Positions 1 to 64,000 of a stretch of DNA of 64,000 nucleotides are shown here, piece after piece. Positions within the stretch are counted from its first letter, which is position 1, and each line of letters begins with the position of its first letter. The notes under the pieces are model-generated. The model had not been told where the DNA came from, did no database searches, and saw only the letters and a program-made list of their open reading frames with translations. Where the stretch lies: the NCBI RefSeq assembly GCF_033153115.1, contig NW_026889796.1, forward strand, positions 6,758,001 through 6,822,000, in the 5' to 3' direction. Source of the DNA: Saccostrea echinata. Taxonomy: Eukaryota. A program made the translations under genes and the position numbers.

Positions 1-170
1 ACTTCTTTTGGATGTAATATTCACTAGCAGACTCCTTTTGGATGCTAATGTGCAAAAGCAGACTCTTTTGGATGCTGATGTGCGCTAGCAGACTTCTTTT
101 AGATGCTAATGTGCACTAGCAGACTTCTTTTGGATGCTAATGTGCACTGCCAGATTCCTTTTGATGCTAT
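1..170. repeat. ~31-bp minisatellite (unit ~ACTTCTTTTGGATGCTAATGTGCACTAGCAG), about 5.5 copies, runs off the window start
   Basis: Unit recurs at about 1, 31, 62, 92, 123 and 154 with a few substitutions. Confidence 0.85.
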
Positions 171-960
171 ATGAGTTTATATCTGACTTACATTTTCCAG
201 ATGAATGACAAGTTTTTTAGAGGAAGTCTATTCCCAAGTAATTAAAAGCTACCTGGACCAAACTTGCATGGATGATGCATCTAAGGATGTAAACTGCCTG
301 CTGGATCTGACCTATATATTCTGGTTGAGTGACCAGGTTAAAATTTTTGGAGCAAGTCCATTCCCAGCAAACTATAAGCTCCATGTGACCAAACTTGTTT
401 AAGAGATGCATCTATGGATGTACACTACCAGACATGCTTCAAGGATTATACCTTTATTTTCCATATGGATGACAAGGATAAAGTTTTTGGAGCAAGTCAA
501 TTCCCAGTAACTATTGGACTTTGGATGAGCAAACTTGTATGGATGATCCATATTGGGATGAGCAAACTTGCATGGATGATGCATCTTGGGATGTGCACTA
601 GCAGACTTGCTATGTATGCTAGATATTGCCTACATTTTCTGGCTAGGTTAAAGTTTTTGGAGTGCATCCATTCCCAATAAACTAAAAGCCCTCTAGTGAT
701 TCATGCATTTAAGGATACACAATACTAGACTTAGGATGCTGGATGTGACCTACATTTGCTGGATGAGTGAACATTTTTTGGTGCAAGTCCATTCCCATTG
801 GTCTATGGTGACCACACTTGCATGGATGTTGCATCTAGGGATGTACACTTTTAGACATGCTTCATATGCTGGATCTAGCAGACTTGCTGGATCTGGCCTA
901 TATTTTCAGGATGCTTGAAAAGGTTTTGGAGCATGTCCATTCACAGTATTTTTAAAAATC
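171..960. repeat. Degenerate tandem array, ~125-170 bp period
   Basis: TTTTTGGAGCAAGTCCATTCCCA variants at about 344, 484, 654, 775 and 924, with recurring AAACTTGCATGGATGATGCATCT. Confidence 0.7.
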
Positions 961-1085
961 TCACCCAGATCAGGATAATTTATCTACGGATGTACATTTC
1001 CAGAACATTCATTTGATGTGAGACTGTCTCACTTCTAGATAATATTCAATGAGGTGAGCTTCATAATCTTTGATTACCTGTGTTT

Positions 1086-2036
1086 TTTTTATGCCCCAGT
1101 AATTGAAGATTAGGGGGCATATAGTTTTTACCCTGTCCGTCTGTCTGTCCGCCAAAACTTTAACCTTGCCCATAGCTTTTGATTGGTAGAAGCTATGGGC
1201 TTTCACATGTCATGTCTACTCCTTGTGACAAGACCTTCTTTGGGTACAGACATATTTGACCTCTTGACCTTGGAGTTTGACCCACTTTTGCAAATTATAC
1301 CAAACTTTAACCTTGGTTTTAACTTTTGAACAGTTTGTACTAGGGCTTTCACTTCACATGTGTATTCCTTGTGAGAAGGCCTTTCCTTGGGTATAAATAT
1401 TTTTATCGTTAGAGTTTGACCTACTTTTGAAAACTTTAACCTTGGCCATAACTTTTGAAAGGTTAATACCAGAGCTTTCATATTTCACAGGTGTTTTCCT
1501 TGTGATAAGACCTTTGGGTACCAATTTTGACATTGGAGTTTGACCTGCTTTTGAAAAACATTGACCTTGGCCATAACGTTTGAAAAGTTGGTGCTAGGGC
1601 TTTCATATTTCGCATGTGTATTTCTTGTGACAAGTCCTTCCCTTGGGTACCAACAGCTTTGTCCTTGACCTTGGAGTTTGACCTACTTTTGAAAAATTTT
1701 AACCATGTCCATAACTTTTGAATGTTTGGTGCTAGGGCTTTCGTACTAGTAATTCACATGTATTTCATGTGGCAAGACCTTCCGTTGAGCACCATTAATT
1801 TCTAAGCTTGACCTAGATGTTTTACCTAATTTTTAAAAACTTTAACCTTTGTCATTACTTTTCAACGGTTAGTGTTAGGGCTTTCATTTTTCGCAGGTAT
1901 ATTCCTTGCGACAAGTCCTTTCTTTGGATACTAACATGTTTTATCTATTGACTTTGGAGTTTCACTTGCATTTGAGAAACTTTAACCTTCGCCATAAGCT
2001 GCATACGGGGGCTTCTGTGTTTCACAAACACATCTT
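1086..2036 (+). mobile_element. Non-autonomous Helentron/Helitron-type element with internal ~140-bp satellite array
   Basis: 5' end TTTTATGCCCC..GGGGGCATA inverted repeat followed by a (CTGT)n microsatellite. About 7 copies of AAACTTTAACCTTGGCCATAACTTTTGAA. 3' hairpin TGTGTTTCACAAACACA. Inserted in a T-run. Same family as 22247-23393. Confidence 0.8.
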
Positions 2037-2184
2037 TTTTTCTTGATTTTCAACACCAAATATTCTTGATGAAATGAAAATGTATTTAAAATAGAATTCA
2101 TAAAAATGCTACATAGTAATACAGGTACCTATTTTGACGTTATACTGCCGACTTGACAGGTCGCTTCCCCGTCTGTCCAATAAT

Positions 2185-2546
2185 TTTTTTTTTTTATCTC
2201 ATCTGAGCCAAAGGCTTGAGAAAGTTTTCTTTCTGTATACTTGTCACGTTTTTAGCTTCTTTTCCAGAATCATCGGACCAATTTTAACCAAACTTGCCAC
2301 AAAGCATCCTTCAGTAAAAGTGATCGTTTGTTTTTCTTAAACAAAGAGCCACGCGGGAAAGCTTAAGCTACGGCAATTTTTTTTTAAAATGTGAAATGCA
2401 GTAGGTTATGGGAAAATCTGCTTTCAAAGAAAAGGGGGCAGCGGACAAGAAAAAAAATCGACACGTGCATATAAAAAACAACCAAAAGAAAGAAATTCAG
2501 TTTGTTCAAACTATGACCTTTGTGGTAAGGTTGAGACCGCACTAAG
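2185..2546 (+). mobile_element. Decayed Helentron-type fragment related to 42422-43360
   Basis: TTTTTATCTCATCTGAGCCAAAGGCTTGAG and CCAATTTTAACCAAACTTG..AAAGCATCCTT resemble the reverse complement of 43200-43360. Confidence 0.5.
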
Positions 2547-2886
2547 CAGACCCGTAGCAACGGTTTCAAAAGGGGAGGGGCATCCTCGCAATGCCAGTGG
2601 TCCTGAGTCAACACGTTGCCGTTGAACCCCTAAAAAATTTCATTCGATATTTTAGGGCCAACGGCATCGTGTTGACTCATGACCCCTGACATTGCGAGGA
2701 CGGGGGAGGCAAATCTGACAAGCCCCATCCCCCAAAAGCTAATTTACTGTCCAAATTCTGGGATTTTCTTGTGCTCGACCTTACAACATCAAAAAGTAGG
2801 GGGCATCTAAAGGAAAATTTACTTTAACAAAAACTATACTCAGAAAAAAGTGCCCCCCCCCCCCCCCCCCGCGTTCTAATGGCCTG
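2547..2886. mobile_element. MITE with CAG..CTG termini and 5-bp TSD, containing a 118-bp palindrome
   Basis: Left end CAGACCCGTAGCAACGG; right end reverse complement CAGGCCATTAGAACGCG. CTAAG flanks both ends (2542-2546 and 2887-2891). Palindrome at 2583-2700. Confidence 0.7.
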
Positions 2887-3265
2887 CTAAGGGTTGAATT
2901 TTTATGTCATTTGTGGGAAAATTACTGGACCGTAAGAAAGACAGTAGTGGGCATATGGAGAAAGAGACTTCTACATAAGGAATATATTTAATTTTTTATA
3001 ACTTGTTCCATGTACCAATAGCCGTTTAAATTTGCGAGAGAATATATAATACGTTTATCATCAAGCCGCCAGATTTGGATAAAAAGTTTATATTGCAGTA
3101 TGCATAAGTTGAAAAATATTAGGTGATTTCTATGGGCCTGGATGTACTGACCTTGTCTGTGAAATCTTCAGAGTGGTATGGCCAGCTAGAAAAATAATGG
3201 ACAAGCGACAAAATATGCTTTAAAATTACTTAAAGAAAAAAGAATATGCCTTAAAATAACTTTCA

Positions 3266-3311
<46 letters not shown>

Positions 3312-4053
3312 AGAAAAAGAGAAATGGGAAGTTTTACTCTGAATTCTTCAAACATTGGAGGGGGTTATTGCTTTCAGAGGGGGAGGGGATCCTACTCTTC
3401 TGCAGCATTGAATAAATGAAAATGAGATACAAGAACGAGGAAGGGCAAAACAAAAAAAAAATTGGGGACAGGCCAGATTTGAATGATAATTTGGCACACA
3501 AGTAGACTACACTAAGATACATAATTCTGTTTATCGGTTGTTGATTTCAATGAACAGTGTTGCCATGGTACTAAAAATAGAAATTTCTGTGAAATACTTT
3601 CAAACGCTACTCCTCCTACAGTTTTGGTTCAAGACTTCTCAGAAAGGAGGGAGGCTCCCCCTTCTATTTATACGATACATATGATCTTCATTTATACTGG
3701 AATATTACAGTTAATGAATGGGGCTTTTTTGGATCCTTTTTGGAAGTTATCTTATCAGAGGGACAGTAAACCTTAAAGGATGCAAACCATAAATTCTTGT
3801 TAACTTTTATTGTTGTTTTCTGAGAAATTATATGAATGTCCAAAGTCTTTAAAAGGATGCAGTCCATAAAGTCTTGGTAACTTTTTAAATAGGATTTTTC
3901 CATTAAATCCTAAAGGGAGTAGAATATGAGTTATCCTTAATTTTCCATCTAATGTCACAGATTCTGCAAGTATGGGACGAGTTCACCAAAGATTAAATTT
4001 AAAAAAAAAAGTATGTGATCAAAAAAAAGTATGTGATCAACAATTTTATGTAA

Positions 4054-5290
4054 AGGAGAAAGGCCGAAAACTGTCCATTCTGTGAGAGAAAGAACTAACG
4101 GCCCTCGGTTAGTTCTTTCTCTCACAGAATGGACAGTATGAGGCCTTTCTCCTACTTAAAACACGATTTCCTTTGTTCTGAAAATTAAATAAAAAATGTA
4201 CATACAACAGGTAGCACACATACAATGACAAGTTCATTGTTTACAGAATGGACAGTCACAGGTAAGCTAGGGATGCAGAGCAATTTGTTGAATAGCCATT
4301 GTGTTTCCAGATGCAAATAACAAAAGGTCTTTGTCTTAAGAATGGACAGTTATAGGTGGATTTTTGGGATACTAGTATTTACACAAGTATGCGATGCTTC
4401 AAAATCAGTTTACAGTTTGCGTTGTAAAGGCATACATGTTTTTCCTGTGATGGAGAGAGTATATGACAGAATCAAAATGTAATAAACCAAAATATGCACA
4501 AAATTAGTGATATTTGGATCTGGAAACGGAAAAGAAATATTAGCCAAATTTTAACCCAAAAATGAACTTCGACGACAGATACAGATGATCAGATTTGAAT
4601 CAAACCTGAAAATGTTTTATTTGAATTGTCTTTGAGGATATATTAACTGCAGCAGTGTAATGGTGAGATGCAAATTGTGTTCAGAGTGTTGGATAAGCCA
4701 TGAGTCAATCTTCGACCTAAAAAAATTTTTCAAATTAAATTTGGAAATGTTTCATTTTTATTTATTTTCTATCAAAATATTTACTGCAGCAGTGTAGATA
4801 TCATGGTGCAAACTATTTTCTGGGTGGATGATTTAATATACTAGACGTACTTCTATCTGAAAATGAATTGTCCTCGAGTAAATGATTTTTCCGAAGTTTT
4901 AATCAAATGTGAAATTGTGTCATTTGAATTCAAGTTTTGTGAAAATTAAGTTTTGAGTATTGAAATAATGTGCATTATTCGTGGATTTAAAAGAGTAAAA
5001 TGGAGTGGGTGCTATGCAGACATTGTGTTCAGGATCAACTTTGATCTCTGCGTTCTTTTTGTTACTTACATTAAATTAAAAAATATTTAATGTTTTTGTT
5101 TCCCTCTTGAACACATTCCGAAGTTTACCTGTAACTCTCCATTCTGTTTGTTTTAACTGTCCATACTTTTTGATAAAACCGTCCGACCATTCTTAAAAAG
5201 AATGGACAGTTTTCCAAGAATGGACACTTACAGGTAACTTAATGGATTGTTTGAGGAGTTAGCTCAACATTAACCTATAGAATGGACAAC
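4054..5290. mobile_element. Palindrome-headed element with dispersed AGAATGGACA motifs
   Basis: Near-perfect 100-bp palindrome at 4054-4153. AGAATGGACA recurs at about 4246, 4340, 5200, 5218 and 5280. Right boundary uncertain. Confidence 0.5.
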
Positions 5291-6056
5291 ACAAACAAAA
5301 GGTTTACGTCACAAACATGTTTTAAATGTAATGAAAAAAATTGTCAAACTGATAACACCCCCCCCCCTACACACACACACACAAAGAAAACCATTTTGTG
5401 TATATATCTGATAGTTTGATCAATGTTGTAAAGCAAGTTGGAGAGGGGGTCCCACTCCTGTTGGATTTCTTGAATTCACACTTACTATCTATAATTAAAA
5501 ATGTTCATTCATTCAAGTCTGAAATCTTGCATCATAGATACATATCATATCATAGATCCGACCGATCTTGATCCTTTCTTGGTCCCAAAGAAAAGTTGGT
5601 AATTTCAAATTTCTTTACCATTAGTATTTTAAGTTTGTATAAGATGCTTTATATTTTGTTTCCTCTGCAAAATATCTTAGCCCCCCCCCCCCCCCCCGCT
5701 CGTTTTAGATGCTTCATCAATAGCAACGTATCAAATCAATTTTTACGTGTAGAACTCTCTACCTTCCCAGACTAAAGTGAATGGAACATATAAAAGAGAA
5801 ACTTTTTAATCGAAGTGAGAAGGGGGTGGGTGTTATTAAAATAACAATTTAACAATTTTATCTGTAAAACTCGAAATTGAACAGAATGGAATTAATGCAA
5901 AATATTTTGCTCCTTAAAAAAATATGGAGGATACTAATCCTTAAAATTCAAAAAATTTCTTAAGGGGAAGTGCGAGATAAAATCTGATGTATATGCACGT
6001 ATCGTTTACACTTTTATCAATACACTTATTTAGAGGCATCGAGGGAAAAATAGTCA

Positions 6057-6240
6057 GGTGACCCATTTTACAAAGGAACTTACAACCAAGACCACAATGT
6101 AATTTTTTACGTTATAACTTGAAATGGTAGTATATCTTTAAACAAGAACTATTCGGGATATTTTTTTGGAAGCTAACAAGGCAAGTTTTATTACATTTTG
6201 CTTAAATTTTTGGGCCGTCCCTTTGTAAATCGGGACCCGG
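6057..6240. mobile_element. Small MITE, same family as 34704-34921
   Basis: Imperfect TIRs GGTGACCCATTTTACAAAGGAACTTA / CTTTGTAAATCGGGACCC. Confidence 0.5.
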
Positions 6241-6791
6241 GTTACCCATTTGTCACGTTTCCTAGCAAATTTGAATTTTTATAGTACATGTTTAGTCATG
6301 AACTTTTTTCTTGTATTAATCTTGCAACTATTTTACCTACTCTGTATGCATTCAATTCTACCCAGACGACATGCAATTTGTAATCAAGCCATTCATGTTT
6401 GCTAAAGCACCCAATAAATTAGTCGGCGATATATGGGGTACGATTACATATGGTCTCCACTTCCATTTAAAATTTTCCTTCCGTGACTAATTTTCTATTA
6501 TCGCAACTAAATAAAAGCATTCGTGCGTGTAAAAGACCTATCTCCAAATCAATCTAAGGTGGATTTAATTTGTATTTAGTCTGCAATATAAAACAAAACA
6601 AAAAAATAGCTTTTTGATGTCTTGTATTCTGGATTTTTAATAACTAACAGATCTTAAAATAATAACAAGTCCAGAATAATACTTTGATGGTAAAATTTTT
6701 ACATTTTAAGACATTGATGGTAGGTCTATTTGAGTATTTAATTTTCACAAAGATCTTGCTGCGACTAGAATGTTCTTTTAGAGGACACAGT

Positions 6792-8853
<2,062 letters not shown>

Positions 8854-8941
8854 TGTGAATAAATAATAAATATAGCTCTTAGCTCACCGTTTGAACTTTG
8901 CTTTGAAGCTTTGCCTACGGTTGAAAGTAGAACGCGCGGTG

Positions 8942-9005
8942 TTTATATACCTTTGTAGTCCTTGGGTTTTAAACCTACGCGATGTAGGGTTTTCTGATTG
9001 GTTGG
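8942..9005 (-). promoter_or_regulatory. Beta-tubulin core promoter: TATA box and CCAAT box
   Basis: TATATAAA on - strand at 8949-8942, about 90 nt upstream of the ATG; CCAAT at 9001-8997. Confidence 0.65.
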
Positions 9006-11675
9006 TTTGAAACATCAAATAGTTTCCGTAAAATGAACATTTTTTGCGCTTTTTTCCCTGCAGATATATAGTAACATTTAATTTGATTTCATTTTCCTTA
9101 TTGCTAAGGAAGTTATTTTATAAAATATTTATTAAAATTTAAGCATTTTAAAGAAATATATATTTCAAATGCGGAGTAATTTATCCACATATTGTGATTG
9201 TTGTTGCTTAGTGATTTTTGTTTAGGTTCCCAACAGAAACGGCAAGTAAACGATTTCGCGGATTTCATTGAAACTTTTACATGGTATCAAAACAAAAACA
9301 TGTTCTGATATATGTTTTACTTTTAGGATTTTACTTATGATAGGATTATAAAGTAATAAATACGCTGACTCTGTGTAACTGTGATAAAAATTAGTCGAAA
9401 TTTAAAAATAATGTAAAAGCAAATAAATAGAAAAATAAATTATACTCTTAATTAATATTTCGAACAATAACAAAAAATAAAATATCAAAAAACCGATAAA
9501 TTTCTACTATTAGTCAATATATTCCTTTTATTCTCTACTCAATATACCAGACTGTAAATTTTTATCATTTAAATCTTTGGTCGTTATCTTTATTCATTCT
9601 GAACAAGGTGCGTGTTGCTGTCTTTGGCAACTTTTGATCCATGAAAACGATAGATCATCATTTGATCAATCTATCAGAATGTGAACAGATGTGAACTTTG
9701 CTTCTGAAGAAATGTTTAATAGATATATTCGTAACTCAGTTAAATTGTTCTAAATACATGTCCATGCCCTTGGTCTGAAATTGGGCTCGAGTTTGTGTCG
9801 ACATAATTATTATTCCATAAATGATACCTATAATATATCTATCTGTCGCTGTTTTGTTTTTTTAATCTATCTACCAGATTTTTTCAAATTATGAATTTTT
9901 TATTAATCGAAATAACTTTTTTTAATTAACTGAAACCACAAAGAATGTTTTTAAACATTCAGGGGGAAAATGTGTGCGTTTTACTTGAAAGATTTTAATT
10001 ATTCCGTTAACAGTTATAAGCCACTGAATTTAAAAAAAAAAATGAACATTTTATGGGCTCTGAATTGAAACCTGTTTCACCCTGTCCGTATCAGGGAAAA
10101 TATATGTTATAATCGTATGTTCAGAAATTTACCAAAATGAAACAAAATGTTTATGCAATTTTAAGCTAGGAAAACGTATATAACTGTCACAGAGCTTAAT
10201 TAAAGCCTATATATGTTGTTAAACCGAAAATTTACCAGAAGAATTAATCATATGTGTAGTCTACATTGACCTGAAATATTTTTTCTATATATACATCAGG
10301 TCTGTATGGGTTCAATTGTCTGTTCGGGGACTGTTAATTCAATAATTGAAGGGTCTTCTTCCTTTATATATTAAAAATTCAGTCGTCTTGTACTATAGAA
10401 TGTCTGTCAGATGGTAAAGGATCTTAATTTTTTCGGGGTCATCAGATTTTTTATACAGTATTACCTCAACATTCAACTTCATTAACACATGAAATGACAC
10501 GAGGATAATCGGAGGCTTATCATTCAAAACCCTGAATGGATATCTGATTAAAATCCCGATTTAGTATAACTAAAACTCTGCGTAGTCCAATCTCAGTCCA
10601 AATTTTCTCTATTAAATTATTTAAACTGATTAAGTTATGTATTAAAGACTTATTGTACATATACAAGTCCTATCCCATCTCCCGCTTCACGTGTGTAATT
10701 TAAAATCCGCGACCAGTTTTCTGGCATGGAGAAATATTTCTCAACTAAGACAAACAATCGACATTTTATTTGGTGAAAAGTCTGATGTGAGGTTTAAATT
10801 TGATGGACCAGGAGAACTGATATGATGTTTGATATGCAAATAAAGCGAGTGGTATTTAGAGAAATAGAGCCCTTGTATTCAAAGCCAGAGGGGTCATAAG
10901 AGCGAGACTTTTATTTTAATTCCCTAAGTTTGTACACCTGGCCCAGAAAAAAAAAATCAAAATACATAACTGAAGATATAACTATTGAGGAAACAATCGT
11001 ACATGAACAACTGAAAATCTTCCTTAAAACAAAACAGATATAAAAGTATCGTGCTGTTTGGTATTTAAGATAATTTCAGAAATTATTTTTCTTCCGCAAG
11101 AAGTTAAACTTCAAGATAGACGGAACAGGTGTGCTGAAAACTGCTTTCTGGTATTTTATTTATGCCGGTGCAAAAATTATTCTACGGAAGTTTGACTATA
11201 GACTTGTCAGCAACGAGCTATGGTATGGCATACCACTTTTTTCTCTGTGTATGCCAGCATAGTGTATATTCAGTCGCTAAACAACACACGTTTTGTGTTC
11301 AGTAGAATGAAAATACATTTTTGGTATTAAATTTCCAATATAACAAAAACGCTTCTGACTTTCTATTTGTTCTCCTGGGCACTAACTCAGAACTTAAATC
11401 AATAGCTCCAAACAAGAGTGTTTTTATCACCCATAAAAGTGGTTTTTAAAGATCTGTGTCCTAAATCTATTTGACGTGAAATTGAAAGAAGTCTATAATA
11501 TGTACCTGAAATATTTATTCAGCGCTTTTGACTGCATGCATAAATATAAGATAAGAAAAGTGTGTTTTTTTAAACTTGTATGTGAACACCTTTATTTCAC
11601 AAAAAGGAAATTAAAGATATATGAATAATCAAATTTCTCCTTATGCAGTAGGGAAATAATTTACCAGTTTGCCGA

Positions 11676-11723
<48 letters not shown>
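11676..11723. repeat. (CT)n microsatellite
   Basis: Direct reading. Similar (AG)n tracts at about 12605-12631 and 51130-51163. Confidence 0.95.
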
Positions 11724-11747
<24 letters not shown>

Positions 11748-12600
11748 GTAATGTAAGCTATCGCGTAACTTGGGAACCTGAAGTGTAGATCCAACTTAGA
11801 TTTTAAGAAATTAAACAAGTTTAATCAATGAATACCATTGATTCAGGAGATAAGAATGATAGCAGAAAATGGTGGATCCTTATCGAGTCAACATGATAAC
11901 TCTTGTCACAAGAGTTAAAACTTTAAAAGTTAAAGGGAGTTTAACTTGATTACTGATATCTATTTACTTTGTACACCAGACAAACCCCGGTGTGTTGGTA
12001 GCAACCCACAAATGCAATATCTCAGTCCAAAGTAAAAGGTTGAACAAACTTTTATTGCACCGTCATTTCTAATTTTAGACTGGGCTACATGTATCTGTTT
12101 ACATGGTCATTGAATAAATGTATATACGCTGAGGGTCAATGCAGTTTTTTAAAAGTTCAGGACTAATCTCAAGACATAGGCGTAGATTTCAGTCTATACT
12201 AAAATTCATATTACTGGATTGGAGTGAAATTTCTCTCAGTAGATGGTTGAAATTGGCAACACGTTTAATATCCCCGAATGTATACGAAATATCCATCATA
12301 CTGTGCTATAATTTTTCGTATGTGGTATATTTTTCGATCAAATGTACGATGACCCCCCCCCCCCAAAAAAAAAAATAATAAGCAGTTAGTACATATATAT
12401 TTTGTAGAATTAGGTGGTTGAGAAAAATATTCCTTTTTATATGTATTATATTACTTCTGTGTCTATGTATCTTCTTCCTTCTATATTTTAAAATATAAAT
12501 AATTCATGTATTTTTCAAATGAAAGTAAAAAATATTCAAAATGATTGTTGAATAGTTTTATTAGTTAATAATATGAACATATCTTATTTCAAGGTTATCA

Positions 12601-12635
<35 letters not shown>

Positions 12636-14153
12636 TACACCGACATCGTCAAAGTATACAATTGAATTCTAACAAAAATGTATAATGTCTTTAAATCCCT
12701 TTTTCAATGGAAACTTGCAAGCATTAAATCCCCCGGTGAAAGAATTAACATTTGGATTTTCTCCCCGACTGGTAATACATATGTACACATTTACTTCAAA
12801 CTTAGCAACGAACAGCCTATGTTATTTTCAGAGCTCAAGTCTTGACTGGTTCACATTCACTGCCATCCTACGCGGCAGATCGATAACAAAAGTCGATCGC
12901 TCCCTAGTCATCGATAATCCAAAGGAATTACTTTTCAAATCGCTTTGTGTACAAGTTTAAACTACAGGTGAAATTCCCTCGCAAACTACGTGTAGATATA
13001 TATGTGTTCTCTGATATTGGTTAACTCGTGGTATTCAAAGGACCCTGAAGCCGATTAAAGACAAAAATACAGAGAAATTTGTTAAGCCTTATACATTTAA
13101 TCCATGTTGTGTGCAGAATAATTATGTAATAATATTACAATGGACTTGAAATACATAGTAATACAATATACCCCATCTCTTTTGCAAGTGATTTGTTTGA
13201 AAAAAAATTTGAATATACATTGTATTCTGACTCCCAGTATGTTCAAATACATGCAGTCTACTTTGAAGCCCCCCCCCCCCCCCAATACACACATACACAC
13301 AAATTAATTTGTTATCAAGAGTGATGTTTGAGATTAATTAATTGAATCTGATAAGATTGCCCTCAATTTATGTCGTTGCTGATGAAGTAACGACAAAGTA
13401 AGACCCCGATCCTGTAAAACTCCTCTCACCTCTAGTATGAAGTCAGGTCCGTAGGATCGGGGGGGGGGGGGTCGAGAATGTGCCACAATAATTTTGCCAA
13501 TGTGCCGGTATATACTACACGAAAGAAAACAGAGCTAATTTAAGGTTGTGCCCCTGAATAATAACTTTGAAACTTCGATGACCTTTTTTTGAAGGGGGAG
13601 TCGTCTCTAGGAATGTAATTAAGTCTCCACCCTCCCTCCCTCGGACATATTTTTCTTCTGTAGACGCTTGAAATACTGATATCATTCATTAAATGATGTC
13701 ATTCAGCCGCACTATAGAATTTGTGCTTGCGACTAATCTAGGCAGAAAAGAGAGAAGAAATTAAATTTAACCCACATATCAATTTGCAAATAGTAATGAA
13801 TATGAAATCCAGATGGGTTAATTGAATTTAAAACAACAAGGACGATCCACTCGGTCTCCAGTATAAAATAGCAAAGGTTATGGCATATTTCCCAAGAGTC
13901 TTAAATATGACGAATAACTCGGGAAATTTGTATTATTCATATTTGCACCATACTTCAAATCGATATCACCACTATTGCAGTTGCAGTTTGAACGCTGGAA
14001 AAAAAATGCTGTTACAGAAGTATACTAAAAACTTCATATGTTCTGCTTCATACGATTCCATTGTACCTGGACAGGCCGAACAAATACATGACAGATCTGT
14101 AAAAAATGTGATGTCAAACACAAAGCTCATTGGGCTGATGGTTATAACCCCCC

Positions 14154-14186
<33 letters not shown>

Positions 14187-14715
14187 TTCCATGAATTTGG
14201 TCTGTACAATTTTACATTCCAGAACCCAATTTTTCCCAACAGAAATCCGTAATTATTGAGGAGCTGTAGTATATGTTGGCCATTTATTGGAACCCCCCCC
14301 CCCCCAATGTTTATAGGCCTAATATTAGCCATTAAATCGATTTAAATAAGACGCATAAAAAATTCACAAGTGCATGTACTTTTCATAGGGTAAAAAGAAA
14401 CACTAGATATTTTACCCTAAGCAAAAGTTATGATTTTCAGTAGTATTTCTAGTATAAATACACACATGTATACCAACAAATGTCACCCAAGATCCATAGA
14501 ACTAAAAGTTTGTTCTTTTGTCGTATGTGAACCCCCCCCCCCCTGGGAACTGGGAATTACATGTTTTATTTTTAAGAGAAAATACTTCTTCCTCGCCTTT
14601 ACCGTTTAAAAAATTCTGAATCTGCCAATTTTTGTTATTAATGTAATATTCATGTTATCATAGAGTTTATTCAAGCATGCGTATTAAAGATAACGAAACA
14701 GGCAATATCTTTTAT

Positions 14716-14840
14716 AAGCAGTGGCAGTAAGCAGTGAGCAGTGGCAGTATATGGTGATCTATAAGCAGAGACAGTTGGCAGTAAGGAGGGAGCAGTTGCA
14801 CTGCAAAAAGCAGTTCGCTAAAGCATGCAGTTGGCTGTCG
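14716..14840. repeat. Degenerate short-period GCAGT repeat
   Basis: AAGCAGTGGCAGTAAGCAGTGAGCAGTGGCAGT... about 10 GCAG(T) cores. Confidence 0.6.
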
Positions 14841-15093
14841 TATATGGAATTCCATAGTGACCAGCTTCCAAGTAAGTACATCTAATTTTATATATTATGT
14901 AATTCAGGCCCTTAGAACGCATAATTCAGGCCCTTAGAACGCAAGGGGGGGGGGGGTAATTTTTCTGAGCAGAGAATTTCGCTGTAATAGTTAATTTTCT
15001 TTTAGATGCTGGTTGCCCCCCCCCCACACACACACTTTTTGTTGCTGTGAGGTGAAGCATTGGAAAATTCCAGGATTATTTGGACAGTTAATT

Positions 15094-15130
<37 letters not shown>

Positions 15131-15292
15131 TGTCAGATTAATTTGGGAAAGTTGCCTCCTCCCACTTTTTGGTCAGTGATTTTTTTTTTAACTTTTATCT
15201 TAATTGCTTGTCAGATTAATTTGGGGAATATTGATGAGTAAATGAGATTAGACTATCTTTTTGGTGCTAGATCCATTATGACGTTATAATCG

Positions 15293-16358
15293 ATTTAGGG
15301 TGAGTTAACCATGCATCGGACACATACCTTGCTTCGGACAACTTTAAGTAATAAACTTTCATTGAACCCGAGTCTCCTCCTGTTTTTACTTGTTTCTGTC
15401 TTAAAGGGGAAGATTTAAACTTTTTAATGATGCCGATTTTTATTTTCATGTTGTGATAAAAATACCACAAGAATGGCCTTGAAGTTACGTCATATTTTGC
15501 ATCATCAAAGGGGAGTAACCAGAATTTTACCATTTTGCAATTTTTAGAGTTGTCGTTCTTTTAAATGGACGTCAACGGAACGGGTCGGACCTAGGTAAAA
15601 TTTATCAATAATTGATTATTTTAGAGAATTTTTTCAAAACTTTTACTTCAATGTTTGAATAATATATTTTACAGTTGTTTTTTTTGTAGTATATTTATTT
15701 CACCGTACATCGGACACAAATTAACCATGCATCGGACACTTTCCGATGCATGGGTAATCACTTCCATTTTCATATAAAACCCAAATGACAGCTGTTTTTT
15801 ACGGAAATAAAAAATAGAAACTCTAAATATTCAGTGAAAATACAAATTATCGATATATGACGACTAGAAGTGGACTCAATTTATTTCTTTAAACTAGATG
15901 ATGATAACCCACGAGACAAAGGCGCGAGTTGCCATATTACTAGTACTGTAAAGCCTTTCTAAGGCGATGTGATGCAACTAAAATCTCTTCACATTTGTGG
16001 ATCGAAAAAGTCATTCAAATTTAATTAGAAGTTTAATTTTTAAATAAAAGATAAAAATGTTTCGATATCACTCATTTTAAAGCACGGAGATCAAGGTATG
16101 ATATTTTTCTGGTTTAAATATCGTATGTCCGATGCATGGTGAATATTGTCCGATCCATGGTGAATTCTTACTTATTCCGAAAAAATCGGTTTTTAATGAT
16201 ATTTTCTCAATAAATAGGGCGCGGTTGTGTCAAAAATTTATATTTTAACCACGATACTACATATTAAGTTCCATTTTGATAATATTCGGTCGGTAGCGAT
16301 ATCGCTAGAACTTGTTGAAGTGCGAGGGTGTCCGATGCATGGTGAATTCACCCTAAAT
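15293..16358. mobile_element. Non-autonomous DNA transposon-like element with ~31-bp inverted ends and internal CCATGCATCGGACA repeats
   Basis: Left ATTTAGGGTGAGTTAACCATGCATCGGACAC; right reverse complement ATTTAGGGTGAATTCACCATGCATCGGACAC. Core motif repeated at about 15708-15752 and 16127-16165. TSD not resolved. Confidence 0.7.
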
Positions 16359-17037
16359 ACTTTTTTTAAACTTTTCCCGTACTTCACGGCTGTAATAGAA
16401 TTATGCAGAATATGAAGCATTTTCGTGGAATTCAATTTGAAATCATGTCAAAAGTAACCCCGATACCTTTATTCAATATAATAGTATTTTAAAGTAGAGG
16501 TCAAGAATTTAAGATACACAAAACATCGTTTTCTGAGAGACTGTGGCCAATATTGATACATTTCCTTTTTCTGACGTGGAACCCCCCCCCCTGAAATTTC
16601 ACCTGATTTTCTCATTTTTCATTGAAAATAACAATTTAAAATATGTATTTTTCGTTGAGTTTACCTAAATATTATGCCCCGATACACCTTATTTTACCAA
16701 ACTATATCTGTAAACTTAAAGGATCATTAAAAGAACTTATTTCTCAAACTAAAAAAAAATCTGTAGGCCCTGCACCTTCCATTTACTAGATCTTGACCTT
16801 AATATTTAATGCATTTTTTCTTTCTCAATGAGATATGATGATTTTGAATAATAATAATACGACCATATCTCTCTAGGCTGCTTCGTTTATTTCATTACAC
16901 CTTTCTTTTGTTTTCTATTAGTTTTCATCAGCAAATGCAAGCGCTCTGCCACGGTCAAAGGGATGTAACTCTAGTTTTGTTGACACAAGCTATCAAGTAC
17001 TGACTGCAAGTTCGGTTGTGTGAGAGGGAAAGAGAAG

Positions 17038-19699
17038 ATGCCTCTCAAAAACATCCCAAAATGTTTGTCACCAAACCTCCTGCATGCCCTGGCATCCATG
17101 GGACATGGGGATGAAATTGGTACTGAACGCTTCGAAAGAATATACAATTTGTTAGATGTTGCTTCATTTATCCATTGTAACTTGAATTTACTCTGCAAGT
17201 CTGAAACTAAAACTGACTGAACTTTGGTCAAGCATAAATAAATGATAACAATAAAAAGAAAAGTAAAAAAAAAAAAACTTATTAGACAACACATTAAGTA
17301 GCCTGTTAATTTGTGTCCATTTTGTTATTAACTTCAGTATTAGCTGATGCCCATTTTCCATCGTCTTCCATATGTAGAGATGGTCCAATTGAAGTCAGAG
17401 CGGATGGTGAGAATTTTATTTTGAATTGTTGGAATGTTAAGAAAGCTTATTTCACACAAAATAGACTTTGTTCTTAATGTGTACATAGTGATAAAGAAAA
17501 GTGATTTTTTTTATAGACAATGAATAGACAAACAGAACATCCCATACATTATATAAAAGCTATTTCAACCTATTGGCACCTATACCCAAAGTTTCACTTT
17601 TATCATGAATTTATTTGATGGGTGTACAGTGTACATACTTATATAGTAAAACTAATACTCAAATGACAATGATTTTTCTCTGACAGGACTAGATATACCT
17701 ACCCTTTTGGATGGAATTCTACAGTTGCTTCCCCTAGACACATATGTTGACTCCCCAGTAAGTAACAGTTGTTGTTATCCCCAACTTCTACAGAACTATC
17801 ATATTTTAAACAAAATAATTTTTAAAAATCTGTTGTTTTCGAATAGTTATTAAATTTGAAGGATAACAAACCTCATTTATAATATGCAAATTTTGAAAAT
17901 AAAATGGAAAAAAAAACTTACCTTGAAAGTGATCGAGTCGTAATACATTGACCCAACTTTATGTTCCACACAGGTAGCATTAATGGACCCAGTCCAGAGT
18001 GATAAAGACAGCCACATCCAAATTCCTGTTTGGGACAAGTACAAGGAGATTATCAAACAGAGGGAGGGACCCAGTGTATGTCAGTAATCCATTTCTAAAT
18101 CTGACCTGTGACAGTAAAGCTTCCAGCTGGAAATCCTTCAGCTTTGGATACATTTCTTTGCTCAGCATACAATAATGATGCTTATAATTACTGATACAAA
18201 TGTAGTTGAAAATGTGAAAATTTCCTTATCTTAAATATTTGGCAATTTGAACTTTCATAGTCTGTATTTAATAGTTCTTTTTTATGTTGAGACACTGATG
18301 CTTATTAGTCATTCATCAAAGTTTCCCTATCATCAACCTTCCATCTTAATACAGTATATTCCATATACCCTTACAAATGAAGTGTTTGCCCCTGCATATA
18401 TGTTAGGTTTTCTGCTGAATTACTGATAGATTTCTATGTAGGAAAAAGAATAATTTCAAGATGAGAGATTCTGATTAGTTGTGGGCTGAATATGTAAGCT
18501 TGTAAACATTGTGTTGGGAACCATACCATAATTTAGGCTCATTGGTATGTATCTGATCTATGGAAACTCAAGATTTTGATGTATAATATAGATGTACTTG
18601 AACCATTTTGCCAAGTTTTATGGTTCTGTATGCATCTTGAAAGTAAACATTATCACCATTTGGAGAGCACTAATATTTTGTAGCATCACTAACGTTGTGT
18701 TCTTCATTACAAACGTTGTGTCATCCTGAATCCACTTATGGCTGTTGGACCCCCAACAAACTTCAGATTTTTACATCAGGCTGACTGCTTTGATGTCATT
18801 TGGGGAAATTACCAATCTTGATGTTTTTCTTATCACTTGACCAATCACAAAAAGCCTTTCTGTGACAAACAACGTGTAACATGTGTATTGAGGTGTCAAC
18901 AGCTTTCTTTCTGTTTACATTTTACATCAACTTACATGTATGAAAGCCCCAATTTAACTGGTGCTTCTCAGTGAAAAAAATGAAGTTTGTCAGGGGTCCC
19001 ACAGCAATAAGTGGACTCGGGACCTGACATTGTGAGCTTGTAGCAGAGCAAACATTATCAAATAATCAATTTGGAAATTTAAAGAATAGTTACCAATACA
19101 GTGAATATCCTGGTGAAATCTGTGTGTTTGTTCTAGGTGGAAATCGAGTATGTTGAAAGATTTGCATTTTATAGGAGAGCAAAGACAGCCTATGCCATTG
19201 TTCACACAGGGTAATGCTCTTTCACACGATTTCATTTTTTTTTCCCTCTCAATCATTTTTTTAACAAAACACAAATGCATAATTGTGATTTTGATAAATT
19301 ATTTGCATCATATTGAAATAAATGTGAGCAAATGAATTATTGTATAATGAATATTTCAAAGTTGTACAGCTTCTGCTATGTTCCTGCTTGTATTCACAGA
19401 AATTAAAAAAAAAAAGAAGCAAATATTTAAATCCCACATCTTTATTTTGATGTTTGTCTGGAATCGTAAAATCTACAAAGCAGAAATTTTATGTTTCAAG
19501 TCACAAAAATTATCCACTGTAATTTGGTACAATGTTGGACAAATTAATTAACCATAATTGTAAAACCAATTAACCCTTTAAAGACGCTTCACATTTGAAA
19601 TTTACATTTCAATGGTGATTTAACTTTCTTTTTTTCATCTTCTGCAGAGAGATGGCAAAGTATGGGAACATCATTTTGAAGAAAGGTCTAGCTCTTTGA
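17038..19699 (+). CDS. FUOM: Fucose mutarotase (RbsD/FucU family), 6 exons, 149 aa
   Basis: Exons 17038-17119, 17338-17406, 17687-17757, 17974-18075, 19137-19210, 19648-19699; GT-AG; 450 nt. Family motifs MGHGDEIVLADAHFP, LLPLDTYV, ERFAFY, TGEMAKYGNIILKKG. Confidence 0.95.
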
Positions 19700-20296
19700 A
19701 CTCCAGCTCCCGAATTCTCTTCATTAATTACACCATTGGAAATCCTCTTGTCATGAACACTTGTGATCATCTAGGCATTTCATTTAATTATTACATGTAC
19801 AAACAAATATATAAATTAATATAAATTAATGTTTTTTTTTATACTTTAACAATTTATATGTTATGAAAATGAAACAAAGAAAACAGTTATTGTGTAATTC
19901 TTCTCAAATCTTGAAAACTTCAAAATAACATAGACCAACACTAAGCTCTTCATTATTTTGAGGAAGAAAAGCAATCTCTTAGCAATTTACACATAACACT
20001 TAAATCAAGGACACACAAGTGCAACTTGTCTAAATTACCGTTATATGCAATATACTAAGCACTACTTGTCTAATTTATCACTATCATTTTTGTGACAGTG
20101 TGTGCAAGGAGCAAAAGGAGAACTGGCAAAAAGTAGTAACTGAATAAAATTGTATATAAAGAGGATGCTCCAGCAAGCAAATTGCACTTTCCCAAGCTGG
20201 CATCTGTATGTGAGGTTGTTTTTAAATAACACTGGGACAAAATTTATCTCCCTTTAATAGCTTGACTTCTTTTTCTACACAAGTTGCCTCCCTTTG

Positions 20297-23200
20297 TTAG
20301 GTGTTGTACCAGTCCAGGAAAAGTAGTGACAGAGTCAGTAGGAGGAGAAAAAATAAAATGTACACACGGAAACCAGCACTGTTCTTCATAGCCTGGAAAA
20401 AATATATTAATGAAAGCTGAGCGAAAAACAAACTCTTAGATTTTCAGTGTATTGCAGTCAAAAAGTGCAAGACGCTAGACCCATGGGCCAAAAAACTCAT
20501 CCGAATCACAAATCACTTTATTTTTTATTAAGAAATATTTTCAGAAAAATAATTTAGAAATTGAAAATATGGAAATTAAATTTGATCATGATGGCCATCT
20601 GCTCCTGTAGAAGAATTTAACAATCTAAAATATTTGCAAAACAGAGAGAGATAATGGCCAGACTTAGATAGATTAAACTAGAGGTACTTTGAGCTCACAC
20701 AATCATACCTCCTGCTGCATTTTTGTTAAAGTGTACAATTAATCTTGAGCTTGTCAAAATGACTTTGGTTCAAGAAAACGAAACCCTCTGGTCATCAGTA
20801 ATCTTTGTGTGAAGCATGAATTTCAATTTTGTCTTTATTGGAAATTACAGATTGGGCATGAAATTTACATTTTTCTGCCAATGTCCTTGAACTTGCCTAA
20901 ATGACCTTGGGTCAAAGTTATAACATACCCTCAGCTCACAATAAATCTTTGTTTGAAGTATCAATTGCCAATATTTGTCCATATGAGGGTAATTTATGAA
21001 CTGGACATGAATTTAACACTTTTTTCTGCCAAGAACCTTTAACTTGCTCATATGACCTTGGGTCAAGGTCATGACACAATCTTAGGTTATAAGCAATGTT
21101 TCTCAGAACTTTCTCCTTTACAATGTTATGTACAAAACACAAATTATACACATTTTCTGCCATAAACCTCAAACTTGCTATAATGAACTTGGTTCAAGGT
21201 CATGAATAGGCAATCATTGTACTAAGTATGAGCTTTCAATGTTTCTCCATTATGCCATATGGTCTGAACATGAATTACAGTATGCCTTTTTTCTAAAGGT
21301 GACCTTGAACTTGACCAAATGACCTTGAGTCAAGGTCGTAGCACACCTTTAGGTATTTTTCAAAAAGAAAGTTATGGACTTTGAGTGTGTTTTGCCAGTG
21401 ACCTTAAACTTGCTTGAAGACCTGTCGAGGTCATGACACACCCTTTGTTCATAAGCAATCTTTGTGTGAAGTATGAGCTTCCAATGATCCTCCATTACAA
21501 AGTCATAGCTCACACAAGCTTGTACAGACAAACAGATGGACAAAGTATTTCCTATATACTTCATTTGTTGGGGTTTTTAATAAATTCCTGCATGTCAAGG
21601 GAACCAGATGGATTGTACTCTCATTTTCAATTGGGGATCAATTGAAATTTAACCTAATACTTTTGTAGATTAGTATAATTTTAACCTGTCTGATCTCCTC
21701 ATTGCCCTCTTTAATGTTTTCTGTGGAGCCAACAACAACCTGCTCAATTCTGTCTATGTCTTTCTCCTGTCAATACAAATGATGTGTACAATTGTTTTTC
21801 ACTATTTTCTTGAACATTTTCATGTTAGGTAAATTAAAAGTAAACATTTTTAATCATTCTGTGTGTTTGTTTTTTTTTAACACAAATGTCAATATTTGAT
21901 TTATTGGTTTTTTAATTATTCCGTTTCCATTGGAACAGACTATGTGATCTTAAATTTATATGTTTTTTGTACAGTTAAATACCATAATAATAATAATGTA
22001 CTCTTTGTTGGTATGGTATTAGAGTTAAAGGGAGCTAACCTGTTCTAAAACTTTCTCTGTGAAGATTTCTTGAAGTTTGGCAATTTCCATGACTTTACCC
22101 TCTATTTGACTGTAAAGAAGAACACATTTATAAACATCAAAGAAAAAAAAAGAACAAACAAACACACAAACAAATTAACAAACAATATATCCCAAAAGAC
22201 ACACCAGAGGCAAAACTTGACCTTCAAAAATCAAGTTCCAATCTGATTTTTATGCCCCCGTATCGAAGATTCAGGGGTATATAGTTTTTGCCCTGTCTGT
22301 CCGTCTGTCTGTCTGTTTGTCTGTTTTTCCGCAAAAACTTTAACCTTGTCTATAACTTTTGATTGGTTGGAGCTATGGCTTTCATATTTCACATGTGTAT
22401 TCCTTGTGACAAGACCTTTCTTTGGGTACGACCATATTGGACCTTTTGACCTTGACCTTGGAGTTTGACCCAGTTTTGCAAAATTTTTCCAAACTTTGAC
22501 CTTGGCCATAACTTTTGAATGGTTGGTGCTAGGGCTTTCATACTTCACATGTGTAATCCTTGTGATAAGACCTTCCTTTGAATACAAACAACTTTGACCA
22601 TGACCTAGGAGTTTGACATACTTCTGAAAAAATTTAACCTTGGCCATAACTTTTGAACGGTTGGTACTAGGGCTTTCATACTTCACACAAGTAATCCTTG
22701 TGACAAGACCTTCCTTTGGATACCAACAACTTTGACCCTTTGACCTTGACTTTGGAGTTCGACCTACTTTTTGAAAACTTTAACCTTGGCCATAACTTTT
22801 GAATGGTTGGTGCAAGGGCTTTCATACTTCACATATGTAATTTTTGTGACAAGACCTTCCTTTGGATACCAACAACTTTGACCCTTTGACCTTGACTTTG
22901 GAGTTCGACCTACTTTTTGAAAACTTTAACCTTGGCCATAACTTTTGAACGGTTGGTGCAAGGGCTTTCATATTTCACATATGTAATCCTTGTGACAAGA
23001 CCTTTCTTTCAATACCAACAACTTTGACCCTTTGACCTTGACCTTGGAGTTTGACTACTTTTGGAAAACTTTAATTTTGGCAATAACTTTTGAACGGTTG
23101 GTGCTAGGGCATTCATATTTCACCTGTGTACATGTATTTCTTGAGAGAAGGCCTTTCCTTGGGCACCATTAATTTTGACCTTGACCTTGGTGTTTGACAT

Positions 23201-26200
23201 ACTTTAGAAAAAAACTTTAACCTTTTCCATATCTATTCAATGGTTGCTGTTAAGGCTTTCTTATTTCACAGGTTTATTCCTCGAGACAAGACCTTACTTT
23301 GGGTACCAACATATTTGTTTTGCATTTGAGAAAGTTTAACCTTTGCTATAAGCTGCCATACGGAGGCATCAGTGTTTCATAAACACATCTTGTTTTTTAA
23401 TGATTTCCCCTTGCTTGAGAGTTACATTTCTTAAATTAGCATATTTTCAATAAATGAAAGACCTTGGCCCATGAACGCATTTTTTGAAAGATTGCATGAA
23501 TTTTGATCAAGGGTTTCTTGAGTTATGACAAACATTCCAGAATATGTTCGCACATCAATCAAATGGCCACAGCATTGCACCTTTCATATAGGTGAGGTTT
23601 ACATGTATGGCTCAAATTTAAGCAGTACATGTACTAAAATTCTTAGTTGATTGCATTGAAGGAAAGCAAAATCAATGTAAAAGAGACAGAATTAAATATG
23701 TTAAGCATTACTTACCCAACTTCTTGTGACATACTGGTCATCTCCTCAAATAATGCTGCATTTTCTTTCTCAAACTGAAATGACACCACAAAGAAAAATT
23801 CAAATTATGTCCTTATAATACAAAGTAAAAACAGAACATGCACAAGTATTATCCATCAGCCAAATCTTCAAAGAAAATTCACACCAGTCTTAATGTGCCT
23901 AATTCCAAATGACTAAATCATAAAAGATCTATAGAAGAGACACACTATAAACTTTTGTCTAAACATTTTGTCAAACATCTTGAATACCATGGATATGTCG
24001 AAATGATTTGAAGTCCTAAGCACTTTTCTCTTTAAGTATTTTACCCTCGATCAATATCTCTAACCCACAGATATCTCGAATTTTTTTTCTTGGTTCCATC
24101 AAAATTGAGATAACATGATTTGACTGTATTTTAGTCTTCACACAATTTGACTGTATTTTAGGTCTTCACACGACTTGACTGTATTTTAGTCTTCACACGA
24201 TTTGACTGTATTTTAGTCTTTACACGATTTGACTGTATTTCAGTCTTCACATGTTTTGACTGTATTTTAGTCTTTACACGATTTGACTGTATTTTAGTCT
24301 TCACATGTTTTGACTGTATTTTAGTCTTCACATGTTTTGACTGTATTTTAGTCTTCACACGATTTGACTGTATTTTAGTCTTTACAGGGTTTGACTGTAT
24401 TTTAGTCTTTACACGATTTGACTGTATTTTAGTCTTTACACGATTTGACTGTATTTTAGTCTTCACATGTTTTGACTGTATTTTAGTCTTTACACGATTT
24501 GACTTTATTTTAGTCTTCACATGTTTTGACTGTATTTTAGTCTTTACACGATTTGACTGTATTTTAGTCTTTACACGGTTTGACTGTATTTTAGTCTTTA
24601 CATGATTTGACTGTATTTTAGTCTTTACATGATTTGACTGTATTTTAGTCTTTACATGATTTGTAACTTACCATCTGAGCCTCCTCTGGTGATATTTCTT
24701 CCTCTTCCTCCTTCCTTTCCTCTGTATGTTTAGATTTTGTTGGTGTTCTCTCTTCTACAAGAAAAAACAGTTCTAATGTACTTATACTTGATTAATTATC
24801 TCAATTAATTTAAATGTGTTTACAAATGCATAAAACATAGTTACAGCAAGCACGCTTATAATGAATTGCACATAGTGAAGGGATTTGTATTTCCTGTAGT
24901 TTTAAAAATATACTGTGAACTTATTTTATATAACAATTTATATTATATATATCAAAACTGTCCATCCATGGCACTTTGCTCTAAGTGTGTTTTACTATAC
25001 AGTTGAACATCTCAGTTTAATTTGCTTGAAGACAAAGGGGCCGGTAACACACAATGCTTGATTTTTCATGTATTTTTTTTTTTTTTTGCATAAAAAAAGG
25101 ATCAGGAAAAAAACAAGCATTGTATGTTACCAGCCCCACCATGTTTCAAGATTTTAAGGTTCAACTGTATTACATGTATAAAAAAAATAACATGCTGCAC
25201 TAGATTCAATGTAAACATTGTTTAGGCCATTCTTAAAAAAATATTTGTTTGCCCTCTCTCGACTCAGGATAAAAAAAAAATTGGTATAGATAGGTAGTAA
25301 GAATTTTTTTTTTTATTAAAAAACTTGCAAATATGAAGTTAATATAGTATGATGAGAACATTTTGGAATGATAAAAAAAAATTGTTTCCTGGAGGTTCTA
25401 AAAAGTTTTGAGTCGGGCCATTTTTAGTCGGTCGGGAGAGGATAACAAACAATCCATTGAAGGACTTCATCTTATAATTCATGGTTGTTAGTAATTCCTT
25501 CCTTGACTAGACTGATCATGCTTACTGGACTGATTAGTGTTTGTCAGTAATTCCTACCTTGACTAGACTGGCTCTGCTCACTAGATTGATAAGTGTTGCT
25601 GGTCTCCGTTGGAGAAGACTGCTTGTTGTGTCGTTTTTGTTTTATTAATTTGTCAGGTTCTAGCTTTGACCTTCAAATATATTAAATAATTTATAAATTG
25701 TAAGTACTTCTCAGTGATTGCCTACAACTTCTACATATACATACATAATTATATCATACTTGTTTTCAGATTTTCAAACTCCACTGCTTTTACTCTGTCT
25801 ACCTTTGAAAATATTAGTTATCCAGGTCCAATCAAGGATGTATGGGAATTTACACTGCATTTTATTCCATACACCCTGAGGCCGTAGGCTGAAAGGTGTA
25901 TGGAATACAACCCGGAGTAAATCCCCGTACACCCTTGATTGGACCTGGATAATGAATTTATTTCCCATGTACCCAAATAAATTCTTTGTAAACAAGTCCA
26001 ATCAACTGTGTTTCAAGCTATCAATAAGGTTTACTATGCCCTACAATGCATTGTGAAGTCATTTTTTGTTTTTAATCATAGAGAAACTATGCATTGTGAC
26101 ATCACGTTTTTTACCCCCAGGTCAAGTACAGTGTACGGAAATTTACACCCGACTCTGTAACCAATCAAAGCTCGTGTTACAAGCTACATAGGAAATAATA

Positions 26201-29200
26201 GATGATACCTTCACTCACACCTTATTTTTTTCAAGATGAAAGTACTAGTAATGTAAAGCTGTTCTATTTATGTTACCTTTTCATCTCTACCCCCCCCCCC
26301 CTTTTCCAAGCTGTAACCTTGACCATAACCAAATAATTATGGCTTAGAACCATGAAAAATCTCTTGGATACAAGAATCTTTAAATTTGTGTCAATTATGA
26401 ATCTTGAAGCTCCTATATCAGAAATTGTCTTTTAAATTTTAAATTTCTGAAACCATTCAAATTAAACACTTCTGAACCCTGTTATCTTGCCTTGTCTAAA
26501 TGGCATTTGCTCAGGGTCATCACATATTGTAATATTTGAAAAGTTATACATATGACAGTGGAAAAACACTGCAAAGAAGGTCTGAGTGCTTTTGTTGACA
26601 AAAAATTACAGAATTCTGACTTAATACCAAATAAATAAATAAAAAAAAAATAAAAAGTGAAAAAATTGAAAAAAATAAAAATAACGACTTACAATCTTTT
26701 TCTATCAACTACCCTCTTCACCCTCACTGCTCTCTGCTCACTGTAAATTTTACAAACCACTGCAAGAAATCATATTCATGTATTTATATCAAGAATGTAT
26801 ATGAGTAAAACATATATAAAATTTCAAAAAATTATTACATGTATTCCGACCTGATTATCCTTCCAAAAACTTAAATCAGCTAGTGTTATCTAAATATTTT
26901 TGCATTTCTTTGATATTATAATTGTATCTCAATTTTCTCTAATTCATTTTGAGCATTTAATCTTTACTCTCTAAGAAATTCCTACACCTAAAGATTCTTC
27001 ACACTTTTGTTCCTGCATACCTTTAAGGTAATCTTCTACAAGTCTGATGACAGCAGCTCTGTGTTCTTTTGTCTGAGGTTGAAGTCGCCCATTTAAGTCT
27101 GTTTAAGAATAAAATGAAATACAGTTTAACTTTGGTATCTCGAACATTGATAAAAAGAATACCATGATATGGATAGGTCAAAATGAAATGGAAGTCCAAA
27201 TCACTTTTTATGTACACATGTATTTCGTTGTCAATACTTCAAGTCCTTGGATGTTTTAAAAGTTTTTTCTTGGTCCCAATGAGATAACAAGGCTTTTATG
27301 AGCTTTTCAGAATTAATTAGATGTAACTTACTCTTAATCAGAGACAAAGATTCCTGGCACATGTGGATCACTTTCTCTGCCTCTTCATCAATCTGATCAC
27401 GTTCTGTGTCAGACATAGTGGAGGTTTCTGCACTAAGGTGGCTACAAAATGTGTTGATAAGTTATTTTGTATGAAGATAAAGTAATACAACCAACATTTC
27501 ATAAATAAAATCAGATCAAATTCATATTTTTAAAAATTAACATTTTATAGAAACCACTTGTTACATATACATGTATATACAAGTTATAAATTTTAATTGA
27601 TGCAGTCAACTATACTTGTACATTGTATTATTAGTCTTGTTAATTACCTTCCAGTGCTAACATATGCCTTCCTGTGTTCCAGTAGGAAATCTTTCAATTT
27701 TGTAATACTCTGCACCTAAAAATGTCATACTTCATATATAAATGACTCATCTGATATTATAAACATATAGTACAATCAATAAATTTAAATATTAGCTTGC
27801 TTGAATAGATATTCATTCAGAGACATGTTAAGTTTTGTCATATATCATACATGTATATACATGTATCAAGATTTGAATTTCATGTTCATTTTTTCATTAA
27901 CTGGATTGTATTTTAGTGTGATTCTAATATATGAATTATGTACTGATAAAGTGTGATTCTAATACCAAATAATCATTATCATCAGTAAATTTACCATAAC
28001 CGTAATGGTGGGGCGGCAATATGTACACATATAATATTTGCAAGCTATGGCAATAACATGTACAGGATGGCGGCCCAGGATGACAATATCATGGCAGTAT
28101 GGTATGGACATTTGTATTAAAAAGAATAAGAAAGTTACATGGAGTTCTTATAACATATACATCTGGTGATCAGGTGCATAGCTGCCTATACACAAGTACG
28201 CAAGTGCATACACATCATTTTCATGAGAAAAAAATATAGGTAATAGAGAGAGAAAGAGAGTTATTCAGGGAAAGAAAATCTCAGTCAATATCATTAAGCA
28301 AATATTTTTGTTTCAAATTATTTTTTGTCATATTACTTCGAATAAAATTTTGCAGTATCATGTCTATACAATCAAATTTGAAATGTAGTATTAAATCATT
28401 GCCAAACCCAAATAACTCATTCATTAGTTTGTAAGTGTTCTATAACAATTGACAATTTTTAAAGATATTTGAAGAATTAAATTTTAATCATATTGTTAAA
28501 TGGCTTGATCAAATAGTATATGATTTAAAATATTTTTTTTCTACTAACATTTATTATACTTAATTGTTGCTGAACATTATATTGTAAGTGCAGACCAATA
28601 TATTGGTAAAATATTCAGCCTCAAGTACATGTAAAAATAAGTTTCTGTGGAAGTTAAACTTTCCGTTAAAAACAATCTTACTAAGTCTTTTATTTCTAAA
28701 GAAAAGCGAAACAGCATGATATTTCCTGCAAGAAAGTGATTGAAATATTTGGTAAAACCCAGGAGCTTCCGGGGGCTTCGCCCCCTGAGCCCCCACCAGG
28801 GCTTTGCCCTGGACCTAGGGCGGCCCCCAGACCCCCCTACCATTCTACACTTCACTCCCATTCTGGCTACGCGCCTGGTGATACATTTATTAAAGAATAA
28901 GCCATCTGGCAAAAAGCTGCAAATTGTGTTACAAACTGTTTATGAAATAGCGGAATAGACTGTATATTTTTCCCTATTTTTTTTAAAATTTGATGGCAGA
29001 GTTCAATAAAAAGCAGATTTCCATTGAAAATGTACATTCTGAAAGAATAACATATCCATGTAAACTGTAAATATGTATTATGTAAGTTGTAACAGTGCTA
29101 AAATAAATATGATGAATGTCAACTTACTATTTCTTTGCTTTTCCTTTCAAAGTCGCCTTTGTGTTTTGATGATGGTAAAATATTAGTAAACGTCTGCGAT

Positions 29201-29280
29201 TTCTGGCCATCTCCTGTAAATTTCTTTCTGGTTCGCAAAGCTTTCACTGTTGCTTTAAAAACGTTTGTAATATCTGCCAT
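20297..29280 (-). CDS. STX18: Syntaxin-18 (ER Qa-SNARE), 11 exons, 325 aa
   Basis: Exons 29280-29128, 27715-27648, 27441-27332, 27098-27021, 26759-26693, 25670-25558, 24754-24672, 23774-23716, 22109-22040, 21766-21686, 20392-20297; 978 nt. Motifs [62 protein letters not shown] and C-terminal [25 protein letters not shown]. Confidence 0.95.
20676..21583 (-). mobile_element. Decayed Helentron-type element with ~130-150 bp tandem array (STX18 last intron)
   Basis: GACCTTGAACTTGNNNAAATGACCTTGGGTCAAGGTCATGACAC variants about 6 times; CAGACAAACAGATGGAC microsatellite near the right end. Related fragment at about 37150-37340. Confidence 0.6.
22247..23393 (+). mobile_element. Non-autonomous Helentron-type element with ~144-bp satellite array (STX18 intron 8)
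   Basis: Same termini as 1086-2036 (TTTTATGCCCCC..GGGGTATA, (CTGT)n, 3' GTGTTTCATAAACAC hairpin). About 8 internal units; central units nearly identical. Confidence 0.85.
23985..24129. mobile_element. Right part of a Tc1/mariner-type MITE ending TTTGACTG-TA
   Basis: Shares ATACCATG..GATATGTCGAAATGA..GAAGTCC and GAGATAAC with the copy at about 27120-27290, which begins TA-CAGTTTAACTTTGGTATCTCGAA. Confidence 0.55.
24113..24663. repeat. 27-bp minisatellite, about 20 copies (TGACTGTATTTTAGTCTTYACAYGATT)
   Basis: Direct reading. Produces the spurious VKTKIQSNR-repeat ORF. Confidence 0.97.
24844..25167. mobile_element. Two adjacent Tc1/mariner-type MITEs sharing a TA site
   Basis: 24844-24997 (TA-CAGCAAGCACGCTTA..TAAGTGTGTTTTACTA). 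25000-25167 (TA-CAGTTGAAC..GTTCAACTG-TA) with internal inverted repeat GGGGCCGGTAACACACAATGCTTG / CAAGCATTGTATGTTACCAGCCCC. Confidence 0.65.
25818..26200. mobile_element. Palindrome-headed non-autonomous element (possibly Crypton-like)
   Basis: 135-bp palindrome at 25818-25952, followed by a body with TGTGACATCAC and CCAATCA motifs. Confidence 0.55.
28171..28877. mobile_element. Non-autonomous DNA transposon with CAG..CTG ends and 5-bp TSD (STX18 intron 1)
   Basis: TIR CAGGTGCATAGC versus reverse complement CAGGCGCGTAGC. GTGAT flanks both ends (28166-28170 and 28878-28882). GC-rich subterminal hairpins GGGGCTTCGCCCC and CCAGGGCTTTGCCCTGG. Confidence 0.75.
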
Positions 29281-29509
29281 TTGGATGATCTCTTCTTCTC
29301 CAACGTGTGCACAATCTCAAGGCAAAATTTAGAAACGTTTCGAATGCTCCTGAAAATGAAAGTAGAGTTCCGAGTGTAGTGTTGTAAAGTACTGAAAACG
29401 TTTGAAGCTAAGTCAATAATTGCTGGACTCAGATAAGACATTGGAACACTTGATCAAGTTGTTGACAGGAAGGTTTGCCGTTTGGGAAAATGCGAAAAAG
29501 ACACAAAAT
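29281..29509. promoter_or_regulatory. Putative bidirectional promoter of STX18 and TM2D2
   Basis: Divergent start codons are only 229 bp apart; assumes no upstream non-coding exons. Confidence 0.7.
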
Positions 29510-32500
29510 ATGGACAAAATGAGAAATTTAGAAGTAGTCTCATTTGTAATTTTATTCTTTTTCCCATTTGTGACACATTGTGATGAACAGGAGTGCTACA
29601 ATGGCACATGCAAGTCGGAATACGTTCCCCATGGACCTTTGGTTCACTGTAAATACTTGTGAGTACAGCATTTGATTCACATTCTGTTTTGTCAGAAGAA
29701 CTTGACTATATAGAAATGAGCTAGGTTAAGGGTTTACATATAAACTAACCACAATTTAAATTTTGGTAGACCAATGGAATTTCTTAACTGTTCAGAGCCT
29801 CTTGACTTGAATGGGAATGATACAAGACAGAAAGAGCTTGGACATGGATGTTTAAAGGTGAGTTATTAAAAATAATCAGGAAATTCACTATTTCTTCTTT
29901 TACATTGTAGTGATTAACAAGATACTGTAAATGTACATATGTATTCACTCAAAATGTAGCACAATCTTCCTTATCAATTGATTAGTGTATTCTAATCATA
30001 AATTAGTGCACTTGCAGCAAGTCTTCTCTGTTTAAATCAGGGATGGCAATTTGTAAATGGTTAATCGGCTTAAAAAAAAAACAAACAAACAACTTATTAA
30101 AGTACACATTCAGCAGTACTTTGGGACATTGCATTTGGTTCTTTAAATATTCATAGCAGATACTACATAATGTATTTGTGATTGACACATTAATACTCTT
30201 TTAGTATGGAGGACAGAGACATGAGGACATTGAGTACACAGGTGTGGTGTGTTCAGTTCTACAGGGAATCGCTTGTTACGGAAACAGAACTTTCATAAAG
30301 GAGGGGTTTCCTTGCATCAAGTAAGTATTAAATCTGGTTGTGAAGCTTATGAAGTGTGTCTCTTTACATTTTGCACATGCAGATCACTTGTTTATGTGAA
30401 AAGAAAAAACTAGTAAACTTTTAAGTCATTGGGTAAAGATAACTTTAAAAGAGCTAGGTTAGCTTTGTGGTGACCAGACGGGTTAGATTGCTAGTGGCCA
30501 GATTGCTCAGTTGGTAGAGCACCTGACTGGAGATTCAGGGAGCCCAGGGTTCAAATTCTGGTCCATCACATTTCATACATGTGATTCTTCCGGTGGGAGA
30601 CAAAAACTCCCGATATTTCACCCCCCTTCCGCCCCTCCCGATTAATTTTTAAATCTTCCGTGTTTTAAAATTCTTCAAATTAAATATTATTTGCAATATT
30701 TTTTAATCATATTTCATATAATTGCTCAGAATGAAAAGAAAGTGAGATAACAACGCCAGTGCAATAAATTTACACAGCGGTAGGCTTCGTAGGAATCAAC
30801 ATGAGGTCGTATAATTATGTTGTAAAAATTAGTGATATATCAACTTGATAAAAGACCATTGATGTTTATTACTGAATGCAAAACATTGTAATTAGTTGCT
30901 AAAATATCCAGTTGCCATCTTCCAATGCTGCTTTGGTCATTAAAAGATACAGTTATAATGTAGGTCACACTCTAGTTAAAAATAGATCACACTACAGGGT
31001 GTTGCTAAAATATACCCAACTCTAATTTGTTTATTTTTTTAGAGGGTACTTTTTGTCATCTGTACATATTCTATTTAAAAAAAACAAATTACTGACATAG
31101 AATTTGTTACATAAAACTTTAGAATGTTTTACTTCACTTACTAGTTGATATATCAATACTAAATCAAAAATAAAATTTTATCCAATGTTTTAATGATGCT
31201 GTTAACTCTTAATTAATTTACTAGGAAATGAGTTGATTTTATTTTGAATACTCAATTTCACTTCATTTGAATAAAAACTTTATCATATTTTTCTTAAAAC
31301 TAGACAACAACTTTATAAAATAAAATTTGTAAAGTAATAAACTGGGAGAAGGTATTTTTTCCTGAATTTTGGGGGTTGGATGGTCTTTTGCGATTTGAAA
31401 AAATGTCGATAAAAAATCTCCAGCTTTGAGACCCAAACTCCAGCTGAAAAATTTCAAATCTCCAGTTGTGATTTTTCAGTTCTGTCACATGTATGACATT
31501 TTTCTCCTTTCCTGTTACATTTGGTGCCAGGCCATGCTCTGGATGTGACAGGTGAAAGACCTGCCAGGGAAGAGCCTGGGTTGGTGTCTTTGGGGTGAAG
31601 ACCCTTAAGGATAGAGGAGTGTGGCGGTCAGACGGGTTCGATCACTGTTGGTCAGATAGCTAAGTTGGTAGAGCACCTGACTGGAGATTCAAGGGGCCCA
31701 GGTTCGAATCATGGTCTGGTCCGTCACATTTTTCTCTCTCCTGTTACAGCTTTATTCACAAATACCTAATTTAGTATACCTGCAAGTTCTAATCAATTGA
31801 CATCCTAAATGTTGATCCACTGTCAAACATCAATCGATATAAAGACCGAGACTTTGTACAAATAAAAAAGGTTCTTATAAGATTTCATTTAGTGTAGTAG
31901 GACTTGACATGTTAAACATTCATGATTTACATTCAAGCAACCAATTACCTCTATTTAAAAAATATAGTAATTGCATGTAATACTAGTACATTGTATTTTC
32001 TTGACTTTTCAAGTACCGGTATATGTAGTTGAGCAGTTAAAAGCATTTGCAGCAAACTTCCTGAATTCACCTACAGCATATATTGTAAAGTTTGTAATAT
32101 CAAACTTATATTTCACTTTTGATATTTTATACTTTCTGTCAGTGACATATTGCTACCCTTTATGCTATGTCCGATTAAAGCGATCTAAAGGCCTGTGAGT
32201 GGAATATAGATTGCTACTACTTCTCTTTTTCCTTAAGTAAAATAAGTTACAATGCAGATGATTGTCTTTTGCAATAAATTGTTAAAAGTTTTCATTTTGC
32301 TGATATTATATACAGTAACACCATTACCTTTGTTTGACACAGATACAATGGACACTATTTTGTGACCACCCTTATCTATTCAGTGCTACTGGGATTTCTG
32401 GGTATGGACAGATTCTGTCTGGGACACACAGGCACAGCAGTGGGTAAATTACTGACTCTGGGAGGAGTGGGAATCTGGTGGATTGTGGACATTGTCCTCC

Positions 32501-32556
32501 TGGTCAATGGGATGTTGACCCCTGATGACGGCAGTAACTGGGTCCCTTATTATTGA
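29510..32556 (+). CDS. TM2D2: TM2 domain-containing protein 2, 4 exons, 188 aa
   Basis: Exons 29510-29658, 29770-29857, 30205-30320, 32343-32556; 567 nt. Signal-peptide-like N-terminus, [66 protein letters not shown]. Alternative ATG at 29519. Confidence 0.93.
30466..31748 (+). mobile_element. TRIM (miniature non-autonomous LTR retrotransposon) with tRNA-derived LTRs
   Basis: LTR1 30466-30573 plus 31502-31519 (split by an insertion); LTR2 31620-31748; both TGT..ACA. PBS-like TGGTGCC at 31522. PPT AAGGATAGAGGAG at 31607-31619. TSD GCTT at 30462-30465 and 31749-31752. tRNA-like units at 30496-30564 and 31650-31722. Confidence 0.88.
30574..31495. mobile_element. 922-bp non-autonomous DNA transposon nested in the TRIM 5' LTR
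   Basis: 11-bp perfect TIR CATACATGTGA / TCACATGTATG. 6-bp TSD ACATTT (30568-30573 and 31496-31501). Removing it restores the sequence seen in LTR2. Confidence 0.85.
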
Positions 32557-32804
32557 GTCATTAATTAATTATAAAACACGATCTCATATTGCACCAGCAT
32601 ATTGTAATTATTCATATATATAGTGGAAGATATTTTATTATTTAAATAATTCTTGTAAATGTATATGAGTAGATTTTTTTTTTTACATTTATGAAGTCGT
32701 AGTATGGCACAAAGAAGAAAAAGCAATTGCTCAATGTACCTATTCTGAGGCTTGTATTTGACATAAATATATTTATTGAAGGTTTGCAAAACCTATTATT
32801 ATAC

Positions 32805-33295
32805 CTTGTTATAATTATTCTATACAACATGTTATCTGATTGGTTCTAGATTATCACATGACAGGGCCATAAAACTTCACATTTCCCTGTCGTTGTCATG
32901 CTTTTCATCATATTCAACCTCTTAGGAGACCTGGTACATTTTCCCACAATAGTTATCGTTCGTTGAACGAAAACTCCCGATAATAGTTAAGACGTCACAA
33001 TAGCCTGGTTCACGTCATAAAGTTGCTGATGGACTTCTATAAATGGTTTCAGTAACACTACTTTAAAATTGAAAGTGAATTTAAGAGCCGTGCCGAATTT
33101 GAAAGTTTTTGTTTATTTTAAAGTTTTTGCTTGTTTTGGTATAATAAACAAAATATTGCATGAATGTTTGGGAAACATGAAGATTTATTCAGCCAAGAAA
33201 TATATTCCTCTTGGGCGAAGCCCTCGGGGAATATGATTTTACCTGGCTGAATAAATCTTCATATTTCCCTCACGATCATGCAATAAATGTATAAT
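32805..33295. mobile_element. Palindrome-tailed non-autonomous element (possibly Crypton-like)
   Basis: Body with CTGATTGG and GACGTCAC motifs; 132-bp palindrome at 33154-33285. Confidence 0.55.
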
Positions 33296-34450
33296 GTGTC
33301 ATAAATTCTAGTTAAGAACTTAATTCTTGTTCTGTATTTCAAGCTCAATGATATTGACTTTTGTGATTTATTATCTAACACAGCAGTATATCATGTTGAT
33401 GTATTGAGCAAGTATTCTCGATCCTGTTTTAATGTACATGTTGTCTTGCTGCTTGGGGGGATTCTGAAGTACATGTAATTATGTTACAGTTAGAAGAAAT
33501 ATTGTCCATTGAAATATTAGAATCATTCAAATTACTCATTTTGAAAAACTCACATTTTGTATAGAAAAAAATACATCTTTTAGCAAACAAATGTTGCATT
33601 GATATTGGTGCAAAAAATGCTGGACAGATTACAGATGTCCAATTATGAGCAATTAAATGCAGCAATAATAGCCAAATTCGGAATTCCTGTATTTGTACTA
33701 ATTGTAGTATGTGGTACATGTGTATGAATTTAATTTCAATTTAAATCATTAAAAACACAATCCCAGAAATAATTTCAAATTAGTTTATTTGATTTGTTGT
33801 CTTTTGTTATTTACATATATTTTCTACAGTTGTTTACAAGCACTGTACCAAAAAATACTAATGAAAGAATAAAGCATAATTATGCATTATAAACTTAACC
33901 AGAGTTGTTTTATCTCTTTTCTCAACAGTTTGTGCTTAACAAAAAAAAATTAATTTTCCAAAAACTGAAATCAATTCCATCAAAATAGAAATGTTTACAG
34001 TTCATGAATTAAATGGCTTGTCTTAAACAATCAAAGAAGGGACAGTTACACTGTTTATTTGCACATGATTTATTACAAATTAAAAAAAAAAAAAACTGGT
34101 GTAAAAAAAAACCTGACTACGATCCATAATAGACAAGTCCTGTATATATATTATTGCACTTTGTGTGTGTGGAGAGTCACTTTACAACCTTGTGACCTCA
34201 AAGCCTTCCCTGTGTTCATTAAAAAATAGTGCATTTTTATCTTCAATATCTGTGCCGACATAAACAGGAGTAAAAAAATTATTTCAAATCAACATGCTCT
34301 TCTGCATTTAGGTCTTTTCAAAATTCAACAATCAAATACCGTAAATTATAATTTGGAATGGAAGGTAATTTAAACTCCATAAATTCTCAATACACCCTGC
34401 ATGTAATGTGTGTAAAAAAAATCAAAAATCCAACTTTATATAACTGGTTA

Positions 34451-35977
34451 GGGCTATTCCAGGAAAAATTGTATGGGGGGGTTGGAAGGCACTTTTATTT
34501 TTACCCCACCACCCATACATTTTTAATTACCTTCTACCCCACCCCCCATCAATTTAAAATTGCTTTTGATACAACCACCCATCTAAATTTAAAAAAAAAA
34601 ATTGTGTCACACATATATATGCAATACAATTTTATGTACTTTTTCAGGTATTGTAATTTATCTGACTTTGAATGAGTGTTGGGTTTTGACATCTATCCAA
34701 CCAGGGCCCGTTTTACAAAAGAACTTATGACTAAGATTAAAATGTTATTATGCAAATAAATTTCTTTTTTGCATTACTTTAAAAATGTTTTAAATCTTTT
34801 TGAAAAAAAATAAGATAGTTTTATGCCAACAATTTTTAACAGAAACATAAGTTTTGTAAGATTTTATGAACAACTAAAGTTTTTAGTCTTAGTAATAAGT
34901 TTTTTTGTAAAACAGTTCCCCATGTTCCTGCTACAGCTTAAAAAAATATGTTCCTTTAGGCCTATGATACACACCACTGAAAGCCTTTATTATAGTGATT
35001 TGTATATCTGTTCTTATGCATGACTTTGTAGTCTGTAAAGCTTAGGTAAAGCTTTTACAAGTATGTATACACATGCACTAGTAGAAATGACATTCCTACA
35101 ATTAATTAAAATTAATATTGTAAATTATAGCCTAGCTATCCTTAACAATTGTTGTTCACCTTGTTCATAACAAAATGATTCCTGCTTTTTTTCTTTTTTT
35201 TTTTTGGGGGGGGGGGGGGGGACTAAAATTCTGTAGGCAGTGTCTGTGAAGTGAAAACTTTGATTAAAAAAAATATATTTAATGAATTCTAAATCCCATC
35301 TAACAACTTAGACCATTGGTGCATACAAGTTCAACAAGTTAACACTTAACAGGTTAAGGACTGGCATGTTTTTGACATAATATATTTCACATTGTTTTCA
35401 AACTCATATCTCATCTTCGTTTTACTCTGTGCGTGGTATAAAGTAAAATATTTGACTTGCAAACTCCGTAGTCATGCTCTAAACCGTTCATTATCAGATA
35501 CGTTTTTTTCTACTTTCGGTTTAAAATAAAACGATCTTTCTGATTGTTTCTAATATCATTTAATTTACCAATGTAATTATGTTTGATTAAACTGGCGAAA
35601 AGAAACTGGACCAGCGAGTCCAAAGCACAACTAATCCGTTTTCCAATCCCCCACTGTCATTGCAGTCACAGTTGCACATGCTTTTATAGTTATCTGCCCT
35701 TGTTTCCGTTTTGTTCGATTCTACTTTCACTTTCAATGTAAACACACTTTACAACTGTTTAGGACGAAAATATCAGTATTTACCGATTTATACAAAATGA
35801 GAGGAAAGAAATACTTTGCACTTGATTATTTGTGAGGGTACATACAACCACCCATCTAAAAATATATCGAGTGAGGACAACCACCCATACAAATTTAATT
35901 GCTCCAGACCCACTACCCATACAAAAATATATGAAGTGCCGTCCAACCCTCCCGTACATTTTTTCCTGGAATAGCCC
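34451..35977. mobile_element. PIF/Harbinger-type non-autonomous element with TTA TSD
   Basis: ~44-bp TIR GGGCTATTCCAGGAAAAATTGTATGGGGGGGTTGGAAGGCACTT matched at the right end. TTA flanks both ends. Subterminal ACCACCCAT repeats. Nested MITE at 34704-34921. Confidence 0.85.
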
Positions 35978-36551
35978 TTAGAATTTTCTTGAAGCTGATT
36001 CTTAGATAAAGTTCAGTACTTAAAAGAAATTAATAATCTTAAATGACTTTTAACAAGAGATATGTAGAAAACAGTGATTGCAGAATGTAGGGGCAATATC
36101 AAAGCTGAACACAAAAGCTTTATCGTGTAAAATTTATAACATTTAGTGTTTTATTGATGGACACTTTCGAAGGATGTTGATTCAAACCACAATATCTTCC
36201 ATGACCTTGAAAGTCCAGACAGTCATACAAATGGGCAAAATCAACTCCGTTATGAACAGTGGAAGACCACCTGGCCATTATACCAATACTGACTGTTTAC
36301 TGGAATGCACCTCATTTTCAATATCTCGGGGCAAGAATGTTTTCCATATCAGCACTAACAATAAAAAAATATGACTAATCAACCATAGATAATAAATACA
36401 GTTGCTGCAAATTAATTGTATACACCATGCTTATACCACTTAAAATGTAACAAAAAAAAAGCATTTGTTCTTTTCCCACTCCCCTCCCTGCATCAACTGT
36501 CACATGTTTGTAGGTTGATCATAAATAGATGGTTTCTAGCTTTGTACATGG

Positions 36552-42127
<5,576 letters not shown>

Positions 42128-42421
42128 CTAATATTTACTGCCTCAACTTGCAGACACATTCATTTATTGATCGGAAGTGCGTACAATTTAGAACCAAGTT
42201 GGTAATAAATAATGAGTCCGGAATAACAAGTCATCGAGATATAATTCGCAAGGTAATTGAATTATTGCCCTCTACAATGGAATTAATGACATCTTTAATG
42301 CCATTAATGACCATAACAATTATTTCAGAGAGAGCAACTATTTAATTAGTGATAATAGGAGACTCGATAAAATCATAACACCACTTGGTCAGTGCCCCCC
42401 CCCCCCCCCAAAAAAAAAAAA

Positions 42422-43310
42422 AAACAGAGGCCTATGGACCGCAACGCTCACCTGAGTCACTTTCGCCTGCTTTTCTTCATCAAAATTTTTCCCTATAATA
42501 TTTTAAATCCTTATTGTAGCCCCATCCTACCCCCAGGGGACATGATTCAATCTAAACTACCTTATGAAGTTTTCACATAAGTTTCATCTTTTCATCTGTT
42601 CTACCCCAGCGGTTCTTGAGAAGACGACTTTTAAAGATTTTTCCTCTACATTTCAATGTAAGACGTTGAGTCCCTATTGTGGCCCACCCTAACCCCACGG
42701 GCCATGATTTAAACAATTTAGAAAATCTATACTACCTCAGGAACCTTTCACATAAGTTTCATCATTTCTGGCCCAGTGGTTCTTGAGAAGAAGATTAAAA
42801 AAAAAAATCCTCTATATTTCAATGTAAAACTTTGATTCCCTGTCGTGGCCCCACTCTACCCCCGGGGGTCATAATCTGAACAAACTAGAATCTTCATTAC
42901 CCTAGCAAACTCTCACACAAGTTTCATCATTTCTGGCCCTGTGGTTCTTGAGGATGTTTAAAATTTTTCCTCTATATTTCAATGTAAAACTTTGATTCCC
43001 TGCAGTTGCCCCACCCTACCTCTGGGCGCCATGCAATATTTGAACAAATTTAGAATCTATACTACCTCAGTTTCCAGATAAGTTTCACCTTTTCTGGCCC
43101 AGTGGTTTTTGAGAAGAAGATTTTTTAATGATCTCAACCTATTTTTGTCTTTCTTTTTATTATCTCCCCTTGGAAGAGGGATTGACTCTTCATTTTAACA
43201 ATTTTAACTTCCCTTTACCCAAGGATGCTTTTTACCAACTTTGGTTAAAATCGGTCCAGTCCTTGATAAGAAGTTGAAAATGTGAAAAGTTTACAGACGG
43301 ACGATGATCA

Positions 43311-43353
<43 letters not shown>

Positions 43354-43360
43354 ACTAAAA
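42422..43360 (-). mobile_element. Non-autonomous Helentron-type element with ~163-bp satellite array
   Basis: On the - strand it begins TTTTTAGTTCACCTGAGCTGAAAGCTCAAGTGAGCTTTTCTGATCAC (hairpin). About 4 units with GCCCCACCCTACCCC and TGGTTCTTGAGAAGAAGATT. Confidence 0.8.
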
Positions 43361-43364
43361 AAAA

Positions 43365-45530
43365 AATTCTTATGAAACTGCTTATGCAAAGAAAACAGAA
43401 TGGAAGATACATACGAGCGGAAAAAAAACTAAAGTACCAAGATCTTGTGAAGGACTGTCAACGGAATGGATGGAATGCCAGGTATTTAGCAGTAAAATTT
43501 GGATGTAGAGGGTGGAACAGTCCATATGTGGATAGCACTGAGAGCGACTGGTATGACTGGAGAGAAGGAGATTGTTAGGAAATTTATGTACATAGATCTA
43601 TACGGCATTGATGCACGTCGCGCTGTGGAGGATGGTAGACTATTAATATAGAAAAGACAGTTACTAATCTTGAGAGTAGCATTGATGGAGAGCCAAGTGT
43701 TTCCGGGCTCCGACTAGATCATCCAAATGATGCAATGCTGAATACAACCCCAGCAGACAGTATTGATAGAAAAATAGAAGCTATGTATAGCATTAACACA
43801 TACAGTTATGTAGTATATACAATGGTCTTGACAGGTTTGAGATGGAACAAAGGAAAAAGTAACGAAAACAGAAGGAAGCCTAAGAGAGATAGGGGGAAAA
43901 AAGCAAAGATGAGAACAAACTTGCGACTGCTTGGTACGCGGTATAAAAAGGCAACATAGGCGGAGAAATCAGAACTACGAGATAACATCAGAGAACGTCT
44001 TTTAGCAAGAGTAGCACAGAGAAGCGGATGTAAGAGAAGACAGCAATAGAGATACGTCAGATCCGTTCCAGTTAACATAAGGTTGCTAAGAAATCAGGGA
44101 TCTGAAACGCCGAGAAAAGGGATTTGTGGGAAATAAAACGGTGATCCGCACAGGCAAGATGAGTTACGAAAGTTTGAACTTTGAGCAGTTGATACAAACT
44201 TGGGAGACAAATCAACTCTTCTACGAATCACCACCAACGTTTAATGAAGCAGTTGACTAAAAAAAAGAGCAGCGTCAGCACCAGGGCCAAATGAAGTACT
44301 ATATAAAGTTTACAAGAACTGTCAAAGGTGTGACAAGACGTCCATGGAAGTTGATAGGAGTTGTCTTGGAGGGGAGACAGTTAGCTGGAACAAATTTTAT
44401 ATACCAAAGAAGGTAAATAACTTGTACTGCAACAGTTTAAGACAAAACCACTGCTGAGTGTAGAACGAACGTTTCAGCTAGGAGAATATCATGAATATTC
44501 TATTAAATTCCTGAGACCAGTACATATAATCTGGGAATACCACAGAGTCTAAAGGGAGACTACATGTACCAGTAATCTTGATAAAATGCCCATGGCCGAG
44601 ACAATACCTCAAAAATTGTGGAACTGATACTTAAAGGATACCATGTACCGGATAAGACAAGGGCAATTCTGGAATACTATTTTGACCACCTCCAGCTGAA
44701 AGACTTCACAACAGCTTGACAACGCTTAGAACATCACACGATGAACAATATCATTCATATAAAATTTATCCTGTTCTCAGCAAAGATGAATAAAATACAT
44801 GTAGTCAAGTCAGTGGAGCAGAAGAGCAGAGGGCCATGAATTAAATTAGGAGTGGCCCAACTACCTGGGGGAGCATTCATGGACAACATGATTATTACAG
44901 TAAAGACAGTTATTGAAGCCAAGTAACTAAAATCAGCAATCATTTGGGCGAGAATGAAAGTGAAACCAAGTAAAGTTCCTTTAGTAATAAAGAACGGAAA
45001 AGTGACTGAAGAAAGATTCAAGACTGGGTGAGAGACAGTAGCAACAGTTTAAGAGAAACCAGTAAAATGCTTGGGGGAAATCTTCAGTGACCCACTAACA
45101 GACAGCAGAATGTGAGGGAAACCTACAAACAACTGGACGAATGCATGAAAACTGTGAATAAAAATGGTCTGCCTGGTAAATAAAAAGCATAGATCTATTA
45201 GCATGAGATACTTCCTCGCTTGCTATGACCGCTCTTGGTGTGTGATGTACCAATGTTTACGGTAGAAGGGTTGATATCCCTGTGGAAGTGGCTGGGTTAC
45301 CTGGAAGTTTCAGCAGCGGTGGTTTATATTTAGCCCTGAATCAAAGCAAAAGTTGACTTTTTTAAAAATCGATTACAGGGGAATTCAAGGTGAATGAAGT
45401 ACGTCTACACTTTATGCTACAAGATAACAAGAACCAGAGAGAACAGAAACTAGAGGAAACAGAGTGCTGCTTGAGGCATAGTGAGATAGTTGCAAGGTTG
45501 GCAATAGGAAGGCAAGTCCTATAGTCTGCC
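43365..45530 (+). mobile_element. Heavily decayed RLE-type non-LTR retrotransposon (HERO/R2-group-like)
   Basis: Interrupted peptides: KLKYQDLVKDCQRNGWNARYLAVKFGCRG (RLE tail, about 43425-43515); ASAPGPNEVLYKVYKNC (about 44272); AFMDNM (RT active-site region, about 44874); VKCLG (about 45062); GLPGK*KA*IY*HEILPRLL*PLLV (about 45166). Many stops and frameshifts. Confidence 0.75.
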
Positions 45531-45974
45531 TCATGGTGCCATTGTCATCTCTTTTTGTATTTTATCTCAAGATAAATACCTTGACCTTTAAACTATATAA
45601 GTACGATCAATAGACTTCCCTCCCAACTTTCTGCATTCAAACGATCCCTTGAGTTCAGCAATGAACTATATGGATACGTCTACGAGAATTTAACATTAGA
45701 GAAATGGCCGCCACGTAGGATAGGGATCATAATCATAATTTTCCGTTGCTTGCAGGCAATAACGTATATTGTTATACCTTTACAGATGGGTTCCTATATA
45801 CATGTACACGTATACTTAAAAAAGTCAAACATTACTAAGCAGTCATAAAAAATCTATGTTTGACTGCAGAGTGAAGTATTGGACCTGTCGATGAGATGTT
45901 GGACCGCTTACGTCACACTGTGGACGGGATCAGCTAAATCTTATTTGCATTCTTTGGTGTTCGACAGTAACAGA

Positions 45975-46125
45975 ATTGACCGAGATTTACCGCAGTGGGG
46001 GTAAAGGACAAAATGCGTTTTGTCGACCCTCGAACCAAACTGTTTGCCTTCGGCCTAACGGCCCCAGGCAAGCAGTTTGGTTCTTGTGTCCGACAAAACG
46101 CAGGTTTCCGTCGAATCCAGTCAAT
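45975..46125. repeat. ~150-bp imperfect palindrome with central GGCC-TAAC-GGCC hairpin
   Basis: TGCGTTTTGTCG..GAACCAAACTGTTTGCC / GGCAAGCAGTTTGGTTC..CGACAAAACGCA. Confidence 0.8.
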
Positions 46126-47837
46126 GAATGTTTAATAGCGTATAGTAAAATGAACACTAAACTTTTTGTAATGGGGAATGTAATCGTGCATTCAGAATAA
46201 AGGGATATCTTCACACCGTGATTGATTCCAAAAGTAAACCGCAGTGTTGTAGATAATCTTTTAAAAATTTCTGAAAAGTAATCTTTTGCCACCATTAATC
46301 ACTTGATGACGACACAGCATTGCTGTTCACCAGAATATTGGACAGAAAAATCGACAACTCGGCAAAATAAGGGGTGGATTTGGCCTGATAACACAGAGCT
46401 ATAAAGAAAGAAATTTTTTTTACAACCGTGATAGCTATAGAATGGTGGGGATATAAATTGTCGTTACTGGTCGTCATTCCCTCCGATTTATTGAAATTCA
46501 TAACTATACTCATAACTACATGTATGTGTATAGAAGCAAAAACTTGTAAACATATGTATACAAAATATATATGTATAATCATATATGCAAAGACAGAAAA
46601 TTAAGTATTTAAAAAAGGTGAGGTGAGGTACGTCGAAAGTTAATTATTTACTATAGTATATTAATCTCACTTCCTGTACTTTTACACAGTTTTTTGCGCA
46701 TACTAGTATTTGTTAAATGCATTGGACTTTTCTATTTAATTAAATGCACTGTTTCGTTTAAGCTTTGAATATAACAATTCAAAAGGCATTTCCTTTGTGA
46801 AGAATTCAGCAGTAAACAGGGGGATCAGATTTAAAAAATAAAAACAACCTATTATTGTGTACAGTGTATGTGATAGAAATAACGTAGACTCTGTCTATAT
46901 AGATCACAAAAAAACCCAATCTTGATTTTTTAAAAAAATGACTACGTACATTATGAAGTCCTTGACTTTTGCAAAAATAAAGTTTGATGAAAAGTAAAAC
47001 AATTTGGGGACCAAAAGCTACCAAGGACTTGAAAACAATGTATATGTTGTAATTCGATCATTTGATTCCGCATACAAATATCAGCTGAGAATCCTCATTT
47101 TTGCACCCCTCTTAACAGAAGAATGAGCACGGGTATCACTTACGGATCGTACGACTAAAACTGGTCTGATTTTGGGGGCTATTTTTTACAGCGTGGTTAT
47201 AGTATATTCTGGTTTAATCCGGAGGAGAACAAGAGTTGTGATAAGTCCATTACAGACGTCTCCATTGTGAACATAGCTCAAAGAGGTCAAAATTAATCCG
47301 GGGTAGAAACGACAAATACCACTTTCTTCAAACATTTCCATTACCAAGGTAAGATCTTTACAAGTAGAAAAGTGCTCGAGGCACATTCAGATGCTTGCAA
47401 TGTGCATTGTAGTGCGTTGACACAATTTATGTACAATTAATCGTTAGTGAAAGTCTGCATGATATTTCCGTAAACTTTAACAGCAAAGAAATTACCACAT
47501 ATTGAGTTTTTTGGTATTTTTTTCAAGAAAAGGAATGTCATACATTTTTAATTCCTAGGAGATTGTTCAAACTCGTGTTCGATCCACTTCGATACATTTT
47601 ACAAGCTGAGCTGAGTTTGGATAGTAAACAATAAACACCTCATGTATAAACATAGATAATCATTATCTCGAGCCAGTTCTCTTTGTCTGAGCTCGAGGTA
47701 CTTCTTATTCTCTCAAATATTGATGTAACTTTTGCAAAGGATAATTGTGGAGCAGTATCTCGTCAATATATTGTCTTTAACCTTGTTTTGTTAACTTTTT
47801 TCTCTTTTGTTGTTTGAAGGATAAAATTAGTATTACA

Positions 47838-50800
47838 ATGGAAGAACATCGAAGATTTTCCTGCATGACCGTAAAGGGTAAGTGTCCTACTCATATACCA
47901 ATTTTATCCGGGCAAAGACCTATACTGAAATTTGAATCCTATGTCTTAATTTTAAAGTTAGTGATTTAAAGGAAATTTGTATAACCGAAACCTGTCTCTT
48001 GTAGCAATGATATTTTTCTGAAGTAATGTCCAGTACAAGAAATTTAAAGGCTTCGTGTTACATTGCAAATGTAATCATTATATGTATCGAAGCATTTTGA
48101 TTTTATATCACAATGTTTCAATGATTTTAGTATACAAAACTTGGAATAATTTCCATACCTAGTTCGATTTTTGTTTCTTTGTAAATGTTTCTTTTCTATT
48201 TTAAAAGCTCGAAGAAAACATTAATTGTTTCTTAAATACATGTATACTGAAAGTTGCTTGCTGCAGAAAAAAGGAAGTTGATTTTACTTTGACCGTTTCC
48301 TCCTCAGAATTATAGGTGAAAATAGAAAAAAAAACAACTCTTTTTTTTGAGGGGGGGGGGTGTCCTTTCGTATATCATATAATTATATTTACGTGAATTC
48401 TAACATTAGGCGCTCTATAAATATTTGAAATTACATGTACTAATTCCACTTGTTTTGAAATACAAGTGCTATTTTCTGTATAAATTTGCGAATTCCTGGA
48501 TATTCCTGAAATACGTACTTTGGAAGTAGATTATTTTGATAAAGAAATAATGACAGCAATACAACAATTTTTAAATCAAAGATTAAACAATACAAAACAA
48601 TGGCTCATATTCATTTCAAGATTTTAGGTTAGCAAAATAAAACCGGTACCACTGTGACCGTCTCTAGCTGATACTATGATATTAGAAAATGTTAAATATT
48701 AAAGACAATGTATCTTTCAAGAATAATCCGTTTATTTTCTCTACCCAAAATTTACACACCCAGGTTATGACAACAATTGAAAATTTGCATTATGTCACAT
48801 GGCTAAGAACACGAGTAATAATACCCCATCGTGTCTTAGAAAAGTCTGAGAGACGCATACCATGTAATTTGTGTACATAAGATCAGAATAAATAAATGGG
48901 ACATTCTTAAGAATTAACGCCGCCAGTAACAGGAGTTTTGAAAGTGTCCCTCTCGGGGCAAAAGAGGGATTGTTTGCGTTTCTCGTGTGTTTGTAAACAT
49001 TTGGTAATCTCACCAATAACACAAACATATTCAATGTGACCTTTTTTTGTTTGCGACGGAAAAAGTTAAGGGGATTAATAATAGAAAGGAGGGGGTAGGA
49101 ATTGCCGTAAATATTGAATCCCATGCAGTTTTATCTCAGACACGTCGATTGCTGAATGATAAACGTGAAAAAAGGATAACTCGAAATAGAGATTCAGCTC
49201 TGGTATGTATAATGTTCTAGACAATCTTATCAGGGAAAGAGGGAGAGAATGTTAGATATAATAATTCGGTCTTTTAGTTGCCATTAATTAGACATAGTGT
49301 TCCCAGAAATTATTGAGGATTTTTTCGAGATTTTTTTTTTCAAAATATTTTAAAAATAAAATATTTATAGTTTAAAATCAGTTTTTTTTAATCAAATGAC
49401 AATACTTGCTACTTTCTAATTTTATATGCTGTTTTCACGAATAACTCTCCGTTTTCTTTGTATACTACCGGTCGAATGCTAATGTTCAAATTAAGTGCTT
49501 TTGAATAAAGAAAGTCTATATTGTAGATGCTTATTATCAAAGAATTGCAAAACTAGTGATACTACTGTAGCACTGAGTATTCCACTGTCTATTATTGATT
49601 CACATGGGACAAAATATTGAAAAATGGAAAGGAATTCGACTGAGCGAAAGAGCTGGCAGGGCTAGGAATGAAACCCCATTTTTCTACATTTAGTGTTGCT
49701 CTAACTGAGCAAATATCCAACCCTTTTCTGATCTGTAAAATGTTAGTTAACTAGGCCTACAAACTCTTTTCCTATAAACTGAATTCCTCTTCTTTTTTAA
49801 TATTTTGTACCACACAATGCAAAGTAGACTGTGAAATATTCGGTGTTTCAGAAATATCTCAAGATTTCACCATCCTTTACTGCTATTTATACATTAATTG
49901 AATAGGCTTTAAATTTAAAAAAACAGTAATTTTGAACATCAACAGACAGAAGGAAGTATCACTGGAGGATTTAGAGGGGGCGGGGGGCCTGAACCCCCCT
50001 TTGTGTCCAAAATATATAATACATAAGATTTGATAAATATTTTTTTTTGGTGTGACCCAGACCCCAATCTGCCCCCCCCCTTTTTCAAGATTCCTAGATC
50101 CGCCACTGAGTATATAAAATAAATAGGAGGTTATCCATGAAAACTGCATGTATCATAAGAAAGAAGGGGGTATTGTCATAAAATAAAAATAGTACCATTA
50201 AATTATATTATTTGTTATTCATCCATTATTTTAGATAAATGTATTATAAAAATTCTCAATAATTTCTGGGAACACTGTAAAAAAAAATTTCTCTTTCAAG
50301 ATTAATTTATATACCAAGCAAAATTTATTACCGGGATAATTTGCTTAAAAAAAAAGAAAATTGAAATATCTAAATCTAATATGTTACCAGAACCTAAACG
50401 CCTAATTCATAAAAGTCTTTGAATTAAAATATATATATATGGAATATTGCGAATATGAACTCAGTATAACATTAATTTTAATGATACATGTATATATATG
50501 GAATATTGCGAATATGAACTCAGTATAACATTAATTCTAATGATTTTTAACTTTATTTCATAACATTTCCCGAGAGATGTACTTCATCAATATATAAGTA
50601 TAGTTATCCACAGTAGCTCCCTATTGCTACTACATATCCTGCTTCTTCCGTAATGAAACATATTAGTACACGGACATTGTGACAAATTATCAAGTCGTTA
50701 TATTCTCAATGAGTAAAATTCATAAACAGGGCCTTTTGGGAAGGATGCCATTTGTAAATAATCTAATTGTTTCAAAATATGTTGGTATACTAGTACATAA

Positions 50801-51124
50801 GGAGGTAAGTATTACATGCAGCATTTATACTAATGGTGATACCGTAATTGTTTTTCTTTTGTTATTTCTTTGTGTCGGTTACTGAAATTATTGCCAAAAT
50901 TGTCATAACTCTGTACTCATTTGTCAATCAAGTTAAACAGTGTAAAAGCTCGAGATTTTTGGGAGGTACATTTTTGAACTTATGGAATTTTGCCTCTTTC
51001 AAAGGGTGTTGATTAAAATGGGACCCCCTTTGAGAAATTTTTGTCTCTGTTGATGAAAAAATAAATATTTTCCTCATTGTTAATTATACATTACGGAGAT
51101 GTTATTTGGGAGTTGAAGTATTAG

Positions 51125-51168
<44 letters not shown>

Positions 51169-52494
51169 GAGCCCTGGTATGTTTTCCTAAATATATTTCT
51201 TCTTCACTTCAAGTTATTTTATTGTAAAAGAAAAAACTATAGTCGTCATTAGTCATAATGAAAAGGAGAAAGAAATGGTTGAACTGCAAAACATTTTACA
51301 ATATCATATTACTTATTTTCAGAACACGATATATATGAATTAAAAGAGAAAATGAAGTCAATGGCCAAAAGTTCATCGACAGAGATAATCATGAATGACG
51401 AGTCATCGCCGACACAAAGAAAATCAGGAATCTTTAGTCGGATGAAAAAGAAGCTTGCAATGAATTCTAGTCTTTCCAGCGTTCAGTCCTCATCTTCCAT
51501 AGGGAGCGGCATCGATGCTCTCGGTGCATCACCATTCGAAAACTATCTTGATTTATCTTCTGATAGCTCCAGCGAAGAAGAAGATTGTCACGTGACTGAA
51601 AATCCAGATGGTCACGTGAACGCAATTTTCACATTTGATAACGATTCTTACCTTCGTGCAAATTTGGTAAAAATTTTCGGATGTGAGGGTAAACAGAAAG
51701 GTTGTTTCAAAGATGCAACTGATGTGCAGAGTTTGGGCAGGGGAAAGTGTATAGTGACCGACATGATCAATGGACGAATTTCGACCTTCAACCGAGAAGG
51801 GCGACCCAAAATCATAAGATGCAGCTGGGTACTGAAAGAGCCCTGGGCCACAGCTGTAATCTCAGAGAATAAAATCGCTGTCACATCTAGAAAAGACAAA
51901 AATGTATCAATTATTTCAATGCATGGTGATGTTCTGTTCTCTTTTGGAAGCAACTTCTTTCAGTGCCCTTGTGGTGTAGCGGTAGATAAAATTGGTCGTT
52001 TTATAGTATCTGATGTGTTATCTAATGACGTGTCTGTCTTTTCTCCTGAGGGAAAATGGTTGTTTAATCTTGGAGACCCATTGTCACCTATTCAACAGTT
52101 CAAATCCCCCCGCTATGTACATATCAACATCAATGGCGATATTATTGTGTCTGACTCTGGAAATCATTGCGTCAAAGTCTTTAATGAACATGGTAACTTC
52201 AAATTCTCATTTGGACAATTTGGTCGACAGGAAGGAGCATTTAAGTCTCCTTATGGAGTGACATCTGATGGAGAAGGAAACATCATTGTTGCAGATCATT
52301 ATAATGATCGTGTTGCATTATTCTCAAGCAAGGGGGAATTCCTAAGGAACCTTGTTTCAGCGGAAGACGGGTTGTTGCATCCACAGGGGGTAGGACTATC
52401 TAGTGACATGCATTTGTTTGTCACTCATGGAAAAATGAAAGCTACAGAAGTAATAGTTTATTCATTTAATGACAATCATAACGAAGTCTCTTGA
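47838..52494 (+). CDS. NHL-repeat beta-propeller protein (TRIM2/3/71-like NHL domain, no RING or B-box seen), about 403 aa
   Basis: Main exon 51323-52494 contains the 380-aa ORF with six blades (FKDATDV, LKEPWATAV, FQCPCGVAVD, FKSPRYVHIN, FKSPYGVTSD, LLHPQGVGLS). A likely upstream coding exon 47838-47877 (MEEHRRFSCMTVK, GTAAGT donor) joins in frame at the 51322 acceptor; this exon is less certain than the main ORF. Confidence 0.85.
49960..50108. mobile_element. 149-bp MITE with 5-bp TSD
   Basis: CACTGGAGGATTTAG versus reverse complement CAGTGGCGGATCTAG; AGTAT flanks both ends. Confidence 0.75.
50432..50544. repeat. Tandem duplication, 59-bp period
   Basis: TATATATATGGAATATTGCGAATATGAACTCAGTATAACATTAATTYTAATGAT occurs twice. 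Confidence 0.9.
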
Positions 52495-52928
52495 CTTTTA
52501 AAACTTTTATCAATCAAGTTCCTAATAAATCTCGAATTGTTAACTTTATGACTAGACAATTTATATATACATCATGTACATAAACAACAGATTATAGTTA
52601 GGCTGGAGTGTTCTTATTGACAATGATTGGGAAAGTAAATACACTCCACAGAAACTCGGTTTTGTCATGTACATATCATTTTAGTATATAAGATTTGTTG
52701 ATTCTGATGTTCTAGTCAAACCATGCTTACGTAGTTATATGTGTACCTTAAGTATTATGTTTGAAATCAAGTGTTTGAACATCCAAAATAAACAGTCTCT
52801 TAAAAAATCCTTGTACTGTTCAGTTGATTAAATTTTTGAAATAACAAAAATATTATTGTCAACTCAATCAAAACATTTTTTTGAGACATCAAAAGGCCAA
52901 GTAAAGTTTTGGTATGTGAAATTTACAA

Positions 52929-54199
52929 TTTTTATGCCCCTGTCATAAAATGGCCGGGGACATTTAGTGTTACCCTTCTTTCCCCGTCATTCCGTCATCA
53001 TTGACTTTCCGTTCATTATCTCGGCAACAGTTGCATACATTCAACTCACATTTGACATATCATTACGTGTTAGAAACAAGCAGGTCACGTTCGAATTTGG
53101 TCATGGTCCGATGATTTTTGACAGAGTTATCCCTCTTGAACTTAGAAAAGAAATAAGAAATTTTCAGTTTCCACTCTCTAACTTTTGTAGGGATGTATGT
53201 GTAAGGTTGAAATTGCATGTGCAGGTATTTTACCAGAAAATACAGATCAAGATTGAATTTGGTCGTGGTCCGATGATATTTGACAGAGTTATCCCTCTTG
53301 AACTTTGAAAAAATAAGAGTTTTTAGTTTCCGCTCTCTGACTTTTGTAGGGATGTATGTATAATTTTGGAATTGCATATGCAGGTATTAAGGTTAAAATT
53401 GCTTATGCAGGTATTTCATAAAAAAATACAGGTGAAGTTAGAATTTGGTCGTTGTTCAATGATTTTTGACAGAGTTATCCCTCATGAACTTAGAAAAACA
53501 TAAGATTTTTTTTTTAGTTTCCGCTCTTTTACTCTTGTAGGGATGTATGTATAAGGAATGGAATTGCTTGTGCAGGTATTTTACCGGTAAATACAGATCA
53601 AGTTTGAATTTAGTTGAGATTCGATGATTTTTGACAGAGTTATCCCTCTGAATTTAGAAAAAAATAAGAAATTTTCAGTTTTCGCCCTCTAATATTTGTA
53701 GGGATGTATGTATTAAGCTGATATTGCATATGCAAGTATTTTACCAGAAAATATAGGTCAAGTTCGAATTTGGTCGTTGTCCGATGATTGCTGACAAAGT
53801 TATCAAGTTTGAACTTAGAAAAAATAAGAAATTTTCAGTTCCTGCTCTCTAACTTTGGAAGGGATGTATGTATAGGGTTTAAATTGCATATGCAGGTATT
53901 TTACCAGATAATACAGGTCAAGCAAGTTTGAATTTGGTCGAGGTTTAATGAATTTTGACAGAGTTATCCCTCTTGAACTTAGGAATAAAAAAGAAATTTT
54001 TAATTTCCGCTCTCTTACTTTTGTAAGGATGTATGTATAAGGTTGGAATTGCATATGCAGGTATTTTACCAGAAAATACAGGTCAAGTTTGAATTTGATC
54101 GTGGTCTGATGGTTTTTGACAGTTATCTCCTTTGAACTTGGAAAAGATATAAAAATGGCTACCTGCGGGGGGATTCGTGGCGTTACGATACATCTAGTT
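52929..54199 (+). mobile_element. Non-autonomous Helentron-type element with ~165-bp satellite array
   Basis: Starts TTTTTATGCCCC..GGGGACAT. Seven units with GATTTTTGACAGAGTTATCCCTCTTGAACTT. Ends GCGGGGGGATTCGTGGCGTTACGATACATCTAGTT. Confidence 0.8.
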
Positions 54200-54789
54200 A
54201 TTATCTAGCTTTAATTTTAGGATATACATGTAGTTTTAAATTATATTTGAAAACATTTCAATAATTTTTGTACCAGCTTCATAATTAATTCACTTGCGAT
54301 CTATGTTTTATAAAGCAAAAAAGTATCTAAAATTCCATAATCAGCGAGGAAATTCGACATTTTTTCTTTTATCTAGTTCTCTGGTAATGAAAATCAATGC
54401 TAGTTGTGATCCAAGCATCCTTGTACAAACTATTGCAATGGGTAATTGTTGTCCTTTAACATTCCTAGTTCTTTGAATATTGTAACTTTTTGCAGTTAAA
54501 TCCACATGCAATTGAAACTAGATGCTTTCATAAGAGATACCTGCACTAGTATGCTTCTAAATGTATTCTCCCTCATATCTAGAGAAGAACCAGTAATATT
54601 TGTTTTATAATTTGCAGAAAATAACATGTATATATAATTGAGCATAAAATGTTCATGGGAACATGTGGCCAATGGACCTCTTATTATAGTGTGTGAGTAT
54701 GTATTAGTATACAAGCAATAAAAAGATTATATAAGAGTATGAAATTAAGAATTTATATGAAGCATATTCTCTGTTTAAATCTGAGTTTT

Positions 54790-55520
54790 GGAATGTAAAG
54801 GCTTTAATGTAAAATGATGTTTTATATTATCTGGCCCAATTGGTCTCCTGGACGAGAACAGTAATTTCAAAACCTTATAGCATATTTACAGCACACCTTG
54901 TGGCATATTAACATGACATCAGAAATCCAAAATTTCAAAATGTGATTTGGCTACTGACTGAATTTTAAGTGCTGTTCTGGGAACATGGTTTTTTGTAGCA
55001 TAAAGTTGTTTATGGGCCCTCTATTGGCCTCTCAGATGAAAATGAACATTCCGAAATCATACTGCACATCTACAAGACACCACCAATCATGTTTCAAAAA
55101 ATATTTTGCATGATTAAAATATAAGAGGCTTTTTGGGAACCAGAAATTTTGTAGGAAAAAAAGGTTTTCTGCCCCAAGTTTGCCCTATGAATGAAAAGAA
55201 ATTCCGAAACCTTATTATACATCTACAGGACGCTACCATTCATATTCCAAAAATGATTTGACTTGAATGGGCAAATGCATGAGTTCTGGAAAACAGGTTT
55301 TTGCAGAAAAAACGTTTTTCATTCTTCGATTGTCGCCCTGGATAAAAATGGATATTCCAAAACCTTACTGCACATCTACAGGACACCTCCAAGCACGTTC
55401 TAAAAGATGAATGGCTCTGCTAAAAATGTTAGAGGAATCCGAGAAAAAAAGTTTGACAGTCGGGCAGATCAGGATAACAGCAATTTACCTGAACTTTCTT
55501 TAGAAAGTACGATTATAAAA
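54790..55520. repeat. Old degenerate tandem array, ~170-180 bp period (probably Helentron-borne)
   Basis: TTCCGAAACCTTACTGCACATCTACAGGACACC variants at about 54866, 55049, 55202 and 55355. Confidence 0.6.
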
Positions 55521-56039
55521 ACAATATTTTCTTTTGCCTAAGTTTTTCTTATAATGAAATCAAAGAAACAGCAATAATTGCAACGTAGTCTTTCTCTTAA
55601 ATCAAGCATTTTTCTTTTACATTAACATTAAAAAAAACTTTTTTCTTACTGTAGGTTTTAAATTTTGCAAAATTACTTTATTTGTAATCACAAAAATGAT
55701 GAAGATAACTTGTGTTTATTATTTACTCTTTTCATTCGCATGACAATGTTTGTTAAAGAATTTATTTTGACTTAATATGAACCTCAAAAACTCATGTAAA
55801 ATTATCTGTATACACATTGAGTTATTTTTCTTTGTTTACTAGAAAATCATAAAAATAATTTTCTTCATTCTCGTCTTCAAAATTTAAATGATTCCTCCTA
55901 TTTCATTGCAAATCTTTCTTCTAAATTCTACATAGCTTTACATGACTGAAAGACAAGCAAAAAACTCGCTGACAAACCCCAACTTTCTTTGGTGGAGGTA
56001 ATAGCAACCAATTAGGATAACAGATTGAACAAGGGTAAT

Positions 56040-57880
56040 ATAATCATAGATATTTATACCCCAAAATTTCTTTAAAAAAATGAATTCGGTTGTTTTGTTG
56101 AAATCCTGGTCCGCCTATCCCTCTTTTACACTCTTTTCCCTCAAACTCATTACATCTTAAACAGGAGCCAATTTATGTTTTGGAATATGATAGGTGGTTT
56201 CCTGTAAATGTGCAATAAGGTTTAAGGAAATTAATTCTTAGATTGGGAGCCAATTGTGGGGTGGAAAAACGACGTTTTTCTACTTAAAACTGGTTTTCAG
56301 AACTCATATGCTACACAGAAGCCAAATTATCTATTGGCATATGATTGATGGTTGGTGGCGTACATGTATTTTAGATGTACAATGAAGTTTACAGTTGGGC
56401 CAATTGGGGATCAAGAAACGATGTTTTTCTATTAAGAAAGTATGTTTCCAGACTTCCTCTTACATTTTAAGCAGTTACCAAATTATCTTATGGAATATTA
56501 TTGTTGTGTCCTGTAGATATGAAATAAGATTTTGGAATTTTCTAGGGTTGACAATCGACCAATTTTTAGTAGCCGGTTACTTGCCTGCATTTCCGATCGA
56601 GTACTCGAGTGCTTGGTCATTATTGAAGAAAAAAAAATCAAAATTTAAATCTATTCATCTTTACGATTGTATATTGTTCTTTTTGATTAAACGTAGTATC
56701 AGCGTCTTAATGCCTACGTTAATTTAGTCGTATTAAGGTAAATTTTAAATATTTTTAATAGATATTAATACACTAAGTATGATAAACGAATGGAAATTTT
56801 GTATGATTATCAATATCAAATCAAATTCATGTCATGAATTTTAATATTCCTGTTCTCGCAGCAGCATGTTAACCATAACTATCTATCAGCTATATGGCTC
56901 GCTTTTTTTGTTTGCACAGCGGAGAATATAGAAAATTTAGAACAACTACATGAATCGCGATTTTTTTTGTTTTGTTTTTTGGCTGATCGAGCGGAGAATT
57001 TGAAAAAAAGTTTAAAACAGTTCTCTGGTTTTACTTCGATGTCACTTTGCTTGATATGTTTATGATTTAACATATTATTTTTCTCTCCCATGTAAGTAAA
57101 TTCAGCTTCACAGAGTTGACATTTTATGGATTTAGAAGTGCCGGTTCTTTTAAAATACTCCCTCATTTAAGAAGCAATTTTGCTACTTAGTAATAAAGAA
57201 ACTATATTGATTAAATGAATTTCAAATGTGATTTCGAATCATGACGTGTCCCTTGCTTTAAACAAAACAATGAACTGACTGAGGTGGTAATGAGTTTTAA
57301 TTGTGAAAATATGGCATGATCTTAAATCCACGCAAGGTAATTGAGATAAAGGAAAGGTGATCTCTGAAAGTAGTCTGTTATTTGACAAATAACGATAACC
57401 ATCCATAAATATATTGCATGATTTTATTTTTTCCAAGAACCGGAATACTATTTTTAGTATTCGATACTTTCGACGAGTACTCGAGTAACCTGTTACCTAC
57501 TGACAACCCTAGAATTTTCGTTTTACCTAAGGGCCAATAGGAGATCAAAATACGACGATTTTCTACGAAAACCTTGTTCTCAGAACTCTATTTACATTTT
57601 ATGTACTAGCTAATTTTTTTAAAAAAAAAAAAAAAATATTATTGCTTTTGTCCCGTTGATGTACAATGCGTTTTGAAATTTTTATTTTCAAAGAGGGTGT
57701 CAACTGGGGACCAAAAACTACATTCTTCTAAAACAACTTTGTTCCCCGAAGTCCCCTTATATTTAACACAGTAGCCAAGTCAACAGTTTGAATCTAAATC
57801 ATTCTCATTCAAAGTCCAGTTGGGTGCGATATTTATTTTTTGAATACAAAAAGTTTTCCCCCAAACTCCTTATTATGCTT
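56040..57880. repeat. Old degenerate ~150-bp tandem array interrupted by a hAT element
   Basis: GGGCCAATTGGGGATCAAAAAACGACGTTTTTCTA..TTCTCAGAACTC variants at about 56245, 56397, 57530 and 57700. Confidence 0.55.
56543..57511 (-). mobile_element. Internally deleted hAT transposon retaining a BED zinc-finger remnant
   Basis: TAGGGTTG..CAACCCTA termini. Perfect 8-bp TSD GAATTTTC (56535-56542 and 57512-57519). Subterminal CGAGTACTCG palindromes at both ends. ORF 57166-56879 REYFKRTGTSKSIKCQLCEAEFTYMGEKNNMLNH is BED-finger-like. Confidence 0.88.
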
Positions 57881-57975
57881 AATAAATTTGTTAACTTTCA
57901 GATTGGTAAAGAATTACCTAGTATTGTATGAAATATCAACATACGAGGTCCATGGGCTCCACGTTCTCTTGATCC

Positions 57976-58050
57976 AATCTCATTAAAACCAGCCCCCTTC
58001 TTCTATCGTATTGACAACGATAGGAGAAGAGGGCTGGTTTTAATCAGACT
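57976..58050. repeat. 75-bp hairpin mini-element
   Basis: ATTAAAACCAGCCCCCTTCTTCTATCGT-loop-ACGATAGGAGAAGAGGGCTGGTTTTAAT. Confidence 0.8.
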
Positions 58051-58435
58051 GCTCCTCATCGTGCTATGTAAATTATGGGAAAATATTGTTACTTCTTCAA
58101 TAGTTACCAAGGTACAAAGGGGACACATTTGTGTGCGGTTCTGTCTAATTACAACATATTCTCTACATTGTTCAGATTGTAAAATTAATTTTTTGGGAGT
58201 TGAGTTATGTTCAGTCTCCCTTAGTTACGAGTATCACGCAGTTTGTGCGCTTTATGAGCCAACTTACTCAGAGGTTTCCCCTAACAATCATATATGGGTA
58301 TGGATTATGCATCCGCTAAATAAATTAAAAACATTATCTGTCGATTTCATTCAGCATTTTAAAGAAAAAAGATTATATCGTACACGAAATTTTCTGTGTA
58401 AAAGTTTTATTCAGCTTTCATATTAATGTGCATCA

Positions 58436-58975
58436 ACGAAATGTGGAGATAACGAACAGTATTCAAGCTCAAAGTCTATTTAGACAATACAAATCGGGAG
58501 CAGAGCAAACACTGTCAGAGGTGGGATCAGGTGTAATGGAGGAGTGAGCATCCCCTGCCGACCGGTCACACCCGCCGTGTGCTCCTTGTCATGATCGTGT
58601 AAAACGGAAAAATCCGTAGACAATTCAGTGTGTAAATAATGGCCAAAGAATAAGTATGAAAAAGTCAGTCAGCATTTGACTTAAAGATAGGTTGTATTTG
58701 CTGACAAGACCATTGTATCGACCATAAAACTTGCAAAAGGATGACTTCAAATGAGACTGTTGATAATCCTTGTTTCATCGACTTGTTTGTCAATAGTTTG
58801 CCTCGTTTTAGAAATTGTTCATTCGTAGAGAATGCTCTTACGTATCGAATCAGCTGGGAGACAAATACCCCATATGCAGGTGATAAGCGTATATTACTAC
58901 ATACATGTAAGTATGGGAAGTTGACGATTGAAAAATTGAAGTCATCACGCATATCATAAAGCTTTGTCTTTAGGT
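58436..58975 (-). mobile_element. Penelope-like retroelement remnant (RT C-terminal part and tail)
   Basis: KTKLYDMRDDFNFSIVNFPYL..CSNIRLSPAYGVFVSQLIRY..QFLKRGKLLTNK. Tail GGGGATGCTCACTCCTCC..CACCTGATCCCACCT shared with about 60185-60220. Confidence 0.8.
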
Positions 58976-59553
58976 AATAAACCGTGATAAATATTTTGAC
59001 CTGATAATACCTTGGCATTGGACGGAGGAGCCCAGCACCGATGAGGAAGGGGGTTGAAGGTTAGGACTGACTGCGTAGCGTTCCCTTTTCTCTCGAATAC
59101 ATGTAATATGTTAACTTTTTTTTAATTACTGCGATGATAGATTGATTTTTTTCCCCTTAAAATTGTTGAAAAGTTCAACTATATATAAAGCTTTTAAAAT
59201 ATATGATATTTGTTTGCCCTACTGCATCCTTACTATGAGTTTGTTAATTCTACCCAAGATCATTTTTAAGAACTTTGTACATTTGCAACATATACCAATT
59301 TCTTTACCTTTAAAGATTTTAAGAACTCGCTAAAAATATAACCAGATAAGCACTGGAGACCAGGTCTTCCAGTTTTCTGTTGTAATTCAGATAGCACTAA
59401 TTATGCCCCCTTATCAGCCGTCCCGTTTTCATATTCTTATATTTACATTTCCAAATATTTTTCCTTAAGATTCTTTGCAAAATTGAAAAAGTTCACTTTT
59501 TCATAAACTGCAGTGGGATGAGTAATAATATTTCCATTGGAAAAATAATATAA

Positions 59554-59718
59554 TTAAGATCTGAATTTAATTTTTGAGAATTCATGAGGTACATGAACTA
59601 CAACGCTTCACCCCTGAATATTTTTCATGAAGCGCTAACGCGCTTCATAAAATATGCCGGCGTGAAGCGTCGTAGTTCATGTCCTCAAGAATCTTCAAAA
59701 ATCAAATTCATTTCTTAA
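59554..59718. repeat. 165-bp palindrome with central GCGC-TAAC-GCGC hairpin
   Basis: ACATGAACTACAACGCTTCAC..ATGAAGCGCTAACGCGCTTCAT..GTGAAGCGTCGTAGTTCATGT. Confidence 0.85.
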
Positions 59719-59739
59719 ATGAAAAATAATTTATTGAAA

Positions 59740-60320
59740 AGCTTCTACATGAGAAGAACAGCAATTCTTGATATGGCCCTCAATTTAACATTTAGATATA
59801 TTGACGACATCTTATCACTTAAAAATAGTTATTTTCATTTTTATGGCGACTCTATTTATTCTAGTAGACTTGAATTAAAAGACACCACGGGATCTATCAT
59901 CTGTTTCATATTTGTTTATTTTACTGACTATTGACGTTAATGGCCAACTAACAACTAATAAAACTATAGAAACCAAGACAGGCCACTGACGAATAAATGG
60001 ATGTTACAAGCTTTCTCGTTCAAAGTATTCTATGGTCGTTGTAATGACCTCGTTTGCAAGTTCATCCTATCATTGGGTGGTATTTTGACATGTTAGGCTT
60101 TTGTTTTTACACTAACTTTGACTACGGATTACTCCGTTAACCTGATCAATACAGAGAGCTCACATTGTATGTAAGCAGTCGACAGGGGATGCTTACTCCT
60201 CTAATGTACCTGATCCCACCTGCTGTGTTTCCAGGGGTTCGTGTTTTTATGTCCTGTTCACAATTTGTATTTTTACAAAAGGATATGAGATCGATCACTT
60301 GTTTTATTTTCACCTTTTTT
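59740..60320 (+). mobile_element. Penelope-like retroelement remnant
   Basis: NLTFRYIDDILSLKNSYFH..IYSSRLELKDTT (RT YIDD motif) followed by the same tail as 58436-58975. Confidence 0.75.
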
Positions 60321-60744
60321 CATAAGAGTAAAGAGTGTAACAAATCAATTGTAAGAAGAGGACTTCATTTTGTTAACGTTATTTCTGAAAAGACAAGTTA
60401 CATGTATGTTTCGTCTTTTTCTCAACCATACTCAGCTAGTACTAACAAAATTGCATTAAATTATTACATAAATCTAATTTGATAATTCCATGGTCTGTTT
60501 CACTGGACTATGCCTCCTGATTATGTTTTATATGGTAGGCTTATATTCCAGGTTTTATATATATATATATATATATATCATTGACAGCTGCTTTTTCAAT
60601 AAAAATGGAACTCGTAAATATACTTACCTTGTCATTGGTCATTTGCAAAATTATTTTGTTAAAAAACATTCTGATTGTACACACAAGTACTCTGAAGACC
60701 TTTTTTGTATTCATATGAAGCAGAATTGTCCAAAATCTTGTACG

Positions 60745-60955
60745 TGAAAAGGAGAAAACACTTGTTGTGGTCTTCAACTCGACATTTAGATATATCGACG
60801 ACGTTTTGTCAATTAACAATAGTTATTTCCATTCTTATGTCGATACGTATACGATATATCCCGGTGAGCTTGAGATAAAAGATACCACAGAGTCTAACAC
60901 ATCTGTTCCATATTTGGATATTTTACTTGAAAAGGACGCTAATGGTAATCGCACG
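60745..60955 (+). mobile_element. Penelope-like RT fragment
   Basis: FNSTFRYIDDVLSINNSYFHSYVD..IYPGELEIKDTTESNTSVPYLDILLEKD. Confidence 0.8.
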
Positions 60956-61847
60956 ATATTGGTACTATAAAATCTGACTCTTTAGATGTCGTAAAGAAAC
61001 TGACGTTTTCAAGATGTTAAAGTTACTAGAAATTAAAATTGAAATTAATTATTTTATCCAAGGTAATAAAATATTCTAAAAATTCTCTTTTTAGTAATCT
61101 AAAAATATTTAAGTTTTGATATGGATTTATTCATTGTTGGTTATTACGGCTAAATTCCCGTGTCCAACGTTATATAAATTATTGTTCGCGCAACTGCAAT
61201 ATATAAAAAGATCCACTTCCAATCCTCTAAATTAAATGAAATTTAGGAAATACAACATTATGTATGCATTCTTTGTGATATTGTTGAATTTTTGACATCA
61301 TTTTCTCAATTTCATGAGTTTGGGCTGAATCTACAGTGCGAAAGTAAAATGTCCAACAGAAAAAAATCGTTTCTTAAAGTTGACATTAGCCCACATGGCG
61401 ATGTGTACTAGAAATAAATGCCAAACAAAGATAAATTTTGATGAGTAATCCTTAAGTACATATGTTTCAAAAATTAGTTATGTTGATACCTGTCAAATTA
61501 CTGCTAATACGTAAATATTAGTAAGACTTTGTTAGGTGTAGCCATTATGCACGTACGAGTTGCTGTACTATTACTTAATATATCTCAGTTACATATCAAA
61601 AATACATAAAATAATGTCATATATATAGAAATCATTACTTTATCTTGAAAGAACATTTCATACTGTATTAGAAAATAACATAGTTTTTACGGTAACCATC
61701 TTCATGAAATAAATGCAAGCATCAATATAAATGTAGCCATTTTGTCACAGGTACGAAAAACGTCATTTTACACCCTACATATATACGAATGACGTCGGGA
61801 GCGTTAAATTATTATCGCCGTCCTCTTTTTTCCAATTTTCTGCAGGT

Positions 61848-63128
61848 CCGGAGTACCAAGTACGATAGAAGGTCCTTCGACGATTATTTTAGAATAATCT
61901 TTTGTTTTAAATTTTTCTAAAATTTTCATTCAAACGCCGGTACCTCCTTTTTATTTTGTTGCAGCAATATCTAATTTAAAACATTACACGTTATTGTTCT
62001 CCCTCTCTCTCTCTTTTGCTAAAAGTGAGAGTGAGACCCCCTCCCCCTAAAAAGTAATAGGATTTCCGAATTTGGTGATAAGCCAGTTTTTTTTCTTGTC
62101 AATTTGGTAGGTTTTTTTTATTTAGCGAAACGTCCCCATCCCTCCTTTTTGCATGTCAATACCCCCACCCTCGATTTATAAAGAGAGCTTAACTACTAGG
62201 ACTGAAATAAAAACAAGAAAAGTTCAATTCAATAAAAGGCCAAATAATTTTTTTTCTTCAGTTTAGACACCTCCTATAATTCTAGAACCAAACTACCGAT
62301 TCACAAAAACATGTCAATACAAAAACCCAAATTAAAACAAGAACTTTATATCGGTCTTTTCCCTCTAGAGTCTTTTTCAGAAAACTGGCTCTTGAGTAGA
62401 ATTTCCCTTTCAGAAATCCCACACCAGATTCAATTTTCCTGGGAAATCCCTACTCTGTGTAACAGTTTTAAAGTGCGATTCCCTCAAAAGCCATTTTACC
62501 CCTTCTCCTATAAAATATCATGCCAGTACTTATATACGAGGGCAAGGGGGCGAGACATGGTTACAAATGTCCCTCTATAATTTTTCCACAGGTGCTCTCG
62601 CAGTAGACAATCTTAATGAAACTTCACAAAAATTGTAATAAAAAAGTCTAGTTGCGTCAAAAATTTAATTTAAAAAAAAAGAGGAATTTGATTTTTAATG
62701 GATTTTTTCTCCAGTTTTATTTCATCAAACTACATGTGCATAATATTGATTAAGTGTCTCTCCAAGTTTCTGGAATTTAAAATAGCTGTCCAGTATTACA
62801 CCTCTGTGGTCGAGGGGTCATACCTATCCTACAGCTTAGAAGAGCAGTGCTTTTTGTATTGTACTTTTTTTTAACTACTAAAATTCCATACTAAATTTGA
62901 ACAATTCCTGAGCAAAAACACTAATATTTCTATTAAAAAATCAGTTGATTTTCATATAAACTTTAATAATGTCGATATGATTTAAGCATTGATAAAACAG
63001 GGGAAAACCTACTCTGAGAAAGAAATAGGGGAAAAATAGGCTTTAGTGTAAGATTTCCCCTGGGGGAAATCCCATTAGATTCCGGGGGGGGGGGGGGGTT
63101 ATAGGGGAAATCCTACTTTGTACACCGG
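61848..63128. mobile_element. Possible non-autonomous DNA transposon with CCGG termini
   Basis: CCGGAGTACCAAGTACGAT versus right-end reverse complement CCGGTGTACAAAGTAGGAT; repeated GGAAATCCC motifs inside; no clear TSD. Confidence 0.35.
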
Positions 63129-64000
63129 TTGTCATAAAAATTACATCAATTAAATGTTTTGATTTCATAATTCCATTTTTCTCGTAGAAAGACACATTTT
63201 CTCTATCGTAGAAAAATATATTCCTTTGCAAAATCAAGGTTGTAAATGCTAAGTATATTACCTAATTTAAAATATTTTAGAAAAATATAGGAAGAAAATG
63301 AAGAATTCAAAAGGTTTCAATAAATAAGACAGGCGGGGGGGGGGGGGGGGTCGGGAAATGGGGTCCGGACCCCCCTCCCCCATGGGATTTTCAGTTATAA
63401 TTTTTTTTTGCTTGTCAAAAACTTCATATGAGAGTCATTTTTTTTTAACTGGTTGAACCCCCCTTCTGAAAAATTCCTGGAACTGCGCATAAGAGGACTA
63501 CCGATTTTCTGTGCTTTTCTCTGATCTTGGATGTCAAAAACCAAGGCACATGCAGGGCTTGATAGAGGTAGAAAACTTGAAATAACCTAATGGAAAAAAT
63601 GAAGGAGAAACGGTTGAAAGAGAAAGCTACTTGATGTTTTTCTCTATGCAAGACAGAGAGGACAAAGTGAGAAAAAAAAAAGAAAGAGAAAGAGGAATCA
63701 AGGGTATGAATGGGGATATGTATGCCTGTGGCAATTTCATATTAAAAATCTTACAATTTATTTATAAGATAATAAGATTTTTAGTGTACATCTTAATATT
63801 TTCAACGAAGATTCAAAAATTGAAAAGTTTGTGACCTATAATTTTTTTAGATTTAAAAAAAATAAATAAAATTTACATTAAACAACTAAAATATGCAATT
63901 ATAACGTTTAAAACGTTGTAACAACGTTATGACTTTAATAACGTTATTTTGACGTAACGTCAATGTGTACCAACACCGTGCGCAACGTCAATAACGAAGC

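Follow-up and report, generated by a model that had tools for sequence, protein, structure and literature searches.

A very probable old Helenus-type TRIM copy with a tRNA-like unit in each LTR, and its relatives elsewhere in the genome

We analysed a stretch of DNA of 64,000 nucleotides (the window) and found that positions 30462–31752 are very probably an old, inactive copy of a Helenus-type TRIM, of the same family as the oyster Helenus-1_SaGl / Helenus-2C_CGi lineage. Helenus was defined by Kojima 2024 (PMC10886601) as TRIMs with tRNA-derived sequence in their LTRs, and elements of 311–1263 bp were reported there. The class, described from oysters in 2024, is already published, and the window copy is an ordinary one that changes nothing by itself. 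A preliminary description of the locus had placed it in Helenus and suggested that it might be a new member of that class; the placement holds but the novelty does not, since young copies in this genome are ~96–97% identical, as judged by eye, to the published Helenus-1_SaGl consensus.

Structure of the element in the window

The features of the window copy are listed below, with + denoting the forward strand.

30462–30465, unstranded: 5′ TSD copy GCTT (4 bp); the same 4 nt recur at 31749–31752
30466–30573, +: first 108 bp of the 5′ LTR, beginning TGTGGTG; 86.7% identical to a young LTR
30496–30564, +: tRNA-like unit of the 5′ LTR, with an intact A box but a T arm/B box that has lost 5 nt; 28.7 bits with Rfam RF00005
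30574–31495, unstranded: later nested non-coding TIR element, 922 bp, with TIR CATACATGTGA / TCACATGTATG
31496–31501, unstranded: second TSD copy of the insertion, ACATTT (6 bp); the first copy, at 30568–30573, lies within the LTR
31502–31519, +: last 18 bp of the 5′ LTR, ending CCTGTTACA; from direct reading and repeat search
31520–31619, +: internal non-coding core, 100 bp, two stretches of which can form hairpins; 84–89% identical to other copies
31522–31528, +: decayed PBS TGGTGCC, 7 nt remaining, complementary to the tRNA-His-GTG 3′ end plus CCA
31607–31619, +: polypurine tract (PPT) AAGGATAGAGGAG (in young copies TTTAAGGAGGGAGGAA), read directly
31620–31748, +: 3′ LTR, 129 bp, TGTGGCGG..CCTGTTACA; 89% identical to a young LTR
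31650–31722, +: tRNA-like unit of the 3′ LTR; both boxes (A and B) are present and the anticodon loop has 8 nt; 39.8 bits with Rfam RF00005, and found by ARAGORN
31729–31733, +: T5 run 7 nt past the tRNA-like unit, where Pol III may terminate and R may pass into U5
31749–31752, unstranded: 3′ TSD copy GCTT (4 bp), matching 30462–30465

Direct reading gives a first LTR (LTR1) of 126 bp, formed by 30466–30573 and 31502–31519 once positions 30574–31501 are removed. Both this repeat and the second (LTR2) have the form TGT..ACA, and they are 83% identical in a global alignment, with a repeat search of the window giving 84% for an 83-nt LTR core pair and 80% for the LTR tails. The core between them starts with TT-TGGTGCC and ends, directly against the 3′ LTR, in the purine tract AAGGATAGAGGAG, the position at which nearly all copies carry TTTAAGGAGGGAGGAA. 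Before the later insertion the TRIM would have measured ~355 bp (126 + 100 + 129), and it encloses no open frame. The window copy has, in other words, the two short direct LTRs and the short non-coding core of a Helenus element, and the GCTT on either side is a 4-bp TSD of the kind found in animal Helenus. The LTR pair and its 100-bp core, the PBS-like and polypurine stretches at the edges of the core and the GCTT duplication around the whole had all been proposed in the preliminary description, and all were recovered on rereading the sequence, the LTR pair also by the repeat search. Chance origin of this structure is excluded: the same build occurs genome-wide, and controls gave zero.

The 5′ LTR is interrupted by a 922-bp element with 11-bp terminal inverted repeats and a GC content of 29%, in which no open frame of more than 70 aa was found. 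This element has at least 40 near-full copies elsewhere in the genome, at 92–97% identity, and 6-bp TSDs flank 11 of 11 other copies. Because the insertion and its 6-bp TSD (ACATTT) are delimited separately, the excision of 30574–31501 and the original size of ~355 bp, as first put forward, are correct. We infer that the original element was made up of an LTR (126–129 bp), the dinucleotide TT, a tRNA-His PBS, a ~100-bp core with two hairpins, a PPT and a second LTR, and that its insertion duplicated 4 bp (GCTT). The 922-bp TIR DNA element would have entered the 5′ LTR later, and CpG decay would have worn down both LTRs and the PBS.

Further copies and the two-LTR build

The LTR-core-LTR build is seen in hundreds of genomic copies. 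Motif counts across the genome gave 852 matches to an LTR 23-mer, 395 to a core 23-mer and 273 to the LTR/PBS junction, with 0 for the controls. Twenty-three distinct further full copies have LTRs of 127–134 bp, cores of 101–105 bp and totals of 359–369 bp, and two genomic copies carry LTRs that are 100% identical, which points to recent activity. Perfect 4-bp TSDs flank 12 of 17 simple copies, compared with 0 of 17 in a shifted control. The genome-wide check proposed at the outset thus recovered LTR pairs, tandem arrays and 4-bp TSDs.

Either repeat of the window copy, taken alone, resembles the head of a tRNA-derived SINE, and the locus could be read as two independent SINE insertions, equally oriented and by coincidence separated by 100 bp. 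We give this reading virtually no chance of being right. A single 4-bp TSD encloses the pair rather than each repeat, the repeats end TGT..ACA without an A-rich or simple-repeat tail, the PBS and PPT lie exactly at the LTR/core junctions, and the length of the TSD is constant at 4 bp. What refutes the two-SINE reading is the conservation of the 100-bp spacer itself, which in 23 other copies always lies between two repeats, together with the TSD survey; the original preference for a TRIM is upheld. The tRNA-derived SINE class as a whole (a single unit, a 3′ tail and variable TSDs) was also considered and rejected, the units here being paired and without a tail and the TSDs fixed at 4 bp.

The tandem arrays bear on a different alternative, in which the locus is a piece of a satellite-like tandem repeat of LTR-core units and not a transposed element. 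Arrays of the form LTR-core-LTR-core-LTR are present in this genome and have been reported for LTR-11_DR and biv-TRIM as well. The idea is nevertheless very improbable: seventeen other copies, like the one in the window, are solitary units of two LTRs, each at an unrelated site and flanked by its own TSD, and two three-LTR arrays are each bounded by a matching 4-bp TSD, as expected if arrays arise from an inserted element. The window copy is better regarded as a transposed TRIM. LTR identity within one element (median 0.946) is no different from that between elements (median 0.944), and an LTR's own partner is its best match in 1 of 23 copies; this equality is what a constant master copy would give, and lends no extra support.

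The tRNA-like units

A tRNA-like unit with an abnormal anticodon arm had been described in each LTR, and covariance and tRNA searches agree. The 3′ unit scores 39.8 bits on the Rfam tRNA model RF00005 and the 5′ unit 28.7 bits, just below the gathering score of 29, while ARAGORN predicts a tRNA at 31650–31722 whose anticodon has 4 bases, which corresponds to a loop of 8 nt. Young units are far better preserved, with 55–62.6 bits on the same model in the eight young LTRs tested, and they fold as a full cloverleaf with an anticodon loop of 8 nt. The A and B boxes of Helenus are represented by TAGCTCAGTTGG in 35 of 41 LTRs and by GGTTCGAATC in 29 of 41.

Scores of up to 62.6 bits and cloverleaf folds in young units are also what one would see if the LTRs were dispersed functional tRNA genes, each encoding a working tRNA. 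We consider this highly improbable, in view of the 8-nt anticodon loop, from which ARAGORN reads the 4-base anticodon GGAG with no isotype, the decay of both units in the window (28.7 and 39.8 bits) and the finding of Kojima 2024 (PMC10886601) that for most Helenus units no functional tRNA is predicted. As parts of TRIM LTRs, of which ~850 are well kept in this genome, the units are of practical concern: software that predicts tRNAs or annotates SINEs will give wrong calls at hundreds of sites here.

Priming by tRNA-His and a candidate helper

The tRNA-His-GTG genes of this genome have the 3′ end ..CCTGGTCACGGCA. Most copies have a PBS complementary to this end plus CCA over 10 nt, the match reaches 14 nt in a single copy and 18 nt in one subfamily, and 7 nt are left in the window copy; the tRNA-His type first assigned from the string TGGTGCC is thereby confirmed at the level of the family. 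Given this pairing, tRNA-His would prime reverse transcription. Over-extended PBS copies of 21 and 27 nt were found in other elements and look like footprints of tRNA-His priming.

Mobilisation by a Gypsy-type helper, also suggested beforehand, is in keeping with the further copies and with the literature, in which Helenus-1_SaGl falls in a tRNA-His PBS group together with Gypsy-39_CGi (PMC10886601). The reverse transcriptase and integrase of a Ty3/Gypsy element would integrate Helenus copies in trans. In this genome we found a low-copy Ty3/Gypsy family of ~8.7–9.0 kb, with the order PR-RT-RNaseH-IN, in which the frames for gag (443 aa) and pol (1295–1296 aa) are open in 3 of 3 copies inspected. 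Its LTRs are 99.4–99.8% identical and end in CCGGTTACA, and its TSDs are of 4 bp. The PPT of this family, TTTAAGGGGGGAGGAA, agrees with that of the Helenus copies at 15 of 16 nt, and both have a tRNA-His PBS type, termini of the form TGTRG..GTTACA and a 4-bp TSD. From these shared signals the family appears to be the best candidate mobiliser of the Helenus copies here and may allow the helper to be named, the link consisting of short signals only (a 16-nt PPT, 6–9 nt of LTR ends and the PBS type). A tRNA-His PBS is also used by several other LTR families in this genome.

Pol III signals in the LTR

Five T residues in a row, a usual termination signal of Pol III, follow 7 nt after the tRNA-like unit and occupy LTR nt 110–114 in 39 of 41 LTRs of other copies. 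With the A and B boxes of the unit as its promoter, Pol III would synthesise the genomic RNA, starting near LTR nt 31 and stopping at the T5 run of the 3′ LTR (nt 110–114). The LTR would then be divided into a U3 of ~30 nt, an R consisting of the tRNA-like unit (~80 nt) and a U5 of ~16 nt. The T5 run of the 5′ LTR, between the promoter and the PBS, would on its face stop Pol III before the genomic RNA is made; because it lies directly past the tRNA-like unit, a full-length Pol III transcript would require read-through of this terminator. In 21 of 23 copies the core is without T4 runs, which we rejected as support for Pol III transcription since a T-poor stretch of 100 nt usually lacks T4 by chance.

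The same terminator speaks for an alternative in which the element is a Helenus TRIM in the full sense whose template RNA comes from Pol II or from host read-through, the tRNA-like unit acting as a packaging or stability signal, giving rise to a separate small RNA, or persisting as a remnant of the SINE from which the LTR arose. With T5 placed 7 nt beyond the unit in nearly all LTRs (39 of 41), most transcripts begun by Pol III in the 5′ LTR would be expected to be ~85 nt long and to lack the PBS, and Kojima 2024 (PMC10886601) calls Pol III promoter function unvalidated for Helenus. We think this alternative unlikely. Compared by eye, the tRNA-like unit is almost invariant between Crassostrea and Saccostrea consensuses except in the anticodon loop, whereas the LTR flanks differ, and such near-invariance fits selection on the A and B boxes. 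Cassandra, the 5S analogue, is cited in PMC10886601 as transcribed from its 5S unit, with a short terminal duplication. Finally, any Pol II promoter in an LTR of 130 bp would have to fit into the ~30 nt that precede the unit.

If Pol III transcription is retained as the preferred reading, the observations can be combined into a single picture, which we offer tentatively as a possibility that falls somewhat short of an even chance. The LTR would be wholly divided by Pol III signals (U3 of ~30 nt, R from the unit to T5, U5 of ~16 nt), and a transposable RNA would need read-through in the 5′ LTR. The family would still be active, driven by one low-copy Gypsy family and primed by tRNA-His, and the footprints of this priming would be the copies whose PBS has been rewritten to the full 18 nt. 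With its identical-LTR copies, this genome looks a good place for testing Pol III transcription of Helenus and terminator read-through.

Comparison with known systems

The closest published relative is Helenus-1_SaGl from Saccostrea glomerata, which has an LTR of 129 bp, a core of 103 bp, a total of 361 bp and a 4-bp TSD (PMC10886601, DataS1/Table S1). The young copies here, at 129–130 / 102–103 / 361–363 bp with a 4-bp TSD, share its LTR ends TGTGGCGG..CCCGTTACA, its PBS string TTTGGTGCCGTGCCATGC, its PPT TTTAAGGAGGGAGGAA and its 8-nt anticodon loop. Read by eye against the published text, the young copies are ~97% identical to this consensus in the LTR (3 substitutions and 1 indel) and ~96% in the core (4 substitutions). 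The window copy, also by eye, is ~85–89% like either the published consensus or the local majority sequence, so that young and window copies alike lie within the family level of at least 80% identity over LTR and core, in the style of the 80-80-80 rule. The ~96–97% match to a Saccostrea consensus suggests an oyster-like bivalve as the host. In its LTR the majority sequence here differs from Helenus-1_SaGl by three fixed substitutions, and its T-run is longer by one T; these differences may reflect a host that is another oyster species, or a sister subfamily.

Helenus-2C_CGi from Crassostrea gigas, for which 1124 LTRs and 402 internal parts are reported (PMC10886601), is of the same lineage (128/101/357 bp), with a 4-bp TSD, a tRNA-His PBS and a near-identical tRNA-like unit. 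Its ratio of LTR to core counts is similar to the 852:395 found here, and the Gypsy candidate in this genome shares its exact PPT, TTTAAGGGGGGAGGAA. Helenus-2C_CGi differs in having a more diverged U3, U5 and core, and its consensus is without a T4 run after the unit. Solo repeats and tandem arrays also occur in biv-TRIM of bivalves (Satovic et al. 2019, PMC6934838). It is a different family, with repeats of 202–218 bp and a core of 77–80 bp; no clear PBS was found in it, and its published account, as far as consulted, mentions no tRNA-like unit.

TRIMs with a small Pol III gene in their LTRs, such as Cassandra and Ajax, were termed 'TRIMp3', a name for TRIMs transcribed by RNA polymerase III, by Kojima 2024 (PMC10886601), and following up this term in the literature yielded nothing relevant beyond that paper. 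Cassandra (plants) and Ajax (nemertean) resemble the family described here in carrying such a gene in each LTR of a non-coding TRIM, in the presence of a PBS and PPT and in their mobilisation in trans, but the gene is 5S instead of tRNA, the TSDs are of 5 bp and there is no sequence relation. The tRNA-derived SINEs (SINE2) likewise begin with a tRNA-like part that contains A and B boxes, and they rely on the reverse transcriptase of a helper. Each is, however, one unit made by target-primed reverse transcription, its tail is LINE-derived or A-rich and its TSDs vary, whereas in the element in the window the LTRs are paired, a PBS and a PPT are present and the TSD length is fixed at 4 bp.

The window copy

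The element at 30462-31752 of the window is an old, decayed member of a published oyster family of Helenus elements, which are miniature LTR retroelements (TRIMs) carrying tRNA-derived sequence in their LTRs. Its parts were read directly from the sequence of 30200-32000, and the tRNA-like units were scored with the Rfam tRNA model (gathering score 29).

Features of the window copy (window positions, forward strand)
30462-30465: GCTT, target site duplication (TSD) before LTR1
30466-30573: LTR1 (5' LTR), first part, beginning TGTGGTG
30496-30564: tRNA-like unit of LTR1, its T arm lacking 5 nt (28.7 bits)
30574-31495: nested later transposon, 922 bp, 29% GC, non-coding, with 11-bp terminal inverted repeats (TIRs) CATACATGTGA / TCACATGTATG
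31502-31519: LTR1, last part, ending CCTGTTACA
31520-31619: core, 100 bp, opening TT-TGGTGCC and closing with the purine run AAGGATAGAGGAG
31620-31748: LTR2 (3' LTR), TGTGGCGG..CCTGTTACA
31650-31722: tRNA-like unit of LTR2 (39.8 bits)
31749-31752: GCTT, after LTR2

The preliminary description had been made from the sequence alone, and its anatomy of paired TGT..ACA LTRs, a 100-bp core with a primer binding site (PBS)-like TGGTGCC and a polypurine tract (PPT), and a GCTT TSD matches base by base. It also placed in each LTR a tRNA-like unit with an abnormal anticodon arm, which agrees with the Rfam matches and with the ARAGORN reading of 31650-31722 as a tRNA with a four-base anticodon, i.e. an 8-nt anticodon loop. 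A repeat search within the window paired the LTRs at 84% over their 83-nt cores and 80% over their tails, and LTR1 (126 bp once its two parts are rejoined) aligned globally with LTR2 (129 bp) at 83%. The copy is ~84-89% identical to young copies and keeps only TGGTGCC of the PBS. LTR1 has 16 substitutions, 7 of them CpG transitions, and LTR2 has 13, of which 5 are; one of ten CpGs is left in the former and five of ten in the latter.

The interruption of LTR1 is a separate transposon that was inserted later. Excising 30574-31501 makes LTR1 colinear with LTR2, so the original size of ~355 bp put forward at the outset is correct. This TIR element has at least 40 near-full genomic copies at 92-97% identity. 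A 6-bp TSD is unusual; here it flanks 11 of 11 other copies (L032-L042, loci extracted from the same assembly), or 12 of 12 with the window copy, whose TSD, ACATTT, derives from the T-run region of LTR1.

A dispersed family with 4-bp target site duplications

The window's own assembly (923 Mb) was searched with the core plus LTR2. There were 1464 first-look candidates, and nearly all of the 40 scored had an LTR-core-LTR structure; 30 extracted loci yielded 23 distinct full elements, whose LTRs measure 127-134 bp, their cores 101-105 bp and the whole elements 359-369 bp. Perfect 4-bp TSDs flank 12 of 17 simple elements and two more match at three of four positions, while the four bases beyond agree in none of the 17. 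Matching 4-bp TSDs (CCTA and CAAA) likewise flank two arrays, each made up of three LTRs and two cores. A search of the genome of the kind suggested in the preliminary description recovers paired LTRs, 4-bp TSDs and tandem arrays. The alternative raised there, that the LTRs are two independent SINEs, is excluded: one TSD is shared by the pair, TSD length is fixed, the core is conserved, a PBS and a PPT sit at the junctions, and tails are absent. A satellite origin of the LTR-core units, which the arrays might bring to mind, is disfavoured: single units are dispersed with private TSDs, and the arrays themselves retain a TSD.

Motif counts extend this picture to the whole genome, with 852 occurrences of an LTR 23-mer and 395 of a core 23-mer (up to two mismatches), and 273 of the LTR/PBS junction (up to one mismatch); reversed-pattern controls for all three gave 0. 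The LTR:core ratio of 2.2:1 fits mostly two-LTR elements together with some solo LTRs and arrays. Two copies (L021 and L027) have 100% identical LTRs, indicating that the family was recently active. We also observed the same TRIM copy on different contigs in two pairs of loci, L006 (C76) with L007 (C14) and L017 (C30) with L018 (C27); their 12-bp flanks are identical on both sides, which points to recent segmental duplication or to haplotypes that the assembly left uncollapsed.

The tRNA-like unit and a transcription model

In young copies the tRNA-like unit occupies LTR nt 31-103, scores 55-62.6 bits with the Rfam model and folds into a complete cloverleaf. Of 41 LTRs, 35 carry the A box TAGCTCAGTTGG and 29 the B box GGTTCGAATC. 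ARAGORN assigns three of four young copies the four-base anticodon GGAG, without isotype. That the units are working tRNA genes is disfavoured by the 8-nt anticodon loop, and a working tRNA is very unlikely. Compared by eye, the Crassostrea and Saccostrea consensus sequences are near-invariant in the unit outside the anticodon loop but differ in the LTR flanks, a pattern that would fit selection on a promoter or a fold. A T5 run lies at LTR nt 110-114 in 39 of 41 LTRs, and a run of T4 or longer occurs in 7 of 11 bivalve consensus LTRs in the part of the PMC10886601 supplement consulted.

Within the ~30 nt upstream of the unit, LTR nt 13-30 (L027:1401-1418 in a young copy; window 31632-31649) resembles the unit's own T arm, matching it at 16 of 18 nt, a score equalled by 6 of 500 shuffles. 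The LTR order is thus B-box-like, A box, B box, and the upstream stretch may be a relic of partial duplication.

The family encodes nothing and is built as LTR-core-LTR, with a tRNA-His PBS, a PPT, 4-bp TSDs and recent copies. We propose that Pol III would bind the A and B boxes, starting near LTR nt 31, and that transcription would stop at the T5 run of the 3' LTR. This would divide the LTR into a U3 of ~30 nt, an R corresponding to the tRNA-like unit and a U5 of ~16 nt. Since the T5 run stands in both LTRs, the 5' LTR copy would need read-through, which is not discussed for Helenus in Kojima's text (PMC10886601). The main mechanistic rival, in which Pol II or read-through provides transcription and the tRNA-like unit has another role, strikes us as unlikely.

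Two core hairpins may serve packaging or reverse transcription. In the hairpin just before the PPT, a T-A pair is swapped for C-G between two subfamilies (11 and 11 copies, with four showing a wobble or mismatch); given at most a few independent events, this swap is only a lead. The stems of this hairpin differ in the Crassostrea consensus yet by eye are still paired.

Probable priming by tRNA-His

The tRNA-His-GTG genes of this genome, identified with ARAGORN, end ..CCTGGTCACGGCA, and the complement of this 3' end plus CCA begins TGGTGCCGTGACCAGGAT. It matches the PBS over 10 nt in most copies, 14 nt in one and 18 nt in one subfamily, bearing out the pairing of TGGTGCC with tRNA-His proposed earlier.

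Copies of the subfamily with a perfect 18-nt tRNA-His PBS
L069: G000:C9:48314444
L078: C18:2644279

In this subfamily the 13 nt after TGGTGCCGTG, which include the 5' half of the first hairpin, have given way to 8 nt that continue the tRNA complement exactly. Plus-strand strong-stop DNA copies 18 nt of the primer, and we infer that the 18-nt PBS is probably such a copy fixed in progeny. A copy (L071/L076, G000:C10 around 1365042-1365062) of a second Helenus-type family, with LTR end CCTGTTACA and spacer GATT, is perfectly complementary to tRNA-His plus CCA over 27 nt, beyond which an LTR fragment begins. It has the look of a product of aberrant reverse transcription in which copying went too far into the primer. 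Another LTR family (L077) carries 21 nt of the complement. Judged from sequence, these over-extended and rewritten PBSs resemble the traces that actual priming by tRNA-His would leave.

A candidate Ty3/Gypsy helper

A 17-nt tRNA-His PBS occurs 191 times in the genome versus once in the control. Apart from TRIMs, the class most frequent among 30 such loci is an LTR element of ~8.7-9.0 kb.

Copies of the candidate Gypsy element
L073: G000:C9:1498500-1508499, minus strand
L074: minus strand
L075: minus strand

Their LTRs (1.19-1.25 kb; TGTRGTG..CCGGTTACA) are 99.4-99.8% identical, and each of the three copies has open frames for gag (443 aa) and pol (1295-1296 aa). The Pfam domain order of protease, RT, RNase H and integrase is that of Ty3/Gypsy, and the two clean TSDs are both 4 bp. 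With the TRIM it shares the first five and last six LTR bases, PBS type and TSD length; its PPT, TTTTTAAGGGGGGAGGAA, agrees with the TRIM's at 15 of 16 nt and exactly with the PPT of the published oyster family Helenus-2C_CGi. By eye, in the published consensus sequences (PMC10886601), the TTTAAGGRGGGAGGAA tract goes with His-PBS families and Lys-PBS families end differently, so the pairing of TRIM and Gypsy exceeds generic purine richness. With ~18 LTR/PBS junctions in the genome, the Gypsy family is outnumbered by the TRIM roughly twenty-fold or more. This young, low-copy family is a candidate for the autonomous Gypsy anticipated in the preliminary description, one sharing LTR termini, PBS and PPT, and is a plausible helper, although the matching signals are short and other PBS-His LTR families exist.

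One of these (L056, G000:C4:9922700) has a 277-aa open stretch downstream. Its LTR end, CTTACTACA, resembles those published for Helenus-2B_CGi and Helenus-4_CVi, and the element may serve another Helenus lineage as helper. Separately, at L048, L049 and L050 (G000:C2:24.26-24.37 Mb) the 17-nt PBS string lies in a local repeated, non-LTR-looking context.

Relationship to published Helenus families

Kojima 2024 (PMC10886601) coined the name Helenus for TRIMs with tRNA-derived LTR sequence. The 51 families described there from pteriomorph bivalves all have 4-bp TSDs, and Gypsy elements were proposed as helpers. The tRNA-His PBS group in that paper includes Helenus-1_SaGl, Helenus-2C_CGi and Gypsy-39_CGi. 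Membership of Helenus, raised in the preliminary description, is supported by a near-match by eye to Helenus-1_SaGl, but the suggestion of a new member is not, the family being already published. The novelty of the window copy is accordingly low, and our additions are modest. They consist of a model in which the T5 run bounds R, the apparent footprints in the PBS and, in this genome, a candidate helper whose frames are open.

Helenus-1_SaGl, from Saccostrea glomerata, measures 129/103/361 bp with a 4-bp TSD (PMC10886601 supplement). Comparison by eye with the young copies gives three substitutions and one extra T in the LTR (130 nt) and four substitutions in the 103-nt core. Each of the three LTR differences is carried by most LTRs here, so that they probably reflect a different oyster host, or a sister subfamily. 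Both have the same LTR ends, PBS string, PPT and 8-nt anticodon loop, and on this likeness the sequences of the young copies and Helenus-1_SaGl belong, under usual TE rules, to the same, already known family.
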